DNA of 63,669 nucleotides, the filler included, from Welwitschia mirabilis (lineage: Eukaryota): the NCBI GenBank assembly GCA_051453625.1. It is 5 parts of one record of this genome, joined end to end, with 100 filler letters (N's around TTAATTAATTAA, not from the genome) between each part and the next. Parts side by side here need not be neighbours in the genome. Positions count along the whole stretch, not along the records: positions 36,161 to 59,949 come from JBOZIK010000001.1; 4 more parts are not named here. One strand, 5' to 3'. Both the position numbers and the translations under genes were made by a program. The notes under the pieces are model-generated. The model worked only from the letters and a program-made list of their open reading frames with translations. It made no database searches and was not told the DNA's origin. Numbering within the stretch: position 1 is the stretch's first letter; each line of letters begins with the position of its first letter. Shown one piece after another: positions 1 through 63,669 of the stretch.

Positions 1-52
1 TGTGTGTGTGTGTGTGTGTGTGTGTGTCTGTGTGTCTAGGTGTGTGTGTGTG
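1..52. repeat. (TG)n microsatellite
   Basis: Interrupted TG dinucleotide run, read directly. Confidence 0.95.
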
Positions 53-59
53 TATTTTT

Positions 60-3050
60 ATCATTAGCCTAATAGAGAAGTGGTCTCATCCCCATGAATT
101 CTTGAAAGAAAGACACATTATGAGAGGAAAAAAAACCCCCCTTTTCTTTTCTTGATTCTAAATTAGGGACATCAAATGAATGTAAGCCTTAATTAAAAGA
201 CTCAAAGATAAAGCATGTCTTCCTCTTAAAAAGCAAGGATCCACCTAATCTCAACTAAAAATAATGGAGCGACAAAGATCTCTTATTCTTATTTATGTGA
301 AAAGGCCACTACCCAGGATCAGTAATTCTCATAAACTTAGTAAGCCTTATGAAATAATACCATAATGGAAGAGGTGAGTGATAAGGTTTAAGCTAATGAT
401 GCCTTATTCTATGATCTGAATGGAATTTGGAAGTACCTATGTGAAGGGGCTTAAGGTGATGATTATACAAGTGATAATGCTTAGGTAGTTTCATGAAAGA
501 GATGCCATTAGAAGATATGGGTTTCATTGTGAGTGGACCTACCCATAATAAGTCTAATCTAGAACATAAATGTAGTCTAAAATCATGCAATGAAACTAAA
601 AATTTCCTCATAATAGGGTTTTCTAGTGTAATGCATGAGTGAAGGCTTAAATGTATGAAAGATATGAAGTTCAAGGATATAAAGGCTATAATTCAGTGTT
701 GGGTCATGGAATGTAAGAGAGTCCATGTAAATTTTTATACATGCGCCTATGAAGTTAGAGAGGACACTAATGTAAATAGTTAAGTCTATGCATTCAAGAG
801 CTAAAAGTGTCCATCTTATAGTTAACTCATTCTTTCTCAACAAATCTTGTAAGACATCATTTTAAGACAAAGACAAAGATGAGTAGTTAGTTACTAGATG
901 AAATGAGTTTTCATTAAGAGAAGTATGCATAAGATCATCAAAAATTTGTTGTGACTCAAAAGAATGTTTATCTTCTACATTAAGGTTTGAATTTTGCTCA
1001 AAAGATAAAGGTGATATGGACACATTTTGCTTATGATAATGTTGAGAAGAAGGCAAGTGTTCTATGTGTGATGGATCACGTATGAGTTATTCTTTGATGT
1101 TCTCCTCTCATAAGGGTTGCTAAAATACTCATTCTTAAATATATGACTCTCCTCAAATGATTGCTCATCCTCTAGTAGATGCTCATTTTTAAGGTCCTAA
1201 TTGGTTTCTTCCTCACTCTTAAGGGATATAGCTTGGATATCTTGCATAAATGTATCCTCTAACGTATGAGGGTCAAAATAAGAAAGGGAATGTATATGAT
1301 TTGGTTGTTGCAATTTTTTCCTCTATCCCTCAGAATAGAGGAGAGGATAGGATAGGAATTTCCATGAATTTTTGTAGGACATCTTCCAAGGAATCTAAGG
1401 AAGAATAAAAGTTTTCATAGAAAGAAGGGCATTAATGAAATGATGACTAATATGAGGGTTACTTATCAGAAGGTAAAGAGAATTTATGAAATGATAAAAG
1501 ATGAGAGTCATGAGAAAAGGTAGAAGGTAAAGACTTAAAATTCTCTTGATAAGAGTAAGGATCTGTAGATTCAAAATGATGGAAGTAAAATAGAGGTTAA
1601 TTAGTATATGAAGAGGTGTCAAAGTTCCATGTGGATGCATAGGGAGATTTAATAATGCATGAAGGAGGGTTCCCAGTATTGACATTCGAGGTAATCCCTT
1701 ACAATTCACATAGGTTAAGGATTAGATGGAAAATGAGATTTATGATTTTAGACAAAAAGGCAAGTATTATGATTCATGTTACAAGGAGAGGTTCAGTGAA
1801 TTCTACTGTCAAAGACACATTACCAGTTCTCACAAAGTTTTGAAGGAGGAGATGTTAAAAAGATATTTTTGGAAGTCAAGAGAGGTTTAGAGCATAAGTT
1901 TCTTAGAATTTCAAAGTATTTTGTAGAAAAATGGTGGAAGCGCCAATGGAATAGGACGATGGCACTAATGTTTTTCAAAGAAAGGCCATAAGCAAAATAC
2001 CAAGTAACAAAGAAAGAAAAATGAGGGTTTTGGACTAACAGATGAGTATAGAATATAAACAAATAGGAGAAAAGGCAGGATGCAATGCAAAAGACCCTAA
2101 AATGCAGAAAAAACTAAAAATTCAATGCAATCCAAAAAAAAAAAAAATTCAAATGCTATAAAAGTAAAAATGTAATCCAAAAAAGTAGCAAAAAAATTAG
2201 GCTATTTTAGATATCTTCGTCTTCTTCAACCTGTAAGAGGAGGTGAAAGAGAGAAGAGGGAAGTAAATAAGAGGAAAAGAAAACACCCCTGCAAAAATAT
2301 GTTAGCCTTACATAAAAAAGATAAATAGGTCTGTGATAAGTGCTAGAGCTAAAGGGAAAACTTGTAGGAAATGTAAAAGGACCAGTTTAAGCACTATCAA
2401 AGATGATCCACTCACTCGAGGTATACTAGAATTGAAAAAGTTACTTGAAAGAAAAATTGCTAGAAACGAAAAAAATTACTGAATTGAAACTATATAACTC
2501 AAAACAAAACCTTGGAAAAAAAGAAAAAGAAAAACAAAAGAAAGAGAAAAAAAATATAAGAAAGAAAAATAAAATGATAAGGCATTACAATGGAACCAGT
2601 ATTAAATATAAGAAAAATGGAAAAAGAAAAATAAAACAAAGAAGCACTAGAATGGGACTAGTATAAAAGAAAATAAAAAGAAAAAGAAAAAAATAAAAAA
2701 AAGAAAAGGAAAAGGAATATAATAGAAATAGAAATGAATGTGCATACTACGCTATAGCTACTATGTCATTATTCTCCATAATAGTGCTAAAAAGCTACTT
2801 GTGGTAAAATTTGGCTATGCTTGTATTTGTTGTTAATGTATGACAATATACAAGATCATTCTAGAAATACAAATCTTGTGTGGCTATGCCCAGCTTTTAC
2901 CAAATAAACTAGGACTTCCATTTGTAGTATAGTCCAATGTTGTTCTTCCCAAGGGATAAATGTACTATCATAAATTAAGGAAACTTAACACAAACCACTT
3001 TTGTAACTATCATAGAATGATTCCTTGCAACAATACATAGAGACATAGAG
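60..3050 (-). mobile_element. Degenerate Athila/Tat-like Ty3/gypsy fragment (LTR 3' end, PBS, decayed internal region)
   Basis: Minus strand 2773-2789 reads TAGCACTATTATGGAGA, a mostly transition-decayed TGGCGCCGTTGCCGGGGA PBS. LTR-end-like sequence lies to its right; a pyrimidine-rich leader and stop-riddled coding-like DNA lie to its left. Boundaries approximate. Confidence 0.55.
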
Positions 3051-3056
3051 ATAGAA

Positions 3057-3058
<2 letters not shown>

Positions 3059-3095
<37 letters not shown>
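3059..3095. repeat. (AG)n microsatellite
   Basis: Perfect AG run. Confidence 0.95.
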
Positions 3096-3097
<2 letters not shown>

Positions 3098-5799
3098 TGT
3101 TGGTGATTAGTATTATGAGCTATAGAACAATCATAGCCCTAAAAACCAACATGAAAATCCCTTATGATGATTAAAATCTTCAATAATAATAACAGTCTTG
3201 CTCAAATCTTAATCTGTAAATATAATCAATGAAGCTTAAGCTCTTATGAAGATTATAGGTCTTCTTAACTCTCATAGCTTACTTCATAAGCATAATAATT
3301 AGGATTTTTTCTTTTAAAGAACATCAAATGATAGCAACCTAAGAATTAAGTTTACTCTAGAACTTCACTTAAAATAGTAAATGCATAAAGAACTTCCATC
3401 CTATTCAAGCATAACAAGTGTGGAAAACTGTACACACTCATATCAAGAAATCAGATTGAGAAAGAAAACTAATAATACTACTTTCATTATAAAGAACGTC
3501 AACCTTATTCAAACATAAGAAGTGCGAAAAATTATACTTACCTGATATCAAAAAATTAGATTGAGAATGAAAACCAGATTTTATTGCATGACATGCGAAA
3601 GCTACATCATGCTAGCCTTGTAGGGCTAGGTTATTCCCAAAGGGGTAGCTTATAAGCTAGACATGATTTAATCTTTTACAATTTCTTGTAAAAATCCGCT
3701 TTGAACCAACAACCAACCACCTAGAAATGAGGTAATATGGCCTTTGTATACATTAAAAATTATGGTTAAGGTTAGGGTTTTAGACTTGGAAATTTGTGCT
3801 AATTTTTAATACATCATTTAGAATCACCAGTAAGCTTAATCGACTTAGCATCTAAAGATAACCTAGGAATGTAAAGATCATGTCAAAACTCTTAAAATGA
3901 TTGGTGCCACCATGAATAGTAGCCGATGTTGCATGTTTTTTGTGGCATTTTCTTCTCAATTTTTGGCATCTGCTTCCTTTTCCTGTGATAAACTTGAAAA
4001 ATCATAGTGTGTAGGCTAAATATTAGTAAATTGCAATTTTAATAGCACAAATCAAAATAAATTGATAAAATAGTGAGAATAACAATTTGATTATGCTAAA
4101 ATGGCCTTAATTGCTTAAGANNNNNNNNNNNNNNNNNNNNNNNNNNNNNNNNNNNNNNNNNNNNNNNNNNNNNNNNNNNNNNNNNNNNNNNNNNNNNNNN
4201 NNNNNNNNNNNNNNNNNNNNATTGATAAAACAGTGAGAATAACAATTTGATTATGCTAAAATGGCCTTAATTGCTTAAGATAAGTGTTACTTTTTGCATG
4301 TTAACAGTGATCCTTCACTAAAAATTTAGGTAGAATAAGATACACATAGGTGTTGCACAATCTATAAATAGTTAGAACGAACAAACTTAAGCCAAATAAC
4401 TTATGAAAATGTTAAGATCCCTTTTCCACTACTATAACAAGGCAAAAAATTCCTCCAACATTTTCACTCAAAGAAAGAATCAAACCCACAATCTATTTAA
4501 NNNNNNNNNNNNNNNNNNNNNNNNNNNNNNNNNNNNNNNNNNNNNNNNNNNNNNNNNNNNNNNNNNNNNNNNNNNNNNNNNNNNNNNNNNNNNNNNNNNN
4601 ACCCACAATCTATTTAAATCAAAACTTGTATAATTTCACTAGGAGAGGTCAATTCATTTTGCCTTGTGGATGAGTAATAAGCATGAACCTTTCAATATCC
4701 AAGATGTCATAGGAAGTCGTTTATTTTATTGTCAACTATCAACCTCGCAATCTTGGCTAACTGTTGAATTCATAGTTATTGATCATATTTAACTCAATCG
4801 AAGTTAATGATGGCTTTAGCACTTGGGCAAAAAAAAGAAGCCAATGCTCATAATGATGCATAATTATCTCTTTTATAAATATTCAATATTATCATAAGGC
4901 CCATATGTAGGTTTAAGGGTTATCATATAACATCATTACTAGTAATGGTAATCATAATTTTTCTATTAATGGTAAACATATTCAAGGACACATTAAAATA
5001 ATTATTCTCATAAAGTATAGTTCTTTAGATGTAAAAATTGCACATATGCACATGTAGAATAATCTCAAACATTCATTAATAGGAATGAAATCTTAAAAGA
5101 AAAGGGACACATACTTGGGCATCGGCTTAAATATGACTCACAAGCAAGCCCTGGACATTTGGTGGCTAATTCCTAGGTCAACAAGGGCCATCCATGAGTT
5201 TTCATCCAGTTAAGGAAACCAATGACCATGGTGAGTGTGGTATGGCTTCACATAAAAACCTCTTTAAAGAAAAATGTACATGTTAAAGAAAATAGCATTC
5301 GATATTAACAAAGTTAAAAATATTGTTAATTGTTTTGATATTCTCCCTTTAACTATTATTCTTAAGTCACAACACATTAATTGATGCAATGTGATATGCA
5401 TAACTATGTCTCCATCATTGTATGTAAGGCCATCCGTAGCATCAAAGAGCAGATTGTAATAGTTATGAAATGTAGAATGATTTACTCATTTGTTGTCTAA
5501 TAATGTGGACATGTCAACTTATTACATTAATGTGTTATGTTAATGCTCCCTTGTTGGTCCCCTTTGTAAATAGGAGTCAGCTTCATTATAAAGGCGCCTT
5601 CGACATCTTTCAAGCATCGTATCAAATCTTATGTACAATGGAGTAGTGTTGAACATCCCTCTTGATCATAAAGAGAACCAATGAACTGTTAAATTTCCTT
5701 TGTATTTTGAAATTTTGTTCAATAATTAATATAAAGTAAATTGCTTTGTCTTATTTAATTTTATATATTAAACTTTTATAATTTTCATGTAGTTTATTA

Positions 5800-7650
5800 T
5801 CCCATTATTTTTAGGACGTCGTCATGAATCATTGCATGCCAAGTGTAATTTTGATTAAAATCTAGTAGTTACTTCAGAAGAATTTAGTAGTAGTTAAAGT
5901 AAACTTTAATTAAAGGTAAAATTTTAGCTTGGTTATCCAAGTACATTTAATTTTGATGCAAAGTCCATTTCGATTACTCACCTCAAATCCTTGGCTTCAT
6001 AAAGCTTGAAGCCTTAGCTTTATAGTACCTTGGCTTTATGAAACCCTAAGGTTTATGGTGCCCTTGGGTTTGTAACACCCTTGGTTGTACGAAGCACTTT
6101 ATTTTATTATGCTCGGTAGCTCTATGATGCCTTGTCTGTATGACATTCAATGGTTGTATGACATTCAATTTCACATATGATGCTCTACTTTCATATGTTA
6201 TGTACAAATTTTACATCTCATGACAAACTTTTGTGCATGATCTTTGACTTTTGTATATGATGCCCATCTTCCACATATAATACCCATTTCTTGCATATGA
6301 TGTCCATCTATTAAGTAGGACAACCAACTCTAGCATATGATGTCTACTTTCATGCAGGATGCCTATGGAAGTATGCAACTATGGAACCACATTTTGTTAG
6401 GCAAGATTATGATGTTTTGCACTTCTCTTAATCTCATCTTCATCCTCTTTCCTTCTATTCCTCTAACAATCTCGAGATCGATCTATAAGGAATAGTAACC
6501 TCGAAAATGAAGATGTACACGATAAAACTACTGTAAAAGTTGTTAAACTAGCATATGAATACAACTAAGATACTAGTTATGGAGAAACAAATCCTAAGCT
6601 TTGAAAACCTTTCTGCAAATCTTCAAATGTTTTTTCCTTATCCTCAAGCTTCTATTGGGCTACTTATTGAAACTTTGAGGCTCCTATGAGGATCTCTCAT
6701 GAGTACAACGCAGACTAAGGTAAAGTTAGACTTATATGCGATAATATGGCATAGGAATTAGGAATCCTTAGGGTTGAACTTATATTGTCATAGCTATTGT
6801 ACATAGATTGATTATATAGATATTGTGCTTCATATCATAATCTTACAGTATAATATGATATTCTCATACCAGATAAAGCATAATATCTTATATTATGACA
6901 TGATTGCTCATACAAGATATACCTTGACAAGGCTATCATAGGATGCAAATGTTTTGAGCCATAGGTATCTTCCCATTACACAAGTGCATGTTTAAATATT
7001 CTCAAGTAATATCTAGTATACTCTAGTCATAGGTTAAGGTCATTATGATAGGGTTCATTGCATAGGATTGTATATGGCACATTAATTTGTAGGAAATTCA
7101 TTGATAATGACTAACTTCCTATCACTTAGTAACTCTCACCTTTGAGCTTGACTACCTTAGATGGTTAATGTTATACTAAAGCCTTATGAGATACTTAAAT
7201 AGGTTCAGACTATGCATACCTGAATATGGTTATTACATCATAGGATATGTCATAGATTTATTAGTTAGGTCGTATGGTTAACTGATAGGTTTATGACACT
7301 AGTTATGTATCATAATACCGAAATTGTCCCATAGCATATTTAGTAAGAATATATTGTGATACGGGATTTTACTTATACTACTTCATTATACCTCTTTATT
7401 ATATGCTATACTACTAGGCACATTTCCTTTTCTACATCAAGATATCTTTTAATATAAAATTTTATTACTTGTTATTATGATGATTATGTGTGATTTATAA
7501 TTTGTATTAATTAATTATTATTATATTATCTATATCATTATTATTACTATAAATATGAAAAGATGCATTATCTTCTAACACTAAGAAATTAATACCAACT
7601 AAATGTAAACCTAGCCCTCTAAACATCGTGTTAGGAAGACTGATGTGTCA
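5800..7650 (+). mobile_element. Possible old gypsy (Tekay/Del-like) solo LTR
   Basis: Ends in ...GATGTGTCA (7650), has an internal CTAAG/GTAAAG donor-like motif (~6716) and contains the tandem arrays. 5' end and TSD not identified. Confidence 0.3.
5985..6365 (+). repeat. Two adjacent degenerate minisatellite arrays (CCTTGGCTTTATG-like units, then ~20-bp CATATGATGCCCAYYTT-like units)
   Basis: ccttggctt/ccttagctt/ccttgggtt recurs at 5990-6090; catatga/tatatga recurs at ~20-nt spacing at 6174-6360. Confidence 0.65.
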
Positions 7651-7926
7651 AGCTGAGCTACAAAGATGTTGTCAAAAAGAAACATCAAAAAATAATAGGG
7701 AATGGCAACAACTTCGACAATGATGTTTATTCTAGTAGTATAACTTCACAAAGGTAATGATGACAACAAATCAACAATGTTACATTACAACACCACATGC
7801 CTTATTAGGGTATTACCTATATTAATACGCCCACGGTTACTAAGTTCACCTTTACAAGTGGTTTGGGTTTAACACTTACATATTATAATCCTAGCGTTAT
7901 GAACTAAAGTTATAGAATATAGGACT

Positions 7927-8151
7927 TCACGTTGACTGTCTAGTATTACCATGAATAACACCACTTCCCATCAATTCTATTTCACAAGTTTGTGTACAAA
8001 GAATGCCATTGGGTACATTTTGTTCATATTTTGGTAAATGATGCTCCAACATGCATTGCTCTCTATAAAATTGAAAATCTTTGTCTTCTTGGAACTTCCA
8101 AGTAAGTCTCCAATTGTTATTTATGAACGATGACTCAAATTGTTTAGACAT
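7927..8151 (-). pseudogene. Degenerate LINE zf-RVT fragment
   Basis: Translation WRLTWK..DK..F....L.HHLP.......LCTQTCE resembles the W-x-x-W-K...K..F.W...LPT...C-x2-C zf-RVT pattern. Confidence 0.4.
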
Positions 8152-8924
8152 GTTTTATTGNNNNNNNNNNCAGCTTTAGGGTCGATATACACTAGCATGT
8201 CACCTTTTCATTACTCTTGCTCAACGATGAGCAAGCCACGAGTAAGGTGGAACGAGAAGGGGTTGGTGTAGAAGGCTAAGAGCCCTCCAACTGGAAGCCC
8301 CCTAAGGCTTAGTGCATCATCCCATTATCCCCCGCCTTGCCCTTTTTTGGTCAATAGGGTCACTATTCTATTAATGTTATGGTTACTTTCCCTTGTGTTC
8401 TTGGAGTTTTTGATAATAAAGAGGTCTCCACTATTTCATGCAAGCATAGTAAAAAAACTCTAAATTATATAAATTCCATCTATTTTTGTGGTTAGTCGCA
8501 TTTTTTATAAGCTGCATTTTACCTTTTACTACTAAATAATTTTTTTAACAAATTACTTACAAGAATATTTACCATGCTATTCTTGAAACCTCTCATGTCT
8601 CTTGGGGAAAGATGATTTCTTTATGTTGAAGACTCTAATGTCAAAAATATGTATAAATTCATCACCCAAACCTCGTATCATCTAACCCATTTTGTAACTC
8701 TTGTTTGCTCTCTACCCTTATCCAAAGTTAACATAATCTGAAACTCAGACCTTTAATACATCACATGAGCAAGAGAAAATCTCTATGTAAGGAAGTGACA
8801 GAGACCATTTCTTAAAAATTTAACAAAGCAAATACTTTTGTATATCTAAATTGCCACCTTTGAAACAACCTTTAATATAATATGCATTTAACCCTTCCGT
8901 TTGCTTCGTACTTTTTCACCAATA

Positions 8925-9090
8925 GGATGGTAGTCCAATCAGTGGACACTCATCCTCCACATTGGAAGTCTTATGTTTAACTCAAATCATTCGTTTAGGC
9001 AATTTTGATCGCTATACGCTCAAGAAGACACTGTAAGTTTTTTGGTTGACATCCTCCGGTGAGAGGAGCTATGTTAGTGAGGTAAACACC
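8925..9090 (+). mobile_element. tRNA-derived SINE-like element
   Basis: A-box-like TGGTAGTCCAATCAGTGG and decayed B-box (ATGTTTAACTC) at tRNA spacing. Homologous to the copy at ~38301. Confidence 0.5.
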
Positions 9091-9099
9091 TTTTATACA

Positions 9100-12000
9100 G
9101 ATCTGTAAAACTTTTTAAATTTGATGAGTTTCTTCCTGAATTTCAATCAATTATTTGATGTATGATATATGGGTCTCCTTACAAATAGTGAAGAATTTAA
9201 AATTTTTTCTGGCAAATTTCATGAAAAAAATATCTTCAGTCGCAAAGAACAAGAAGAGAGAGAATAACATTTCCTTTTATAATCCTGCAAATAACATCTG
9301 AAAAAGTAAGACATGTTTTCAAAATAAACATACCCGGCATGGCCTTCCCCTGTGACAATGACTCCCTCTAGGTTGAGTTGAATCAGATTCAACAAAGAAT
9401 TGAAAAAAGTCTATTATTTTAGATCACTCCTTAACAAGGTGAGACATTCTGCAAACAGTTAAAATATGTCCATTTAATTCACCCAAGTATCTATCTTCAA
9501 TTAACGGATGCCTTTTTTTCCACTTTCTATCTTGTAAAACAATCACGAAACATTGCAAACAAGAACATAAGCTTTATGTTAGCAGATATGCCAGGAGATT
9601 ATGTACTGTTTCATAACGTATGAAAAAGTGCATCAAAATTTGTGTTGCACTCATCAATGATTTAATACTTTGTTCTTCATAGCATCTATAAGACCTCCTC
9701 AAATTTTCTTGATTCTAACCACGTTGCCCCTATCCAGAGACATGTCAACTCTTTCTATTCCATGCCATCCCCTAGATGGTGCACAGCTAAGAATAGTAAT
9801 ATGCGATATCTTGAGTGACATGTCAACTCTTTCTATTCCATGCCATCCCCTAGATAGTGCACAGCTAAGAATAGTAATATGTGATATCTTGAGTTAAAAT
9901 GCCATTTTATAGTTGATCACATTCTTGAACATTTCTTTTAGAAATTAATTCATGGGAAATTATCTTCTTGTCACCAGAGTCACTGGTCTACTTTACTGGA
10001 TGAATGCCACCTGCCTGCCAGCTGCCAAGCATCCAGGTCTTACCTTTGTGATTTATACTTAAGACATTGAAGCCCTCAGCGAGGTGCCTCTTCAGTACCT
10101 GGGTCATTACTGAGCATATTACATTCACTAATGATTCTAAAATATAAATTAAGATATGTTTATGCAGAGACTTCCATCCTTTCAGATCATAATAAAACCA
10201 TAATATACAATTCATTATCACTTTAAGTTCTGTTCATAGTAATCATTTCTAGATATTTGTATCTAGCACACATCCAAATAAAAGATATGATTCCTTTGTT
10301 CCCATGTCAGAAATAAATTAACTGAAATAGGCATTCCTGACATGGCATTAACACAAAGATTGACAAAAGAAACCGATTTATTAAGCAAGTGTGAAAATGT
10401 GCACAGGCACACAAATTTCCAAATTATGCCACAGTAAGGAACCACAATATTAATTACTTTTTATAAAGGTGACATCGTAGAATGAAGCAGATACTGCTTC
10501 CTTGTAACCCTCAAGAGAATTGTTATAGGTATTAGATTAATGATATGCTAAGTGCAAAGTGCAATCATGGGTAGCTTTTTGTACTTTGTAGAATTCAAAA
10601 CTAAAATAGAACAGAATAAGAACCGAAGTTAATTGAAAGTCTTCAAAGCCTCCACCATGACAAATGTTTAGAGGTCCCTTTGTTTGTAGGTATGCCTAAT
10701 ATGGAGGTTCCTGCATTTTTGCATTTGTAAGCATTCTAGTTCAGTGGGAATCTTCTGCACACGACTGGAAGATATAGGTAGATGCATTTATTAAAAGCAT
10801 CATGAGAACTTCAATTTGGTGAATAGCATGGCACAAATAATTGGGAAATAAAGCAATAAGATAGAGTGATAGCATGACTTGAATCATAGTAATTAGTTGC
10901 CACAACGGTAGCTTTCTTATTGCAGTCTCTTTATAGTCACACTTCTGTCAAGGATAAGTTGACCATTTGGGACATTTGGTAGTATTCACGGGCCTTTAGA
11001 AAACGAGATTGCTGAAATAATTTAGGGGCAAACTCTTTGAGAAACCCAATTTATTTACAATAGATCGAAAACATATGTTTGGTTAAATTTGAATGCACAT
11101 GACCAATGTCCAAAAAAGATTGGCGAACACATAAAAATAGAAAGAAGAACACTTTTAAAATTTTTCCTTGGGTTTATCAACCTCAATACCATCTGCAGGT
11201 CCCTTGGTATCTTCAAGAAACCTTGATCAGTTACTAGAAATTAGGCTCATTGGGTCCTCTAGCTATCCACAAACTCATCCTTTCTTTTGTCTCCCAGTAC
11301 CCTTTATGGACTAGACAAAAGTTGACTATCAAATTACTCAAACAGAAAAGCAAAGACGCCTCATTTCTCTGAGACTAGGATCTTCGTTGTTTATAAAATC
11401 CACAAGAAAAAGAGAAGTTATTGATCATCTCCTGCAGAATTCAATTTATACAATCAAGATATTTCTTCAAGTTTCTTCTTTTGACTCAGATCACCCAAGA
11501 AGGGTGAATTCCTCATGAAAAAGAAATCATAAGCTTCTTTGTGCATCAATTAGTTCCCTTTTTGGCCAGTAACTGACGAGTCCAGATGTATGAGGCCAAA
11601 AGGAGACTCTAAAAGGGGGAGATAGCCTACCAAAGGAAACAGTTCAGAGACAAATTCAAGGGCAATAAGTACTCTGAATTATAAACTGACTGAAAGTAGA
11701 AACCTAGCTTATAAAATCTCAATTTAAAGGCTAGAAAATATACAATACGCATATTGGAAAAACACATAAAAAATAGCAGAAGAAAGAAAGGTAAGCACAC
11801 TATGCCCTAATCCCTGGAAATTATAAAGATCAAACTGAAAACCAAAACCCAATGAAAGACAAATGACAAATCCTGCTTCAGATCGACGACACTGAATAGA
11901 AGTTATCTTTCATGAATACAGCCATGAGATGAAGGGAATCTAATCCTAAATTCTCCTTTTTTACTGTGTCTTTCTACACTAACCAAAGCAACACCAGTGT

Positions 12001-12700
12001 GGATCTCTTTTGTATTTTCCAAATGACCCTATATAGCAAGAGTGATTCACATACAAGCTCTCAGATCATAGAACTCTTATGAAGGAAGCATCCACATTGG
12101 GAAGTTGTTGATTGTCTTACTAAATACCTAGAAAAAGAGGCCTTGGGAAGGAGCAAACAAGGCCCTCCCAGAAAAGAGGGCACACAAGGAGTCAAAGGCA
12201 CCCCTCAGAAATGCGTTGTGCCTCTGTAGCTCTATTCCATGTGGCTGAGAAGAAACTATGACCAATCTTAATTTAGAATCTCCTTAGAGTAGACCTGAAG
12301 GATATAATACAGTAAGCAGTAAAGAGCATAGTTCAGTAAACTGCAGAACAAGAGGCAACAAAGGCCAATACATGCTACTTTCGTAAAGTTTGGATTACAT
12401 AGTAAATCAATTCAAACTCCCCACCAGGCTTCACAATTTGCAATCCTAACCTTTTCACCTCAGCAATCTCGTCATTGGATGATACGGAAATAAGGCAATC
12501 TAGGTGCATTCATCCAAGAGCTTGGTACAGTTGCTAACGAATGATCCCAGAAGAAATTGCAAAACCCTTAGAACTCACAGGACGGAGGCTCGAAATTGGG
12601 TGTTATACTGAATTAAAAGCCCCTCTCTACTGAAGTGAAGACCCTCACATCTAAGTAGAACATTCAGTTGCAACTTGCATCTACTTGCCAAGTGGTTCTA
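9100..12700 (-). ncRNA. Putative spliced, probably non-coding transcription unit (candidate exons: ending 12579; 12128-12294; 10044-10136; starting 9284)
   Basis: Consistent minus-strand splice signals: CCT/GTGAGT (12578), CCTTCAG/G (12294), TAG/GTATTT (12127), ATTTTAG/ (10136), AAG/GTAAG (10043), TTTGCAG/G (9284). No long ORF; lies in the TE-poor island. No expression evidence. Confidence 0.35.
9739..9894 (+). repeat. 78-bp direct tandem duplication (2 copies, 2 substitutions)
   Basis: GACATGTCAACTC...ATCTTGAGT at 9739-9816 and 9817-9894, with no gap between copies. Confidence 0.95.
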
Positions 12701-12817
12701 GATGAGATCGAAAACAAGTGAACACACCGGACCCTCATAATGAGGCTGAAATTGTATAGTTCTCTGCTTTGAATAAGGGCTACTCCTAATGCTTGAACAC
12801 AAAATGGATAGAGTACC

Positions 12818-13030
12818 TGTTAGGTATTTGCTCCACATGACCAGCCCGACAAGTAGGTAAATATAAAGGGTCCCAGTTTCCATTGAAGCATGGTTTTTGG
12901 TGTGATAGTAAAAGGCCCAACAATTCGTATCAGAACCATGGTTGTTGGCTGGTCTCGAGTTCAAGTCTCCCAGGTGGCTTCCCGGTTCATGTGAGCACTT
13001 GGCATGTGAATCAAGGGGGAGATGGTAATA
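12818..13030 (+). mobile_element. Truncated TRIM (miniature LTR retrotransposon): 105-bp LTR, PBS, ~90-bp internal domain, PPT
   Basis: TGTTAGG...CCCAACA (12818-12922); PBS TCGTATCAGAACC (12925-12937, 11/13 to the tRNA-iMet PBS TGGTATCAGAGCC); PPT AAGGGGGAGA (13013-13022). The 3' LTR is lost after a few bases. Confidence 0.7.
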
Positions 13031-13396
13031 TCAAATTGGCAAAATATTACATTCTCCCTGCTCATTGGGAAGGTTCATCCACTTCTGTTTGTGCAAAGGA
13101 GGCAACCTCAGCCACGATGTTGTGACATGAGACAAAGGGTAAGAGATGAAACTAGAAGATTGGTAGCACAACGGATGCTGCATGGAGGAGCAAGAGCTAA
13201 AGTGGGTGCCCATAGGAGATGAAGGATTAAGTGATTTGTTGAATATCCTAATTTAGAGTTCAATGGTGAAATGTGAATGTCATGGTTAAACTCAAGAATT
13301 GGAACAGTTTTTACGTTTTTAGTCATGGATTTATATATTATGATGAATTGATGACTATTTGTTATCTTAGATGTTAAATCTTGTTGAGATTAATTT

Positions 13397-13644
13397 CAGG
13401 ACAGTTGTACTTCACGGTCCTACTGGCTTTCTGAAACTGCTTAACCCATCAAAACCACTTCAAATTTTTTTTTTTTTAAAACATGTGGCCCACTAAAACC
13501 GCTTTAAAAGTTGTTTTATGAAAACACTTGCCCATTAAAACCATTTTTGCAATCGTTTTGGTAGGTTAAAACCATTTTTGTAGTGGGTTTGGCAGGCTAA
13601 GCCTTTTCAGAGAGCGAGTAGGCCCCGCAAGTATAAATATCCTG
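13397..13644. mobile_element. MITE with long (~65 bp) imperfect terminal inverted repeats
   Basis: Left end CAGGACAGTTGTACTTCACGGTCCTACTGGCTTTCTGAAACTGCTTAACCC; reverse complement of right end CAGGATATTTATACTTGCGGGGCCTACTCGCTCTCTGAAAAGGCTTAGCCT. No clear TSD. Confidence 0.8.
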
Positions 13645-14261
13645 AGGATGTTCTGAAGCTAGAATGTTTAGCACTTACTAAAATACTTTATGATTTTCTG
13701 AATGGATGGTTTTCCTCTTGTAAGACAAACAGAACACCAAACCCAAAATTTTCAATTCAATTTCTTCAGTGATAACTTAACAGAAAATTGTTTGAATGAG
13801 AATCTACCACAGAAGGAGAAAAAGTTGTTGCTCGTGAGTTCCATGTAAAGAGTAAAATCTGGTCATAAACTATACTACACGTCTTTGCAAAGTGCATGGC
13901 TTTTTTTTTTTTTTTGGCAGCATAGGTGCCTTACTTTTTGTTAAGATAACTAAATATTTTTGGCTTGCTCTTTGTAAACCAGCCATCGTACAATAGAATC
14001 ATCACATTTTAAAAATATTTGAAGTTGTTGTGCATTCCTATGTAAGGGAAATGAAGAAACTTTGTTACATGACATACAAGTCGACAGTGTCAGAGTCTCT
14101 AATGATACATTTGCAAAATGTATATTCCTATAATGGTCCTCTAAGTTAAAAAATCTTGGGAATCACGACATGAATGCTAGTCCATTAAAGTGCTCTTACA
14201 AATTACTTTCAAACTAAAATAATTGAAACGTCAGAAAAAAACTACTTAAGAGTAACCTTTC

Positions 14262-15150
14262 CTTCTGGCTGCACAGAAATCACATGTTCAAGGGAACAAA
14301 TGGCACACTGTTTTCACAACCACCAATGCAGTATGAAGAATCAGATAATATAACTTACTTCAAATAAGCTGCTTTTATCGCACAGAGCAGATTTGACAAC
14401 CAAAGAAACTAACTGCATTAGTGACAATACATTCCAAGTCAGACAACATAATTCAATAATCACATGTGAAAATGGCATTGTATTGTTCATGTTCATCCTT
14501 CATGCTCTATAAAACTCTTCATGCTTGAGTGCATTGCAGAAACAGAGGTCAGTGGAGTCTACATTGAGTAGTATTCTCTGATTTTCAAAACAAAATTTAA
14601 TATACCAAAGACAGATGTTATGCCTTACCTGCCAGAAAATTATAAACAGATCCTTACAACATTCCATAGAAAAGAGACTCTTAAGTTTCTGAAACAAGCG
14701 GTTCTTGATTCACAGAAAATCTTGATAGTTAATTTATCAGTTTATCAGTTATCAGGTAACACAGTTCTCTTCTGATCACGACCCATATCTGATTAACCAT
14801 CTGAAACAACAATTCTAGGGTTCACAAATCACCTGACTATTTTCCTGGTAGTGCCACAGCATTTGACACACATCATAGAAGAGATTCACACAGTTTAACG
14901 TGATTGAGGATAATGAAGCATCTAGGATCTTCCAACATAAACGAAGATTGTTAAGGATAGTAAAAATTGTAAGAAAAATCCTTAAAAAATTTTGGGAACA
15001 AACAATTTCGATCAAAATTCACTTGTCTACCACTATTCAATATCCTCCTTTCCCTTAGCTGTATTTCCGGTGAGAGGTATGGTCACTAAAAATTTCGAGT
15101 TTGACATTCCACACATGTCATTATCATCCAAGCCTTTTCTCCTTTATATG
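14262..15150 (-). ncRNA. Copy A of a diverged tandemly duplicated non-coding unit (TATA, short first exon, intron)
   Basis: Colinear similarity to 16912-17767. Minus-strand TATAAA at ~15143-15148. Donor /GTGAAT at 15022 and acceptor GTTTCAG/ at ~14689 are present in both copies; reading frames are not conserved. Confidence 0.45.
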
Positions 15151-16911
15151 AGATTGGCTTTCTAGGTCCTAGTTTTCCACTATTTGAGGCCACAAGTTTC
15201 ATGAATGTTTCTCATAATTGATGAAAACACAATGGAAAACTGGACAATGTGCATTGTTAAGAGCTTTTTCAAGTTACAAGAAGAATATTCAGATTCAAAG
15301 TTAATCCAGTCTCAATGAGAAAGTGACATGTGATAAACCCCTCAGATACAAACATATATCCTTTTATTTAATGAATCTTTTTGATGTTAACCATCAAATG
15401 CTAGAAAAGAGAATAGTTTGAGTCCCCTAAATCTGTTTGCTCAAAAAGAGAGATTTTTCTTTGTTCCCAAGGAATTTTCCCAGTGTATAAACACTGATAT
15501 ACAATCAATGGATTTGAAATAATGGTTGGCATTGCTACATGAAGAGGGATCCAAGCAACGACCGTATGTAGCACTTACAATTATAGAAACTATTAAGAGA
15601 AAAAAAAAAAAGATCAAAAACAGTAAAGACCTGAGTAATGGTTATAATAAGCAGAAAAGAGATGCAAGCTGGCTCTGACATAGCGAAACAGAAGCCTTAT
15701 GAAACTGTTTATTTTGTAATTACTTATTTATAATAACTTTTTAATTTGCCTGTTACTGTTATAACTTTTATATGTTGGCTATATTGTCAGATTTTACTGG
15801 TGCAAATACCAGTTACTACAGCTATAACTCATTCAGTTCATGGTTTTCAACGTCAGATATTGATCTATGATCTGGCAATTAATCTTCAAGCAGAAGAAAG
15901 GTCAATCTTGAACAGATTAAACCAACTTGCAGCTTCGAAATTGATGATTACACAGTGATTAGTCTCCTAACCATGATTTTTTGGGATTAGGAGAATTAGG
16001 CAGATATGGATCATGCTAGAAAACAATCAAAAGCATTAAAAAATTAAAAAAAATGAACACTGATCTTGCTTATCATTTTCTTAATATTATAGCACAAGAG
16101 TGGCAACTTATTTGCAACTAGGCACAAGAGAACCCCCTCTTCATCTGGTCACTCAAGCGTTCAACCCCTGACCAGTGTCAGTGTAGAGGCATATTTACTT
16201 TTTCCATTGATAAATTCTCTTAACACTGACAACTTGACTATATTGTATAAACATACTTGCATACAGCTGATGGTTCCACAGGCATGAAATTATTTGGTAC
16301 GCACTAAATGACATCACCTTTGGTTTTCGGTTGCTCATCCAAGACTTAAATGCTAACTAGATAAATTGGTCATTATACACGGAAAAGTCAGAGTCTGCAT
16401 GCTTGACTTTGTCACATGATAAAGTAGATAGATCATATTCTTCAACCACAAAAAACAGACTTCCCTTCTTTCTGTATGTTTTTTATGTGTACAATCATGT
16501 TCACTGTTAAGAAAATTCATTCTCTATTTTTCCTAAGACTTCTTGACTTCCTTCTTATTGAACATCCGATCTTTGCCATTTTTGTCAATCTAATTTGTAC
16601 AGGTTGTGCAGGGGGTGCTTCCAATTTTGACCATCAGTCCTATTTCTCACTCTGTTCAATTTCAATTAAATATCTAGATTTTCTAATGGTTTCGAGCTCT
16701 ATTTTGATCCTAATATTTATTCACATGTTAAATAATTTATAGGATGTATTATGTACATAAACTACCATATAAAGATTACATAACACTACTTTATTTAACA
16801 AGTTATTTCCATATAGGCAACTCAAGTTTCGCTCCACTTCCTGACTTGGCCTTCTTTTTCCACCTTAGCCCCTACTGCTATTGATGTCATATTACTATGT
16901 GGCACTAAGCT

Positions 16912-17767
16912 GTTCTCCCGGCTGCATAGAAGTCACATTTTCCCGAGAATAAATGGCACCCTCTTTTCACAACCGCCAAGGCAACATAAAGAATCAAACA
17001 TATAACCATTGTTGCAAGACTCTGACTCGTCACTTGACTTGACTAGGTAAAAAAAACTCGTGACTGGACTCGACTCAAGAACCAGCTCGACACAGACTCC
17101 GAAATCAAAACGAATCACTACAGACTCCGAAATCAAAACGAGCCTCGCCAAGCCTAGCCAAACCTCGCCCACTCGGACTCGGCGAGTTTCTGCCCACCTG
17201 ACTTGTGAGTTCAAAAAAACTTGGGACTTGGAAGTACTTGCCGTGACCCGAAGAGCCTTGCAACAATGCATATAACAACTTCAAATATAAGCTGCTATTA
17301 TCACATAGATTAGATGTGACAAACAAAGTACCTAACTGCATTTATAGATAATACATTCCAAGTCGGGCAACAATTTAGGCATTGCCTTGTTCACATTCAT
17401 CTTTGATGCTCTACAAATCTCTGTATGCTTAAGTGCAAGACAGAAACAGAGGTCTGTCAAACCGACATTGGGTGATACTCTCTGATGCCCAAAATAGAAC
17501 TCAGTACCAAAGACTGATGTTATGTCTTGACTCGCAGTAAACTGTAATCAGCTCCTTATGACATTCGTTGGGAAAGGGACTCTGAATTACTGAAACGCAG
17601 GTTTCTTGATTTAGAGTCAGATTTACAAGCTCCAAGTTCACGAGGATAATCAAGAATGTGAAGAATAGCAAAAGTCGTTAAGCAAAACCCTTAAACTTTC
17701 CTAAAACAAGCAAATTATATTCAAAATAAATTCACCCGTCTCCCACTGCTCGATATACGTCTTTCCT
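16912..17767 (-). ncRNA. Copy B of the duplicated non-coding unit (5' end lost in gap; carries the hAT MITE)
   Basis: Blocks shared with copy A include GGCTGCA.AGAA.TCACAT, TACATTCCAAGTC, CAGAAACAGAGGTC, TACCAAAGAC.GATGTTATG, CTGAAAC and AAATTCAC. Confidence 0.45.
17007..17268. mobile_element. hAT-family MITE (262 bp) with perfect 8-bp TSD
   Basis: TIR CATTGTTGCAAG(A/G)CTCT at both ends; TSD CATATAAC at 16999-17006 and 17269-17276; many GACTCG-type subterminal motifs. Confidence 0.93.
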
Positions 17768-17811
17768 NNNNNNNNNNNNNNNNNNNNNNNNNNNNNNNNN
17801 NNNNNNNNNNN

Positions 17812-17823
17812 TTAATTAATTAA
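17812..17823. other. Artificial scaffold linker TTAATTAATTAA (also 36105-36116, 59994-60005, 61498-61509)
   Basis: Identical six-frame-stop 12-mer flanked by 44 N on each side at four places. Confidence 0.97.
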
Positions 17824-17867
17824 NNNNNNNNNNNNNNNNNNNNNNNNNNNNNNNNNNNNNNNNNNNN

Positions 17868-20388
17868 GTAGGATGAGTCCTTCAAAAGGGTCTCCAATTC
17901 AGTGCTTGAATAATCATCATTTCTTTTTAATCTCTTAGCAAAGGGTGGTTATCCCATGCTTGGCATTGTGGGATTTTGAGATTCTACTTTTTATTCCTTG
18001 ATGTTTTCATCCTTATTTTATGGTTGTTAAAGTTACTCTAGTTCTATTTCCTCTTTTAAATTCATTTTGCTTCTAGTTCTAGATTTTAAATCCTTAATCT
18101 GGTTAGGATTTGAGTGACTAATTGAAGGCAAAGCCCCAATATTCTTTTTGTTAGGATACAATGTTTGTTTCATCAATCTCATAAGCTTATTTAGTTCTTC
18201 ATTGGCTTGTGTCATAGCTTGTTTAAGATTGGTAAAATTTTTTTTCATGTTTTATTGTAAAGATTCTAAATTTACTTGAAAAGTACCAAATGAGGATTAC
18301 CAAATAGAAGGGTTCAGTTATCCATAAGAAGGAAAAGTAAAAGTGTTTGGATTTATGGATGAACTCCATATGTTATTCCCCAAAATTCTTCTTTCATAAG
18401 TTTCTGAAATCTATTAAAATTAGTTTTTAGACCTTGAGAAGCATTCTCTTGTGGTTTTTGATTCATATGGTTGAGGGGACATAATTCTTCACAGACATTG
18501 TTCTAATAGAAAGGGAGGCTAGGATATTTTTTAACTTCATCATCAAGATCTTGATAAAGTTAACATTCATATTTCTCAAAAGAAACTTCCTCCTTCTTTA
18601 CTCATCTCAATACTTTTCATTTGCCTTAGTTTTTTTCCTAACATGGGTACTTCTTTTTTTGTTGACTACTATGATTTACTTTACTCTTGTAGAGATAACA
18701 ATTTTAATGAACATTGAGTCAATTCCATGATATTTTCTTCACAATGAAAGTCTAGCATGTGTCAAGTGTTAGGTATAAGATCTTCCACAAAATAACCTAT
18801 TAATTTCCAATCTTCAATGTCATTTACTAGGTACCTAGTAAATAAGAGGAAAATCTCTCAAATGCTGTAACATATTCTTGCTCTTTCTATTATCTAAAAC
18901 TAATAATTNNNNNNNNNNNNNNNNNNNNNNNNNNNNNNNNNNNNNNNNNNNNNNNNNNNNNNNNNNNNNNNNNNNNNNNNNNNNNNNNNNNNNNNNNNNN
19001 NNNNNNNNATCTAAAACTAATAATTCTTTTTTCAAGGCCTTGAACTTTTGAGCTGGTAAGATATCTATCAATAAATATGCTTTTCATTTGATCTCTAAAA
19101 ATGATAGAGTGATAAGCAATATAGTAGAACCAATTTATAACATTCTCTATGAGTGCCATTTTGAACACAATCAAATAGAGTCTATTAGAGATTGGTTTCC
19201 CTACAGTGTGAAGAAAAGAATCAAGATCGATTAGAAACTNNNNNNNNNNNNNNNNNNNNNNNNNNNNNNNTTTGGGCAAGCACTCAATTCTTTATCTTTA
19301 CATCCTCTCTATCAGGTAATCAATTGGATTGTGAATCTCTTTATTTCTCCTTTACAAAGCATCTCTTAAAGTTCTTGGAGCTAGTGGATTCCTAGCCATG
19401 TTATGGGTATTTTCAATTTGTAATTTTGGTTCCTATTTTATTTCATATTTGATTTGAAATTCATTAGTGATTTTTATATTTGTAAGTGGCTTGAAGGTAA
19501 TATAAGAAGTTTGGGAAGTATCTTTTTCAAATTCAAATTTAATTATTTCAAGAATAGATGGAAGTGCAATGTTTGGGGTATCACTCTCTAAAGATAAAAC
19601 AAGTTCATTATGTTTCACTTTCATAATCAACTAACAAGATGCAGAAGGAAAATATTGATTTTTATAATACACTAGTAAAGCTAAGAATCATTGCAACTAT
19701 TATTAAATTTGTTTGTATTCTTCGTAATCAAATAGGCTAATCTCTATATTTTCCCTAATGAACTTTGATTCCTTAATTTCTCATTTTTTGACATCAAAGA
19801 TTATTTTATATCACATCAAAATAGAAATACCCTTGTTAACCAAGTTTGAGAAGGAATGGAATCACCTATTTAATGGTTCAATAAAGAAATTCAAAGGAGA
19901 ATGAAAATCCCAAGAAGACTAGCACCTCCCTGGCAATGACGTCAAAATGTGAAAGCATATTTCTAGAACCTAAGTCAATCCATGAAGATACAATAGTTAG
20001 AGATTTTCAAGATTTCTTATTAAAAAATTTCTAATAAAAACTAATTTGGAAATCTTTGATTCTAAATTTATTAAGAGAACTCAAATTCAAACATCATGAA
20101 CTCTAAATAAATGCATAATCCAAAGGTTTTTTTTAACAGATAAATGAGCTTCTATCAATACTTACACTTCACTTGCTAAAACCCTAACCATGAAAATGAT
20201 TAAATACTTAACAAATAAAGTTCTCATAAAATTGATACTTTTGAATTTTCTTCTACTTATGCTCTTGCAATATTTGTGAATAAAATGAAACATCTGTAAA
20301 TTAGAATTTTAATATCTTAAAAGATAGCTTGAAGATCATTGAAAATAATGAAAAGCTAATAGAGAAATCAACACTCTAATATAGATGA
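17868..20388 (-). mobile_element. Athila-like Ty3/gypsy 5' part: LTR end, PBS, gag pseudogene
   Basis: PBS TGACGTCATTGCCAGGGA (19927-19944, minus) next to LTR end at 19948. ORF 18890-19279 (NWFYYIAYHSIIFRDQMKSIFIDRYL..KVQGLEKRIISFR) fits Retrotrans_gag; PPFAKRL linker motif near 17930-17950. Confidence 0.8.
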
Positions 20389-20405
20389 NNNNNNNNNNNN
20401 NNNNN

Positions 20406-23400
20406 CTTTCATTTATCATAAAGAAAGTGATTTTATAAGATGCCTTTTCTTTCTTTATCAAGCTTTTTAAATGCTCAAGAAAATAAAAGAGAGAGTTGTA
20501 ACAGTGATCACAAAATTTAGCCCACTTATGCTTGACTATTATAAAGCATTTAGGCTAAGACACATGGCAAGTTTGACTAGTCTACTAGAACATTGTATAT
20601 ACAATAATTTTAGCATATACAATATTTATTCCATAGTAATTAAGAAAAGATATATTTCTTTGTAAAGGTTTATTCTAATATAGACATCTTTGGTAGGTAG
20701 TTGTGGTTCCTTCCTAAGCTAAATGCTGCTTAGATCTCTTCATATCCTTTAACTCAATGTAGATCCTCTTTTTTATTAAATTCTCTTTTGCATAATAAAA
20801 TAGTTTCCATAAGTTCATCATAAAATGCCATTTCATAATATTAAGATTTGTTCATTATTAATCAAATTTAGGGAATAATTGATCATATAATAGTAAGAAA
20901 AACTTCTCTTTTTCCTTCTCTTACATATACTAAGGCCTTGAATGATGCTAAAATGTTGAATCAAAACCTTAACCATCAATAGCTTAATCTCCTTATGAAA
21001 CATGTGATGTTAGTTATAGTTAACTTATNNNNNNNNNNNNNNNNNNNNNNNNNNNNNNNNNNNNNNNNNNNNNNNNNNNNNNNNNNNNNNNNNNNNNNNN
21101 NNNNNNNNNNNNNNNNNNNNNNNNNNNNNNNNNNNNNNNNNNNNNNNNNNNNNNNNNNNNNNNNNNNNNNNNNNNNNNNNNNNNNNNNNNNNNNNNNNNN
21201 NNNNNNNNNNNNNNNNNNNNNNNNNNNNNNNNNNNNNNNNNNNNNNNNNNNNNNNNNNNNNNNNNNNNNNNNNNNNNNNNNNNNNNNNNNNNNNNNNNNN
21301 NNNNNNNNNNNNNNNNNNNNNNNNNNNNNNNNNNNNNNNNNNNNNNNNNNNNNNNNNNNNNNNNNNNNNNNNNNNNNNNNNNNNNNNNNNNNNNNNNNNN
21401 NNNNNNNNNNNNNNNNNNNNNNNNNNNNNNNNNNNNNNNNNNNNNNNNNNNNNNNNNNNNNNNNNNNNNNNNNNNNNNNNNNNNNNNNNNNNNNNNNNNN
21501 NNNNNNNNNNNNNNNNNNNNNNNNNNNNNNNNNNNNNNNNNNNNNNNNNNNNNNNNNNNNNNNNNNNNNNNNNNNNNNNNNNNNNNNNNNNNNNNNNNNN
21601 NNNNNNNNNNNNNNNNNNNNNNNNNNNNNNNNNNNNNNNNNNNNNNNNNNNNNNNNNNNNNNNNNNNNNNNNNNNNNNNNNNNNNNNNNNNNNNNNNNNN
21701 NNNNNNNNNNNNNNNNNNNNNNNNNNNNNNNNNNNNNNNNNNNNNNNNNNNNNNNNNNNNNNNNNNNNNNNNNNNNNNNNNNNNNNNNNNNNNNNNNNNN
21801 NNNNNNNNNNNATAAGGTTTCTCACAAAATTTATATATATTATATTGAAAGAATTACTATTAAGATATCTGAAATAGAGGAGAAGCATTCTTGATGTTAA
21901 CCATCTCGTGTTTCATCTGATTCTGCTACTTTTACATCTTTGCTACTTTTATTCTCTAATTACTTTCTTTTTATTACTACTATAAGATTCATTTTATTTT
22001 TGATAAAGAGTACTTTTGATATATTTTAATAGGACAAAATAGTTTTTCAAAAGGTTCAATCATTTGCATATTGTTTGAGTTTTCTTTTTTAATGTTTTCA
22101 GATTTTGTAATTATTTCTTTATCAAAGTAGCTCGAAACATGATTTTATAGTGGTTCTTTTATAAATCTAAGCTTAATCCATGTCCTCTAAGATAAAAAAA
22201 GGGTATCTCTAGTTAAACAAACACTCTAGTTTTTCATTTTCAATTATGGTTTTCATTTGGTACACTACAAAAGCAAAATAGGTTCTTTTAGCTATGCAAG
22301 TCCTAAGGCCTATATTCTTCATCTAGTATCAAAGCATAAAAGTTATAAGATGTTGCATGAATCCAAAGTTCCAATTTTTGAAGGTAAGAACTTTTAGTAC
22401 TAGTAAAAAAAAAAAAGATGAAAACAATCTTAAAGGCAAATGAAGCATAAGAAGTAATTGAGAATTTGCTCAAAATAGTTACATTAGTAGAGTACCAACT
22501 AAACATAAATAATCAAAAGAAGGAATATAATGAAAGAAATAAGAAAGATGAAATATCTAGAGGAATCATTGAATCTGGGTTGCATTATAGAATTTTTCCA
22601 AAGATTACAACAAAAGACACTACAAAAGAATATTGGGATGTTCTTGGAAATTAGTTTAAAGGTACATCTAAAGTTTAACAAGTTAAACTATGGAAGTAAA
22701 GAGGGAGTTTGAAACCCTCATAATGTTTGAAGGTGGTCATATTAATAAATTTCTTGAAAGATTGTAAAATATTCTTGAAAAACTTGTAGAGCTTAAAAAA
22801 CCAAAATCTAGAAGACCACTAGTGGAGAAAGTACTTAGATTTCTCTCTCGCATATATCATTCATTTGCAATAACTATTATAGAGTTTAAAGATCTAGATA
22901 AATATTATTTGAAATATCTTATTAGTTTTTTGAAAAATTAATACAGGATTAAAAGAATAAGGGAGTAGTTTGATAGTGCTTTTGTTATAACAAGAGAAAA
23001 CAGGAATTACAAAGGTAGAGATAGAGGAAGAACTTACCAGAAGACATTTAAAAATTAGCCACCACATGCAAGTAAGAGGAAGAAGTCTAAGAGGAAAATT
23101 TTTCCCAAGAGAAGGAAGAACTCCACAAGAAACAAGAGAAAATGCAAATGTATGAAGGCGAGAATATTACTATAATAACAAAAAAAAGCACATGAAACTA
23201 TTGTGACATGTATAGGTACTTTGAAAAAGATTNNNNNNNNNNNNNNNNNNNNNNNNNNNNNNNNNNNNNNNNNNNNNNNNNNNNNNNNNNNNNNNNNNNN
23301 NNNNNNNNNNNNNNNNNNNNNNNNNNNNNNNNGAAGAACTCCACAAGAAATAAGAGAAAATGCAGATGTATGAAGGCAATAATATTACTATAATAATAAA

Positions 23401-26400
23401 AAGAAGCACATGGAAGTATTGTGACATGTATAAATACTTTGAAAAAGATTGTTGGAAGAAAGCAAAGAATTATAACTACATAAATTCAAAAAATAATCAA
23501 CAATACTAGAAATACAATAAGGCTTCCACAGCAACAACTCAGGCATAAATCATGTAGCCACATGCAATAATCTTAGAAGAGAGTTCTACATCAAATTAAA
23601 CACAAAATGTACAAGTAGTAACTTAAGAAACACAAACAAATCAGCAAAGGGAGTGATGAAAGCATTTACAATATGGTGTGTACATCTACTATTGCAACTT
23701 ATCATGAATGGATCTTAGATTCTAGTTGCTCTAATCATCTTTGAAAAGATAAACATCTTTTTAAACATTTGGAGTTAATAAATTTAGTAGAAGTTAGCAT
23801 TAGAGATGGAAACAAGATTAAACTTGAAGGTATGAGAACTATTGCATTTTCTTTTGATGATGGAAAATGTGTAAAAATTAGAGATATTGTTTATGATCCT
23901 ACTTTTTCATATAATCTTATTTCAGTTGGGTAACTTATCTAAAAGGGTATTAATATTAAATTTAGTGGANNNNNNNNNNNNNNNNNNNNNNNNNNNNNNN
24001 NNNNNNNNNNNNNNNNNNNNNNNNNNNNNNNNNNNNNNNNNNNNNNNNNNNNNNNNNNNNNNNNNNNNNNNNNNNNNNNNNNNNNNNNNNNNNNNNNNNN
24101 NNNNNNNNNNNNNNNNNNNNNNNNNNNNNNNNNNNNNNNNNNNNNNNNNNNNNNNNNNNNNNNNNNNNNNNNNNNNNNNNNNNNNNNNNNNNNNNNNNNN
24201 NNNNNNNNNNNNNNNNNNNNNNNNNNNNNNNNNNNNNNNNNNNNNNNNNNNNNNNNNNNNNNNNNNNNNNNNNNNNNNNNNNNNNNNNNNNNNNNNNNNN
24301 NNNNNNNNNNNNNNNNNNNNNNNNNNNNNNNNNNNNNNNNNNNNNNNNNNNNNNNNNNNNNNNNNNNNNNNNNNNNNNNNNNNNNNNNNNNNNNNNNNNN
24401 NNNNNNNNNNNNNNNNNNNNNNNNNNNNNNNNNNNNNNNNNNNNNNNNNNNNNNNNNNNNNNNNNNNNNNNNNNNNNNNNNNNNNNNNNNNNNNNNNNNN
24501 NNNNNNNNNNNNNNNNNNNNNGCAGCCATTAATGATGAATTTTATAGCATTTGTAGGAATAATAACAAGAGGAGATTTGTGGCATGCTACATTAGGACAT
24601 GTCAATCATAATTACTTACCGAAAATGTTTAAAAACTAGATGGTAAGAGGCATGAAAGACTATGAATAAATAAGTGGACAACTATATGAAGCTTGCATCA
24701 AGGCAAAGTCAACAAGAAACAACCATTCAAGTGTTCAAGGAAGGACAAAGACAAAGTTGNNNNNNNNNNNNNNNNNNNNNNNNNNNNNNNNNNNNNNNNN
24801 NNNNNNNNNNNNNNNNNNNNNNNNNNNNNNNNNNNNNNNNNNNNNNNNNNNNNNNNNNNNNNNNNNNNNNNNNNNNNNNNNNNNNNNNNNNNNNNNNNNN
24901 NNNNNNNNNNNNNNNNNNNNNNNTGAAAATGCTTTCAATGTAAAAGTTAAAAGAATCAAATCAGATCAAAGAACAGAGTTTTATTCTAATGATTTCAAGT
25001 TTTTTTATGATTATAATGGCATGATTCAAGAAAGAACAATATCATACACACTTAAAGCAAATAGTGTAGTAGAAAGAAGGAACTGTATTTTGTTTGAGAT
25101 GTCAAAAGTAATGTTGAATCATGTAAAAACACCAAAGCACATGTGGAATAAAGTGATGTATACTACAAACTAAATCAACAATAGACTCATAAATAAGCAC
25201 AACTTGGAGAAGATATCATTTGAATTGTTAGTTGGGCACAAACCTAATCTTTCTAATACAAGCATTCTGGAAGCAAGTGTTGGGTACATATTGCATAAAA
25301 AATAAGAGGTAAAGTNNNNNNNNNNNNNNNNNNNNNNNNNNNNNNNNNNNNNNNNNNNNNNNNNNNNNNNNNNNNNNNNNNNNNNNNNNNNNNNNNNNNN
25401 NNNNNNNNNNNNNNNAAAGTGCATGTTAAAAATGCTTTCAATGAAAAAGTTAAAATAATTAGATCAGATCAAGAAAGAGAGTTTTATTTGAATGAGTTTA
25501 GGTTATTTTATGATTCTGATGGCATCATTCAAGAAAGAACAAGCCATATACACATGAAGCAAATAATATAGCAGAAAGAAGGAACTGCACTTTATTGGTG
25601 ATGGTAAAAGCAATGTTGAACCATGTAAAAACATCAAATCACATGTGGAATGAAACAATATATACTGTAAGCTACATCAACAATAGATGCATCAACATGC
25701 ACAACTTAGAGAAGACACCATTTGAATTGTTAGTTAGGAACAGACCCAATCTTTCTCATACAAGAGTTTTTGGCAATAAGTGTTAGGTTCATATATCATT
25801 ATAAACAAGAGGTAAACTTGATGAAAAAGTAATTGAAGTAGTTTTTTTTGGTTATGACAAAGGAACTTCAGGTTGAAAATGCATAGATGTGAATACTAGA
25901 AAGTTTATAACTTTAAGAGTAGTGAAATTTGAGGAAGACAAGCTTGGTTTTGAGGTAAATAATTCTAATTCTAGTGGTTGTTTACAACAAGTTTCTAATA
26001 GTAAAGAAATTTCTGCAAATCAAACTAGTAGCAACTTATTGAAGTATCACCCACCTCCCTTGATGCTTGATCAAAACTTTGAGAAAAGAGTGATAAGATA
26101 GCAAGCAATACTACAAGGATTAATGGCAATGACATGCAACATTCAAGAACCAAATACTATAGAAGAAGCACTTTAAGATAAGCAATGGCAGCAAGCAATG
26201 CAAAAAGAAATGTAGCAAATTGCAAAGATTGGGAGCTTATTCCCAAACCAAAAAGCAAAAAGGTGATTTTTACAAAATGGATCTACAAAGTGAAGGTAAA
26301 TCAAGAAGACAAAGTGAGAACTTTGAAAGCAAGATTAGTGGCAAAAGAATTCATTCAAAAAGAAGGTATTAATTGTTTCGAAACTTATGCACCTATTTTA

Positions 26401-29400
26401 AGAATAGATACCATTTGATTAATTCTTTTATTAGCACTTTAATTTAATGTAAAATTTTATCAACTAGATGTTAGTTCAACCTTTTTAAATGGTATTTTAG
26501 AAGAAGAAGTATATGTAAATCAGCCAGTAGGTTTTGTGAAAAAGGCATGAAAAATCATGTTTACAGGTTGAAGAAGGCACTTTAATGGTCTTAAGTACAC
26601 TACTTTGTATAATCATCTACTCAAGAAAGGCTATACAAGTTACATTATAGAACTTACTTTGTTTCATAAGTAAGGATGATAAGGTAATCGTTTTTTCAAT
26701 TTATGTGGATGATGTTCTTTATTTAGAATCATGTCAAAAGCTATTAAATGAGTTCAAAAGAAAAATACAATAAGTTTTCAATATGAAATATTTGAAATAG
26801 CTATAATATTTTTTTAGCTTTGACTTTAAACAAAATAAGGAGGGCATTACATTTTATTAACGTAATATTTAAGAGATTTATTAAAGGAGTTTAACATGCA
26901 CAATGCAAATGTAGCAGCAATGCCATTACCATATGATTTTGGTAAAAGACAACAAGCACAAAATGTGAATGCAACATATTTTAGACAAATAATTATATCT
27001 TTAAGGTACCTTACATACTCTAGATTTAGAATTTCTAGTAAATGTTGTTTCAAGATACATGGCTAAATCAAATGAAGAATACTTGAAGGCAAAAACACAC
27101 GTTTTGAGATATGTCAAAGGAATCATAAATAAAGAATTGCAATTTACAAAAGGTATTAATACTTATAGTGATGCTAATTTAAAAGGATATTTGTAAGATA
27201 GAAAAATCACTTTAGGAGTAATGTTATTTCATGACTTGAATTTAATTTCTTGTAAATCTTGTAAGCACCAATGCATAAGTCTTTCTTCTACAAAATCTAA
27301 ATACATTACAATGTATGAAGCAGCAAAAACAATCATGTGAATTATGAAGGTAATAAAAAAACTTCATTTGAATGCAAATACTCCCATTCCATTATCTGTT
27401 AATAATGCTTTAGCATTAAATTTGAGAAAAAGTTAGTTATAACACAAAATAAGCAAACACATTAATATCAAGTACAACTACATCAAAGAGAAGGTAGATG
27501 ACAGAATAGTAATACTATAATATGTAAACATAAAAGTTGAAGTCATTAATCTTCTACCAAAGGCAATAAATAGAAAAAGAGTGGAAGATTTAATGTACAT
27601 TGCAAGTTTGATATACTTTCAAGTTAAAGGAGGAAATGTTAGTTATAGTTAACTTACAAGTTATTTTTTCATGTTTCATTCATCTGAGATGTTTCTCAAA
27701 ATTGATAGATGATATAGAAGTTGTAGGATCTCAAAGAAAATGTTTTAAAAGATGTGGACCTCTATTTTGTAAATCTTCCTTATTATAATTATTATCTTTA
27801 ATTGAGGTAAAGGGAATTCTAAGGGGTTCTTTATAAAATTTTTATATATAGTGTATTGAAAGAACTGCTATTGAGATATCTGAAATAGAGGAGAAGCATT
27901 CTTGATGTTAAGCATCTTGTATTTCATCTAATTCTGCTACTTTTACATCTCTTCTACATTTATTCTTTGATTACTTTCTTATCATTAGTGCTACAAGCTT
28001 CATTTTATTTTTGATAAAGAGTATTTGTGATATATTTTAAGAGGAAAAATAGTTTTTTAAAAGGTACAGCCATTTTCATATTCTCTGAGTTTCTTATTTT
28101 AATCTTTTCAGATTCTACAATTATTTCTTTATCAAAATAGCTCAAAACATTATTTTATTATGGTTTTTTTTTGTAAATCTAAGATTAATCTCTATCCTTT
28201 AAGGTTAAACCTCAGTATTTCTAGTAAAAACCACACTCTATTTTTTCATTTTTAGATGTCTTAAGTTGCTAATTTTATTTGGTACATTATAAAAGCAAAA
28301 CGGGTCCTTTTAGTTACATAGGTCCTAAGCCCTGGCTTCCTTCATATGAAGACAACTTGCATTACTCCAAATATTCTCCTTCCTTACCAACACATAGAGA
28401 AATGATTTATGAAGAAGCCTGTGCATTCAATCAAAGACCTGATACTTTCAAAATTAATCAACAATTCCAATCATGAATTATGCGATCACAACCAGCCTTC
28501 AAATCCTCTTTTGATAATGGATATAGAAGTAACAACTTTTAGCCTAACAACTTTCAGTCTAATAACTTTCAACCCAACAATTTTAAATCCAATAATTTTA
28601 AGACCAACTATCCCAACTATATTAATAATTATTCTCTTAGAGAGTTAATTAAGAAATTAAATAAAATACAAGAGGACACCAACAAGAATATGGAGAACAT
28701 GATAAGTATATTTTAATAAACCATGGAATTAAAGACCTAAAGGATTCCTTGCAACCCAAGTTATTTCCAATTTAAATGATGTTAAAAAGGATTAAAAGAT
28801 AGTGATAAGAAGTGAATACGATACAACTCCCAATGAAGCAGTCCCACTTCTCACAACCAAAAAGATCAAAACCATGATAATGACATAGAAATTCTTGATC
28901 TATCTTTTCTTTAGCTCTTAAAGAAAAATTCAATCACAACTCAACCAATGAAAACATGAGAAATAAACTCATAACTCCTTAGTTAGAAAGATTAAATACT
29001 AATACTACCTATAATAATTATCTTAAGGTAATTATGCAAGAAGTGAGCATAAACCTATCTTTCTGAAAAATATTACAACATAATCCTAGATACAACAAAA
29101 TCTAGAAGGACTTAGTGAAGAGAAAATAGAAAAAATCCATATCAAGTAGGGTGTCCGTTGAACAATCTCTTTTTTAATTAGTAGCATACAAATATCCAAA
29201 ATTTAAAGACTCAGGGCCTACCACAGTTAGTGTTATCTTAAAAGAAAATACAAAGATAAAAAAAGCACTAATAAATGTAGGAGCTAGTGTCTTATGTTAT
29301 TTCACATTTGTATAAAATTTGGACTAGAAAATAGGATTGAATTAATAAAAATTATGGATGCAGTTCTTAAAATCCAATTAAAGTTATTAAAGATCTAGTC

Positions 29401-30582
29401 ATACAAGCTGAATAGGCCTTTTACCCTATAGATGTGCTCATTATTGATATATAATACAATGGAGAATACCCTTTACTTTTAGAAAAAGCTTTTTGTGTGA
29501 TAGTCCATTGCGTTATTAACACATAAACATGAATGATGGAATGTCATATAGGGAATAAAAAATTTATTATTAGAGTCTTTAATGCAATAGAAAAAGATAT
29601 GGAAGAAGATTCTAATCTTGAGCAACGAATTAGATCCTTAATGCTTATCTAACATCATCCTTTAGAATAAAGTCTCTTTACTTTACACAATCTAACTTTA
29701 TTTGATGACCTTGCAGAATGTGAAGAAATCTTGGGAAGCCTTAGTTCCTTCAATCCATGTAATCGTAATAATGATCTCTTGGATAATAACTTAAATGAAG
29801 AAAGAAAGAAAAAATTTGAATATCTTATTAATCATGATATTCAAGATGTTAAAACTATAAAAAACCTCCTACATCAAGAACAAATTTCAAAAACAATAAG
29901 GGATAATTCTGATTTAGAACTTATAGAATTACAAAATGGATTGAAATACATATTTTTGAAGAATAACCTTCAAAAACTCTTGATCATTAATGCATGTCTT
30001 CATCCTTATCAAGAAGAAACACATGCTTTTACTTGAACTTACAAAGATCATTTAGCCAGTTCTCCTTTCATTATTTAGCATTAAATTTATTTGGAAAGTA
30101 ATGCCAAACCCATTATATAACCAATAAAGGAGACTTAACCCTCCTCTTAACGAAGTAGTAAAAGAAGAAATTATCAAATTTATACATGCAGGAATCATTT
30201 ATGTCATATTTGATAGTGAATGGATTAGTCCTATTATGATAGTATCAAAAAAAGTTGGGAACTAGTAAATTTGCATTAATTTTAGAAATCTTAGTGATGT
30301 GACCAAAAAATATATTGTCCCTTGTCACTTCTAGATTAAATTCTTGATAGGACTCATAATGATGCATATTATTGTTTTGTTAATGGATATAATGATTACA
30401 ATTAAGTGTGCACAGCCAATGAAGATCAAGTTAAGACAATTCTCACCTCTCCTTTTAGTACCTTTGCTTTTAGAAGAATGCCATTTAGTTTATGTAATAC
30501 ACCTGAAACCTTCTAAAGAGTCATGATGGGTATCTTTTTAAACATAATTAAGGAGTCAATAGAAATATTCATGAATGACTAT
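20406..30582 (+). mobile_element. Athila-like Ty3/gypsy gag-protease-RT pseudogene, split by the copia and cut off at the RT catalytic motif
   Basis: The gag knuckle YETC|EDNLHYSKYSPSL is restored by removing the copia. Protease KDSGP...KALINVGASV (~29205-29290). RT NPPLNEVVKEEIIK..AGIIY..DSEWISPI and FAFRRMPFSLCNTPETF, ending at EIFMNDY (30562-30582). Confidence 0.88.
21008..28344 (+). mobile_element. Full-length but decayed Ty1/copia LTR retrotransposon
   Basis: LTRs start TGTTAGTTATAGTTAACTTA (21008, 27637) and end CTTCA (22321, 28344). PBS TAGTATCAAAGC 22324-22335; PPT AAAGGAGGAAA 27626-27636; TSD TGTGA/TATGA. Domains in copia order: gag, PR WILDSSCSNH (~23708), LWHATLGH, integrase, RT KARLVAK and YVDD (26702-26713), RNase H YSDA. 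Confidence 0.95.
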
Positions 30583-33500
30583 TGTGGTGCACATTTATAC
30601 AAACATTACATTTTTAAATAAATCTTGTAAATCATAAATATATAAATTTTGCATAACACAACATACTAATATAGATGGGAGTGACCCAAATGTCATATTC
30701 TCATTGGAGGTATAAGTGAGAAGAAACATAATTGATTTCAAAAATGAAACACTATGTATCTTTAAAGTAGAACAAAACAACAATGCAGAATTAATAATAC
30801 AAATAAACATACTATGCAAATAAAATGCAAAACTATACTAAATGCAATTTTTGTCCAATTACCAAATCAACTTATCACAGAGATTAGTCTTGTATAATCT
30901 ACATCAATCAAGAAAAGCTATAATCAGATCAAGGCCAACCTAAGCTATCAAATAGATTAAATAAAATATGAAAACAATGCAAAGTTAATCTAAGAAAGGA
31001 AACATAGTGTATTTAAACTAACAATGTCAACCTTAACAAAGAAGCTGTCAAGGAATCAAAAGCAACATAAACCATAAGGAATATACACAAAATAAAAGAT
31101 ATAAAAATAAAAATAGAGTTTTGATTAAAAGCAAACCAACATTTGTGTTACAANNNNNNNNNNAAAATAACAATGCAGAAGTAATAATACAAATAAACAT
31201 ACTATGCAAATAAAATGCAAAACTATACTAAATGTAATTTTTGCCTAATTACCAAATCAACTTGTCACAGAGATTAGTCTTGTATAACCTACATCAATCA
31301 AGAAAAGCTATAATCAAATCAAGGCTAACCTAAGTTATCAAATACATTAAATAAAATATGAAAACAATGCAAAGTTAACCTAAGAAAGGAAACGTAGTAT
31401 ACTTAAACTAACAATGTCAACCTTAACAAAGATTTCCCTTGTAATCTATATCACCAAAGAAGCTATCACGGAATCAAAAGCAACATAAACCATAAGGGAT
31501 ATACACAAAATAAAAGATATGAAAAGAAAAATAGAGTTTTGATTCAAAGCAAACCAACATTTGTGTTACAAAGTAGTAGCACCTCAATAAAGNNNNNNNN
31601 NNNNNNNNNNNNNNNNNNNNNNNNNNNNNNNNNNNNNNNNNNNNNNNNNNNNNNNNNNNNNNNNNNNNNNNNNNNNNNNNNNNNNNNNNNNNGGATACAC
31701 ATCCCAACACTAAGGAAGATCCCTATGTAGCAATAATGGATGGACCTATGATCCTTTAATATCTTGTCATGAGAATTTTTCATGCAAATGAAGATAAAAG
31801 TAGAGTCAAAGGCAGAGAAGGTATTTCTTACAAAATAGACTCTAAAATCAGAAAAAACTAATAGATGTACAAACAACTCTAACAACCATGCAAGAAAGTG
31901 TGAGACAAATGGCCAAAGTTTNNNNNNNNNNNNNNNNNNNNNNNNNNNNNNNNNNNNNNNNNNNNNNNNNNNNNNNNNNNNNNNNNNNNNNNNNNNNNNN
32001 NNNNNNNNNNNNNNNNNNNNNTGTATAAACAACTCTAACAACCATGCAAGAAAGTATGAGACAAATGGCCAAAGTTTGTTGAAGTTTGGTGAAGCATTTA
32101 TCTCAGGTGTCATCCTACTGGTCATCTAGAAATCACAAGAGATAATGCCATCTCATAAGAGTTCCACATTAGCTCCCGAATTGATCTAGTTGGCATCCTT
32201 CTTAGCTTAAGTGTTTTTATCGTCCACACAGTTATCCAAATGATGAGGTGGATGATAGGATTTTCTAAAGCATTTCATGTGTTTCNNNNNNNNNNACATT
32301 TGCCTTAGTTTTTTATTAGCATTGAAAACTTAGCATAAACCTGTCTAATGTGTTGTAAAACTACTCAAACTACCCCATCATATACATATAATTTGGCAAC
32401 ACAACATAGGCCCCCACTTAGTCTTATTAGTCCCTAACAAAACCAGGTAAATAACCATGATTGAAAACCAAATTATCTAATAATAAATCAATTAAAGAAT
32501 TATGAATTAAGCTCAAAAATATTTTTAGAAATCTCAGAATATGAAATAGAAATGTTAAAAATAGATAATTGAATATTTTACCTATGTAGTGCAACTGGAT
32601 GTATTGTCATCCTAGTGGTCTCCCAGACGATGTAGGGGACGACAGTCTTAAAAATGGATCTTGAATAATAGAAGCATACAAATTTTTTTAAAGAAAAATA
32701 ATCATTAAATATATAGATAATTAATATCCCCTCACTAAAATGTATAACAGATAAGAAATAATCATGGATAATATAAATAGTCTTCATCATGAAGTGTAAA
32801 AATGATATGTAAAAATATGCATAAAATCCAATAATAAAAACATACACCATGCTAATACAATATATGGAGGAAGACATACAAAAATACAACAGTGAGAAGT
32901 CACTCCTTTCATCTAGTCATAATGAACTCCTAGTGGACGATAGGCTCAGATGCAGGATGAGAAGAGGGAGAATGCTCAAGATCAGCAGGGAAATGATAGT
33001 CAAGTTATGTCATGATAGTCTTTGCCATATTGTCTCTCTTTACTTGCACTATCTTTGGAAGATCCACTATTACACTATGCTTTATATGTAGGACATACTA
33101 TCGCATATCCATCAGCTACTTCTTAGTGTGTTATACTCTTCTCTTAACCATCTAGATCCTCTACTCTAATGTAGAGATGCCTCAGTCTACAATGCCTCTG
33201 ATAGTATTAGTGGTCTCTATTAAGAGGGTCTAAATCTACTTAAGTAAAGCACCAACCATAGGTCTCTGAACCTAAGGTCTCTCTACCTCTCTTGGTACAT
33301 GTATGTTTATGTCCTATAGGTAATTAATTGAAGTATGTATGTGCATGAATCACTACTCATCTACAGGCTCTAGTATGTTGAACATCTAAACATAGCTGAG
33401 AGGAGGCACAAATATCCCAGAGTCTGAAGTTGTCATGCCTCTATCATAGACCTGAATATCCTCCATATGAATGTGGGTAAGTTCATCTGCTTACCCTGGT

Positions 33501-34135
33501 TGAATACTACTAATATTTGTAAATACACCACCATCGCATAACTATTATGAAAAGATGGATTGATGTTATGAATAAGTTCTCTATGCAAAATTAGATAGGC
33601 AAGAGTCAACTGTGTTATAAAAACACCCATGCTATCTAGAGTCAAATTCACTAGTATGTCTAATGTTACACTGTACATATAGTACTTCTCTGTTCTGCCA
33701 GCTGAATATATATGAATGCTTCCAATACCATCAAGATATGTTATTGCTGCAATGTGGTTTAGAAGGACAATAACCTCATTTTCTGAAATCATGGCTACAA
33801 TCATATCTACTAGCTCGCCATGGGCATTGGAACGATGCTNNNNNNNNNNNNNNNNNNNNNNNNNNNNNNNNNNNNNNNNNNNNNNNNNNNNNNNNNNNNN
33901 NNNNNNNNNNNNNNNNNNNNNNNNNNNNNNNNNNNNNNNTGTAGTGAAAAATACAAAAAGGATTATTACCCCCTCTGTTATTCCCACAACAGCCAGGATG
34001 ATAGCACTGTAGATGCCACATAAGAATGCTAACATGGACTAGAGCTAGGACTACTGGATCATCTTTTCTAAATGGTTGTTGTCCACTCATGTCATTTGGA
34101 TAATAGCTAGGATAATAGTTATAACTACCAGCCAA
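30583..34135 (-). mobile_element. Athila-like gypsy 3' portion: accessory ORF remnant, PPT and 3' LTR (30583-32406)
   Basis: Minus-strand PPT CTAAGTGGGGG precedes LTR start TGTTGTGTTGCC (32406); LTR ends GCACCACA (30583). LTR is related to those ending at 34802, 42713 and 56137. Confidence 0.8.
33433..34135 (-). pseudogene. LTR-retrotransposon accessory ORF (putative plant transposon protein / Athila extra-ORF type)
   Basis: YLILHRELIHNINPSFHNS....LQILVVFNQGKQMNLPTFIWRIF fits the R-LH...I-P..H...G--+NL--+I pattern; located between pol and PPT. Confidence 0.6.
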
Positions 34136-36060
34136 CCTTTATCCATTTTGTCCATTTCTTTCTTGTAATTGAGTGTGTTTCATAGTACCTTTTATATGTC
34201 ATTTTTATTTCTCAACCCTATAAATAAGAACCTCCTTTGACTCTCCTCTCCATCTTTGATACATTAGAAATTCTCATAACAGAAGATTGAAGGGTGGGAG
34301 ATCCATCTTGAAAGCTACAAAAAAGCATTCCCTTGGTGAAGGGCTATGCATTCTTCTTGAAGCTCAGCTATTTTATAACCCAGATGCTAGTTTCATTTAA
34401 TATAAAACTCTATTTTCATTTATGCATTTAGTTCTGTTAAACGTTTTTTATGGTTTATGTTGCCCTTAATCCAATAACAGTTTTATTAGTGATATATATC
34501 TTAAGTACAACCTTTGTTAAGGATAAAATAAAGTAGTTTAGATTTATTTTGTATTGCATTTATATTTAGTTGCATTTTCATTTGCATTGCATCTTTATTT
34601 CCTGCATTTTTCTTAAAATTTAGTTATAATATTCTTTTTAGAAATCAATCTTTATTCTTCTCTCATAAGTATTCGATTGATTAAGACATTCAAGTTAACT
34701 CCTATCTATATTAGTGTGTTGTGTTATGTAGATATCTATTTTTAATTGTAAATGATAAGATCTTTGTGAGAATAATTGTTTGCATAAATATGTACCATAA
34801 CATCTTGGCACTATTGCCAAGGAAAACTACTGAGGAGCATGAGAATTTTTGTCATTTGAGTGAGTAAATTATATTTTTATTTGATTATTTATTTATAGCG
34901 ATGTTATATTTTGAATTAGGAATTTTTGGTTTTTAATTTTTGGTTTTTAGATTTTTGGTTTTTCAGTTTTTAGTTCTTTTGGTTTTTGATTTTCAGTTTT
35001 TAGTTTTTTGATTTTCGATTTTTTATAGTCTATAATAATAGTTGTCATCCTTCTTGTCGTCCCCACAATAAGGTGGAAAACTAGTTACTTTGTATTTTTT
35101 ACCATATGTATTTGGATTTTGGATTGTAGTTTTCTATTACCATAATACTAATTTTGTCATCTCCTATGTCATTCACATGACTAGAAGGATGACAATTTAT
35201 GTATTTTTTGCTTTCGACTTTCTGCTCTGTTGAATTTTTGGTTTTTGTATTCGTCTTCCTCTCTATCATTTTCATGATAGTCAAGATGACTATTTGTTAT
35301 TTTTTATTTTATTTTCTNNNNNNNNNNNNNNNNNNNNNNNNNNNNNNNNNNNNNNNNNNNNNNNNNNNNNNNNNNNNNNNNNNNNNNNNNNNNNNNNNNN
35401 NNNNNNNNNNNNNNNNNNNNNNNNNNNNNNNNNNNNNNNNNNNNNNNNNNNNNNNNNNNNNNNNNNNNNNNNNNNNNNNNNNNNNNNNNNNNNNNNNNNN
35501 NNNNNNNNNNNNNNNNNNNNNNNNNNNNNNNNNNNNNNNNNNNNNNNNNNNNNNNNNNNNNNNNNNNNNNNNNNNNNNNNNNNNNNNNNNNNNNNNNNNN
35601 NNNNNNNNNNNNNNNNNNNNNNNNNNNNNNNNNNNNNNNNNNNNNNNNNNNNNNNNNNNNNNNNNNNNNNNNNNNNNNNNNNNNNNNNNNNNNNNNNNNN
35701 NNNNNNNNNNNNNNNNNNNNNNNNNNNNNNNNNNNNNNNNNNNNNNNNNNNNNNNNNNNNNNNNNNNNNNNNNNNNNNNNNNNNNNNNNNNNNNNNNNNN
35801 NNNNNNNNNNNNNNNNNNNNNNATGATAATATTTCCCATGATATTGAAGGGAAGATTAAAACTTTGGCTAAAAACTATACTCCAAAAAATTTTAAAATAT
35901 TGGAATCAAGTCTAGGAAGCCTTCACTAAGAAATTTACGAGTGAAGCAACCATTAGAAAAAGAAAAAAAGAAGTGACAAACTTTCAACAACAATGAAATG
36001 AAGATTATGCTTCCACATATGAACGCTTCTTTCTAGTAGTCCACTCTAATCCAGTAGATG
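34136..36060 (+). mobile_element. Athila-like gypsy: 5'-truncated LTR (to 34802), PBS, leader and gag fragment
   Basis: TATAAATA at ~34219; LTR end ATAACA 34802; PBS TGGCACTATTGCCAAGGA 34806-34823; gag-like KKEVTNFQQQ*NEDY..TYERF near 35965-36030. Confidence 0.75.
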
Positions 36061-36160
36061 NNNNNNNNNNNNNNNNNNNNNNNNNNNNNNNNNNNNNNNN
36101 NNNNTTAATTAATTAANNNNNNNNNNNNNNNNNNNNNNNNNNNNNNNNNNNNNNNNNNNN

Positions 36161-36666
36161 AAAAACCTTAAGGGCTTTACATTGGATTGGATTTTTGGAA
36201 AGGAAGGTTTGATTCTTGATCTAAATGTCTTATCTGTGTATTATCACTCTTCTCTCACTCAGCACTTATCTTTGTATGATCTGAGCATTAAGGCTCCATT
36301 GCTAGTTCTTTTACTTAAGTGGTCTAGAGCATTGAGGCTTCATTCTTTCACTCACCGTTATGCATTTCTGAAGGTTGAGACTTATCCTAGAAAAGTCCGC
36401 TTTGTAAGGGTTACAGGTGAACCTGGAAAAATTTATAAAGTAACAGAGATCCGAGATCAAGCTTGGGAGAAGCTGATCATCGAGAGTGGAGTAGGATGTA
36501 TCCCGAACCACTATAAATCTTGTCTTGTGCTTTTATTTTGGTTTTTCTTTTTTATTTCATTTTGTTACATCTTTTTATGTAGAGTTCCTTTTGATAGTAA
36601 TAATCGTTTAAATTTTTCAAAAGTTCTATTCACCCCCTTTTCCCCTTTAGGTTTCACAATCCTACA
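36161..36666 (+). mobile_element. Sirevirus (SIRE/Maximus copia)-type LTR, 3' half
   Basis: CCCGAACCACTATAAATC and CTATTCACCCCC...TAGG motifs; ends CCTACA; no PBS follows. Confidence 0.75.
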
Positions 36667-37775
36667 CTTTCTACTGATGCATGTAAATGTTCTTAATTAG
36701 GCATATAGAAGAGTTCATGATGTATTTCCTAATCATAAACATAAAAAAGACGTAGATTATAAGAAAACATGTTAAAAGTTATGCAGGTCTAGGCCTTAAT
36801 TATCTAAAATAGTATGAATTATGTCTGAAAAATAATAGATTTAACATTAAAGTATGAATTACTTAGTGTCATGTATTTTAATATAATGTTATATTTAGAT
36901 AAAAAACCTAGTTTAGTTATTAACTTTAATAACCTTAAAATGCTAAAGTTGCTTATTATGAAAAGTAATGCTTCGACATCCTAGTTAATCACAACTTAAA
37001 ATGCATTAGCTAAGTGGTTTACTAAAATTTTAAACTATTAAGGAGAAACATTATTTACACATGATATGAAGAGGATAAAAATATAACAGCTTTAATAACA
37101 TAATTTAATTCATACGAATAAGAGGATATTAAACTTAAAGTTTTTAATAAACACATCTTGCTTAGGAATACAACCATAATGGTTGTCTAAACAAATGATT
37201 TAATTATTATGAGGACCTTATAGAAGTTTTAATATCAATTAAGGCATCCAAAGGTTTCAATCCTCGACTGATACTCGACCTCTTCTAGAAAAATTACATC
37301 TATTTCTATGTAATATCCTACTAAATTCTTCTAAGTAAGTTATTAGGAGCAATGAAGGTATCAAGAATGTTATGTATTTAAGTAGATTCTATTTAACATG
37401 TATATGTTAATTTACTATCTTTTTAGAATAACAAATAATACATTAGATAGTGTTAAGAAAATAATTATAACATATTTTAATATCTAATAGCAAAACCTAG
37501 TATAATTATCAAAAGAACTTAGCAACTATCAATAAATAAAGTTATCGTTTTATACAAGTGTTGTAAAACAAATTGATATTACTAATTCTGATTAATTCTT
37601 TGCATGTTTAGCATGTTTAAAACTCCTAAAAGTTTTAAACACAAGAGTGAATTCTTAAAATCTCACAATTCTCTTAAAAGGACCTCTTTCAATGACGCTA
37701 AGATAGCTTGTAAAGGCATCAAAGAGTTGTTATAAGGTCTTAAAACANNNNNNNNNNNNNNNNNNNNNNNNNNNN

Positions 37776-37851
<76 letters not shown>
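37776..37851. repeat. (CA)n(TA)n microsatellite
   Basis: Read directly. Confidence 0.95.
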
Positions 37852-38300
37852 CTCAAATATGTAAGTACACCATTGTTTGATGATGATTATCAAATAAATA
37901 ACATTTCCATGGTTATAATGTATAAAGGACAACTGTAACAATTTTAATTAGTCATCCTTTGATGATGTGTTACATTATTTGTCTTTCTACTAGAAGCAAT
38001 GGATAACTTTCAATTCTCTATTCTCCTGGATTCTTGTACCTACTTCATAAAATATAATTAAGTTTACTTATTCTAATTTACTAGTTTTCTTATATTAAAA
38101 GAAAATACATTTATTCATTTTATATTATATATTTACAATGAAGAAAAATAATTATATAATTATACATATAACCAAATATGTTTGAAACATTTTTGAAATT
38201 GCAATTTAAGATTTATTAGTCTCTTAGCAAATACCAACTAGAAACATTATGATGCACAACCCTCAAAATATATAATCATAAATGATTAAGTATTGCTAAT

Positions 38301-38470
38301 GAAATGGTAGTCTAGCTAGTGGGATACTTATCCTTTATTTGGGAGGCTAAGGGCTTAAACCTTTAAATGCCTTACTTGGCACACTGTAAGGACCTTAGTG
38401 TACTGTAATCATTTGTTTAGACCACAATGGCAGTTGTTCTTCTAGATAGACGTAGAATTACTAAAAATGC
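38301..38470 (+). mobile_element. tRNA-derived SINE-like element (same family as 8925)
   Basis: ATGGTAGTCTAGCTAGTGGGATACTTATCC...GGGCTTAAACC aligns with the 8925 copy. Confidence 0.5.
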
Positions 38471-38749
38471 TTTAACATTCCCCTAATAAATGATTAAATA
38501 CTTGATCAAAATGATTCATAATTAATACTCACTTATTCATATAAGTCCTCTCTAAAGAAAAACATATGAAAATGTTGTTAAAACAACCACTCATAGATTT
38601 TATTCAACTTGATTTTTAATAATAAACTAAATAAAGATAGGACTAGATTAAGCTATTTAAAATTAATAGATAAGACTATACTAAGCTATTTAAAATTAAT
38701 AGAGTATAGCATCAATCATTCCTATAGAATATAAAACATTAAATAAAAG

Positions 38750-39650
38750 ATTTTTCTTAAGAATTTATATTTTTCCAATTATTCATTGTAAAGGTTCTTA
38801 TCTTCTGCTACTTTTTTAAGCTCTATCAGCACTTATGATTTTTTCATTTTTATTTTTGTAGTGGTTTGAATGATTCCTACTATACTTTTATAAACCAAAA
38901 ATTATTAAAATTAATTTATTCATCTTCTTGTTCATCTTAGAAGAAGATTTTCTATTTTGTTCTCTTTTTAGGAACTAAGGTTTTAGTTAAGAAATGAATC
39001 TCTTTTTAGGATTATTAACTAAAGGTGAATATAGACATTTTCCTCCTTTTAATAAGCCTATTATCAAATCCACTAAATTTTTTTTTTTAAGTTATAACTT
39101 TTAGGCTTTTTTTTAAGCATTGAGAAATATTTTCAATTTTTCTATGGTAATATATATGCTAAGGTAAATATTATCAAATGGAATTTTTAGCATCATAAAC
39201 TTATTAGTGAATACAAATTTTTTTCTCTAAGAGGTATCATTTTGGTGAAATTACATAAAAAATATTCTTTTGAAAAAGTTTAAATGGTGAATATGCATGT
39301 GTTTAATTATCACAATATAAATGTTAGAAAGGATTTGCACAAGAAAAAAATTTAAGGCTTGAGCAAAATAATAAAATAAATATATTTTTTTAAGCTATAA
39401 ATAAAAATGTAAATATAAAAATTACCTAAGTTGTAAATGTTAAGAAAATTATGAATGACAAAATCAAAAATTAAAAAATTATGCTTAATTACCATTTAGA
39501 TTTTAGGAGTGCTATCTTGTTATTATGAAAATATAAAATCTAGCCTATAAATGATGCTATAATTCAAAATTTAAACAAAGAATTCTCAAAATGGAAATCA
39601 TTGTTATAGGTCTCTAAAACATTTTTTTCTTGTTCTTAACTTCTTTAAGT
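38750..39650 (-). pseudogene. Extremely decayed LINE RT fragment
   Basis: Minus-strand remnants LF++..Q.L, YCDN (YADD-like) and IPFD..YL.IY occur in LINE ORF2 order. Confidence 0.35.
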
Positions 39651-40856
39651 GATAAAGAATTAATATCAAACTAGCCTTGACCTCCTCCTAAAGGAAATAT
39701 AAAAATGAAAAGACAATTTGAAATGACTACACAATAAACTTTCTAGTGGCACATAATGTGGTATTTATAGATTTAGAATTAGGTTTATTAATGACTAATC
39801 TCACTTTTAATAATAAGTAAAGTTTCATATTTATTATAATAATTATGATCTTACTAGTTAAATTTAAAGATCACAAGAATTTAGAAATTATTCCTCTCTT
39901 TCTTTAAAAATAATATTAAGGTTTTCATAACATTAAAAAAAATATAAGTTTTTCTCTTTCATTTGGCCACTTATTTGAAGGAAAACCAAACTTCGTTTGA
40001 AAGGTATTTTCTAGGTCTAGTAAATTACCTTTATAGTATTAAGTTTCATCATGTAGTTATTTTGTTTTTAAAATATATCCTACATTTTAAATCTTAATAA
40101 AAACAAGGATTAAAATCACTCAAAGTCTTTTAATATTTTTCCTATGACTCTTATAAAATGACACAACCTTCTATCTAAATCAATTTTACTTGATATTTGT
40201 TGCAATGCCAAATTTTATGTATTTAATGAGGTATTTTGAGTACTTTTTAATAACATTTATATAAGTTTAGATGGAATTCTAATGATTATGAGGAGTCGAT
40301 TGGATGATCACAGAAACACATAATTCTTGGCATATTTAAAGGTACCATAAGTATATTCTAATACTTAGCATTTTGAAGAAAAGATCAATGATGCAGAAGG
40401 CTAATTTCTCGTAGTTGGAAAGATAAGGAATTTATCGTCCCCTTTATCATCCCCATGACAGATAAGATGACATTGATGTTGAAATTGACTAAAATTGTGG
40501 GGTTGATTATAAGGCTAGAAGTTGATAACTCATCTATTATTATAGGATATCATCCCCAATGTCATCTGAATGATAGTTAGAATAACAACTATTTTCTACA
40601 AATGAAATAAATTGTCTTTGTAATGGGGACATATGCCCTATGTGGGCTGCTAAGGTTTTATCTTTAACTTCTAAGGTTTTGTTTTTAAAACCTTTAATGT
40701 AAAACTATAAATGCCCCCTTTTCATTACTCCCAATTCATCTTTTTCTATCAGAAAGTCTTGTGATAGGAGATCGAAGGGTAAGAGATCCATCTTATCCTA
40801 AAGAGAGAAGTCTTTCTTGATGTTGAGCTGTGTATCCTCTATTGAGGTGTTGTTGC

Positions 40857-42140
40857 TAAAGGACTTAAACCCCTAGAGGGGGAGGTGAATAAGATTTTAA
40901 AAATTAAACAAACATATTCACAAGCTATCTTTACAAGAAATGAATACTAAAATATTTATGCCAATGAAAAACTAAAAATAGTCTAAAAGTAAAGAAGTGA
41001 AAGCACAAAGGTACCAATGGAGATGTACACACGATTTATAGTGGTTCGGGAAATCCCCTAGTCCACTCTCAATAATTCACTTCTACCTAAGCCTGATCTA
41101 GATATTTATTAATTACTTTTTAACTATTCCAATTTCAGCTATAACCTTTATAATTGGACTTTTCTGAGGCTCAGTCTTAATCTTTAGAAAGAATGCAATG
41201 CAGTGATAATTACATGCCGTAATGCATAGGTTCTACAAGATCTCTAGCTCAAGAATGATATTGCTACACTACTTGAGATAATAATACAATCCATAAACAT
41301 ACAGTGCAATTAATTGACCAAGTACAAATGATGACAATAACTATTTATCCATCGTTAATTAGATAGAGGATGTGCCAATGAGTTCTACAATGATTCCAAA
41401 AGTGATGTAAAAGTGATATAGTGAGTTTGACTCTTGGCAAATATATAAAAGAAGCTTTTTAAGGTTTTTACAAGTGAAAAAACTCTCCAACGGATACAAA
41501 CGATGCTTAAATGGCTAGAAAAGGACCATTTTCGTCATGACCGATTGAGCCCTCAAAATGTCTAGTCGACTCCATCTGGTATTATTACTAAAATATGTTA
41601 TCTTCATTTTCTTCTAATCAACTCCTATTTCTTATTGCTCTATGCCCGATTAACCCCTTAGGGTCCATCGATTATATATCTGGTAGCTCGCATATTCATC
41701 TAGTCAACTCCATGTCTAGGGAAAATTGTAAAACTATTTTACTGTCTAGGTCTGAGTAACTCTACAAAAGTTTGGTTGACTCCTGGAGAATAAAGGATGG
41801 AAACATTTACTTCAGGTCTAGTTAACCCTTTTGAAATCTGTTCAGCCCCTTAATGGTCAGATGCAAAAGATTTGATACTCAGATCTAGTTGATCCCTCTA
41901 GAATCTGGTCAACCCCTTAATGATTAGATTTTAACACACTAAGACTCAGGTTTAGTTGATCATTTAGGAGTCTGATCAACTCCTTAGAGGGTATGAAAAC
42001 TATCAGGTTTAGGAAGGATTTGTGATAAAATGTTTTAGCTTTTGACTTGCAAGGATTAATATTTCTTGCATAAGATACAACATGTTTTACTAAATAGCAA
42101 ATGTTATTTTGACATTAACTTGGCAAATATTAACTCAACA
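40857..42140 (-). mobile_element. Sirevirus-type solo LTR inserted in the gypsy 5' LTR
   Basis: CCTAGAGGGGGAGGTGAATAAG and GATTTATAGTGGTTCGGG motifs; TCTAGTCGACTC-type repeat array; ends TCAACA; TSD GTTGC/TTTGC. The uninterrupted site is seen in the sister LTR at ~55550. Confidence 0.88.
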
Positions 42141-44464
42141 TTTGCTTTATAAGTAGATGTTAATTCAAGATTAATACAAAGACTACTTCACTTCTATTAT
42201 GTGCATATCCATTATGATTTAAGCTACTTATAATTTTGTGATAGCTTCATAATTGATCTAGATCATAAGGAGAACCTTTAAAGTTGACACTATTAGTTTA
42301 GATCTTGCATTCATTTCATATTACATTTTCATAATTGCATATTCTATTTGATGTATCTTATAAGTTATATTGGTTAGGGTTAAGTGATATTTTTTTAATT
42401 GATCTAAATTATAAGGATTAATTTTAATGACAAGAAGATTGATAGTTAAATAAATTGATTATTCATTGCATTTGCATTTCATCATCATTCCTCTTGCATT
42501 ACATTTGCATTATTTCTTATTTTCATTTACTAAAAGAAAGAAGACTAAAAATACTTTGTTGAAATAAATTCTCTAACTTCTAACCTTAGTGTCTTTAATA
42601 GATTATAACATTTAAATTGACTCCTATCTATACTGGTGTGTATTTTTTTTGGCAAAAATTTGTGATCTCCAGGTTTTATCTACTTAAGGATTGCATAAAT
42701 TTTCACGGTAACATTTTGACATCATTACTAGGAAAGGCCACAAGGAGTCAAAGGATTATCACTATTTAGATAAGTACCTTGCATTTTAATTTAAGTTATT
42801 TATCTATATAGTTCTATATTTTTACTGTAGATTCCATACATTTACTTTTCACAATTTTTATTTTGATAGTTTTCATAAATCCTTGTCATCCTATCTTTTG
42901 TCTAGATGAGAGTATGGACGATAGTTATTTTTTCATGCTTTTCTATTCTTTCACAAAATATTTTTTATTTTTTGATAGTGTAATAAAGTTAACATCATCT
43001 TGTTTGTTGTCCAGATGATCTATAGATTTGGTTTTTTTTCCTGATTTTCTGTAGTCATCCTTTTTTTTTTTGGTGCAAAATAACTAAGTCATCCTTCATA
43101 TCATCCAGGTGACTCAGAATATAATGAAATTATGCATCTTTTAAGTGTTAAAAATCTAAAGAATTCTAATAAAAAGATGAAACATTAAAAGAAACAGAGC
43201 TGATCTCCACCTTGTACTTATCTTCCTTACCATCTGATTAGATTCTCTTATTTTATTCTTCCTAATTATGTAATAAATAGTAATAAAAGTATCCTTGGGG
43301 AAATTCTTTCTAAAAGGTGGAGAAACTTAAGAAATTTTGAGGAAAATGTAAAAGAATACTTTGAAAACTTCTTACATAAAGAAGGAGGATAACACAAAAT
43401 AATGTTAAAACTAGGAATTAGGCCCCCTCATTTTTCCAACCTTCTTATTTATCCCATTCTTCTTTTCAAACTTCATATAAAAATAATAACAAAAATTTTC
43501 AACATTTTAGGGATTCAACCTCATTTAAAGAAACATTTTAAAATCATTTTAGTCAATCCCCTCCATCTCCCATGAATTACTATGACGAAGATCCACCTTT
43601 TATGATCTACTATAAGAAAGAAAATGGTTTAATAAAAGAAATTATTGATAAAAGGAAGAAGAGGCAAAAAGATACCAATAAGAACCTAGAAAACTTAATT
43701 GAAATCCTTTAACAAATAATGTTACAAAATCAAGGTTCTTTTGTAGTGCAGCATCCACAAACCTATCCTACTACATCCTACATAAAGGAAAATGAGGAGA
43801 ATTTAGGAACAACTGATAATGATTCTTGCTTTTAAATAGAAGATAAGCTTTTAAATCAAAATTCAAAATCCTTAATAGATGGCCAAATGGAAGACAATAA
43901 TGACTCAACTCAATTTTTCAACAATGAGGATGATTATTCATTAAATGATGACATTGACGTATTAGATTAAATCCTTGCCATTTATTTACTGCTAGAAAAT
44001 CTTGATGAGGACTCCATCCATAAAGAATCCAAAAACTTTTTGATCTATGATTAAGATAATGTTTACATTTCTCTTGATGGCCTTTTTAATAAATCCAACA
44101 ACTTAGAAAATGAGAGCAATACTCGACAAGAGAAGGAAGATATAGTTAAAAATAATAATGAGAAAAGTGAAGAAATAATTCAACAAAATAATGATGAAGA
44201 CAATAATGAAGGAAAGAGATTTGGTTCAAATTAAATAAGCTTTGCTAGGGTTTTAAAGCTCTGCTAGGTTTTAATGAATCTGAAGCGTAAGAGGGTGTAA
44301 GGCTTCGAGGGCCACAGATCAGTGGGGGTGGTTTCAATCCCTGGTCATGTAATGCAGGGGCAATTTCAGTTGTCAGACAATCATTCTATAGGTAAGTTGT
44401 GGGCTTTTTTTATTTAGCAGTTCTAGTCCATTTTTAGGATTTTTTTTAGGGGTTTAGCCCCAAT

Positions 44465-45826
44465 ATGAAGAATACTCAGTTCTCAAGGAAAGAGAAATTC
44501 CTTGTATTGGACATCGACGAAGATGTCTATAGTGAGATTAAGAAGAAACTCAGATACAGTCTAATCAGAAAGTTTGTATCTTCCAGTTCTCGACCAAGGT
44601 TAGATTGGATTTATGAATGGGTTGCTACTAAATGGATAGGAGTTAGCAAAGTTGATGTTATTGCAATGTTGGAAGGGTTCATGTTATTTCAACTAGAAAA
44701 CAAACAAGATCAGGATGAAATAATCATAAGAGGATCTTAGGTTTTTAGGTTTCATGGCCTTGCCCTAGCCAAATGGATGCCGATGACATAACCAGACCTG
44801 AATCTATTTAAGAAACTTCCAATCTAGATCCGCATCCACAAGTTCTCATTGGAATTTTGGGATGAAGATCTATTAAGAAGAATGGCAGCNNNNNNNNNNN
44901 NNNNNNNNNNNNNNNNNNNNNNNNNNNNNNNNNNNNNNNNNNNNNNNNNNNNNNNNNNNNNNNNNNNNNNNNNNNNNNNNNNNNNNNNNGGACAGGAGTT
45001 AGCAAAGTTGATGTTATTGCAATGTTGGAAGGGTTCATGTTATTTCAACTAGAAAATAAACAAGATCGGGATGAAATAATCATAAGAGGACCTTGGGTTT
45101 TTAGGGTTCATGGCCTTGCCCTAGCCAAATGGATGCTGAGGGCATAATCAGACCTGAATCTGTTTAAGAAACTTCCAATCTAGATCCGCATCCACAAGTT
45201 CTTATTGGAATTTTGGGATGAAGATCTATTAAGAAGAATGGCAGCTTAGTTTGATGAACTCATCAAATTTGACAAGATCACTATTAAACAAATAAGATTA
45301 GTATTAGCTAGATTTTGTGTTTGGATGAGCCTAGAGGATACCAAGAAGCTTCGATCTATAAAGTTTAGATCTAAATAGGGTATTTGTGATATTAACATCA
45401 CCTATGAGAATCTTTCGATCCCTTGCATAATCTATGAAAAATTAAGACATTTCTCAAGAAGATGTGCTCCTCCTGAAAAGAAATGTTTACATTGTGAAAA
45501 ATTGAGTCATCTAAGAGAAGAATGTCGAAAAAGATTGATTGATATTGAAGAAAAGGCAAAGGAAACCTATACTTTTCATAGGAAAACTGGTCACAATCAG
45601 AACATATGCCACCATAAGTAAAGGAAGGGATAAATTAAAAAGAGTACTACTATTTTTCCCAAGGACAGTAAGAAAAAGAAAGCACCAAAACTAGAGCATA
45701 ACCCCTTTCAACCTCTTGTGAAAGAAAATAATACCCAACAACCTCTAAATGATGATGAACCTAACGAAGTGGAAATCCAAACAAAGGAAAGGCCTAGCAA
45801 TAGAACTCTCCAAGAATGATAAATAA
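44465..45826 (+). pseudogene. LINE ORF1 (DUF4283-like domain plus CCHC zinc knuckles)
   Basis: LIRKF..RPRLDWIYEW..W...GFMLF...D.DEII..GPWVF..GLALAKW; LPI*IRIHKFLLEFWDE; CLHCEKLSHLREEC at 45484. Confidence 0.85.
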
Positions 45827-46720
45827 NNNNNNNNNNNNNNNNNNNNNNNNNNNNNNNNNNNNNNNNNNNNNNNNNNNNNNNNNNNNNNNNNNNNNNNNNN
45901 NNNNNNNNNNNNNNNNNNNNNNNNNNNNNNNNNNNNNNNNNNNNNNNNNNNNNNNNNNNNNNNNNNNNNNNNNNNNNNNNNNNNNNNNNNNNNNNNNNNN
46001 NNNNNNNNNNNNNNNNNNNNNNNNNNNNNNNNNNNNNNNNNNNNNNNNNNNNNNNNNNNNNNNNNNNNNNNNNNNNNNNNNNNNNNNNNNNNNNNNNNNN
46101 NNNNNNNNNNNNNNNNNNNNNNNNNNNNNNNNNNNNNNNNNNNNNNNNNNNNNNNNNNNNNNNNNNNNNNNNNNNNNNNNNNNNNNNNNNNNNNNNNNNN
46201 NNNNNNNNNNNNNNNNNNNNNNNNNNNNNNNNNNNNNNNNNNNNNNNNNNNNNNNNNNNNNNNNNNNNNNNNNNNNNNNNNNNNNNNNNNNNNNNNNNNN
46301 NNNNNNNNNNNNNNNNNNNNNNNNNNNNNNNNNNNNNNNNNNNNNNNNNNNNNNNNNNNNNNNNNNNNNNNNNNNNNNNNNNNNNNNNNNNNNNNNNNNN
46401 NNNNNNNNNNNNNNNNNNNNNNNNNNNNNNNNNNNNNNNNNNNNNNNNNNNNNNNNNNNNNNNNNNNNNNNNNNNNNNNNNNNNNNNNNNNNNNNNNNNN
46501 NNNNNNNNNNNNNNNNNNNNNNNNNNNNNNNNNNNNNNNNNNNNNNNNNNNNNNNNNNNNNNNNNNNNNNNNNNNNNNNNNNNNNNNNNNNNNNNNNNNN
46601 NNNNNNNNNNNNNNNNNNNNNNNNNNNNNNNNNNNNNNNNNNNNNNNNNNNNNNNNNNNNNNNNNNNNNNNNNNNNNNNNNNNNNNNNNNNNNNNNNNNN
46701 NNNNNNNNNNNNNNNNNNNN

Positions 46721-49700
46721 TAAATCCAAATGGCTCATCCTAGATGACTTCAATTAATGTATTAATTGCTAATAAAAATCAAAGAGTGTTAACTAGAATT
46801 CTAGAGATGCCTCAATACTAAAAGAATTTTTGACAAGATACTCCCTCATAGATGTTCCTATTGCTAGGTTCAAGCATACGTGATCAAATAGAAGAGTAGG
46901 TATAGATCTGATAATGTCCAAGATTGACAGAATTCTAGCTAGGAAGGATCTAGCTAAACTTTCATTTAAAAACTATGGTCTGAATAGGATTGCTTTGGAC
47001 CATCATCCTATCAAACTCAGAATGGGAATGATTTCGCCCCAGAAAACTTCATTTCGTATGGAACAATATTGGATTAACCGGAGAAAAACTAGAATGCTGT
47101 TAGAAAAAATATGGGCACAGTATAATGGGACTTAATCATAACTTTTTTGTATAAGGGCCTTAATACCCTAAAGGCTTACACAAGAGATTGTAGAAGGAAA
47201 GATAAAGAGAGGTTTGAATAAAAAACTGAGCTTGAAGAGGAAATCAAAAGAATCCAAACTGAGTAGGAGGAGGAAGATAATTAGGATAGTCTACAGAATA
47301 GAAAATATTAATGTCTAATGGATCTCTAAAAAATAAATGCTAATGAAGAACATTACTGGAGAGAATGCTCAAGGATCAAATGGCTAAAAGAGGGTGATAA
47401 ACATACTAGATTCTTCTTCCAGCAGGTCAACCAGCATAGATCAAATAACAGGATTAGAAGACTATCCATAGGAGATCAAATCACAGAAAATGAAGAGGTA
47501 TAGCTAAGGAATTATAGGCCCATCTTAAGAGAATCTGGGAATGGAATGATATTGTGCCTGACTTAATTCTAGAAAATAAGAAAATCTTTAGTGAAGATAA
47601 CTATATGTTAACTAAACCTCTAAGTAGAGAAGAGATCTTATTTATTATCAGATCCATGATGAATAAATGATCCCTTAGCCCTGATGGTTAGACAATCAAA
47701 CTTTTCAAATCCCACTTCTCCATCTTAGGGGGTAACCTTCACGATGTGATGTAGAAAGTCCTCTATAATAGATGGATTCCTAGGGAAATGAATAGAATTA
47801 AAATGGTACTTATACCAAAAAAAAAGAAATGCTAGCAAACTAGAGGATTTCAAGCCTCTAAGTGTTTATGATATTATTTACAAAATTTTTATGAAAATTA
47901 TGGTTGACTGAATTGCCCTTTGCTTTACAATGTGATTTCAGAGAGCTACGTCGGCTTTATCTGATTCAGGTATATCCAAGACCAAATCCTCTTGACCTAT
48001 GAGATGATTCACTCTGTTTAAAAATACAAATTTCCTCTTCTTATTACTAAATTAAATATCGCTAAAGCTTACAATTCGATTAGTTGGTAATCATTAGGGT
48101 GTATTCTTAGAAAAATAGGCTTTTCTCAATATATTATTAATCTCTGGCTAGACATGCAGGCTTCTGCCAAATTTAGTGCGGAGGTCAACAACCATAGATC
48201 AAATTTGTTTTCAGTAGGAAGAGGGCTGAGACAAGGGGATCCCATATCCCCATACCTTTTTGTTTTTGTGATGAATGCATTACAGGTTTTCTTAAGAAGG
48301 AACAGAGTTACAGGAGTTAGAATTGAAGGCCAAACCTTTCTCAACAATCACTATGCAGACGACGCCATCATTATGACTAGGGCATCATGTCAGCAAGCAA
48401 AAGCAATCAAAAATGCCATGAACACCTTTGTAGAGGCAACAGGGTTAAACATTAACTTGAACAAATCAAGAATACACACTTTGGGCAGAAAATGTATCAA
48501 AGGAGGCGAAATCACTCGAATCCTGAGTACAAAGTTAGGATATCTACAGGATATCTACCTGAGTATCCCTCTTCGAAATTTCTACAAGATAAATAACTGA
48601 AATTACATCTTGGAATCCATCCAAAGGCGGTGCAACTCATGGCAAAATAACTTTCTCTCCTCCAAAGTTAAAATCATTCTCACAAACTCTTGCTTAATTT
48701 CCTCCTTTCGATACATAGCTTCCGTTATCGCGCAAGAAATATCATACAAAAAATCAACAAGATCTTAAAGAATTTTATGTGGTCAGGAGGAAAGGATCAC
48801 CATGAAATTCATCTCTGCAAATAGGAGACTATTGCCTGCCCAAAGGAATCAGGAGGTTGGGGGATTCATAAACCCGAAGATTGCATCCTCCCTAGATCAT
48901 ATAGAATTTTAAAGAGATTTCAAAAAGGGGGTCAGCCCTGGTGTAATTTGATTAATTACAAATATAAGGATTGAACAATTGATCATAGGGAGTTCTATCT
49001 AAAGAAACATCTTAGTAAAGTTTGACAACAACTCATTGACTTAAATATTTATTGGTCTGATTTAACTAAGTAGATCCTTTTAAAGAAGTATGAAAAACAA
49101 GATGCATACAAGAAGTATTGGAAGGGACAGATTCCAGAAAAAATTAAGGTTTTTTGCCGGTTAAAAGATCACCAGAGAATTTTAACTAAAGACCAATTAC
49201 TCAAAAGGGGATTTCAAGTAGACTTTAACTGTCCCATCTGCCAGTCNNNNNNNNNNNNNNNNNNNNNNNNNNNNNNNNNNNNNNNNNNNNNNNNNNNNNN
49301 NNNNNNNNNNNNNNNNNNNNNNNNNNNNNNNNNNNNNNNNNNNNNNTAAATGATCCCTTAGCACTGATGGTTAGACAATCAAACTTTTCAAATCCCACTT
49401 CTCCATCTTAGGGGATAACCTTCACAATGTGATGTAGAAAGTCTTCTATAATAGATGGATTCCTAGGGAAATGAATAGAATTAAGATGGTACTTATACCA
49501 AAAAAAAAAGAAATGCTAGCAAACTAGAGGATTTCAAGCCTCTAAGTGTTTGTGATGTTATTTACGAAATTTTTATAAAAATCATGGTTAACTGAATTGC
49601 CCCTTGCTTTCCAATGTAATTTCAGAGAGATACGTCGGTTTTATCTGATTCAGGTATATCCAAGACCAAATCCTCTTGACCCATGAGATGATTCACTCTA

Positions 49701-52260
49701 TTTAAAAATACAAATTTCCTCTTCTTATTACTAAATTAAATATCACTAAAGCTTACAATTCGATTAGTTGGTAAGCATTAGGGTGTATTCTTAGAAAAAT
49801 AGGCTTTTCTCAAGATATTATTAATCTCTGGTTAGACATGTAGGCTTAAGCCGAATTTAGTGTGGAGATCAATAACCATAAATCAAATTTCTTCTCAGTA
49901 GGTAGAGGATTGAGACAAGGGGACCTCCTATCCCCATACCTTTTTCTTTTTGTGATGAATGTGTTAAAGGTTTTCCTAAGAAGGAACGGAGTTATAGGAA
50001 TTAGAATTGGAGGCCAAACCTTTCTCAATAATTACTATGTCGATGACACCATCATTATAACCAAGGCATCATATCAGCAAGTAAAAGTAATAAAAGATGC
50101 TATGAACGTATTTGCAGCAGCAATAGGGTTGCACACAAACTGGAACAAATCAAGAATCCACACTTTGAGTAGAAAATGTCTCAGAGGAAGTTAAATCACC
50201 CAAATCCTGAGTACAAAGTTAAGAGACCTATAGGATATCTACTTGGGTATTTCTCTTTGAAATTGGCATAAGACCAATACCTGGAATTACATCTTGGAAT
50301 CCATCCAAAGGCGGTGCAACTTATGAAAAAATAACTTTTTTTCNNNNNNNNNNNNNNNNNNNNNNNNNNNNNNNNNNNNNNNNNNNNNNNNNNNNNNNNN
50401 NNNNNNNNNNNNNNNNNNNNNNNNNNNNNNNNNNNNNNNNNNNACCTAGAACAAATCAAGAATCCACACTTTAAGTAGAAAATGTCTCAGAGGAAGTTAA
50501 ATCACCTAAATCCTGAGTACAAAGTTAAGAGACCTACAGGATATCTACTTGGGTATTTCTCTTCGAAATTGGCATAAGACCAATACCTGGAATTACGTCT
50601 TGGAATCCATCCAAAGGCGGTGCAACTTATGAAAAAATAACTTTTTTTCATTCAAAGCTAAAATCATTCTTACAAACTCTTGCTTCCTCCTTCCGGTACA
50701 TAGCTTTCTTATTGCCCTCTGAGAAATATCATCCAAAAAATTAATAGAATCTTAAAGGATTTTATTTAGTCAGGAGGAAAGGATTACCACAGAATTCATC
50801 TCTGCAAATGGAAGACTATTGCTCACCTAATAGAATCAGGGNNNNNNNNNNNNNNNNNNNNNNNNNNNNNNNNNNNNNNNNNNNNNNNNNNNNNNNNNNN
50901 NNNNNNNNNNNNNNNNNNNNNNNNNNNNNNNNNNNNNNNNNCTTCTAGTACATAGCTTTCTTGTTGCCCTCTGAGAAATATCATTCAAAAATTAATAGAC
51001 TCTTAAAGGATTTTATTTAGTCAGGAGGGAAGGATTACTACAGAATTTATCTCTGCAAATGGGAGACTATTGCTCGTCCAATAGAATCAGGGGATTGGAG
51101 GATTCAAAAACTAAAAAATTACTTCCTCACTAAAGCACATAGAATATTAAAGAGAACGCAAAAAGGAGGTTAGNNNNNNNNNNNNNNNNNNNNNNNNNNN
51201 NNNNNNNNNNNNNNNNNNNNNNNNAGGGAGTCCTGCCTTAGGAAACACCTCAACAAATCTCAACAACAATTCATTGACTTAAACATTTGTTAATCTGATT
51301 CAATTAAGCAGATCCTACTAAAGAAGTATGAAAAAGAGGATACATACAAAAAGTATTGAAAGGGACAGATTTCAGAAAATATTAAGGTCTTTTGTTGGTT
51401 AAAAGCCCATCAGAGAATTTTAACTAGAGATCAGTTACTCAAAAGAGAATTTCAAGTGGATTCAAACTGTCCCATCTACCAGTCTAATCCAAAAATAGTA
51501 CAACATCTATTTCATCACTACTTTTGGAGCAAAGAATTAATCTTCATTATGACGAAGTACTATCAAAATTACAACGCCCTTTACATGCATTTATTGGATG
51601 GGAACCACCTCATATTTTGGCATATTTATAGATCAGAAATAATCTGTTTTTTAATAATGTCCGCTTCCTTTTCTTATAAATATAGCCAGGAGGATTATNN
51701 NNNNNNNNNNNNNNNNNNNNNNNNNNNNNNNNNNNNNNNNNNNNNNNNNNNNNNNNNNNNNNNNNNNNNNNNNNNNNNNNNNNNNNNNNNNNNNNNNNAG
51801 GGAGTCCTACCTTAGGAAACACCTCAACAAAGCTCAACAATAATTCATTGACTTAAACATCTGTCAATATGATTTAATCAAGCAAATCCTACTAAAGAAG
51901 TATGAAAAAGAGGATACATACAGAAAGTAGTAGAAGGGACAGATTTCAGAAAATATTAAGGTCTTTTGTTGGTTAAAAGACTATCAGAGAATTTTAACTA
52001 GAGATCAATTACTCAAAAGAGAATTCCAAGTGGACTTAAACTGTCCCATCTACCAGTCCAATCCAAAAATAGTACTACATCTATTTCATCACTACTTTTA
52101 GAGCAAAGAATTAATCTTCATCATGATGAAGTACTATCAAACTTACAACGCCCCTGACATGCATTTATTGAATGGGAACTGCTTAATATTTTGATAGATT
52201 TATAGATCAGAAACAATCTGATTTTCAATAATGTCCCCTTCCTTTTCTTATAAACATATT
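46721..52260 (+). pseudogene. LINE ORF2 (AP endonuclease, reverse transcriptase, zf-RVT)
   Basis: WLILDDFN, SKIDRIL, ALDHHPI (APE); GLRQGDPISPYLF and HYADD (RT, 48154-48600; second copy 49862-50194); WKGQIPEKIKVF..L...RILTKDQL..C (zf-RVT). Confidence 0.93.
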
Positions 52261-52290
52261 NNNNNNNNNNNNNNNNNNNNNNNNNNNNNN

Positions 52291-53518
52291 CAAATGAAAG
52301 TTGTGATGGGAGCCATGCCAATAATTAAGTCTTCTGACTCAAGCCTCTTTGAAGGATGCCATGCTCTATGGGAGAAAGTGCAAGCGATGGGATGGGGACC
52401 TCTTCTGCATAAGCTTGAAGGAGACCAAGGGGCTGATATCATTCGCTTTTATAGATGATGGAGAGGAGGATGCATTACATTCTAAAGAATTCCAATAGAA
52501 ATCACTGAAGACTCCTTCTTCAANNNNNNNNNNNNNNNNNNNNNNNNNNNNNNNNNNNNNNNNNNNNNNNNNNNNNNNNNNNNNNNNNNNNNNNNNNNNN
52601 NNNNNNNNNNNNNNNNNNNNNNNNNNNNNNNNNNNNNNNNNNNNNNNNNNNNNNNNNNNNNNNNNNNNNNNNNNNNNNNNNNNNNNNNNNNNNNNNNNNN
52701 NNNNNNNNNNNNNNNNNNNNNNNNNNNNNNNNNNNNNGCTTTTGTCAAAGTTCTTGACTTAGGGCATCAAGTAAATCTGCTATGCTTTTTCATTCAAGTT
52801 CTTAAATGCAAGGATTTCTCAAAGCACTTAGGCTTAGTCTTGGTCCTTTAGAGAGCATCACAAGAAATCAGGGTGAGAGAAGATCATCCTCCTTCTCTCG
52901 TTATGGTTTTTACTAGACTTCCCCTAAGAGAACCTCCAAAAAAAGAACCTCTTTCAAAAGGAAACTGCTACGTCTGGAAGTCCTAGTAAGAAAGGGATGA
53001 CATTACTCCTAGGTCATTCAGGGAAGATGTCTTCGCTTCCTGCCCAAGAGAAGATAGTTAAGGAGCCTAACTTCAGCTCAGCCCAGGAACCTGCTTAGAA
53101 TCAATTGTTATCCAACTCTTAGGAGCAAAATAAGCATGCTTAAACTTCCCCTACTTCAGCCTTAGGCCCCAGCTCTCTATAAAACTCCACTTCAAATTCT
53201 TCTTTAGTTGAAATCTGACCTCAACCACAAGATGACATGGATATGAAGGCTGCTAAATGGGAAGTTTTATTGGCAACCATTCAAGGGTTGAATAGATGTC
53301 CCTTCATCACATTGGGACTCTCTCACAGAGCCCTCCCTCAGGCTATTAAATTGAGCTACATAAAGAAGGCCCTATGACTACATCTAGATAAAAATCTAGT
53401 AGGTGCTAAAGAATTTAAGGAGATAAATTAAGCATTTGAGGTTCTCTTTGATAATTTGAGTAGATTTCTTCTCAACCATAATTATGGTAACATGTTCCCT
53501 TTTTGTAGAGGGCTTTAA
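52291..53518 (+). pseudogene. Extra LINE coding region (ORF3 or ORF2 extension): retrotransposon accessory-type domain, S/P/Q linker, C-terminal J-domain
   Basis: Manual translation: ...LWEKVQAMGWGPLLHKLEG..DIIRFYR*W..IPIEITED [gap] VLDLGHQVNLLCFFIQVL...HLGLVLVL, then one frameshift in the A7 run (~52938-52944), a linker and the J-domain. Stops in the linker and J-domain are each one C>T from CAA/CAG/CGA. Confidence 0.7.
53297..53479 (+). pseudogene. DnaJ/Hsp40 J-domain (decayed)
   Basis: [59 protein letters not shown] aligns almost without gaps to the J-domain consensus. HLD (CAT CTA GAT, 53381-53389) is one C>T from HPD. Confidence 0.88.
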
Positions 53519-56500
53519 TCCTCCCCCCTTGGGTCTGTTCCCTACCAAACTAAGTTTTTTGGTAACTTTTGATCTTAAGGGGCATTTTCACCCCCAGTCT
53601 ATCAGCAATACTATGTTNNNNNNNNNNNNNNNNNNNNNNNNNNNNNNNNNNNNNNNNNNNNNNNNNNNNNNNNNNNNNNNNNNNNNNNNNNNNNNNNNNN
53701 NNNNNNNNNNNNNNNNNAACTTTTGATCTTAAGAGGCATTTTCACCCCCAGTCTATCAGCAATACTATGTTTTTCTTTTTCTATGTTTCTGCTCTTCTAG
53801 ATAGGCAGTTCCGCCTAACTATGTCATTGAGGGGCGGTTCTGCCTCCATTTTGTTCTGTTTCTTAGTTCCCCCTTTACCTAGTGGACTACTTCTCTTTTT
53901 TCGAATAGTCTAATCATCATGTTATTCCTAGGCATTTTCATCCCCAGTGTACATTTTCTAGATTAATATATATACTTTTTTTAAAAAAATAATAAAGAAA
54001 AGAAACATAGTGAAGGATTGATAGAGATTAAGTTAAACTTAACAGAGGATAGACTTATTCATCCTACTCATGTCTTTCCATCCCTTCTAATTGCACTTTC
54101 ATGTATAACTCTAAATCACATCCTTCCTTCCACATTTACTTCGACATTATCTTGTAATCTTGATAATGATATCATCTCTTCACCTCTTTCATTTAAACAT
54201 TCATGTGATTATCAAAGCCACATCCCTTTCCTTGACTTTCATGAGACTAATAACTTTGAAAATTCTTATTTCTACTACNNNNNNNNNNNNNNNNNNNNNN
54301 NNNNNNNNNNNNNNNNNNNNNNNNNNNNNNNNNNNNNNNNNNNNNNNNNNNNNNNNNNNNNNNNNNNNNNNNNNNNNNNNNNNNNNNNNNNNNNNNNNNN
54401 NNNNNNNNNNNNNNNNNNNNNNNNNNNNNNNNNNNNNNNNNNNNNNNNNNNNNNNNNNNNNNNNNNNNNNNNNNNNNNNNNNNNNNNNNNNNNNNNNNNN
54501 NNNNNNNNNNNNNNNNNNNNNNNNNNNNNNNNNNNNNNNNNNNNNNNNNNNNNNNNNNNNNNNNNNNNNNNNNNNNNNNNNNNNNNNNNNNNNNNNNNNN
54601 NNNNNNNNNNNNNNNNNNNNNNNNNNNNNNNNNNNNNNNNNNNNNNNNNNNNNNNNNNNNNNNNNNNNNNNNNNNNNNNNNNNNNNNNNNNNNNNNNNNN
54701 NNNNNNNNNNNNNNNNNNNNNNNNNNNNNNNNNNNNNNNNNNNNNNNNNNNNNNNNNNNNNNNNNNNNNNNNNNNNNNNNNNNNNNNNNNNNNNNNNNNN
54801 NNNNNNNNNNNNNNNNNNNNNNNNNNNNNNNNNNNNNNNNNNNNNNNNNNNNNNNNNNNNNNNNNNNNNNNNNNNNNNNNNNNNNNNNNNNNNNNNNNNN
54901 AATTGGGGTAAATCTTATGTTCTTGATAATAATCTATGCTTAGAATTGAATCTTAAGAAGCTTCTTAACCTTATTAAACATTCTAAAAAGCCTTCAAAAA
55001 CTTCTTGGGTCCATTCTTTGGGTAGTTCCTTGAATGAATTATATAATGATACTCATGATTTATGACATTTCAATAAGAGATTATTTATAATGAAATATAT
55101 CACTTCTCGATCTCTTATTTGGATTCTGTAATTTGTGCTATCAAGTTTTTATCTTTTTACTCTCTTTTCCTCTAATTAGTTTTACTCTAAAACGATTGTA
55201 TATCTTTTATGTTTTATCAATTCGTTTCTATTTGGTTTGGCCATTATTTTTCTGAAAAGTATAATACTTGAGTGCATCTTTTACATAATTCATTAACCTC
55301 TAAATGATTAGGTTCTTATCTTTTCAATAAAGTGCATTCTAATGGGTTAGTTGAAANNNNNNNNNNNNNNNNNNNNNNGTTTTGTTTCTAAAACCTTCAA
55401 TATAAAACTATAAATACCCCTCTTTTCCTCACTCCCAATTCATCTTTTTGTACTACAAAGTCTTATAATAAAAGATTAAAGGATAAGAGGTTTATCCTAT
55501 GGTACAAAGAGAAGTCTTCCTTGGTGTTGAGCTATGTATCCTCCATTGAAGTGCTGCTACTTTGTAAGTGGATGTTAATTTAAGATTAATACAAAGACTA
55601 CTTCACTTTTATTATGTGCTTCTCCTTTATGATTTAAGTTTTTATGATTCTGTAATAGCTTTATAATTGATCTAGATCATAAGAACAAACTTTGTTAAGG
55701 TTGACACTCTAGTTTAGATCTTACATTTATTTCATATTACATTTCCATAATTACATATTTTGTATTATGTATTTTATAGCTTATATTGGTTAGGGTTAAG
55801 TGACAGTTTTCTTAATTAATCTAAGATATACAGACTGATCTTAGTGACAGGAAGATTGATAGTTAAATAGACTCATTATTCTTTGCATTTGCATTTCATC
55901 ATCATTCATCTTGTATTACATTTGCATTATTTCTTATTTTCATTTACTAAAAGGAAAAAGAATAAAAATACTTTGTTGAAATCAATTCTCTAACTTCTAA
56001 CCTTAGTGCCTTCAATAGATTATGACATTTAGGTTGACTCCTGTCTACACTAATGTGGGTTTTTTGTTTTTTCAAGCATTCGTGATCTATAGGTCTTGCT
56101 TAAGGACTTAAGGATTGCATAGCTTCACACCGCAATAATATTAATAACATAAAGTAACCCTTTGCTTTGGCATATTATCATTATTTACTATTCCTTTTTT
56201 TATTGTTAGCATTCTTTATTGAGGATAAACTATTAATTGGTCAAATAACAAGTGGGTAATTCATTTTTGTAAATAAGACTGAAAATGAAAAAGTCTCTAT
56301 TGGTGTTAATTGCTACTCTAAAGCATTATCTATTTTTATAATGTATTTTATCTTTTAAGGCCTTCTTACTAGCATAAGATTCATTAAGTGTATGTTTACT
56401 ATTTTTTAATTTATTGACTCCTAAAACACAAGGGTACTTAGTTTAAAATTGTTCAAAAATATTACACACCATGAAATATCTTATTAGTTGTAATAGCTTT

Positions 56501-57299
56501 TATTAAACTAGTTTTGATACATTCTCAAGATTGTCATTTCAAGATGGAATACATTTCCTCAACACTAACATACTCTTTGAGAGGTTACTACCTAGATTTA
56601 GTGATTTAGAAATGTTTTGGTTAGAGACTATTGCATAGCATAGTTGGTTAAACCATATTTATAAGTTGTTGAAAGCTTGAAAGTCATAAGATTTGGATCT
56701 TATGGTGTGAAAGTTAGATTGTAGTTTATATTCATGTATTCAATACACACATGGGATGGGATTTAATATCTTGAGTGTAAATCATAGGTGGGACCTAAAC
56801 ATATCATGGTTACCTCCTAAGATGAGAATGGAAACCCATGGGTTTTCGCTTAGTCAAGAATCATTAATCCTAGCAAATGTAGTATGATCTTCCATGAATC
56901 AACTTCCTTGGAGAAGGGGAAAAAGAACAATAAATATAATAATCCTTTTGTTGTCTTTTATGTTTCCATGATTATGATCTACTTATGTTGTAAGATAAGA
57001 TGTAATTAAAGTTTTTAAGTATTTAGTATTTCCTATGGTAGAAATTAACTTAGTACTGTAACTAATGGGACACTCATTCTTCATTCATAATGTTATGGAT
57101 TTAAAAGTGTAGATGATCTTCTTTGCATACCATGATGTCATAGGCATAATTAAATCATTCATTTGGATGATCATGGTGGTTCTACTTTAAGGGGAGGTTC
57201 AATTACTAAAGTTTAGAGTTTGACATACCTCCTAAGTATATATCATTTTTAAATATAAAATTTTAGAGTGAAAAATTAGCTAATTAATTTTTCTTAGTC

Positions 57300-58250
57300 T
57301 TGATAATATCTTATACGATAATTTACTTAAAGCTTTACACAAGACATTTAGCTTTTATTTTCTTAAATGTCATGGATAAAACATAATCCAAATTTATAAA
57401 GAATAGGTTAATTCATGTAGAGCTCATATTAGCAAATGAGGCTATGAAAGCAAATCACATACATAATATATAAAAGGCAACCATTTTTCTAAAAATGGAT
57501 GTAAAAAAAACCTTTAATTCTATTTTTAAATGAGAGGGGATTGAACCTCTAATTAATTTTACTAAATTTTCAATCAAACCCATCTATTATTTACTCAGTA
57601 TTAATGGGTAACATCATGAGTATTTCTAGTCCTCAACAAGACTTAGATAAAGGAATCCTCTTGTTTTTCTTCTTTTTGCCATAATTATGGAAACCCTTTT
57701 TTATTTACTATGAACAAATCAAAGTTTTATTATGTGCTCCATCATACCCATATTACAATTTATGAATGATACATTGCTATCTTTCTAATCCAACGTTATT
57801 GCTAGATCTAACATGAAATCCTGTAATGATAGTTCAATTATGATCTTTATGNNNNNNNNNNNNNNNNNNNNNNNNNNNNNNNNNNNNNNNNNNNNNNNNN
57901 NNNNNNNNNNNNNNNNNNNNNNNNNNNNNNNNNNNNNNNNNNNNNNNNNNNNNNNNNNNNNNNNNNNNNNNNNNNNNNNNNNNNNNNNNNNNNNNNNNNN
58001 NNNNNNNNNNATTAATTAGTCAAGCATTATAACAAATGGACAACATTATGAAAACTTAAAATTGTATAAATATCAACATTTTTATGTGGACTAGAATAAA
58101 TTAATTAATCCTAATAAGTTATGCATTGCAACTCCATCATGTTAATATTCCATTAAACTACTGATTCCATAGAGAAGATATGAAAACTTTACAACACTTA
58201 TTCTCTATTATAGTTTTCTTTTTTCAAAAAAATTTTGGCCAGTGGGAATA
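57300..58250 (+). pseudogene. Highly decayed LINE RT fragment
   Basis: Remnants Q..FI..R.I...LANE, KMDVKKTFNS, ING, and a GLRQGDPLS-like L.*.NPL..LLFAIIMETL near 57640-57700. Confidence 0.55.
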
Positions 58251-60049
58251 AATATCCAATATCCTTTAAAAAATCTAGGAACTAGTTATTTCATAGCCTT
58301 ATGAAGTATCTGGAAATTTAGGAATTTATTTGTATTTCAAAACCATTCATTTTCACTCTTGTTTTTCATCCAGTATTACCTAACCTTACTGTTAACTTTT
58401 CCCCTTCCAAGACCCTAACCCTTAGCCTTATTTTTATTCCCTTCCTTCCTTGAACCTCTTATTTAGCACTCTTAAAACCCTAGCACTCTTCCTTTATTCT
58501 TTAATTGACTTGCAACTATCCCTACCATTGTTAATCTCAACTTGTTAGTCTATTAATACATCACTAAACACTTTAGATTATGTTGTTAGGAGACCCATCG
58601 TTATGTCATCATTATGCTCCATCTTTGTAGCTTTGTTAAATCCCCACGTGCATATATTTTGCCATTGTGCTTCTCCTTTACATTTGCATCATGTTCGCAT
58701 CATGTTGCTGTCATGCTTCTACAATGCATCATTACTACATATTGCCTGCTTATAGTCACCACATCATTGCATTTTATAGTTATAGGCATATACTCTTCAT
58801 TTCAACATGCAAAGATCTCAAAGCATCAAACCTTTTCATCATAAAAACTTAACTAACAATAACCAGGCATGGGCATGGTTTGCAGCTACAGGTTATAGCG
58901 AGGTCAAGATTAGAGTGTCTTAAAGCAATTCATTAACAACTACAATGGAGAAAAATCTTGTATCTATGGCATAAAGTCTATGTTAATGAATCTGTTATAG
59001 TGGAAGCTACTAGTAGAGGACTATGAAATTAGGAAAGTTAGTAAGTTTAGATCCTAAAAATTAACTTATCATTTAATGAGTGTAATGCTTGAGAAAACAT
59101 GAGGCCACTTTTATAAGAATGATCTCCCAACGTCGTATAAGTAATCGTGTATTTTGATTCAAGAATACTTCACTCTAAAAAGAAATTTTGATGGTTTTAC
59201 AAAACCTCACCTCTATTTTTCTCTGTTAATGTTCAATTAGTTTCACACTTCTTCCTTTTTTTTTTGAATAACTCTCTTCAACGAGTAGTTCGGTAATGGG
59301 AAATCCATCATGAAGGCCTCACTTGGCTTTTATACAAATAAGATGCTTAGGCATGAGCTCGAATTTAGTCTCGAATAGGAATCTTAGAGGCACTCATGCA
59401 AAACACTTTGCTCTAGGAAGCATTTGAAGGAGGAGGTAATGACATACCAGCTGACAGAGGAGGCAATGATACACTTGAAAATCAAAGCAGTAAAAAACCA
59501 TGCTATGGGATCAAGAAAACTAACTTCTACAAGTCCAACCCATCTGCATTGTCCGATCAAAACCCATATTTCATATGGACCTCCCTTGTCTTTCTTATTT
59601 CCCTACCTCTATGCTTTGATTGATTGGAATTATCATGAGGGACTTTACAACAATTGATGTAAATGTTTTGGGTGAACCTTCATATGTAGCTTATTACTAA
59701 GTCTAGAAAGCCTATCAAGCTTAATCCCATCCTCCATCCTGCTCAGTCCCCTTCCATTTGAAATCGTTTCTGACATAATGCTCTTGAAATTTGATGTGAT
59801 GTTTTTATAATTTCAATAATCAAATTTTGTCTTTCCTCTTAAGGAAAGAATATCTAACACCAAACAAAGACCATGACATTAGCATAACATAGTGTATTAC
59901 ATGCTTATCACTAATATTATAATATAATCATATAAGAGGCTAAAAAAATNNNNNNNNNNNNNNNNNNNNNNNNNNNNNNNNNNNNNNNNNNNNTTAATTA
60001 ATTAANNNNNNNNNNNNNNNNNNNNNNNNNNNNNNNNNNNNNNNNNNNN

Positions 60050-61453
60050 TGTTGGTTATTCTTATTGAATTTAGAGTTAAGAGAAGGAGGAAGGTTTGGC
60101 TGATTAAGTATTTCAACATCATCTTCTTTAGGTACTTTCTTATCTTTATGAAAAGAAGTTAAGGGTTCATGAGGAGTAGCATCATGTCCACTTCTGGTAA
60201 CTACTTTCCAATCTCTATTCACATTATTCGGGTTTGGAATAGTTTGGATGGCAAGTGATCCTTGAAGCCTTTAATTCCTATAATGTTTTGTCAAAAGAGN
60301 NNNNNNNNNNNNNNNNNNNNNNNNNNNNNNNNNNNNNNNNNNNNNNNNNNNNNNNNNNNNNNNNNNNNNNNNNNNNNNNNNNNNNNNNNNNNNNNNNNNC
60401 TTTTCAATATCTATTCACATTATTCGAGTTTGGAATAATTTGGATGGCAAGTGATCCTTGCAGCCTTTAATTCCTATAATGTTTTGTCAAAAGGGGTCAA
60501 TAAAATTTTCTAATTTCTTATTATGGTTTTCTAGAATTTTATTAGTGGTATCCTATGTCTTTTTAAGTTCTTCCATCATTTCTCTACAAGAATCATCTGT
60601 ATTGTGGTTGGAAACATTGGGCTAAAAGTTATGAATTTTGAATTTATTGTTAAAAAAGGGTTTGAAAGACATTGAAGGACCATTATTTTGAGGTGGATAT
60701 TATTGATTTTTATTAAAGTTATTTGACCTCTTATTGAATTAATAAACTTCATTGAACATGGCCTCTCTACAAGTTGATAAAATTAGGCATTCTTTGATAG
60801 AGTGAGAGTTTTATTCATATATTTCATAATGGTTTGGTTGATTTAAAAATTTTGCATTAGGTGTAACTCTCCAAGGTACTATTAAGATCACTAAGTAGAG
60901 TGTTAACCTTTGATTATTCTTCTTCATGTTTCACTTTCTTCAAATCTCTAAGCATTTCACCTATAATTTTAGTGTCTTTATAGGTAGTTTTGGGTCAATT
61001 TTAACTTCTTTTCACAAGGTCTTCTAATAAGTTTCAAGCATAATCTAAGATTAAATTAAGTAAATTTCCACTGCATAAAAAATCTATCATTTGTTTGGTT
61101 TAACTATTCAAATCCATTATAAAAGTGATCAATAAGTTCTTCCTTTGAAATTAAATGACATGACTATCAAAAATCCTTCATATGTTGAGGAGTAATCTTC
61201 ATGATGGTATTGTTGAAAATTGATTACCTTCTTTTTTCTTGTCCTCATAACTATTTCATTCGTGAATCATTTGATAAAAACTTCTTAAACTTAGTTCCAA
61301 CTCTGAAAGCTTTTGTGTTTGATGTTTTTAAGCCAATTTTTCGCTTTTCCTCTACGAGTAAAGAGAAAGATGATCATGTAGGTTCTATCTAAATTCTTTT
61401 TCCTCGTTTTCTAAAGTAAGGATGAGCTATTCAATCTTAGCTATGTGTTGGAA
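60050..61453 (-). mobile_element. Athila-like gypsy gag pseudogene fragment
   Basis: KVVTRSG motif (ORF 59998-60222), N/Q-rich gag C-terminus and PQH...ITFYNGL-like remnant; isolated between two linker gaps. Confidence 0.6.
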
Positions 61454-61553
61454 NNNNNNNNNNNNNNNNNNNNNNNNNNNNNNNNNNNNNNNNNNNNTTA
61501 ATTAATTAANNNNNNNNNNNNNNNNNNNNNNNNNNNNNNNNNNNNNNNNNNNN

Positions 61554-62225
61554 CAGAATAGTATAATAGCTTTCAGAAGGTAAAGCAAGTTTGGTACAGT
61601 CAAACTTTAGCAATGCATTAAAAATCTTTTTCAATATGTGTGCATTCTTTACAATACAATAGAAAGATATTTAAGTAGAAGAAGAATGGCTAGGATTTTT
61701 TATCCTTGAAGCATGCGCTGGACGTCCAAAAAAGAGCCGTTGAAAAGTTGAAATCCACAGCTAACGTCTATAAACGGCTATATTTCCGCACCAATGTATA
61801 TAAGACCGGACGTCCCATCGAGGGAACTCACACATCCCGGTTTTAATCTGCTTTTCCCAGAAAATTAAATACAAGGTTGGAGGTCCCAATTTTACAAGGA
61901 AGACGTCCCAATATAAATTACCGTGTACAGGTCCAGATGTCCCCGTTTCACAAGGCAAACATCCTAGTACAATCGAACTGAATACAGAGTCGGATGTCTC
62001 AGTTTCACAGGGCAGACATCCCAATATAATCAGACAGAGTACAAAGCTGGACATCCCAGGTTCACAGGTCGGACGTTCAGACGTCCCGATTTCATGGGGC
62101 GGACGTCCCAATCTGATGAAGACTTGTTTTCTGACTTACGAGTTTGATTCTCATCATTGAAAATGCATGTTCTAACATGCAGTTCCATTTTGTTTCAGTA
62201 CTTTCTTGTTGTTAAATTTGTAACA
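61554..62225 (+). mobile_element. Probable LTR with GGACGTCCC repeat array, abutting a copia integrase
   Basis: TATATAAG at ~61797; about ten (G/A)GA(C/T)(G/A)TCCC motifs at 61718-62110; ends TGTAACA (62225) directly before integrase codons. Confidence 0.5.
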
Positions 62226-63669
62226 GTAAGCATTTAAAACAGCATAAATTAAAATTAATTCATTCTGATTTAGTTGGCCCCATTGAATAGACCTCTTTGG
62301 GAGGTGTTGTATATTTTATTACTTCCGTTGACAGCTATACCCTTTAAAAACAAAAGATGAAGCTTTTTAGGCATTTAGAATTTTTAAGGCCAGAGTTGAC
62401 AATGAAACTAGCTATAAAATTAAAGAATTAATAACAGATAATGGAAGTGAGTTTACTTCCAAGGAGTGCGAGAATTTTTGTAAGGAAGCTAGAATTATTC
62501 ATCACCGAATAGTGCCTAGAACTCCACAACAAAATGGAGTGGCTGAAAGGCAAAACAGGACCATTTTGGAAAAAGTGAGAGCTATTCTTACACATTCTAT
62601 TGCCCTAACAATTTTGGGCTAAAGTTGCAAGTATAATTGCATATTTGTTGAACGGGTGCCCACATAATGGAATTGATGAACTGGTACCAGAATGTTGATG
62701 GACCGAGAGTTCTGTTTCTTACTCTCACCTTAGGATGATTGAATGTGAACCCTATGCTCATCAACAGAGTGCTTCAAANNNNNNNNNNNNNNNNNNNNNN
62801 NNNNNNNNNNNNNNNNNNNNNNNNNNNNNNNNNNNNNNNNNNNNNNNNNNNNNNNNNNNNNNNNNNNNNNNNNNNNNNNNNNNNNNNNNNNNNNNNNNNN
62901 NNNNNNNNNNNNNNNNNNNNNNNNNNNNNNNNNNNNNNNNNNNNNNNNNNNNNNNNNNNNNNNNNNNNNNNNNNNNNNNNNNNNNNNNNNNNNNNNNNNN
63001 NNNNNNNNNNNNNNNNNNNNNNNNNNNNNNNNNNNNNNNNNNNNNNNNNNNNNNNNNNNNNNNNNNNNNNNNNNNNNNNNNNNNNNNNNNNNNNNNNNNN
63101 NNNNNNNNNNNNNNNNNNNNNNNNNNNNNNNNNNNNNNNNNNNNNNNNNNNNNNNNNNNNNNNNNNNNNNNNNNNNNNNNNNNNNNNNNNNNNNNNNNNN
63201 NNNNNNNNNNNNNNNNNNNNNNNNNNNNNNNNNNNNNNNNNNNNNNNNNNNNNNNNNNNNNNNNNNNNNNNNNNNNNNNNNNNNNNNNNNNNNNNNNNNN
63301 NNNNNNNNNNNNNNNNNNNNNNNNNNNNNNNNNNNNNNNNNNNNNNNNNNNNNNNNNNNNNNNNNNNNNNNNNNNNNNNNNNNNNNNNNNNNNNNNNNNN
63401 NNNNNNNNNNNNNNNNNNNNNNNNNNNNNNNNNNNNNNNNNGTATTGATTTCAATGAAATTTTCTCTCCTGTTATTAAATATACCTCCATTCGTATCATT
63501 TTAGCTATGGTGGCTTGCATGGATTTAGAATGGGAAATACTGGATATTAAATCTGTGTTCTTTCATGGTGATTTGCAAGAAGAAATTTATATGGAAAAGC
63601 CAAAAGGTTTTGGGAATAGCAAGAACTGGGTATGAAGGTTGAAGAGAAGTTTATGTGGCCTAAAATAGT
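62226..63669 (+). mobile_element. Ty1/copia pol pseudogene (integrase and start of RT), running off the window
   Basis: IHSDLVGP, ITDNGSEF, RTPQQNGVAERQNRTILEKVR; IDFNEIFSPVIKYTSIR...DIKSVFFHGDLQEEIYM. Confidence 0.93.

Follow-up and report, generated by a model that had tools for sequence, protein, structure and literature searches.

A decayed J-domain open reading frame, most likely of a high-copy poly(A)-terminated retroposon family, downstream of a LINE remnant in Welwitschia mirabilis

A dead J-domain sequence lies at 53237–53518 (+ strand) of a window of Welwitschia mirabilis DNA, the whole stretch analysed here (63 669 nucleotides including filler; assembly GCA_051453625.1, with positions 36 161–59 949 from JBOZIK010000001.1). 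The J-domain open reading frame (J ORF) is most likely one member of a poly(A)-terminated retroposon family that reaches high copy number both in this plant and in another organism. The preliminary description of this DNA was headed as a LINE retrotransposon carrying a J-domain; this headline is not established, and the physical link of the J ORF to LINE ORF2, its origin by capture and any use of it by the element are inferred. Our tentative preference, held at a little under even chance, is for the J ORF as cargo: it would lie in the unusually long 3′ region (about 1.5 kb) of a plant L1-type LINE family and would have been captured and then spread by target-primed reverse transcription (TPRT).

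The + strand translation given previously for 53297–53518 was reproduced exactly. For the Pfam search proposed in the preliminary description, the query was read from the preceding stop codon (53219–53518, + strand), each stop codon being written as X. It matched the DnaJ profile PF00226 with E = 3.1e-8 and 34.1 bits, above the gathering cutoff of 27.8 bits, and the J-domain assignment was thus borne out. Residues 31–82 fell on profile positions 5–59 of 63, corresponding to nucleotides 53309–53464. The profile was still recovered with 27.9 bits (E = 2.6e-6) inside the 2519-residue frame translation of 46721–54277, and all three frames of the minus strand of this interval gave no Pfam family. 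The relic was aligned with six J proteins taken from the 13 HMMER matches described below; all ten invariant columns of this seven-sequence alignment are retained (L32, G33, A38, K44, Y47, H55, D57, N59, L76 and D78). The His-Pro-Asp (HPD) tripeptide at the junction of helices II and III reads H-L-D in the window copy.

The J ORF, in which the J-domain is the only recognized module, begins with an ATG at 53237 and comprises 93 codons and a terminal TAA (53516–53518). It is interrupted by a TGA at 53375–53377 and a TAA at 53429–53431; these two stops and the HLD reading agree with the earlier statement that this copy is dead, and the sequence is a genuine but dead J-domain. Two stops in 93 codons compare with 11 in the 160 codons immediately upstream in the same frame. 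At the window-wide stop frequency of 0.074 per codon the probability of two or fewer in 93 codons is 0.027, and the J ORF was therefore probably intact at the time of insertion. An in-frame fusion of the J-domain to ORF2 was also considered and is excluded by the 11 stops in the preceding 160 codons: the J ORF stands apart from ORF2 as a small reading frame that opens with an ATG of its own beyond stop-rich DNA. The J-domain is intronless and lies on the same strand as the DUF4283 (ORF1), RVT_1 and zf-RVT matches, as had been described.

The whole window has a GC content of 31.6% and a CpG observed/expected ratio of 0.25, with TpG and CpA near 1.1. Such values are the mark of DNA whose cytosines have been heavily methylated and deaminated, and they fit the C-to-T decay invoked earlier for the J ORF. 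Transitions dominate the differences between the window and the contigs aligned to it.

The closest database matches of the relic are generic cellular J proteins with 35–49% identity. Word-index protein searches returned 53 and two candidates, none at E ≤ 1e-3. An exhaustive HMMER search of 1.84 billion representatives gave 13 matches at E ≤ 1e-3, all of them generic J proteins, the best with 44 bits and 48% identity. Ten of the 13 were scanned with Pfam; PF00226 was the only family above the cutoff in every one of them, and a reverse transcriptase was found in none of these ten. An intact ORF of the J family was absent from the 1.84 billion protein representatives, and metagenome scans with the protein and with a 25-nucleotide J-core pattern gave no matches.

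Repetition of the J core was assessed on public runs. Contigs of three DNA runs, namely X1 and X5 from two samples of organism A and X6 from organism B, and raw RNA reads of X17 were placed on 51225–54278 at ≥80% likeness, which gave 9279 (X1), 3793 (X5) and 10 019 (X6) contigs and 52 X17 reads. The segment 52738–53617 is partly present in 13 DNA runs from four studies. The summed depth of the J core (53367–53468), a quantity that is not equal to copy number, was 11 731 in X1, 2543 in X5 and 5585 in X6; the core is the deepest of 30 bins in X1 and X5 and the second deepest in X6. Across 53237–53518 the depth in X1 was 3705–11 731. The contigs of the locus itself had depths of 4.6 (X1, 52912–53186, one mismatch) and 2 (X5, 53029–53236, zero mismatches). 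The J sequence is thus a highly repeated family in two organisms, at 80–95% identity. The J sequence and the LINE do not recur elsewhere in the window, and neither a tandem nor an inverted structure surrounds the J core.

An intronless, decayed domain whose best matches are generic cellular J proteins (35–49% identity) would also be expected of a single pseudogene or exon of a host J-protein gene, or of a one-off 3′ transduction at this locus. These origins are very improbable: more than 100 distinct contigs per run cover position 53429, at 80–95% identity and in two organisms, and a lone pseudogene is thereby ruled out. The preliminary description had named a one-off 3′ transduction or processed pseudogene as one outcome that would overturn it, and the J core was found instead to be highly repeated in both organisms. 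The single-locus host pseudogene was rejected on the same counts of distinct J-core contigs.

The other copies also bear on the five single-base reversions proposed earlier for the relic. Reversion of the TAA at 53429 to a Gln codon (CAA) is supported, with C in the majority at this position (113 contigs in X1, 99 in X5 and 111 in X6), and reversion of TTT to TCT is supported by one expressed copy that has Ser in place of the Phe of 'EVLF' in the window. At the TGA (53375–53377), for which CGA (Arg) had been proposed, clipped diverged copies have a His codon.

Upstream of the J ORF, the remnant of a LINE was delimited on the + strand. ORF1 (44450–45621) was recognized from its ORF listing and from PF14111 (DUF4283), with E = 7.7e-15 and 6e-10 in two frames, together with Cys/His knuckles; it is partly duplicated across a 100-N gap (44890–44989). 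The ORF2 remnant (46884–52298), a chain of redundant contigs, has RVT_1 at about 47926–48480 and about 49604–50164 (E = 7.7e-19 and 1.1e-17) and zf-RVT at about 51312–51518 and about 51889–52092 (E = 4.9e-19 and 1.4e-5). The element therefore has the make-up of a plant L1, with a DUF4283/CCHC-knuckle ORF1 and with RT followed by zf-RVT in ORF2; DUF4283 is described as the dominant ORF1 domain of plant L1 in the main text of PMC5203782. The PF03372 endonuclease was not found at E ≤ 0.01, its expected site lying mostly inside the 894-N gap 45827–46720, and Pfam gave no RNase H (PF13456) in the LINE region. A piece of the RT (48091–48597) had 29 protein matches, all of them plant L1-like at 28–40% identity. 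Since all 29 are at most 40% identical, the LINE lineage of this plant appears to be absent from the searched protein database. The domains annotated among these relatives are RVT_1, EEP endonuclease, zf-RVT, DUF4283 and RVT_3; PF00226 is annotated in none of the 29.

The ORF2 stop is probably the TGA at 52296–52298, a position assigned manually from the loose ends of other copies across the 30-N gap 52261–52290, and all DNA beyond this stop is therefore 3′ region. This gap is filled by joints and by overlapping loose ends from X5 and X17. The joints from 52201 to 52291 and from 52239 to 52332 (X1 and X6) tie the following segment (52291–52523, + strand) to the zf-RVT contig. That segment, in which no Pfam family was found, is common to many other copies (summed depth 1100–2300 in X1), is deep in all three DNA runs and is touched by RNA reads from other copies. 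It contains a 54-codon ORF (52295–52460), again with no Pfam family, the ATG of which overlaps the presumed ORF2 stop (ATGA, 52295–52298). The overlap may be a coincidence, or the ORF may be a small one coupled by reinitiation.

The scaffold itself is a patchwork. The window contains 41 runs of N (10.4% N), and contigs on the two sides of gaps resemble one another: 44634–44889 matches 44990–45245 at 95% across a gap, 47664–48654 matches 49347–50338 at 89%, 50140–50343 matches 50446–50649 at 97% and 51225–51684 matches 51799–52258 at 91%. A stretch of 54 nucleotides occurs twice at 98% (53564–53617 and 53718–53771) on either side of the 100-N gap 53618–53717 and is an assembly artefact. The scaffold strings together redundant contigs (haplotypes or paralogous repeat copies, 89–98% identical) rather than merging them. 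Because the contigs flanking the gaps repeat one another, the 'LINE' is a succession of contigs that derive from two or three copies or haplotypes, and the order of contigs among repeats in this scaffold is unsafe.

Between zf-RVT and the tail there are three runs of N, at 52261–52290, 52524–52737 and 53618–53717. The second, an assembly gap of 214 N with a depth of 0, is the only point at which the connection of the LINE to the J contig is unverified, and it is crossed by none of the listed contigs and joints (X1, X5, X6 and X17). The LINE's own tail could be concealed in it. Beyond this gap lies a spacer (52738–53133, + strand), stop-rich in the J frame and with no Pfam family, of which 52755–52856 is common to many copies (depth 1261 in X1) and 52857–53133 to few (107–286 in X1). 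A leader (53134–53236, + strand) precedes the J ORF; other copies are about 82% identical to it, and contig pieces cover it at 53134–53423 (X1) and 53134–53430 (X5). By eye, the leader contains a TATA-like ctataaaa. Pfam searches of 52100–53300 in three frames with E values up to 1 gave no families between ORF2 and the J ORF.

Downstream of the J ORF, the 3′ region (53519–53989, + strand) was followed through joints, a contig piece and loose ends. Elsewhere the end of the J ORF is joined to this region from 53549 to 53726 (X5 and X6), from 53545 to 53729 (X1) and from 53615 to 53771 (X1 and X6), and a 197-nucleotide contig spans 53770–53961 (X6). At 53989, 86 contigs in X1 and 70 in X6 continue into A/T-rich sequences that are unlike one another (agreement 0.45), a pattern that resembles the end of a poly(A) retroposon. 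Other copies are thus collinear from the J ORF end to an A-rich 3′ terminus, and with this terminus near 53989 the distance of about 470 bp given earlier between J-domain and tail is confirmed. No other A-rich terminus is visible outside the gaps between the end of ORF2 and 53989.

A 22-nucleotide motif (GGCATTTTCACCCCCAGTCTA-like) is found in the 3′ region at 53580–53601, 53734–53755 and 53930–53951. One pair of these repeats is the assembly duplicate, and the third copy directly precedes the terminus. In the joints, other copies are missing 68–135 nucleotides between 53810 and 53948, which suggests an internal duplication in the window copy or in its subfamily.

The preliminary description had placed the J-domain inside a target-site duplication (TSD). 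This claim proved weak, as the best candidate (44148–44167 versus 53985–54002) is A-rich and ranks only 24th of 451 equally sized segments scanned, some of which overlap the target itself. The sequence just past the A-rich terminus (54081–54278) is itself highly repeated (depth 3045–5986 in X1). The element thus sits within another repeat, and its flanks help little in the assessment of a TSD.

The cargo reading is the most economical one because the J ORF shares the strand of the LINE, has the ORF2 stop on one side and the sole visible A-rich terminus on the other, and because other copies are collinear on each side of the unbridged gap. The lack of a tRNA-like or Rfam head, the probable intactness of the J ORF at insertion and the hint of selection described below also favour it. 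Sequence from a host J-protein gene would have been taken up by read-through (3′ transduction) or by template switching. It would then sit as a separate small ORF after ORF2 and be copied along with the element by TPRT; the J product, if expressed from active copies, would bind host Hsp70 through its HPD loop. Against this reading count the weak TSD, the unbridged 214-N gap and the finding that none of the 29 L1 relatives has PF00226 listed. The unsafe contig order of the scaffold, the low-depth valley at 52857–53162, the greater depth of the J core than of zf-RVT in X1 and X5, the missing RT in the ten J matches scanned and the want of a second copy in the window also tell against it.

A rather less probable explanation is an independent non-autonomous poly(A) retroposon, in which a retrocopy of a J gene was multiplied after mobilization in trans by the LINE machinery. 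Its own 5′ end would lie near 53134 or further upstream, and its position next to the LINE would reflect insertion at or after the LINE tail, or scaffolding. The unbridged gap, which could conceal that tail, is in keeping with this origin, the more so if assembly breaks often fall in low-complexity DNA, as we would expect. So too are the valley of low depth at 52857–53162 (107–286 in X1), which separates the J unit from the islands upstream, and the depth of the J core, about 5–10 times that of zf-RVT in X1 and X5 (not in X6). The ATG of the J ORF downstream of stop-rich DNA, the patchwork nature of the LINE scaffold and the missing PF00226 in all 29 L1 relatives point the same way. However, it would be extraordinary for a retrogene in a plant to reach hundreds to thousands of copies. 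Searches of 51800–54278 for tRNA and Rfam families were empty, hence there is no SINE-type head, and neither a pol III nor a tRNA-like head was found. The depth of the valley is still 20–60 times that of the locus's own contigs, so that it is covered by other copies; the orientation of the LINE is shared, and 52291–53134 has no visible A-rich tract outside the gaps.

Another type of repeat was considered improbable. The J core would here be part of a tandem array, or of a fragment of a gene that a DNA transposon or an LTR element carries, and in a genome of nested repeats the A-rich terminus would be nearby by coincidence. Depth islands and valleys do occur along the whole stretch, the highly repeated sequence past the tail included, and the J peak is narrow (about 200 nucleotides). 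However, in other copies the contigs of all three DNA runs link the J ORF end to 53726–53800, which leads to the terminus, Pfam gave no transposase, integrase or gag family on either strand of 46721–54278, and tandem and inverted structures are absent nearby.

Several observations would fit a working third ORF, a doubtful reading which we hold below that of an independent retroposon. The LINE family, of a lineage common to this plant and a related organism, would encode a J-domain protein of about 93 residues, selected in master copies, which would recruit Hsp70 for folding or assembly of the RNP, against silencing or to evade control by the host. All points in favour of the cargo reading apply equally to it, and the J ORF was nearly open at insertion. 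The depth is most sharply peaked on helix II, the HPD loop and helix III (53367–53468), declining on both sides, although a few very deep unitigs may produce such a peak. The stop at 53429 is a Gln codon in about 100 or more contigs per run. In the 16 codons of 53333–53380, a consensus of loose ends of other copies differs from the window by seven synonymous and four non-synonymous codons (counted by hand); the binomial probability of this synonymous excess is 0.02–0.05, which for 16 codons of a clipped consensus gives a hint of purifying selection on the J ORF.

The RNA data weigh against a working third ORF. Only 52 of about 11 million X17 reads fitted; all of them derive from other decayed copies (80–95% likeness), none is ≥95% alike to the locus, and they are uninformative about the window copy. 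The only expressed copy that spans the HPD motif has no HPD in either of the frames tried by hand. The want of an intact family ORF among the 1.84 billion representatives also speaks against it, and the connection with the LINE, on which it depends, is itself inferred. X17 oligo-dT reads on 53163–53468 (J family) and on 52291–52523 are few and come from both strands.

LINEs are known to have acquired host modules such as RNase H, an esterase and a helicase. In the literature searched, no report of a chaperone cofactor among such modules was found, and a full-text search did not find a J-domain in a non-LTR element. The term 'dnaj' is absent from the main text of a survey of L1 elements in 503 genomes (PMC5203782), whose supplements contain per-species domain tables that could list rare domains, and from the main text of a review of plant transposable elements (PMC9033089). 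If the reading as a working third ORF is true, it would be, within the literature searched, the first case of a J-domain in a non-LTR retrotransposon. A retrotransposon-encoded J-domain would parallel the viruses that bring their own J-domains or Hsp70 homologues, and it would offer a direct handle on the dependence of LINE RNPs on host chaperones. On the more modest reading, a J ORF at hundreds or thousands of copies matters for the annotation of this genome and of its relatives, as the copies will pass for DnaJ genes and inflate the count of the Hsp40 family. The case also illustrates that claims at the level of whole elements are unsafe where a scaffold has been pieced together from repeat contigs.

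Among cellular proteins, the class C (type III) Hsp40s include J-domain-only forms, and J-domains are also encoded by viruses, for example in the polyomavirus T antigens. As in these, the J-domain is the sole recognizable module of the ORF described here; the window copy differs in lacking the HPD motif and in being interrupted by stops, and no specific cellular or viral subfamily emerged as its source.

In 3′ transduction by L1 and in LINE-mediated retrocopying, downstream or cellular sequence is copied together with or by a LINE, and the products normally remain single or few. The poly(A) end on the same strand is shared with such products, whereas the J core is found here in more than 100 distinct contigs per run and in two organisms.

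A closer structural parallel within plants may be seen in the L1 LINEs whose ORF2 has gained an additional RNase H domain (Smyshlyaev et al., 2013, as cited in PMC5203782). Both have a plant L1-type element (DUF4283 ORF1, RT and zf-RVT) with a host-like module downstream of the RT. In the account given there, the RNase H is an in-frame part of ORF2 with an evident role in reverse transcription, whereas the J module is of the chaperone-cofactor type; it forms an ORF of its own (about 93 codons), lies about 0.9 kb beyond the presumed ORF2 stop and has a putative link to the element. A LINE lineage bearing an unexpected foreign domain on its 3′ side is also exemplified by the insect R1 LINEs, in which a tobamovirus-like helicase domain is located at the C-terminus of ORF2 (PMC4686597). 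As described in that paper, the R1 domain is C-terminal, in frame, of viral origin and in an animal element; the module found here is, in contrast, a plant J ORF that stands alone and is of cellular type.
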